Of a stretch of DNA of 64,000 bases, positions 1-64,000 are shown one piece after another; positions within the stretch are counted from its first letter, which is position 1; every line of letters begins with the position of its first letter. The DNA is from a virus. Its lineage: Duplodnaviria; Caudoviricetes. The translations under genes and the position numbers were made by a program. Location: IMG/VR virus record IMGVR_UViG_3300009873_000001; one strand, 5' to 3'. The notes below the pieces were generated by a model. It saw only the letters and a list, made by a program, of their open reading frames with translations, did not search any database and had not been told where the DNA came from.

Positions 1-6
1 TGAAGC

Positions 7-444
7 GTGGATGAGACCGTTCAGCGCGCGATTCGTGAAGCGGCCAGGGCCGGCGCATTCCTCGTGCCGGCCCCGCCAGAAGACTCCTTGGAGCTGATCC
101 AGGCAATCCTGACCGCGATCACCGTCGAGATCCCCAACGAGCGCGAACAGCGCGCCTCCAACGCGCGTATGTTTGCGTCTATGTCGCCAGGGATCGTAGG
201 CGACTTCGACGCCACGCTCGAAAGACAAAATCGCCACAACTTCCACGTCTGGACCAGCGCTACGAACGAAATCCGCGCTCGGTTCGGCGCCTGGCTACAG
301 CAGGCCGCAGAAGTCGGAATCAAGGGCTACCGAGGCCAGGGCGGCAGAGAGCGTCCCTGCGAGAACGAGTCCTGCAAGAAGCCGCTGCCCACCGCGTGGC
401 CGGCGGTGTACTGCTCCACGCGCTGCGCCCTGGACGACGCATGA
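7..444 (+). CDS. hypothetical protein with N-terminal D-x-x-x-Q-R-A-I-R...G...P-x-P module and C-terminal Cys cluster
   Basis: ORF overlapping the next gene by ATGA; N-terminus resembles 2965, 8019, 16128, 52441 and 53675. Confidence 0.7.
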   Translation: MDETVQRAIREAARAGAFLVPAPPEDSLELIQAILTAITVEIPNEREQRASNARMFASMSPGIVGDFDATLERQNRHNFHVWTSATNEIRARFGAWLQQAAEVGIKGYRGQGGRERPCENESCKKPLPTAWPAVYCSTRCALDDA

Positions 445-1325
445 GCGACGCGCGCCTCCGCTCCGCCGAACGCTCTGCCGCAGCCGCACCTAGCCACGAG
501 GCGCGACTCAAGCAGCTCCATGAGCGGTTGCGCGCGGGCGGGGCCTGCGACCGCTGCAAGGGCAAGAAGACCGACGGCTACTGCGCCAAGCACAACATGC
601 CGCCGTACGAGTGCGGGGACTGCTCGCTCGCCAGAGCCTGCCCGGCGTGTCGCGGCACCGGCGGTTACTGGCTCTCGCGGATCGAGCTCGCGGCCTTCTG
701 CGACGATCTCGCGGCCAGAGAGGCCATGGGCTGGTCGTTCTGCACCTACAAGGAGCGGCCGACGGACTGGTATCCAGCCGAGATCTTCGAGCGCGCTGGC
801 ACCAGCTGGGGAACGATCCCTGCGGCGATCCCAACGGCGTCTGGGCTTGGTCAGCAGAACGGTTGGACTGGATCCGCGCGCGACGAGCAAGGGCGTGAGT
901 GGATCGCGCCTTCATTCAAAGAGTGGGTCAGAGCCTTGCAAGGCTGGGGTCACGAAGTAGCCACCTGCGCTGGCCTGGCCGCCGCATGGCGGGCGTTGCC
1001 GGTCTGGGAAGGCATTTACCAGTCGAACAAGCCGCGCACGGCACTCGAGGCCGCGACCGTGGCTTTTCACCATCCCGAAAACACCACACTCAAGGCGCGG
1101 GTGCGGGGCGAATGCAACCTGGCGGCCATGGCCGGAACTCATGCTCACTTCCTTCTCTGGTATATCGCCGCCTGCGCTGCGACTTTCGAGCCCGGAGTCG
1201 ATCCGTTGACTAGCGTGCTAGAGTCCGCCGCGCTGCTCGAATCCAACAAGGTCGCGGGCGGCACGAACTCGATTCACGAAGCCGTACAACAAGCGCTGAT
1301 CGAGCACGCGCTGGGAGACCTCTAG
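441..1325 (+). CDS. hypothetical protein, MSD-x-RLR-x-x-ER tag family, with CxxCxGxG zinc finger
   Basis: ATG at 441 gives MSDARLRSAERSAA; CDRCKG, CPACRGTG, IELAAFC. Confidence 0.75.
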   Translation: MSDARLRSAERSAAAAPSHEARLKQLHERLRAGGACDRCKGKKTDGYCAKHNMPPYECGDCSLARACPACRGTGGYWLSRIELAAFCDDLAAREAMGWSFCTYKERPTDWYPAEIFERAGTSWGTIPAAIPTASGLGQQNGWTGSARDEQGREWIAPSFKEWVRALQGWGHEVATCAGLAAAWRALPVWEGIYQSNKPRTALEAATVAFHHPENTTLKARVRGECNLAAMAGTHAHFLLWYIAACAATFEPGVDPLTSVLESAALLESNKVAGGTNSIHEAVQQALIEHALGDL

Positions 1326-1334
1326 GAGGTTTTT

Positions 1335-1832
1335 ATGGGAGCCAGGAACCCAGAGGTCAACAAGCTGTGCCGGATATGCAACAAAGTCATGCCGCACCAG
1401 ACATACAAGAACGGCAAGGTTAGAACCTGCTGCAAGGGATGCTGGAACCCAAGACTGAAGGCCGCCAAGGCGCGCTACAGAAAGAAGAACCAACACCACC
1501 CTGAGTGGAAAAAGCGCGAAAAGGCCAGAAGGCTGGCTAGAGAAGCTCACCCTGCTCCTCCCGATCCTCACTGCCAGAGCTGTGGCACCATACCGGCCGG
1601 GCCGCCGTATCCGAAAAACACCGTCATGGGGCTACAGCGCAGCCACGAAGAAGGATACGAAGAAGAAAACGCAACCAAGATCAAGTGGAACTGCTTGAGC
1701 TGTCACTACAAGCGTGATCGCTGGGCCGTAGGCAAAGGTCACGGGTACTCGCCGTGGGCAAAGGACAGAAAGCAACGCGAGCTTGTGCAGGCAACTCCAG
1801 ATCAGAACGATCAGAACGAGCAGGGGTCATAG
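1335..1832 (+). CDS. putative HNH-like zinc-binding protein
   Basis: AGGAGG SD; CQSCG...H..GY...WNCLSCH. Confidence 0.5.
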   Translation: MGARNPEVNKLCRICNKVMPHQTYKNGKVRTCCKGCWNPRLKAAKARYRKKNQHHPEWKKREKARRLAREAHPAPPDPHCQSCGTIPAGPPYPKNTVMGLQRSHEEGYEEENATKIKWNCLSCHYKRDRWAVGKGHGYSPWAKDRKQRELVQATPDQNDQNEQGS

Positions 1833-1834
1833 CC

Positions 1835-2125
1835 GTGGCCTGGCGATTCGTCCTTCAACCCAACGGCAAGCTCGCGCGCTTCAGCGACATAGTCGACAAC
1901 TTCACCGACGTCGATCTGACCGACGAGGAGGCCATGGGGATAGCCAGACAAGAAGTAGGAATCGGCAGGGAGGAAGCGCGAGCAAAGATCCAAGCCGCCC
2001 GCGCCGACATTACACGCGACGGCAAGAAGGGGCGCTGGAACGAGTCCCTCGCCACGATCAGGGCTGTTCACGGCGAGGCTGTCTTCCGGGAGATCGCCCA
2101 ACGCTACGGCGGGTTCACCGATTGA
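1835..2125 (+). CDS. hypothetical protein
   Basis: GTG start, GC3-biased codons. Confidence 0.65.
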   Translation: MAWRFVLQPNGKLARFSDIVDNFTDVDLTDEEAMGIARQEVGIGREEARAKIQAARADITRDGKKGRWNESLATIRAVHGEAVFREIAQRYGGFTD

Positions 2126-2853
2126 ACCGGAGCCTGACAGAACATGACACCCGCTACGCTACGATCGTCGCCGATCCAGACTGGCAGTACGAGAACTTCG
2201 GCCTGGCCAAGCACGGCGCGGCTCGCGCACACTATCCGGGCTCTGCCGTGGAGGAGATCTCCAAGATCCCGGTCAAACGCTGGGCCAAGCGCGACGCGAT
2301 CCTGTTTCTGTGGGCCACACTTCCCAAACTCGATCAAGCAATCGCCGTCATGCACGCTTGGGATTTTCGACTCGTGACCGCGATCCCCTGGGTCAAGACA
2401 CAACCCAAGAAGGGAGCAATCAAGCACGGGATCGGGTTCTGGTTCTACACCGCCGCCGAGCTGGTGCTCGTCTGCAGAGCCGGCAAGGCTCGCGCTCCGA
2501 AGCAGGGCACGAAAGAGAAGCCAGACGCTCTGCTGGTGGGCGACCGCGGGAACCCGACGTTCTGGGCGCCGCGCGGGCACCACTCGAGGAAACCGCTCTC
2601 GTTCTTGGAATGGGTTGAGTCGACGTTGCCAGGGCCGCGGCTCGAGCTCTATGCCACCGGCACCAGGCCGAACTGGACCTGTTGGGGCCACAAGACCGGG
2701 TATCATCTCCACGAAGGCGGCGTGACCGAGCTGGCGGACTTGGGGCGGCCTGCCGCTGAGCATGAAAGACCAGTCGTGAGCTGGAACGGGACTCCTCCGC
2801 CTAGCTTTTCCGGCGCGGCGCACGCGCTCGCGAGCGCCAGGAGGACCATATGA
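2122..2853 (+). CDS. MT-A70 family N6-adenine methyltransferase
   Basis: YATIVADPDW, LFLWAT, WVK, GIGFWF, HSRKP, LELYA, WTCWG motifs; TTG start overlapping the previous stop. Confidence 0.85.
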   Translation: MNRSLTEHDTRYATIVADPDWQYENFGLAKHGAARAHYPGSAVEEISKIPVKRWAKRDAILFLWATLPKLDQAIAVMHAWDFRLVTAIPWVKTQPKKGAIKHGIGFWFYTAAELVLVCRAGKARAPKQGTKEKPDALLVGDRGNPTFWAPRGHHSRKPLSFLEWVESTLPGPRLELYATGTRPNWTCWGHKTGYHLHEGGVTELADLGRPAAEHERPVVSWNGTPPPSFSGAAHALASARRTI

Positions 2854-2964
2854 CCTGCGGTTGGTGCGGCTGGCCCCTCGAACTGGTCTGGACCGCAGGC
2901 CACGGACAATGCAAGCGCTGCGGCACCAACGTAGACGAGTGCTGCCGCGGAGAGGAGGCCTGTC

Positions 2965-3477
2965 ATGGACGATAAGCTTCAACGCGCAATCCGCGAATCC
3001 GAACGAGCTGGACACCGTCTCGCGCCACGTCCACCGGACGAGCTCCTGCAAGCACTCAAGGACGCCGTCTCCACTGGCACGTTCTCAGAGCTGGTAGCCC
3101 TACGCGACTGGCTAAGCCGGTTCTGCGAGGACGTGCAACCGGCTGACGACGAGGCGCGCCGGCTCGAAGAAGTCGCCAAAGTGCTCGACAGCCTACGGCG
3201 GCTCCAGCCGCCGTTCACCCTCGGCAGACCGCCGTGGTCACCGCCGTGGCCGCAGAGTCCCTCGCCGTGGCTGCAGGGCCCGGTCTATCCCTTCAGCTAT
3301 CCGCATTCGGGCGCGGCGCCGCTGACTCTTCCTGGGCAGCAGTACACCGGCATGCCGCTGATCCAGCCTGAGATCACCTATCACCCGCCGCAGACGATCC
3401 TGACCGTGAGCACGCCAGGGCTCTCCATGGGCACGAGCACCTCAGGCTCTGCGAACATTCTGGGCGCTGCCGCATGA
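2965..3477 (+). CDS. hypothetical protein (N-terminal tag variant, Pro-rich)
   Basis: GAGGAGG SD; MDDKLQRAIRESERAG. Confidence 0.7.
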   Translation: MDDKLQRAIRESERAGHRLAPRPPDELLQALKDAVSTGTFSELVALRDWLSRFCEDVQPADDEARRLEEVAKVLDSLRRLQPPFTLGRPPWSPPWPQSPSPWLQGPVYPFSYPHSGAAPLTLPGQQYTGMPLIQPEITYHPPQTILTVSTPGLSMGTSTSGSANILGAAA

Positions 3478-3965
3478 GCGCCGTCGCAGAGATCTTCTCG
3501 CTCGAGCGCGTGCTGTCAGCCTACGAAACCACCGGCCTCGAGCCGACCAGAGGCGAGTGGACCGACTACTGGTTTCCGTACGACGAAGACGACGAGGCGG
3601 CCGGCATGGACCCGCCCGAGCCGCCGTTCTGCGCTTGTCCGGCCAGCGCCGTAGCCTGCTCGTCTGGCGTCAAGCTGGAGGCCATTTGTGAGGAGGAAAA
3701 CGAAGAGGGTGGCGACCCGGCCCGCTTGATCGCCGAGCATCTTGGCCTCAGCTACGAAGCCGTCGTGGCCTTCGCGCGCGGCTTCGACGGCGAGTCGTTC
3801 GTAGAGATCCTGAACAAGATCGAGAACTTCCGTAAAGCGCCTGTGGGTGAAGCCGCACGGCTCGTCGCTGAAGCCGCTTGGCAGCATGGCCGGACGATCA
3901 GGAAAGAACTCGCGCTACGTGACCTGGTCGACCCGCTTGAGTCCGGCCTGGAGCAAATCCCATGA
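3474..3965 (+). CDS. hypothetical protein
   Basis: ATGA overlaps at both ends. Confidence 0.7.
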   Translation: MSAVAEIFSLERVLSAYETTGLEPTRGEWTDYWFPYDEDDEAAGMDPPEPPFCACPASAVACSSGVKLEAICEEENEEGGDPARLIAEHLGLSYEAVVAFARGFDGESFVEILNKIENFRKAPVGEAARLVAEAAWQHGRTIRKELALRDLVDPLESGLEQIP

Positions 3966-4489
3966 TCAAGTTCGACGACCTGGTCGAGAGTATCGACCAG
4001 CGGCACAACGTGATCGATTTGGGCCTGTCGTTCAAGGCGTTCAAAGAGCTGCGCGACTGGGCCACCATGCTCCAGGACGCGCTGGAGGACAAGAGCCCCG
4101 CGCTCGACTATCCCGACCAGCCCATGCACGCGGATCCTGAGATCCGCTTCCGCAGCAACCGGATCGTGCGAGTCCTGCTGGAGCGCGCGCGTGCGCAGAA
4201 CTTCGGCCTGAACGAGATCATGGACATGGCCGGTTGCGGGGCCTTCTCGAAGGACGAGCTGCGCCAGCTCGTGCAGCTCCTGGGATACACGCTTGGCGGA
4301 TACCTCGAGCTGAGCTTCGTAGACGACGCCTCCAAGGACAGAGCAGAGCGCGCCGCGGCTCGCTTGATCGACGACCCCGGACCGGCGGTTCTCTGCGAGG
4401 ACTGTGGCGCCAAGTTCACGTCGACGGGCCATTGGGCGCTGCGCGATCACCGGATCGCTCAACACGGAGCCCCGTCGTGCCGCCGTTGA
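3962..4489 (+). CDS. hypothetical protein with C-terminal C2H2-like zinc finger
   Basis: CEDCGAKF...HRIAQH. Confidence 0.7.
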   Translation: MIKFDDLVESIDQRHNVIDLGLSFKAFKELRDWATMLQDALEDKSPALDYPDQPMHADPEIRFRSNRIVRVLLERARAQNFGLNEIMDMAGCGAFSKDELRQLVQLLGYTLGGYLELSFVDDASKDRAERAAARLIDDPGPAVLCEDCGAKFTSTGHWALRDHRIAQHGAPSCRR

Positions 4490-5136
4490 CACCGCAGCTG
4501 ATCCCCATGATCGCCTTCGGCAGCAACGCCTCGCGCGTAGGCAAGGACACCGCCGCCAAATTCGCGCTCGAGTTCGGGCGCGAGCTATTCGGCGCCGCGG
4601 CGCGGCTCTCGTTTTCCAGCTCGATCAAGAGCGTCTCGCACGACTTGTTCGGCTGCCACGGCCTCCAGCCGGGTCCGTTCTACGAGTTGCCGGAGAACGA
4701 ACACCTCCGCACGGTCAAGCTGCCGGTGATCAACCGCTCGCCGCTCGAGATTTGGATCATGGTCGGCGACAAGATGCGCGAGATCCACGAGGACGTGTGG
4801 ATCGATCAAGCCAGGGCGGTCGTCAATCGAGATCCTGAGCAGCCCAGCCGCGTATTCCTGAATATCGAATCCAGCCTCCGCTTCCCGAACGAGTGCAGTT
4901 GGATCTCGGAGCGCGGGGGCTGGTGCGTGAAGATCTTCCGCGAGGGCGCGCCGGTCTATGCGCTGGACCGTAAGATCCCTGAGAGTTACTCCTGGGATCG
5001 CGTGCTCACGAACGACGGCACCAAAGAAGAACTGAGAGACAAGATCCGTGAAGTCGTCGAGGACTACCACCGCTATTGGCTCTACCGCCAGGCGGTCCGC
5101 GCCAAAGCCGAGACCCTTGGCGGAGAGGTGTGTTGA
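4486..5136 (+). CDS. phage deoxynucleoside monophosphate kinase-like protein
   Basis: P-loop GSNASRVGKDT, SFSSSIK, RFPNE, DRVLTNDGT. Confidence 0.75.
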   Translation: MTPQLIPMIAFGSNASRVGKDTAAKFALEFGRELFGAAARLSFSSSIKSVSHDLFGCHGLQPGPFYELPENEHLRTVKLPVINRSPLEIWIMVGDKMREIHEDVWIDQARAVVNRDPEQPSRVFLNIESSLRFPNECSWISERGGWCVKIFREGAPVYALDRKIPESYSWDRVLTNDGTKEELRDKIREVVEDYHRYWLYRQAVRAKAETLGGEVC

Positions 5137-5434
5137 CTGTGGTCGTCAACTCGAAGGCGACCCGCACTGGCGCTGCGGCGTGTGCCGATCGCGCTGTCAC
5201 TACGAAGGCTACCACCTGAAACTGCTGGCCAGTTACCATGCCAAACCTGACCCCGGACGAGCGAAAGGAAGTGCGCGCAATCAGCGATCGAATCGCTCGT
5301 CTCGAAATGGCCAGAGGGCTGCTCGAGGCCGGAAAGAAGGATAAGGCGCTCGCGCTCCTACTCAAGCTGCGCGACGCCTACCAGGACGAGGCCAAGCAAC
5401 GGCTGGTCGAGCACATGATCAAGAAGGCCCAAGA

Positions 5435-5905
5435 ATGAGCAATAAGCGATGGAACTCGCACGAGAACAAGCCGCGTCAGGGCTGCGATCCGCTCGGCGTG
5501 ATACGCGCTCGGCTCGAAGAGGGCTTCAGCAGCAGCGGAACTGACGAAGTCGGCCTCGCGGTCCGCGCTCAGGACATAGAGGACGCCTTCAACCTAGCCA
5601 TGTACGCCAACGTCGAAAACATACAGCGGGCCGCCGGCTTTCACCCAGACAACTACAACTGGGTCGACGAGTTCGAAGTTGCCCAGGCGGCCACGCGAGA
5701 GAACAGAGCGCTCTTGGCCGGCACGCTCCTCATGCTGCACGAGGGCAACTCAAGCGCGCCGGCCTCCGCGAAAGAAAACCTGATCTGGCGCGCTTTCATG
5801 CTCCTGCGCGCGCCGATCACGGACCGGCACGGCATGCAGCGCCTCCGGGAGAATCAGGAGGCACGGAAAAAGCAGAGGGAAGCTCGTGGACAGTCGCCTG
5901 CGTGA
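5435..5905 (+). CDS. hypothetical protein
   Basis: ORF in an overlapping gene run. Confidence 0.6.
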   Translation: MSNKRWNSHENKPRQGCDPLGVIRARLEEGFSSSGTDEVGLAVRAQDIEDAFNLAMYANVENIQRAAGFHPDNYNWVDEFEVAQAATRENRALLAGTLLMLHEGNSSAPASAKENLIWRAFMLLRAPITDRHGMQRLRENQEARKKQREARGQSPA

Positions 5906-6302
5906 CCTTGAGCGGCGCTCGGCCACCGGCACCGTTACGCCTCAAGAGCTGCGCCAAGCGCAAATCAGAGCCGGGCAGCGGTTACCTTGGGAGGACTGGC
6001 CGACGCTGAGGCTCTGCTATGCGCTGGTAGAAAAGCTCGGGCATGACTCGAGCCCGAATCTCAGGGAATACAACGACGAGCACGTCTACATACGGTGGGA
6101 GCACAACGCTGGGCGCTACGGCAGGCGCGACTGCCTCGAGCCGCGAATGACGGCGGTCTGGCGGCCCACTGGAGAGTGCGAGCAACTGGCCTCTCAGGTC
6201 GGAACAAACTACGGGTGGGGCGCCGAAAACGAAGGCTTCCGCCGGCACGCGCTGAACCTGCTCGCCGAAAGGGAAGAGGAAGAAAGGGAAGAGGAAGAAT
6301 GA
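5886..6302 (+). CDS. hypothetical protein, tag family
   Basis: MDSRLRDLERRSATG. Confidence 0.7.
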   Translation: MDSRLRDLERRSATGTVTPQELRQAQIRAGQRLPWEDWPTLRLCYALVEKLGHDSSPNLREYNDEHVYIRWEHNAGRYGRRDCLEPRMTAVWRPTGECEQLASQVGTNYGWGAENEGFRRHALNLLAEREEEEREEEE

Positions 6303-7357
6303 CCGAAGCCGCTCAACAGTTTGCCCAGCATGTCATGGCCTGGAGGGCACGCTCGCAAGCCGGGCAGGCTTGCGGGATCGTGAGCTGTCCGCAGACCGAG
6401 CTCACGCCCTGCACGCTCGGGTGCGGCAACAGCTACTGCGCCGAGCACAAGCAGGTTCACTTTCATGCCGTGCCGGCTCCGGGCTCAGAAGCTGGTCCTG
6501 CTGCGTTCACTGGCCTCAAGCCGGGCGACTGGACACCCGCCGCAGCCGCGCCAGTTCTCCAGCCGGCTACGAGCATTCCAAACCTGCCGCCGGCCCCGCT
6601 CCCGCGCCCTTCGCCGCCAAGACTCTCTAGGCGCTCGCCAAGATTCCCGCTCAATGACCAGGAGTGCCTGCTCCTGCTCACGACCGCCATAGGCGCCCTG
6701 GTCATGAATCCGGCTGGAGCCTTCCCGCCGGCCTTCACGCAGGAGGACGCGCGGGTTCTTCTCAGATTCCTCGCCGACACCTATCGAGCGACTGCATCTT
6801 CCGACGAACCGGAGGCGTCTACCGCCGCTCTCATGCAGCGCTGGAAGGTGTGCCCGCTCGACGTCCTGAATCAAGTCCAGACCACTGCGTTCATGCAAAT
6901 CAGCTGCGCGGCTGGCGTGATCATGGGGACCTCTGGACTGAACACACTGGTCAGGGTGCTCGATCATGTCGCCGAGACGGACAGGCTGTGGGACAGGCTG
7001 GCTCGACACATGCCAGACGCACAGGCCGAGCTCGCGGAAGCTGGATCGAGCCTGTCCAGCACGGTCGCCTATATGCGGCAAGAAGAAATAGCACGCGACG
7101 AGGGAGGAGAGGATGCCAAAGAGGCTGCCCCTGCAGGCATGATCGACGTCGTGTTCTCCTTCGACCCGGCCGATCCTGAGAACTGGTCTATCGACATGGA
7201 GGAAGTCCCGGACGAAAAAGTCTTCGCCTTGTCCGAAGCCATGGCCGACGCCGCGCGCGATCTCATGGATCCCGCCAGCTCGGAAGACGACGAGGGCGAA
7301 GATCCCGAAGGCGATCCAGACGGCGCAGAGGGCGACAGCTCAAAAGAGCTAGCGTGA
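6299..7357 (+). CDS. hypothetical protein with N-terminal Cys/His zinc finger and acidic tail
   Basis: ATG at 6299; CGIVSC...CTLGCGNSYCAEH. Confidence 0.7.
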   Translation: MTEAAQQFAQHVMAWRARSQAGQACGIVSCPQTELTPCTLGCGNSYCAEHKQVHFHAVPAPGSEAGPAAFTGLKPGDWTPAAAAPVLQPATSIPNLPPAPLPRPSPPRLSRRSPRFPLNDQECLLLLTTAIGALVMNPAGAFPPAFTQEDARVLLRFLADTYRATASSDEPEASTAALMQRWKVCPLDVLNQVQTTAFMQISCAAGVIMGTSGLNTLVRVLDHVAETDRLWDRLARHMPDAQAELAEAGSSLSSTVAYMRQEEIARDEGGEDAKEAAPAGMIDVVFSFDPADPENWSIDMEEVPDEKVFALSEAMADAARDLMDPASSEDDEGEDPEGDPDGAEGDSSKELA

Positions 7358-8018
7358 GCGACGTTCGGAACGTCTTCCACGAGCACCTCGACGTGTGCCA
7401 GCAGTGCGAACGCCACCCGTTCGCGCTCTGCTGCGAGGGCGAGAGATTGCTCCGCCAGGCCGTGAGCGACCTGAGCCCAATGCGCATTCCGCCCAGAAAA
7501 GAAGAAGAGTCAGGAAAGGAGAAGCACCGTGGCCGGTGAGCGGATCCTGGGAGCCTATGTCCTCGGTTACGAACCGGGCTCTGCCGACTACTTCTGCTTG
7601 AGCTGTCGCACGAGCACGGCCTTCTCAGCGGTGCCTGGCGACGGCGACGGAGTCGTGCCCGGCGTCGAGTGCGAGTGCGGCGGATATGCACGTCTGAGGC
7701 TCGTGTGCTTCAGCGAGGGACTATGACCACTCCCGATATAGCCGCGCGCCTGACCGCGCGCGTCGGAGCGGAAGTTGACGCCTTGGCTGAACGCCTGGCT
7801 GCCGAGCTAGGACTTCCTGCGCAATGGGTCTACGCGGATATCGTGTACTTCGCGACCCAGCGCGCCCGTGAACAGCGAACCAAGAAAGAAGGCCAGGCGA
7901 AGTAGCCTGGCCCACTTCCTCGCTGTGCTCCAGAACGTGCCTGCGCGCGACCCAGAGCTATATAGCTTCAATCTACGGCGGCCGAAGAAACCGGCCACAA
8001 AACCAACGAGCTCAAACC

Positions 8019-8414
8019 ATGACCGATCATGAGCGCCGAACTCACCTGCGCGCACTCGAGCGCCTCGGGGTCCGATTAGTCGAGCGCCCGCCTGGCGAGT
8101 TGCTCATGTGGCTACGACGAGAGGCCCAAGCCGGATACGGACGTCCGGAGTCGCTCCGCGAGTGGCTTGTCTCGGCGGTTGGCGAGCTGCCGCTGTGTTC
8201 CTCGTTCTCTGGATCAGTGTGCGGCGGGTTCTTCTGCGAGAGAACGGAGGGCCACGACGGAGATCACGAGGCTGTATGTGTGCTGTTGGCCCGCTCGCAT
8301 GGTGTTTTCGACCAGCCACACAGCCTCCAACAATCACACAACCGTCCGCGAATCCTCTCATGGTCTGAGCGCCGATCTTCTGGAGAGCTTGCCAAGGCGA
8401 AGGAAGCCGAATGA
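8019..8414 (+). CDS. hypothetical protein (tag variant)
   Basis: LRALERLGVRLVERPPGELLMWL; C..H.G.H motif shared with 52441. Confidence 0.65.
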   Translation: MTDHERRTHLRALERLGVRLVERPPGELLMWLRREAQAGYGRPESLREWLVSAVGELPLCSSFSGSVCGGFFCERTEGHDGDHEAVCVLLARSHGVFDQPHSLQQSHNRPRILSWSERRSSGELAKAKEAE

Positions 8415-8791
8415 GCCAGGAAGATCTCGACAAAGCGCTCGCCACGATCGTGCGGCACGGACCGTACGCCGCGCTGGGCGTGCTCTCCCACGCCGCCGGC
8501 AAGCTCGGCCTAAATCAAACACCTGGAATCGCGACCAGCTTGCTGGGCAAGTACGCCCGAACCAAGCACCCGGAATACAACCCGGAGCAGACCGGGCAGA
8601 TCGTAGCTGTCATGCCCAGCCGAAATCTAACGAGCTGGCCGACGGTCGACCTGGTCTTACTCACACGGCTCGGCACACTCGCGGGCGCTTTTTCCACCGA
8701 GGTTTTGATTTCCGACGAGCCATTTCCACAGTCTGAGGAAGAGCTAGTCGCCATCCGCGCCAACCAACGCGTTGCAGTACTGCCGGGGTAG
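8411..8791 (+). CDS. hypothetical protein
   Basis: ATGA overlap. Confidence 0.6.
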   Translation: MSQEDLDKALATIVRHGPYAALGVLSHAAGKLGLNQTPGIATSLLGKYARTKHPEYNPEQTGQIVAVMPSRNLTSWPTVDLVLLTRLGTLAGAFSTEVLISDEPFPQSEEELVAIRANQRVAVLPG

Positions 8792-9450
8792 GTTGTCCAA
8801 TGCAGGCCGAAGTGCAGGCCGGCCTGTTAGCTATGTGGATAGATGCACTTAGGCCTGAAGGTAGTTGCCAGGACCGAGGCGAGAGGTTAGGCTCCAAGGC
8901 TCGGGCGAGTGCAATGTGCTCGCCGAAAATCGCGCAGGAAACCATCCTGTCGCAATGAGTGCGCGGCGGATCTCGGAGGTCCGTCGCGCCAGTCGAGCGT
9001 TGGCGTGGGCCAGGTCCGGTCACCAAGACGGGCCGCAGACAAGCGCGCTGAGTTCGCTGACGGTACATACTACGCGCCCTGGCTACGACCCCAGGGCGCG
9101 AAGATAACTGGTAAGGCCAGCCAGCCTTCCAGTCCAGAGACCGTCTAGGCGTATGCAGCACGCACCCGAGGAGCAAGCGCGTGCTGCGCGCTTCGTACGA
9201 CCTCGCCCCCGATCTTCGCCGCTGCACGGCTTTTGCGCAAGCCTGCCGCCGGTTTTTCCTTGACGCGGCCTTGGCCAACTCGCCCAAGACCTGCTGTCCA
9301 AATCTAACTCCATATTCAGACTTGGGTTGCGGTGCCGACCTGCCCTGGCGGGCCGGCCTGGCGACCCGGGTAGTCAGCCTATCTGTCCACCTCGTGGCCA
9401 GGTCGGCGCCCCAGGGCAATGCCCTGGCTTTCCTGTAGCAAGAGGGCCGG

Positions 9451-28797: not shown

Positions 28798-29115
28798 TTG
28801 GACGAGCAGCTGCGCTCCCTCGAGAGGATGGCCAGGGTGAGAGCGAACGACGCTGAAGCGCGCCGCATTTCGCTCGTGGCTAGGCTGCGTGTGGGCCGCG
28901 CGACGGAGTCGGAGAAGAAACAGCTCGCGCTGCTCAAGCGGATCGACGACGAGCTGGAGGCTTTGCGGAAGAAACGCGAAGACGTGCTGCTCCACACCGA
29001 GGCGAAGTGCCTGGCCGGGCAGCACATTCTTCGTACGACGGTGACAGGACACAAAGGCCATGTGATCGACAGCTGTGAGCTCTGCAGCTACTACACGGAG
29101 GGCTACGACGATTGA
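28798..29115 (+). CDS. tag-family protein
   Basis: MDEQLRSLERMAR. Confidence 0.6.
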   Translation: MDEQLRSLERMARVRANDAEARRISLVARLRVGRATESEKKQLALLKRIDDELEALRKKREDVLLHTEAKCLAGQHILRTTVTGHKGHVIDSCELCSYYTEGYDD

Positions 29116-29867
29116 GCGACCAGCGACTGAGGAGCGCGGAACGAGCCGCGGCACATGACAGCTCCGCAGACGCCCAGGCCGCGTGGCTCAAGGAGCGCCT
29201 GCGCGCCGGCACGACCACGCCGGATTTGGTCGAGCTGGCGGCTTACTGCGGGCACGCCGGGGCCGGGCTCTTGTCTCCAGATCGCAGGAATGAAGATCTC
29301 GCGCTGGAAATGTGGGTCGCTGGCCTCACGCACTGGCATGACGCCTTGCCTGGGATCGCGGTCACGCTCGCTGCCGAAGCAGCTTTCCCCAAGTGGATCG
29401 AGCGACACCAAGAAGTCGGCAGGCCGCGCGATCCGGGTTGCGAGCCGCCTGTCAGCGGTAGGCTCTTTGGGTGCCCGGCGCGCTCCTCCCCGGGAACGAA
29501 GTGTCTGACGATCGAGCGCGTGAAGCGCGCGGTTGAGACTGCGCGAGTATGGGTCGATTGCCTGAGTTTTCCCTGCTTGGAGCACGTCGAGGCCTGCCGG
29601 CTTACGAGCGCGGCGATCGGCAGCAACGAGCCTGGGTTCGCTGTGTGGCTCGGGCTCGGAATCTTTCACCACCACGAGGACGACGGACTGAACCTGTTCA
29701 TGCAGGCGCTCCGGTCCGCGCTTCGGGAGGTCGCTGGTGTGGATTGCCTGACAGACGGCGCCGAGGACTTCTGCGGGCCAATCTCGGCTGTCGATTACGC
29801 AGAAGAGAAACTGCTGGTCGCCGGTCAGGCGGCGGTGCTTGAGTGGGCCCTGCGGGAGCTGCGGTGA
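29112..29867 (+). CDS. tag-family protein
   Basis: MSDQRLRSAERAA...WLKERLRAG...VELAAYCGH. Confidence 0.75.
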   Translation: MSDQRLRSAERAAAHDSSADAQAAWLKERLRAGTTTPDLVELAAYCGHAGAGLLSPDRRNEDLALEMWVAGLTHWHDALPGIAVTLAAEAAFPKWIERHQEVGRPRDPGCEPPVSGRLFGCPARSSPGTKCLTIERVKRAVETARVWVDCLSFPCLEHVEACRLTSAAIGSNEPGFAVWLGLGIFHHHEDDGLNLFMQALRSALREVAGVDCLTDGAEDFCGPISAVDYAEEKLLVAGQAAVLEWALRELR

Positions 29868-30143
29868 AGCGGTGAAGCGTCCGTTGCGCCCGTTCGTATT
29901 GTGGGTTCGTATCAGCGACGGCGAGTACGACTGGCACTCGTCCTTCTCTACGGCGGAGCGGGCCAAGGCGCGCGCGGAGCAGGTTCTTGCGGACGGCTTC
30001 CTGGGGTCGCGGCTGCTCACGGTCACGGCTGTCTTGGTCACAGACGACCGCACTGGAAAGGAGCTGCTCGAGCGCGTGGCGCGCGGGTGGAAGGCCCCGC
30101 CCTCGATCACGCGCGAGTTGCTCATGAGCAAGCGGAAGAAGTC

Positions 30144-30629
30144 ATGAAGATCTGGATCTTGAACTACCTCGAAGCGCGCGAGTTCGATCCAGAAGAACTG
30201 ACGCTGGCGGTACGGATCTTCGATCCAGGTGCCACGAAGCTCGAGCACAACAAGCCAGTGCCGCTCAAGTGCTCGACTCTGTGGTTGGACGAGGTCCGCC
30301 TAGAGTTCGAGGACATAGACATTTGGAGCTACCAGCAGGAAGGCGGCGTGGCGCTAGCGCGACGGCTTCAAGAGGAGAGGAAGTGCTTCGACGAGCGCAT
30401 GGCTGAGTTCATGCTCGCCGAGACGGCCAGGACGATCAAGAAGGCTCAGGCGCTCATGATTCACTGCAACGCCGGCCTGAGTCGCAGCCCGGCGGTAGCG
30501 CGCGCGCTGGTCGAGCGGTTCGAGATTCAGCCGGAGTGGAGCGGGAAGCGCAGACGCATGATGGAAGACGACTATCACGGTAACGAGTGGGTCTACCGAC
30601 TGCTCAAGAAGGCGGAGCTTCCATGCTAG
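30144..30629 (+). CDS. protein-tyrosine/dual-specificity phosphatase-like protein
   Basis: IHCNAGLSRS (CX5R), FEDID, NEWVY. Confidence 0.8.
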   Translation: MKIWILNYLEAREFDPEELTLAVRIFDPGATKLEHNKPVPLKCSTLWLDEVRLEFEDIDIWSYQQEGGVALARRLQEERKCFDERMAEFMLAETARTIKKAQALMIHCNAGLSRSPAVARALVERFEIQPEWSGKRRRMMEDDYHGNEWVYRLLKKAELPC

Positions 30630-30868
30630 AGCGAATCAGGCAGTGGTTTGGCGGCCACGACACAGGCCGCATGCGGCTGTCGGTGATCATGCCGGTCGAG
30701 ACATACGAGAAGATTCAAGCCCTGCAGCGTCTCGCGGAATGCACGTCTACGGCCTTGTTGCTCAGGAAGGCGCTGACGCTCTATCAGATCGCGCTCGAGC
30801 ACAGAGTGAATGACGGTGAGGTGGTCCTCAAGCACGCGGACGGATCAGAGACAGTGCTGGAGGTATGA
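30623..30868 (+). CDS. ribbon-helix-helix DNA-binding protein
   Basis: RLSVIMP..TYEKI..L...STALLLRKAL. Confidence 0.6.
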   Translation: MLERIRQWFGGHDTGRMRLSVIMPVETYEKIQALQRLAECTSTALLLRKALTLYQIALEHRVNDGEVVLKHADGSETVLEV

Positions 30869-30869
30869 G

Positions 30870-31439
30870 GTGGACGAACGCACTAGAAAGCTGGAACGCG
30901 AAACGCGCTTGGGAGACAAGCAGGCGCGCGCTTGCGCTGAGCTGTCTCGGCTCAGGCAGGGCGATCCTGTGGCCAGGTTGCGTCTGCTCAGGAAGGAGAT
31001 CGAGGCCGAGGTTGACGCCGCGGGGCGCGGGGCCCACCGTGAGCGATGCGCCTACGGCACCGGCGGTGTCTACAATCAGCAGCGCAAGGCTTACGAGTAT
31101 GACGTCTGCGAGCTCAGGGCGTCGCACACGGGCGAACACTCCTATGTGCCAGAGAACAAGCCGCGGGACAACTGGTTGGCTCTAGAGCGCGCAGCCACGT
31201 ATCTGTGGGCTTACTTCTTCAACGGACCCAAGCCCACCTTCTTGGCCTCCGCGCGGCAAGGGCTGTTTTCGGCTGCGGGAGGTCGCGGAAAGTGGAGTGC
31301 GCCGCTGCCGCCGTTCGATCCCAATCATTTGAGGCCGGACATGCCTGGGAAGTGGTGGGAGATCCACGGCATGCTCAGCGACCTACTGCACGAGCTGCTA
31401 GAGAAGGCCGCGGCTAGGCCTGAGCCTCCGAGACATTGA
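30870..31439 (+). CDS. tag-family protein
   Basis: MDERTRKLERETRLGD. Confidence 0.65.
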   Translation: MDERTRKLERETRLGDKQARACAELSRLRQGDPVARLRLLRKEIEAEVDAAGRGAHRERCAYGTGGVYNQQRKAYEYDVCELRASHTGEHSYVPENKPRDNWLALERAATYLWAYFFNGPKPTFLASARQGLFSAAGGRGKWSAPLPPFDPNHLRPDMPGKWWEIHGMLSDLLHELLEKAAARPEPPRH

Positions 31440-31953
31440 TCAGCCAAGAGCCGTCGCTGCAGAAGCGCGCCCGGCCCAGAGCGTTGATCTCCTTGACGGC
31501 CTTGTCGACGCCGGGGCAGTCCCCGCCGTGGTCGTGCCCAGCGAGCCAGGTCGTGCCCACCAGTCTGGCCGCTGCTATGTCGCGCTTCACGGCTTCGTAG
31601 GAGTGATCCCCGTCGATGTACACCATGTCGAAAGGGCCGAATGGCCCTGCGGCAACCTTGCTTTCTATGGCTGCCGGGGAGTAGCCGCGCACCAGCTCGA
31701 GATGAGGATAGTGCCCGCAGCGCGCCAAGAAGCGCCTGAGCACCGCCGGCTCGGGCCACGGATCGACAGCGACCACGCGCTGGCAGTGGAGTAGCCAGAA
31801 CTCCGTCGACACACCCTGGTAGCAACCGATCTCCAGCACCGAGCGTGGGCGGGCGATTTTGAAAACCTCCTGCAGGTCCGGGATTCGCTCGCGACCCCAC
31901 TGCTCTTGCAACAGCTCTGTGAGCCGGACTTGCTTGAACTCGCTGAACAGCAT
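31414..31953 (-). CDS. class I SAM-dependent methyltransferase (Methyltransf_24-like)
   Basis: VLEIGCYQGVST, DMVYIDGDHSYEAV, AGHD. Confidence 0.85.
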   Translation of the reverse strand: MLFSEFKQVRLTELLQEQWGRERIPDLQEVFKIARPRSVLEIGCYQGVSTEFWLLHCQRVVAVDPWPEPAVLRRFLARCGHYPHLELVRGYSPAAIESKVAAGPFGPFDMVYIDGDHSYEAVKRDIAAARLVGTTWLAGHDHGGDCPGVDKAVKEINALGRARFCSDGSWLINVSEAQA

Positions 31954-31962
31954 CTCTTCCCC

Positions 31963-32457
31963 TTATGATTTGGGTTGTTGAGCTGCGCGCTTGGCGGCCT
32001 TGGCCGCCTTGCGAGCTTCGTACAGCGGGCAGATACCGACCCAGGCCCGACAAGTATGGCCGCTCTTGGAGCCGCGTGCTCGCTCGCGGCGGTCGTGGCA
32101 CAAGCAACAAACTAATTCACACTTGGCGAGCTCGCGTCTGATCTGATTGAGCTTGCGTCGCATGCTGTGGCCGATATCGAACTTCTTCACATGGCCTGGC
32201 AGGTGATCGAACGACATGTGCCCCGGCACGAGGAGGCCGCAGTCCGTGCAGGGGTTCTTCTTGGCGGCTACGACTAGGTCGCGCCCAGCGCGGCAGGAGG
32301 CTTTGAGTTTTTCGCGCTTGTGCTGAGCATAGGCTTTGCGGATCGCCTTGCGTCGTCTTCGGCGTTCGACCCAGTAGGACTTTTTGGCCGCATAGGCTCG
32401 CAGGGCAGCTGTGAGCACCAAGAGCGCTTCGCAGCGCCCGTCCTTCATGCCGGCCAC
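31963..32457 (-). CDS. HNH endonuclease-like protein, paralog of 43513
   Basis: CTDCG...FDH...ELAKCELVCCLCH. Confidence 0.75.
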   Translation of the reverse strand: MAGMKDGRCEALLVLTAALRAYAAKKSYWVERRRRRKAIRKAYAQHKREKLKASCRAGRDLVVAAKKNPCTDCGLLVPGHMSFDHLPGHVKKFDIGHSMRRKLNQIRRELAKCELVCCLCHDRRERARGSKSGHTCRAWVGICPLYEARKAAKAAKRAAQQPKS

Positions 32458-33054
32458 CAGCCATGAGGGCCGTGCTTGTCCGCCCAGGCCTGTGCTTCCC
32501 TCAGGTTGTTGAAGCTGAAGTAGCGCGAGGACTGTATGGCGCCCTTGGGATCTTCCAGCTTGCGGCTTGGGTCGTTCACGACGTGGAAGACCTTGATCCA
32601 GTCGCCTTGCCGCTCTGCGTAGAAGTCCTCGGCCAGGTCCGTGAAGGCTGTCGCCCGGGAGCTGCGCCCGAGTGCCTCGGTCAGGCTGACCGCCGGCCTA
32701 GCCGTCGGATCAGTCTCGTCGGTTTCTAGGGAGGCAGTTGTCGAAGTGGTCATTGGACGGTGACCAGGCGGCCGTTCTTGTTGAGCGTGTAGCCGCGGCG
32801 GTGCGGTGGGATCTTCTCTTTCTTGGCGTCGCCGACCTTGGTGCCTTCCACGATATACCGCTCCATTTCGGCGATCACTTCGACCAGGTCACGGCCGTAT
32901 TCGTCGGCGGCGGCGATCAGGAGAGAGGCGGCTTCCTTGATCCATTCCTTGTCGCGGTCCGGGGCTATCGGCCTGGGCTTGCCGCGCCTGCGCGGAGCGT
33001 CCCCTCGTTCGATCTTCTGCCAATCATCAGCCTTCGTCGCTTTCCTCGTTCTCT

Positions 33055-33447
33055 TCATGATTGCCCCTTTATGGCCTTGAGGAGCCGATCCAGCCCCTCG
33101 GTCCACACGTCGTGCGCTTCGACGTAGTGTTCGCACTTTTCCGGCCAGACCAGGCCGTATCCAGTGAGATCCTTTGTACCGAGACGCGCGCCGCAGATCC
33201 GACAATCGGCCCAACCGAGATACGCGTCGCGCACGGCTCCGCGCTTGAGGGTCTCAATCACGAGCTGTCGATCTTCCGGCGAGGCGTAGAGCTGCGCGTA
33301 GCCCATACGAGTGTGCGGCCTGTTCACAATGAACGGACCGTCGTTCCAGAACATAATGTGGTCTATGGGGTGATCGCTCCACTCCTCGAGCGCGAGAGGC
33401 TTCAGGAACTGAGCTGCGAGTTTGACGAATGGACTGGGCTCGGTCAT
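33055..33447 (-). CDS. hypothetical protein
   Basis: YLGWADCRICG...WPE...HYV motif; overlaps. Confidence 0.65.
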   Translation of the reverse strand: MTEPSPFVKLAAQFLKPLALEEWSDHPIDHIMFWNDGPFIVNRPHTRMGYAQLYASPEDRQLVIETLKRGAVRDAYLGWADCRICGARLGTKDLTGYGLVWPEKCEHYVEAHDVWTEGLDRLLKAIKGQS

Positions 33448-33863
33448 GTGAGCTCCTCTACGAGTGGGCCGTCAGGCGGCTCATGCGGTCCTGGTGCGAC
33501 CGTGACCAACTCCGTCTCTGCGAATCTGAAAAGCAGACCGTCGAGGGCCTGGAGGATCGTTTGCGTCGTCGGCGGGGCGTTGATCGTGACTGCGAAGCTT
33601 TCGAGCGGCGCGATCTCGACTGGGCGCCCGGATATGAGCACGTCCCTACCGAAGCGCTGCCGCCATGTGTACCAGGTGTAGCGGATCGGCATGGGCAGCC
33701 ACGGCCCGTCGCCCACCCTGCGCAGCTCTGTGTCGAGCGCGTCGAGATCGCTCTGATCGACCGGCCCGCGGACGTCCTGGAAGGCGTCAAGGTGGCTCTG
33801 CGCCAGCAGGGACCGGCGCCCTTGTGTGCGCTTCCATGCACGGCGCAGGCGCTCGTCGGTCAC
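33444..33863 (-). CDS. tag-family protein
   Basis: MTDERLRRAW. Confidence 0.6.
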   Translation of the reverse strand: MTDERLRRAWKRTQGRRSLLAQSHLDAFQDVRGPVDQSDLDALDTELRRVGDGPWLPMPIRYTWYTWRQRFGRDVLISGRPVEIAPLESFAVTINAPPTTQTILQALDGLLFRFAETELVTVAPGPHEPPDGPLVEELT

Positions 33864-34131
33864 GCGTTTTTCGAAAGCGAAGCTTCGAGCTTGGCTTTGG
33901 CTGCGGCGAGGCCGGCGTCCTCGATCAACTCTAGGGCGACCGCCCAGGGGTTGTTCAAGTTCGAGTGCTCACCGATCTCTTCTCCGAAGAAAGCGCCGAT
34001 CGCTTCTGCGAGCTTGTCGGCCCACTCCTCGGCAGTGTCGCGCTCTCTCAGAAGTTTGTCGGCCTCGCGGTCCTTGCGGCGCGACGACTGTTCGAGCGTG
34101 CGCAGCGCCTCAGCCACGTCCGTGTCGAGCC

Positions 34132-34521
34132 TTATTCTCTCGGCTTGCTGAGATCGAGCGCCCATGCTCTGGTGATCCCTTCCAGGGCCATGGCCACCAT
34201 GCGGTGCTGCCCGTCTACGACCCTGTGTGCCTCAGAGTCTATCAACAGGACGGAGCTTTTGGCTATGGCCCTGGCTCCGGCCCTGTACTTGGCGACTAGT
34301 TTCTTTTGCCACGGCTCGGCGTGGGCGGCGAAGATCGCCAGCAGAGACTTGCCTTGCTCCTCTTGCATGGGCTTCATGGACCACTGCGAGGGGTTGATCT
34401 GCACGAGCTCGAACTCGAGTTCCTCGAAGTCGATCATGCCTACGTAGTTCCAGACCAGCTCGCCTTCGTCAGGGACCTCGCCTTGGAGTGCTTTCGAGAT
34501 CGTGAGGTAACGCTTGCTCAT
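34132..34521 (-). CDS. ParB/Srx-like domain protein
   Basis: VVDGQHRMVAMALEG. Confidence 0.55.
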   Translation of the reverse strand: MSKRYLTISKALQGEVPDEGELVWNYVGMIDFEELEFELVQINPSQWSMKPMQEEQGKSLLAIFAAHAEPWQKKLVAKYRAGARAIAKSSVLLIDSEAHRVVDGQHRMVAMALEGITRAWALDLSKPRE

Positions 34522-34524
34522 TGG

Positions 34525-35160
34525 TTACAAGCCCTCGTGGGCGCCCATGGCTGTTCTTCTGATTTTCACGGACAGCTCGCCAGGGTCGGTCCAGATCCAG
34601 ATGCCATACAGCACGAACAGGCAGGAGAAAGGCCAGTCGCCTCCTTGGAGATTGTAATCGACGGGAAGCTGCTCAATCCCGACTGGCCGGTCCTGGACCG
34701 TGAGCTTGCAATACGGACTCAGATTGAGCAGGGTCTCGTAGGCCTTCTGAGCGCCGGCCTCGGCCATGATCTCGATCACGTCCGGGTTCGGCATGATTAG
34801 GCGCATGGGATAGCGCGCGACCAGCGGTGCCTTGGGTGGCTCTCTGTGGCTGGTGACCGTTAACTCGGCCTCGTTCCAGACCTGCCGGCAGAGGTCGCGA
34901 TCTTGTCCGACGTCTGGAATGACGGACATGCCGTAGAGGTAGAACCCTTCGAATCGTGGCAACTCTAGCCTGTGAGAAGCTGGCAGGCGGTTCCACCGCC
35001 AAGTCAATGGCTGCTTGACAGGTATCTGCTTTCCCGGGACAACGTCCACGTTCGTGCCAGGCGCCATGGGGTTTCTTCCCCAGGCGGCTTTGAGTTTTTC
35101 GAGCGCCGTGGCGTCGCCGGAGAGCGCCTTGCGTTCGAGGTCTCGGACCAGCTCGTCCAC
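34525..35160 (-). CDS. tag-family protein with beta-rich domain
   Basis: MDELVRDLERKALSGD. Confidence 0.65.
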   Translation of the reverse strand: MDELVRDLERKALSGDATALEKLKAAWGRNPMAPGTNVDVVPGKQIPVKQPLTWRWNRLPASHRLELPRFEGFYLYGMSVIPDVGQDRDLCRQVWNEAELTVTSHREPPKAPLVARYPMRLIMPNPDVIEIMAEAGAQKAYETLLNLSPYCKLTVQDRPVGIEQLPVDYNLQGGDWPFSCLFVLYGIWIWTDPGELSVKIRRTAMGAHEGL

Positions 35161-35759
35161 TAGGGGCTGATTCCTATGTCCGTGCCGTCGGCCTTGAAAC
35201 CGCCGCGCACAGTCGAGCACCTGCGGCAGGACCATTGGCGACCGTAAGGGCCGCCTGAAGGTTGGCCGACCAGAGCGTGCCAGGTGTTGGCTTGGCAGGG
35301 CTCGCACTTGAGCACCAAGTGCGGCTGCGGGTCGCAGGACACGCAATCAGCTCGCGGCAAGAAGTGCGGGCACTCTGTCTGTGATTCTGGGCCCGTGTCA
35401 CCGGCGGCAGCTCTGACGATCGCGGCGACTCGTTCTGGCGGAAGCTGGACAGCAGGCGCGTCGTTGTAGGCTGCTGCGGCCTCTTCGGGAGAGAGCGGCG
35501 CGAAGCCCTGCTGTCGGCGGAGCTCGTTGAAGACCTGCTCGAATATGCAGTCGTCACCGCACTCGTGTTCTACCCAGTTGGGGCCGCCGGGGTCGTGAAT
35601 GCCGCCCATGAGAGCCTCCAGAACGAAAACAGCGCCTGGCCAACACACCGACTTCGGCCAGTCCTGGCCGACGACGCGAGCACATTCACTCAGACCCGGT
35701 AGACGTGGAGGCAGTTTAGCACATGATCAGGACACTTGTGGAACCGACAAGGTCTTCCC

Positions 35760-36265
35760 GTCGCAGAACAACGCCCCTGCGCAGGCTCTCGCAAGTCCGT
35801 CGATCGCCGCGCGCGCGACGATCGAGAGGATCGGTCGCAGGAATAACGCCCCTGTGCAGGCTCTTGCAATGGGATCTGACCTGACCACCGGGCGCAGGAA
35901 CAACGCCCCTGCGCAGACTCTTGCAAGCGGTTCCTCGGACACCGTCTCGGCAATCGCCACGCGTGCGGTCGCAGGAACAACGCCCCTGCGCAGGCTCTTG
36001 CAAGCGACAGAACTGTTCGGTCGGTCGCAGGAACAACGCCCCTACGCAGGCTCTTGCAGAACTCGCCCTCTGGAACAAGCCAGCGGAGGAAGTCTAGTCG
36101 CAGGAACAACGCCCCTGCGCAGGCTCTTGCAAGCGAACTAGAACAGGTCGTCGACCGAGTCGCAGGAACAACGCCCCTGCGCAGGCTCTTGCGAGCGGGG
36201 AGCAGAAGCCCCGCCGTTCGGGCCCTCGTCGTCATAGTCGCAGTAACAACGCCCCTGCGCAGGCT
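35760..36265 (-). CRISPR. CRISPR array A: 8 repeats (CTTGCAAGAGCCTGCGCAGGGGCGTTGTTCCTGCGAC on minus), spacers 38,20,40,19,36,25,41 bp
   Basis: repeat starts on + at 35760, 35834, 35891, 35968, 36024, 36097, 36159, 36237 (last truncated); orientation inferred from array B. Confidence 0.9.
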
Positions 36266-36297
36266 GGTCCCTACCTTTAGAAGTGCGCAGTCTCGAG

Positions 36298-37032
36298 CTA
36301 GAACAGCCCGAGCAGCCAGTCGGCCAATCCAGCAGACGCGAGCTGGTACATGACCTTCTCAGACAGCTCGACGCTGTAGGCGGAGTTCACGAGGGCCAGA
36401 ATGCCATGCCTCGGATAGGAGGAGATCATGATCTGAGCGAGCTGGACCCACCAGTCGTCGTCTTCGTCCGTCGCCTGCCCTTCGTTCATGGAGGAGCGAA
36501 CCACTTCCCAGGCCGAGGCCTCGTCTAGCGCCAGCCAATCGCTGGCCGCGCCGAGCGCCGTCCTCGTGTCCTGAGCCCAGGCGCGGTTCTGCTCGCAGGT
36601 GCAGGGAGAGCCGGCGTGTTCCGAGAAGTAGCTCTCGCAGGCATAGCAGCCCATGAACTTGACCCTACCGGCGCGCGCGGCCTCGGAAATGGGCAGCAAG
36701 CTGGCGACTAGGGCTTGCCTGATGAAGACCGGCGTTCCAGGCTGATACGAGAGCCCGATCAGCCAATCCGTGACGGGATAGCAGCTCAGCGCCGAGTGCC
36801 CATGAGAGTCGTCTTCGCCGCGGCAGCTGCACATGCAGCCCAGGACGCGACGCAGAGCCTTAGGCTCGAGCGCGTCTTGCGCGGCCTTGACTCCGGCGTA
36901 GGCCAGGAGGCTGACCTTGTGGGCGGAGAGCAGGCCAGCGCGGATTGCTTCGCAAGCAGCTCGTTCGCGCAACTCTCGAGTCGCGCCCGAACGCGCCGCT
37001 CTGAGGGCTGATCTGACTTTGGAGTCGGCCAT
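36298..37032 (-). CDS. tag-family protein located between the two CRISPR arrays
   Basis: MADSKVRSALRAARSG...IRAG...LLAYAG. Confidence 0.7.
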   Translation of the reverse strand: MADSKVRSALRAARSGATRELRERAACEAIRAGLLSAHKVSLLAYAGVKAAQDALEPKALRRVLGCMCSCRGEDDSHGHSALSCYPVTDWLIGLSYQPGTPVFIRQALVASLLPISEAARAGRVKFMGCYACESYFSEHAGSPCTCEQNRAWAQDTRTALGAASDWLALDEASAWEVVRSSMNEGQATDEDDDWWVQLAQIMISSYPRHGILALVNSAYSVELSEKVMYQLASAGLADWLLGLF

Positions 37033-37050
37033 TCGTCTGCTGGGACCACA

Positions 37051-38932
37051 GTCGCAGAATATGCGGCTTCTGCGCAAGCGTTTTCGAGCGTACCGCAACT
37101 GGACGTCGCAGAAACAAGCCTCTGCGCAGGCGCATTCACTGGGCGGACAGGCCACACTGTCGCAGAGCGCCAAGCCTCTGCGCGAGCTGTTTTACGAGCG
37201 CGCCGGTGCCGCGGTGGCGAGGTAGTTCCCAACACCAACCAGCCCGTTCTGTCACAGAGCACCAAGCCTCTGCGCAAGCGTTTCTACCTCTTGGCGCCGG
37301 GAGTGGACCGCGTTCGGTGCGGTGCGGTCGCAGAGCACCAAGCCTCTGCGCAAGCTTTTCTACTGAGACCCAAGCGAGGCGAGGCTGCGAGGCGAGGCTG
37401 AGCCAGGCTGGTTGTCGCAGAGCACCAAGCCTCTGCGCAAGCGTTTCTACTAGGGAGCGCCAGGATCGTCGCCGGGCTTGAAGGCCGCAGAGCACGAAGC
37501 CTCTGCGCAAGCGTTTCTACAGGCGATCGAGATCACGGGCGCCAACTACTATCGAGTCGCAGAGCACGAAGCCTCTGCGCAAGCGTTTCTACGACGATCG
37601 CGGTGGCCACCTGCACCTGCGGGTGGACTTGCCGTCGCAGAGCACGAAGCCTCTGCGCAAGCGTTTCTACTCGAAGGGGAACCACTCTGGCCCCACGGCT
37701 TTGCCTGACGTCGCAGAGCACGAAGCCTCTGCGCAAGCGTTTCTACTCTTCAGCGCGACGGGGACGCCGAGTCGCGTGTCGAGTCGCAGAGCACGAAGCC
37801 TCTGCGCAAGCGTTTCTACCTCACCCATTCGCCGTTCCGCGCGGAGACGAATCTGTCGCAGAGCACCAAGCCTCTGCGCAAGCGTTTTTACTCTCCACCG
37901 TGCAGGCATAGAGGGGCTTCTTCCGCCGCAGAGCACCAAGCCTCTGCGCAAGCGTTTCTACCCTGACAGCAGGGCGGCGGCGGCGCGGAGTACTCCCGCG
38001 TCGCAGAGCACCAAGCCTCTGCGCAAGCGTTTCTACGAGGAGGAGGCGAGCAGCGTCCTCGCCAGTTTCGTCGGTCGCAGAGCACCAAGCCTCTGCGCAA
38101 GCGTTTCTACCAACGGGCAAGGCGGCGCAACTGGTGGGTCGTGCGCTGTCGCAGAGCACCAAGCCTCTGCGCAAGCGTTTCTACATGTCGTCCGGCTCAG
38201 GCCAATCGTCATTAGGGTCGGTATGTCGCAGAGCACGAAGCCTCTGCGCAAGCGTTTCTACCTTGCCGTAGCGGCTCCACAGGCCAGTCGCCATGTCGCA
38301 GAGCACGGAGCCTCTGCGCAAGCGTTTCTACCAAGCGTTTCTACGGCCTATGCCGTCGGATTCACGGGGTTCGGAATGGCCTTGTCGCAGAGCACCAAGC
38401 CTCTGCGCAAGCGTTTCTACTCCGGCGTCCAGGATCGACTCACCCCAAACCGCGTCTAGTCGCAGAGCACGAAGCCTCTGCGCAAGCGTTTCTACTCCCA
38501 GCGTGGCCAGCGGGCGCGGGCGCCGGGTGCAGAGCACCAAGCCTCTGCGCAAGCGTTTCTACCTCGAGACAAACCCGCGCCTCGGAGTGAGGCTCGACCA
38601 TGGAGTCGCAGAGCACCAAGCCTCTGCGCAAGCGTTTCTACGTCGTGTGGAGCGATGTGCATCCTACGCCGCTAGACGTCGCAGAGCACCAAGCCTCTGC
38701 GCAAGCGTTTCTACTTTCAGACGGACCCCTCCGAGCTCGCGTCTCATGACAGTCGCAGAGCACCAAGCCTCTGCGCAAGCGTTTCTACGCCCAAGATCCA
38801 TACGATCGCCATGACCCACTGGTCGCAGAGCACCAAGCCTCTGCGCAAGCGTTTCTACGATTAACTTGCCGCGCCGGAGTTTTAACATTTAAGCAGTCGC
38901 AGAGCACCAAGCCTCTGCGCAAGCGTTTCTAC
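37051..38932 (-). CRISPR. CRISPR array B: 26 repeats (GTAGAAACGCTTGCGCAGAGGCTTGGTGCTCTGCGAC on minus), 25 spacers mostly 30-42 bp
   Basis: 37-bp repeats; three degenerate repeats at 37051-37195 mark the trailer, so the leader end is next to the effector gene. Confidence 0.97.
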
Positions 38933-38991
38933 GGTCTTGCCGCAAGCAGCGAATTGTCAAGGATCAGAAAGGCCGGTCGTCCGAACAGAGC

Positions 38992-48041: not shown

Positions 48042-48113
48042 TCGAGCACCCGGGACTTGCACCCGGAGTCTCTGCGTCCCAAACGCAGCGCCTTTCTATT
48101 AGGCCAGTGCTCG
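48042..48113 (-). tRNA. tRNA-Pro(TGG)
   Basis: CTGCG-TTTGGGA-CGCAG. Confidence 0.85.
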
Positions 48114-48124
48114 TTGTTGATCGA

Positions 48125-48213
48125 CGGAGCGCGCAGGACTCGCACCTGATCCCGGTTGCCCAGGACCGTCGGCTTAGCAAACCGCGCCCAGCGCCTGGCT
48201 GAGTTCACGCTCC
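48125..48213 (-). tRNA. tRNA-Ser(GCT)
   Basis: loop TTGCTAA, long arm, G73. Confidence 0.85.
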
Positions 48214-48215
48214 AA

Positions 48216-48287
48216 TAGGACCGGCGAGAGTCGCACTCGCTTCTCCACGTTATCAGCGTGGCATCTTATCTCGTGGACGACGGTCCC
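48216..48287 (-). tRNA. tRNA-Ile(GAT)
   Basis: CCACG-CTGATAA-CGTGG. Confidence 0.85.
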
Positions 48288-48288
48288 A

Positions 48289-48362
48289 TGCTTCCTCCGG
48301 GATTTGCACCCGGAAGCTCCTGCACCTCAAGCAGGCGAGTCTGCTAGTTCCTCCAAGGAAGC
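48289..48362 (-). tRNA. tRNA-Leu(GAG), short variable loop
   Basis: CCTGC-TTGAGGT-GCAGG. Confidence 0.85.
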
Positions 48363-48370
48363 GTGTATGG

Positions 48371-48501
48371 CGCCCGACGAGAACGACGAAGACGTTTTTG
48401 ACCTCCGAGTCGAACGGAATCTCCAGCTTGTGGCTGGCGCATTTCCCAATGCTAGGCCTGCAGAGTTGGTTGCAGTTGTAGTCCTTGTCAACATTCGGGC
48501 A
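48371..48501 (-). ncRNA. Y-RNA-like ncRNA c
   Basis: TGCCCGAATGT...CTCGTCGGGCG; internal unpermuted mini-cloverleaf. Confidence 0.75.
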
Positions 48502-48509
48502 TGTATTCT

Positions 48510-48582
48510 TGCTCTGGGCGGGGCTCGCACCCGCATGCTCCCGTTTTAAGTCGGGCGCCTGTGCTGCTTCGGCTACCAGAGC
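48510..48582 (-). tRNA. tRNA-Leu(TAA), short variable loop, anticodon arm 1 nt short
   Basis: CCCG-ACTTAAAA-CGGG. Confidence 0.75.
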
Positions 48583-48588
48583 GTGTAG

Positions 48589-48662
48589 TGTCCCACCCCG
48601 GATTTGCACCGGGAAACTCCTCGGCCTGAGCGAGGCGAGTCTGCTAGTTCCTCCAGCGGGAC
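48589..48662 (-). tRNA. tRNA-Leu(CAG), short variable loop
   Basis: CCTCG-CTCAGGC-CGAGG. Confidence 0.85.
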
Positions 48663-48665
48663 GCA

Positions 48666-48738
48666 TGCTCCAGGCGGGATTCGCACCCGCATACCCTCGT
48701 TCTTGAGACGAGTGCCTCTGCTGTTCGGCCACCGGAGC
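48666..48738 (-). tRNA. tRNA-Leu(CAA), short variable loop
   Basis: CTCGT-CTCAAGA-ACGAG. Confidence 0.85.
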
Positions 48739-48746
48739 TGGTTCGA

Positions 48747-48818
48747 TAGGGCGCCAGGGAGTTGAACCCCGGTCTGCTCCTCATAAGAGAGCGGTCCTGA
48801 CCGTTAGACGAGCGCCCC
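48747..48818 (-). tRNA. tRNA with TAT anticodon (nominal Ile)
   Basis: GCTCT-CTTATGA-GGAGC; the only array tRNA with canonical GG/TTC. Confidence 0.8.
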
Positions 48819-48863
48819 AGCGTGAAGCCGGCGCGCAGCTATTCGAAACATGACCGCTCCTTT

Positions 48864-48944
48864 TGCAGCTGGCGGGACTCGCACCCGCACTCCGTGAGGA
48901 ACCGGCTCCTAAGACCGGCGCGTCTGCTGTTCCGCCACAGCTGC
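48864..48944 (-). tRNA. tRNA-Leu(TAG)
   Basis: loop CTTAGGA, long arm. Confidence 0.9.
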
Positions 48945-48947
48945 TAG

Positions 48948-49140
48948 TTGGCTGACGAGTGGAGATCGAGTCCTCGAGCTTTCGCCCGATATGGCCTCCC
49001 GCACTGGACCGAGCAAGCCCGGTTACCAGCCGCTGGCGCGCGTCGAGCAACTACGGGAGCTGCACAACGCTGACTAGTCCCTCGCGGGAACAATCGCTAC
49101 CTTAGGGCCGTCATGTAGATCCGATCGAGCATTCAGCCAA
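48948..49140 (-). ncRNA. Y-RNA-like ncRNA d (193 nt, non-tRNA cargo)
   Basis: TTGGCTGAATGC...CTCGTCAGCCAA; GNRA hairpins inside. Confidence 0.7.
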
Positions 49141-49212
49141 TACTCCCGAGAGGAATTGCACCCCTATCTGACGGTCCGTAGCCGTCTGTCCTATCTGTTG
49201 AACGACGGGAGC
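49141..49212 (-). tRNA. tRNA-Arg(ACG)
   Basis: GACGG-CTACGGA-CCGTC. Confidence 0.85.
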
Positions 49213-49216
49213 TTGA

Positions 49217-49289
49217 TCCTGAGTCCGGGACTTGCACCCGGCGTATCGTGGTCCACAGCCACGCGTGGCGCTATCTCCACCTACTCAGG
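49217..49289 (-). tRNA. tRNA-His(GTG)
   Basis: CGTGG-CTGTGGA-CCACG; no encoded G-1/C73. Confidence 0.8.
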
Positions 49290-49292
49290 TCA

Positions 49293-49363
49293 CGCGGACA
49301 CTGGGAATCGCACCCAGGACTCCAGCTTGGGAAGCTGGCACGTTGCTCCTACGCCATGCCCGC
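49293..49363 (-). tRNA. tRNA-Gly(CCC)
   Basis: CCAGC-TTCCCAA-GCTGG. Confidence 0.85.
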
Positions 49364-49370
49364 AAAACGA

Positions 49371-49455
49371 TCCGCGCGGTGTGAGTCGCACACACAGGGA
49401 TTTTTAGGCCATCTGATTTACAGTCAGCTCCGGCTCTCTACCGGCCTACGCGCGG
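49371..49455 (-). tRNA. tRNA-Tyr(GTA) with C1-G72
   Basis: loop CTGTAAA, long variable region. Confidence 0.8.
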
Positions 49456-49458
49456 TTG

Positions 49459-49591
49459 CTGGACGACTAGTTTTTGCTGAGACGTGTGGTGTTGATCTAC
49501 ATGCGGCTTGCGCCGCAAGGCGGGATTCGCACCCGCAACCTTCAGAACGAGTCTGATGATCTATCTGTAGTCCCAACGAGCATTCGTCCAG
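49459..49591 (-). ncRNA. Y-RNA-like ncRNA e
   Basis: CTGGACGAATGC...CTAGTCGTCCAG; tRNA fold opened in the D loop. Confidence 0.8.
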
Positions 49592-49592
49592 A

Positions 49593-49664
49593 AGCGGGTG
49601 AGGAGGGTTGCACTCCCGACCTCAACGTTGGCAACGTCGCGCTCTACTACTGAGCTACACCCGC
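49593..49664 (-). tRNA. tRNA-Gly(GCC)
   Basis: loop TTGCCAA, U73. Confidence 0.9.
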
Positions 49665-49748
49665 ACGCTCCGACGCTGGAGCTGCCCCAGCCAGGCCCGC
49701 AGGCGCAAGCAAGGACGCCTTGGCTCACAACCATGCGTCGATCGGAGT

Positions 49749-49820
49749 TGGGCACGGTGAGGATCGCACTCACGACTTCTTGCTTGTAAGGCAAGCACTC
49801 TACTGCTGAGTTACGCGCCC
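49749..49820 (-). tRNA. tRNA-Val(TAC)
   Basis: CTTGC-CTTACAA-GCAAG. Confidence 0.9.
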
Positions 49821-49824
49821 GTGA

Positions 49825-49954
49825 TTCCGCGACAAGGGGTGCTGAGACATTTATCCAGGCGCGCTGCTATTACGCTATACCCGATCTTTCGACCGGGCAT
49901 CCGGATTCGCACCGGCACTTCCTGGGCCATGTAGTCCCTGCTGCATTCGCGGAA
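49825..49954 (-). ncRNA. Y-RNA-like ncRNA f (YrlA-type topology)
   Basis: TTCCGCGAATGC...CTTGTCGCGGAA; T arm, GAAA-capped acceptor, D arm, joined through the anticodon stem CCAGG/CCTGG. Confidence 0.85.
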
Positions 49955-50026
49955 CAGCCCGCCAGGGACTTGCACCCTGAACCTTGCGCTCCAAAGGCGC
50001 TCGCTCTTCTGTTGAGCTAGCGGGCG
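49955..50026 (-). tRNA. tRNA-Gln(TTG)
   Basis: loop CTTTGGA, G73. Confidence 0.85.
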
Positions 50027-50037
50027 ACGAGAATCGA

Positions 50038-50109
50038 CTGCCCCTCTAGGAATCGCACCTAGGTCTCTCGGGTCAGAGCCGAGCGTCCGTGCTGCTGGAC
50101 TAAGGGGCA
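50038..50109 (-). tRNA. tRNA-Gln(CTG)
   Basis: CTCGG-CTCTGAC-CCGAG, U1-A72. Confidence 0.9.
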
Positions 50110-50119
50110 ATGTAGTTCG

Positions 50120-50347
50120 TTACGCGGACATGTTGATCTTCGTGCTACCGACGGCCTGAGCTAGCGTTTGTCGTGCGCCACTCGGGCCTCCAAACAAGAA
50201 TCGCGCTCGAGAGCGCTGTCGCCAGTGGCCGTGTTCGATTCGCGCCTGGCGCTCATCTGGCTTCGCACGCTTGCAGCGTCGCAGGTGGGAAGTAAGGCCG
50301 TTGGCCGAAAACTCTCCTTGGCAATACGGGCAGGTGGGATTGTTCAT
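50120..50347 (-). CDS. small zinc-finger protein
   Basis: CPYCQGEF...L..H..RC. Confidence 0.55.
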   Translation of the reverse strand: MNNPTCPYCQGEFSANGLTSHLRRCKRAKPDERQARIEHGHWRQRSRARFLFGGPSGARQTLAQAVGSTKINMSA

Positions 50348-50350
50348 GAT

Positions 50351-50423
50351 CAGGGGCGCTCGGAGTTGCACCGAGATCTCGGGTTTTGGAGGCCCGCCGG
50401 TTCCTGTTACCTGTCACGCCCCT
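50351..50423 (-). tRNA. tRNA-Trp(CCA)
   Basis: loop CTCCAAA, A1-U72, G73. Confidence 0.85.
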
Positions 50424-50430
50424 ATGCGAG

Positions 50431-50515
50431 CTTATGGGGTAGGACTCGCACCTACAGAGGGTCGCCCCACCTGGTTAACAGCCAGGCCCGCTACTGAATT
50501 ACGGTATACCCATGA
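50431..50515 (-). tRNA. tRNA-Asn(GTT) with atypical long variable arm
   Basis: CCTGG-CTGTTAA-CCAGG followed by GGG-GCGA-CCC. Confidence 0.75.
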
Positions 50516-50587
50516 CTCACCGGGTAGGGATCGCACCTACGACCCTCGCGTTAACAGCGCGCCGCTCTACTGCTGAGCTACCGGTGA
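50516..50587 (-). tRNA. tRNA-Asn(GTT)
   Basis: loop CTGTTAA, U1-A72, G73. Confidence 0.9.
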
Positions 50588-50593
50588 AGGAGA

Positions 50594-50665
50594 TGACGCC
50601 GAAGGGACTTGCACCCTCAGCCTCCTGGCTGAGAACCAGGCGATCTTCTGTTGATCTACGGCGCC
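50594..50665 (-). tRNA. tRNA-Glu(CTC)
   Basis: CCTGG-TTCTCAG-CCAGG. Confidence 0.85.
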
Positions 50666-50669
50666 ATAC

Positions 50670-50738
50670 TCGGCCGACAAGAAGCGACCGTGAGAGTTCA
50701 TTTCCCTAAAATGTACTCACGACCATGCATTCGACCGA
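50670..50738 (-). ncRNA. minimal Y-RNA-like ncRNA g (69 nt, stem only)
   Basis: TCGGTCGAATGC...CTTGTCGGCCGA. Confidence 0.7.
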
Positions 50739-50812
50739 TTGCGGAGGCGAGATTCGCACTCGCGACCTCAGGGTTATGAGCCCTGCGAGCTACTGGGCTG
50801 CTCCACTCCGCG
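50739..50812 (-). tRNA. initiator tRNA-fMet(CAT)
   Basis: C1xA72 mismatch, GGG/CCC anticodon stem. Confidence 0.9.
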
Positions 50813-50816
50813 ACGA

Positions 50817-50890
50817 CGCGCACGACGGGACTTGCACCCGCAAACCTTCGGCTCGACAGGCCGCTACTCTTCTAATTGAGCTACGTGCGC
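50817..50890 (-). tRNA. tRNA-Asp(GTC)
   Basis: loop CTGTCGA, G73. Confidence 0.85.
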
Positions 50891-50894
50891 AGGT

Positions 50895-51021
50895 TCCGAC
50901 GACAAGAGGAGCCAAGTGGCTTTGATCTAGCCCACGCCCTCCCACGAGTGGGAGTCCCGGGAGTCGAACCCAGGTCGATCCGTTTATCAGACGGATGTAC
51001 ACCCAGCGAGCATTCGTCGGA
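50895..51021 (-). ncRNA. Y-RNA-like ncRNA h
   Basis: TCCGACGAATGC...CTTGTCGTCGGA; Ile-like anticodon arm TCCGT-CTGATAA-ACGGA, T arm, looped acceptor. Confidence 0.8.
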
Positions 51022-51093
51022 TGGACACGCCCGGAATTGCACCAGGTCCTTGCGGTCTTCAGCCGCGCGCTCTACTGATTGAGCTACGTGTCC
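51022..51093 (-). tRNA. tRNA-Phe(GAA)
   Basis: loop CTGAAGA. Confidence 0.9.
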
Positions 51094-51405
51094 AAGAAGG
51101 CAGGCGAGTTGAGAAAGGGCGGACGGCTGGCTGCACGAGCTCTACGACCGTCGGATCGAGCATACCATACGGGCTGCCCCGGCCTGGCTGTCACGCGTTC
51201 TTCTTTGGCGGCAAGGCCACGAACCACAACGACTTGCCAGCTGTGGGCACGAGCTGCCAGCCAGGCGGCAAGGTCGGCGGATCGCGCGAGGCGTCCGCGC
51301 GGACGAAGATCAGCCCGGACTCCTTGCCGAGCGCCGTTTCGTACCCGGCTGCCGTCAGCTTCGCGCGCAGCTCGTCGCGCTCTCGCGTTCTTGGCAAGTC
51401 GTCGG

Positions 51406-51834
51406 TCATGGCGTTGCTTCGATCGTGACGACGCGCTCCAGCTCGGCCAGGCATGCTTGCTTCTGCGCAGCTGGAACAATGATCTCTGCCGCGAGCGCGA
51501 TCTTCTCGAAGGCGTCCTTGCTCATCGAGAAGCTGCCCCATGGCGCGATCAAGATCCTGCCGCCGTCTTCGCAGGGCATGTTGACTTTCATGTCGCGCAA
51601 CCCGAGCGGAACATAGGCGCAGCTGCTGGGCTGATCGAACGGCTCCCAGCGGCTCTCTACTATCCCCTTGGAGTGGCGCGCGACCCACAGTTCTGCGGGG
51701 CCCTGCGCTTGGAATCGCGCCCGGAGCACACCGTTGGCTCCGTCCCAGTGCAGCTCGAGCTTGTCGAGCCTGTTTACTTGCCGCCGCTCAGCCCCAGCAG
51801 TCTTCTCGCCCATCCCGGCAGTGCTATCCACCAC
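51406..51834 (-). CDS. hypothetical protein
   Basis: codon bias, overlap. Confidence 0.6.
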   Translation of the reverse strand: MVDSTAGMGEKTAGAERRQVNRLDKLELHWDGANGVLRARFQAQGPAELWVARHSKGIVESRWEPFDQPSSCAYVPLGLRDMKVNMPCEDGGRILIAPWGSFSMSKDAFEKIALAAEIIVPAAQKQACLAELERVVTIEATP

Positions 51835-51949
51835 GGCGCAACCTCCCCGACGAATCTGGTCCAGTGATCACAGTCGTAGTCGGCGTCTGGCGTGCCGCCG
51901 AACACCACGCCAGCCCCGCAGTCAGGACACCGCTGCGGCCACTTCGTGT

Positions 51950-52444
51950 TCATGGTCCCAGGTTCCACTTCAAGAACTCGCGCGCCTCTGCCGGTTTGAG
52001 GATCACGCCGTAGTAGAGGTCTCTGACCTCGGTGGTCTCGACGACTTCCGGCTCGTCGTCGGTTCCGATCAACACGCCCCAGGAGTGCTGCCGCCAGAGC
52101 TTGATCCCGTCTGGGTCTTTGGTCATGCCATAGCCGGTGGCAATGGCCGTGAGTTGGCGGGCCGCGTACAGCTCGGCCACGTTGCTGTGGCAGCGGCTCA
52201 TGCTCATGCTCAGCAGGTGAACTTGATCGCCGCCCTCCCAGAGCTGGCCGCGCTTCAGGATCTTTGCGAGGTCCGGTTCACGAATGGGCAAGAGCACGAA
52301 GTCGCCGCCCTGGTCTAGCAGCAGTTCAACCAGCGGCCGAAGGTCTTGCTTGGACTCCTTCAGATAGTCGGCGGTGCGTTTCTCGAGCCAGCGCCAGCGG
52401 TCCTTGCCGGCCTTGGAGCGAATGCGCTTGGGCGGCGCGGTCAC
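51950..52444 (-). CDS. hypothetical protein (CH.N...TGY...W.QHSW motif)
   Basis: GTG start overlapping the upstream stop. Confidence 0.65.
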   Translation of the reverse strand: MTAPPKRIRSKAGKDRWRWLEKRTADYLKESKQDLRPLVELLLDQGGDFVLLPIREPDLAKILKRGQLWEGGDQVHLLSMSMSRCHSNVAELYAARQLTAIATGYGMTKDPDGIKLWRQHSWGVLIGTDDEPEVVETTEVRDLYYGVILKPAEAREFLKWNLGP

Positions 52445-52893
52445 AGCACTCCCCAATCGTATGGCCTGAACGCAGAGACCTCTTCGTACTCGTGACCCTT
52501 GCTGTGCTGGTGGTCGCGGGCGAGAACGCACCGCAACCGGCCAGAGTCGTAGCTCGCGTCGCAGTAGCCAAACTGAGGAGGGGATCTGGTGGACGCCGGC
52601 CACCTGACTGTGCCCATGCCGAGGCCGGTCCTGCAGCTGTGCTGCGAGTCGTGCTGAGATTGCAAGTCGCAGATAGCGCCAGACGGGCCGCGTGCTAGAC
52701 ACAATTCGTGGTCAGCCTCCGACGGGAGCGACGACAACCAAGGCTTCAGCTCGAATGGCGGCGGGCTGCTCGAAATGTAGCGCTCCGCCTTGCGCAGCCA
52801 AGCCAGCACTTCAGGCGGCGGCTCTGGGACGACCTTCACGCCCCACCGCTCGCGCAGTTCGCGCAGCAGCTCCTGAATTCGCTCGTCGGCCAT
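52441..52893 (-). CDS. tag-variant protein with two C..C..H..H repeats
   Basis: MADERIQELLRELRERWGVKVVPEPP. Confidence 0.7.
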   Translation of the reverse strand: MADERIQELLRELRERWGVKVVPEPPPEVLAWLRKAERYISSSPPPFELKPWLSSLPSEADHELCLARGPSGAICDLQSQHDSQHSCRTGLGMGTVRWPASTRSPPQFGYCDASYDSGRLRCVLARDHQHSKGHEYEEVSAFRPYDWGVL

Positions 52894-52990
52894 TACCGTC
52901 TCCGCTTGCTCCAGAACTTCACGAGCATGAAGATCACGCCAGCGTGGAAGGCTAGGGCGGCCACAGCCAATACGACCTCATTCTGGTCCA

Positions 52991-53257
52991 TTACAGCTTC
53001 ACCCGCGTGCCGTCGCAGGCTACGGTCAGGATCGGATCTTCGGGGTCGTGCTCATGGTCGCGGTAGGGCTCCTGGCATGTGTCGCACAGCGCCAGCGCCT
53101 GAGCGTGCTCGAAGGCGGCGCGCAGCTGCGCCGCTCGAGGCCCGTGCAACACGCAGGCCGAGCGGTCCATGGACGAGAATGGCTTGGGCTCGTGGCAGGG
53201 CACGCACGCGCAGAACGGGCGCCGGAATTCGACCTTGCCGCAATCGCAGTGTTCCAT
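52991..53257 (-). CDS. small Cys-rich protein
   Basis: divergent from the 53281 promoter. Confidence 0.5.
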   Translation of the reverse strand: MEHCDCGKVEFRRPFCACVPCHEPKPFSSMDRSACVLHGPRAAQLRAAFEHAQALALCDTCQEPYRDHEHDPEDPILTVACDGTRVKL

Positions 53258-53280
53258 GCCGCGATCATACCAAAAACGAG

Positions 53281-53309
53281 TTGACAGCCTCCAGCCTGTT
53301 GTCTATCTT
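53281..53309 (+). promoter_or_regulatory. sigma70-type promoter
   Basis: TTGACA-17 bp-TATCTT. Confidence 0.75.
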
Positions 53310-53356
53310 GGCCGGCACAGAACCGCCTTCCGGCCGCTGGTGGCCTACAAGCAACC

Positions 53357-53431
53357 GAGGTTTTCGCTCAGCGGTAGAGCGTCGGGTTACCAACCCGAAG
53401 GTCGTGGGTTCGAATCCCACAAACTTCACCA
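53357..53431 (+). tRNA. atypical tRNA: anticodon ACC (Gly codon) with G3-U70/A73, CCA encoded
   Basis: GAGGTTT/AAACTTC acceptor; TCGGG-TTACCAA-CCCGA; canonical D and T loops. Confidence 0.85.
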
Positions 53432-53439
53432 AACTTTCG

Positions 53440-53473
53440 CGCCTCCCGTCACTCGGGAGGCGGTTCTGTTTCT
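53440..53473 (+). terminator. putative intrinsic terminator or attenuator hairpin
   Basis: CGCCTCCCG-tcact-CGGGAGGCG followed by gttctgtttct. Confidence 0.5.
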
Positions 53474-53674
53474 GGAGGCCGGGCGTGATTCGAGCAGGAA
53501 GCGAAGCGGCGCGTCAGCGGATCATAGCGATTGCGACTCAGATCGTCGCCTCGCAGATCAAGGCCGGTGAGATTGATCCAGAGGACGACGCCGCGCTCAG
53601 GAAGGCGACGCGCCGAGCTGTAGCAGACGCCTCTGCGGCCTACCGTGCAGCGGAAGAGTTCGTGGGCGGCTGAC

Positions 53675-54346
53675 ATGGCTGACGCCCGCGTCCAGGAGCT
53701 GTTGCGCGAACTGCGCGAGCGTTGGGGCGTGCAGGTAATCCCGGTGCCCAGCAAGGACGTGGTCCGCTCCGCGGACACGCTACGCAGGATCGTGGCCGAG
53801 GACTACGTTCGGAACTCGAGCCTCTGGGATCCGAGCAACGCCGCACTGGTGCTCCAGGACTGGCTGGAGGCGTTCAAGACGCTGCGCCCGGACAGTTGCC
53901 CCAATGACTTTCGGGCGGACGCGGTCCTCGATAGCCACTTGGTCTATCACGAAGGAGGCACCGTCGAGGCCAGCTTGGGCCCACTCTCGATCGACTTCGA
54001 GGCCGCGCGTCGTTGTGGCTGGACTGAAGAGACCATGCACCGCGTCTACCTGGCGATCTCCGAGCTCAGTCGCCGAGAAACTAGACTGGCCGCCGAAGCT
54101 AGGGGCTGGACGAAGACCTGCGAGCAGTGTGAACAATGGTGTCACCCGATCGACGGGTGCGAGCCGTGCAGGCAGTCAGCGATCACTTGGAAGGAACGGT
54201 TCACCTGCGCGACGCACGGGACTTTGGACCACTCCCATATCGAACACCCGAGCTGCCCATTCAACGATCTGACCCCGTTAGGTGCGTGTCGGTGCGTGTG
54301 CGTAACGTGTGCTTACGAGCGGGGCGAGCCGGTCCCTGGTCCATGA
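53675..54346 (+). CDS. tag-variant protein with Cys-rich C-terminus
   Basis: MADARVQELLRELRERWGVQVIPVP, near-identical N-terminus to 52441. Confidence 0.7.
   Translation: MADARVQELLRELRERWGVQVIPVPSKDVVRSADTLRRIVAEDYVRNSSLWDPSNAALVLQDWLEAFKTLRPDSCPNDFRADAVLDSHLVYHEGGTVEASLGPLSIDFEAARRCGWTEETMHRVYLAISELSRRETRLAAEARGWTKTCEQCEQWCHPIDGCEPCRQSAITWKERFTCATHGTLDHSHIEHPSCPFNDLTPLGACRCVCVTCAYERGEPVPGP

Positions 54347-64000: not shown

Follow-up and report, generated by a model that had tools for sequence, protein, structure and literature searches.

Cas12m, the effector of type V-M CRISPR systems, is the closest described counterpart of the locus analyzed here. Members of this family bind DNA, and none of those tested, D-E-D variants included, cuts it (PMC11013384). 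Cas12m does cut inside each repeat, and its crRNAs are 50-60 nt long (PMC11013384). The Cas12m R-loop comprises 17 bp, and the 5' 7 nt of the repeat are disordered in the published structure (PMC10442227). For PmCas12m, activity was best with 17-nt spacers and lower above 20 nt (10.64898/2026.03.26.714355). Besides Cas12m itself, viral arrays without adaptation genes (PMC11656645) and shortened regulatory guides (10.1101/2023.03.03.530964) are already known.

Genomic setting and identity of the effector

We analyzed a 64-kb stretch of DNA (hereafter the window) that belongs to a contig of 273,580 bp. The contig contains small genes of no assigned role and a large tRNA cluster, and its source is therefore most likely a large bacterial virus. 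In the window, ARAGORN placed at least 32 clustered minus-strand tRNA genes at 43374-51094. Along the minus strand, a 642-aa cas12m gene (38992-40920) is followed by an array of 26 repeats (the main array, or array 2; 37051-38932), a 245-aa gene (36298-37035) with homologues at 75% and 44% identity, and a second array, the side-array or array 1. A 149-aa gene (35160-35609, minus strand) lies downstream of array 1; homologous DNA, divided into two ORFs, is found in a sister virus.

Three lines of evidence identify the 642-aa protein as a Cas12m. First, its best sequence match in the PDB was a Cas12m chain (E 2.7e-49). Second, the PADLOC Cas12u1 profile matched residues 18-608 with an E-value of 1.6e-77. 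Third, the four top Foldseek hits of its predicted model (pLDDT 79) were Cas12m structures (TM 0.56-0.63, E 1e-22 to 2e-17), the next family following at 4e-10. Two features of type V-M were thus observed, namely a V-U1/Cas12m homologue of about 600 aa and the Cas12m fold (WED, REC1 with a REC2 insertion, RuvC and zinc finger). The RuvC triad is D331-E508-D597; this D-E-D triad and the kinship with Cas12m suggest that the resident protein likely binds DNA without cutting it. No member of the cas1, cas2 or cas4 families was detected among the seven neighbour genes scanned, and no second effector was found within the window.

The main array, with a median spacer of 37 nt, has a young end with a leader, identical repeats and uniform spacers, which is the hallmark of an active acquiring array, and an old end with worn repeats and two short spacers. 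One of its spacers (38332-38383) is 52 nt long and closes with a second copy of the repeat's first 13 nt, a scar of slippage, and three further spacers measure 50-55 nt.

Structure of the side-array and its repeat scaffold

Array 1 (35760-36273, minus strand) consists of eight repeats of 36-37 nt and seven spacers and has no leader. With the repeat taken as 37 nt, the spacers measure 38, 20, 40, 19, 36, 25 and 41 nt. Our recount thus agrees with the initial annotation on the presence of the array, its spacer lengths and their strict long/short order, and re-examination of the eight repeat copies also showed the scattered substitutions that it had described. The array begins 32 nt past a stop codon with a shortened repeat: the first copy in reading order (36237-36265) consists of the 29-nt scaffold only and is devoid of the 5' 7 nt. 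Changes are present all along the array, which shows neither a leader nor a young end of identical repeats and uniform spacers and accordingly does not bear the hallmark of an active acquiring array.

Unitigs from one activated-sludge run covered 34400-35997, 36107-36187 and 36163-37284 with zero differences; 35998-36106 was unbridged among the pieces listed, and this support is not independent, since the window itself may stem from the sample sequenced in that run. Spacers 1-3, 6 and 7 were reproduced exactly by these unitigs. No exact copy of the array 1 repeat was present in IMG/VR, and it had no Rfam match. Spacer 6 and the end of the 245-aa gene are 72% alike, which we ascribe to chance. 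In addition, four of the seven spacers end in CG right before the next repeat in reading order (35928-36236), and the repeat extended in this way resembles the scaffold start of the main array.

Read on the minus strand, the array 1 repeat fits the Cas12m scaffold, with a 3-bp stem, a flipped base, a G:A pair and a 6-bp pseudoknot helix, and agrees with the published numbering. All type V-M repeat features were found, including stem and pseudoknot, the G(-24 or -23):A(-2) pair and C(-1). A strict scaffold pattern was matched by five of eight repeats in array 1 and 23 of 26 in array 2; the rest of the window contained no further match and no solitary scaffolds outside arrays. Of the pseudoknot pairs in array 1, 96.8% of cells are formed; two mismatches and two G-U wobbles were seen. 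Probably harmful changes were seen in three of the eight scaffolds, and none was compensatory. As for the short spacers, the scaffold before the 25-nt spacer (36134-36158) is intact, that before the 19-nt spacer (36005-36023) has one G-U wobble, and that before the 20-nt spacer (35871-35890) has a wobble together with an A(-2) to C change; by analogy with the role of A(-2) in the Cas12m structure (PMC10442227), this change may impair binding.

The array 1 scaffold equals that of the main array at 21 of 29 positions and those of other viruses' arrays at 26-27, so array 1 probably derives from another Cas12m module. With a match of 21/29, loading of its RNA on the resident Cas12m can be proposed only tentatively. 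The eight differing positions would also fit an explanation in which array 1 serves another Cas12m, be it a second copy in the 274-kb genome or that of a host or competitor, as borrowed guides or decoy RNA, or in which Cas12m cleavage of its repeats mainly serves to terminate or process the transcript of the gene upstream. A related 153-kb virus with two cas12m genes and 12 repeat clusters, the known viral mini-arrays and Racrs (PMC11656645) and the start of array 1 at 32 nt past a stop codon would be in line with this explanation. However, the 64-kb window contains no second effector, and decoys would not need seven unique spacers. Taken together, we consider this explanation decidedly improbable.

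Long-short order and hairpin spacers

From the strict alternation, the initial annotation inferred a repurposed array in which short guides direct binding or repression or in which units are processed in pairs. The order itself is real, but we found no indication that it exceeds chance. A perfect LSLSLSL order is one of 35 possible arrangements (p=0.029), a value obtained post hoc, and eight related mixed blocks showed 28 long/short transitions against 29.6 expected. Given this post hoc status and the lack of an excess in relatives, the alternation is probably a coincidence. When labels were permuted in 15 mixed arrays, at least one LSLSLSL run appeared in 32% of permutations, a proportion that is somewhat too high because short units cluster at old ends, which the permutation does not take into account.

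The self-complementarity of several spacers, also pointed out in the initial annotation, proved to be at chance level. Compared with shuffles, only spacer 1 was nominally better (p=0.035, one of seven tests), whereas the hairpin quoted for spacer 4 gave p=0.17, and the array 1 spacers as a set did not stand out from those of the main array (p=0.31).

A functional alternation, in which long-short pairs are made or processed together or hairpin spacers have a structural role, therefore has in its favor the perfect order in array 1 and a short LSLSL run in one related array (L012). On the other hand, relatives show no excess of alternation, hairpins occur at chance level, the orthologous site in a sister virus lacks an array, and Cas12m cuts within each repeat (PMC11013384), which speaks against paired processing. 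Moreover, the repeats have no two-unit periodicity, and three of four long and two of three short spacers follow equally or nearly equally well-formed scaffolds. We regard such a function as highly improbable.

Short units across Cas12m arrays

We compared 35 arrays located beside Cas12m relatives, measuring each segment from the end of one scaffold to the start of the next. Segment lengths were bimodal, with classes at 40-49 nt and 18-27 nt, and units of 17-28 nt were present in 13 of the 35 arrays, with a lower edge near 17 nt. Among the 96 short segments, 64 fell at 17-28 nt and 10 below 17 nt. The excess at 17-28 nt over an even spread persisted when the richest loci were left out (p from 8e-4 to 2e-7, values that are too small as units within one array are not independent). 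Young units had perfect repeats and spacers of 34-41 nt, and old units often combined worn repeats with short spacers; short units made up 79/180 of those after worn repeats versus 9/173 of the others. Thus, the short class is real and family-wide. Its floor near 17 nt in old units equals the published 17-bp Cas12m R-loop. In array 1, all three short spacers measure 19-25 nt, slightly more than the required 17 nt, and the free segments of its short units (27-33 nt) coincide with the upper limit of the peak seen in the family.

Several relatives illustrate how short units are distributed. The array of a complete 113-kb virus (G002; L016:4412-6800) has about 40 units, the old two thirds of which are mostly short; one of its short spacers shares its 3' 12 nt with a nearby long spacer, which hints at shortening by recombination. 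We found no clean pair of long ancestor and short descendant that would indicate which spacer end is removed. Two related contigs (L007:3754-4030 and L013:7557-7927) carry, directly upstream of cas12m, an array of short units alone, in which units have been gained and lost and shared ones are almost unchanged. The 153-kb virus mentioned above (G004; L009, L012, L022 and L067) has its two cas12m genes and 12 repeat clusters spread across the genome. Worn satellite Cas12m arrays were found in this virus and in one other (G001).

Signs of selection on worn repeats and short guides

In worn repeats, the 5' 7 nt were changed in 25% of copies versus 7% at paired positions, that is, 3.5 times faster. 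Distinct double changes at Watson-Crick pairs stayed paired in 21 of 22 cases, and one-sided changes kept pairing in 25 of 40 (p=0.08). The guides themselves appeared to be conserved as well. L007 and L013, which are about 90% alike, have five short segments in common that differ at 2 of 96 nt, compared with about 10% in the flanks, and share no long spacer. Similarly, the main array and its counterpart in L001 (about 80% background identity) are identical over 18/18 and 17/17 nt after two trailer repeats. Shared short guides are hence more conserved than their flanks, and the trailer lengths of 18 and 17 nt are close to the 17-bp R-loop. In these two trailer guides (37051-37195 in the window, L001:4175-4270), the 18 nt follow one trailer repeat and the 17 nt follow the last repeat of the array, and the gene downstream differs between the two viruses. 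Judged by this identity, they are the best candidates for conserved functional guides, and no target was found for them.

The 17-bp R-loop with the matching length floor, the fold kept in worn repeats and the conservation of guides over flanks together suggest that short units are probably compacted yet usable guides. The proposal of the initial annotation that short units work as guides thus receives indirect support from these observations. The evidence of selection covers the family and array 2, and is weaker for array 1, with its two wobbles, three probably harmful changes, no compensation and no orthologue.

Orthologous site, mobility and origin of the side-array

The sister virus (L001, L002 and L108) has a nucleotide identity of 75-80% and a Cas12m that is 82% identical. 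At the orthologous site, of which one was found, it carries both the 245-aa gene and its downstream neighbour, and the DNA in between is free of repeats. Since the flanking genes are there and repeats are absent, array 1 is lineage-specific as judged from this comparison, either inserted here or lost in the sister virus. The comparison of orthologous arrays suggested at the outset therefore found the sole such site without an array, and the guides of array 1 show no conservation. In the sister virus, a promoter-like stretch stands directly after the stop codon of the 245-aa gene; in the window, the same stretch, with an extended -10-like box (35690-35722, minus strand), delimits the array site on the right. 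It scored 37, the best of 500 shuffles scoring 35, and may act as a promoter. No consensus promoter or minus-strand terminator was detected at 33-42 kb.

The cas12m gene and main array of the sister virus lie at a different junction, and in a more distant relative the flanking genes are present but not separated by a cas12m gene; the module therefore appears to be mobile. A comparison of the module (38992-40920 in the window) with L001, L108 and the P0109 contig gave differing junctions, one beside an inverted gene block and another without the module.

These observations bear on a further explanation, in which array 1 is the decaying orphan of an earlier inserted Cas12m module that has lost its effector, its short spacers being neutral deletions and useless as guides. 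The missing leader, the uncompensated substitutions along the whole array, a repeat that resembles the arrays of other viruses more than the resident array, the empty site in the sister virus and a module that seems to shift between junctions would all be expected from such an orphan. However, all three deletions halt at 19-25 nt, just over the 17-nt need, the first repeat retains exactly the 29-nt scaffold, and both length floor and conservation are family-wide. We thus consider an orphan with useless guides rather unlikely.

Our preferred explanation, which we hold to be reasonably probable, is that array 1 is a leaderless V-M Cas12m side-array that is read through from upstream and carries compacted but usable binding guides in incidental order. 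Array 1 would probably be transcribed on the minus strand by read-through, and Cas12m would cut inside each repeat to yield single-unit crRNAs with a 29-36 nt scaffold plus guide. As the guide would pair by its first 17 nt alone, deletions that shorten spacers would be tolerated as long as about 17-20 nt remain and counter-selected beyond that point, such that old units would settle at a minimal size and still be usable. Short and long guides alike would act through PAM-dependent binding, which would impede transcription or replication and leave the DNA uncut, and the long-short order of units would be incidental. The initial annotation had attributed binding or repression rather than cutting to the short guides. 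The binding part is likely right, but not as a trait of short guides: the neighbouring effector belongs to the non-cutting Cas12m family, no tested member of which cuts DNA, so binding would apply to the long spacers too.

Target searches

No target of the array 1 spacers beyond chance was found in the window, INPHARED phages, PLSDB plasmids, IMG/VR or GTDB. Searches of both arrays against INPHARED phages and PLSDB plasmids, and of exact 18-21 nt patterns of four spacers against IMG/VR, were blank or at chance level. One search of GTDB genomes gave nothing and another two 20-mer matches versus about one expected, both in ORFs of unrelated bacteria. Within the window, no 17-nt guide match had fewer than two mismatches, and none to a cas promoter or the array's own promoter was found. 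Furthermore, 75 short guides of four related viruses did not match the genome of their own virus better than shuffled guides did. This result speaks against self-regulation as a general role of short guides and leaves host or competitor sequences as possible targets. In one related contig, two full-length spacers match their own contig perfectly, back to back and on opposite strands (L010:7983-8170 and L010:4920-4992).

A broader hypothesis would be that viral Cas12m arrays have two tiers, full-length spacers that turn over and fixed guides of 17-20 nt that selection keeps across virus lineages and that silence conserved host genes. Cas12m would then be a multi-target host repressor, and array 1 an acquired cassette part-way into the fixed tier. 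On present evidence we think this hypothesis unlikely.

Comparison with known systems

A literature search yielded no description of Cas12m units being compacted naturally to a floor of 17 nt. With alternation and hairpins set aside as probable noise, what remains is that the natural length floor in old Cas12m units coincides with the structural 17-bp R-loop, and that guides are conserved between viruses sharing no long spacer. If conserved host targets exist, the short guides would reveal the purpose of phage Cas12m systems, and CRISPR finders that insist on uniformity of spacers and repeats would be overlooking the best-conserved part of these arrays.

The locus resembles the type V-M systems of MmCas12m2 (PDB 8HHL; PMC10442227), GoCas12m (PDB 8PM4) and MsCas12m (PMC11013384), and PmCas12m (10.64898/2026.03.26.714355) in its effector of about 600 aa and its fold, in an apparent lack of adjacent cas1 or cas2 (here, none among the seven neighbours scanned) and an array downstream of the gene, in a repeat of 36-37 nt with stem, pseudoknot and AC end, and in a D-E-D triad as in some non-cutting members. 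It differs from them in its large-virus carrier, in an additional array that has no leader, uses a different repeat and follows an unrelated gene, and in spacers of two length classes, the shorter of which is close to the 17-nt R-loop.

Regulatory mini-arrays and crlRNAs (CreR and tracr-L; 10.1101/2023.03.03.530964) likewise have worn repeats, shortened spacers and non-cutting silencing. However, crlRNAs such as CreR have one or two spacers, precede the cas genes and match a cas promoter, whereas array 1 has seven, lies 2.7 kb downstream of cas12m and gave no promoter match. Viral mini-arrays and Racrs (PMC11656645, PMC10651486) are also virus-borne repeats apart from an adaptation module, but they use the repeat and effector of the host, whereas the present virus has its own effector gene, of the family that fits the repeat. 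Finally, engineered shortened arrays (PMC10478742) show that spacers can be trimmed to the part used by the effector with activity kept; those arrays are artificial and based on Cas9, whereas compaction in the present locus would be a natural outcome.
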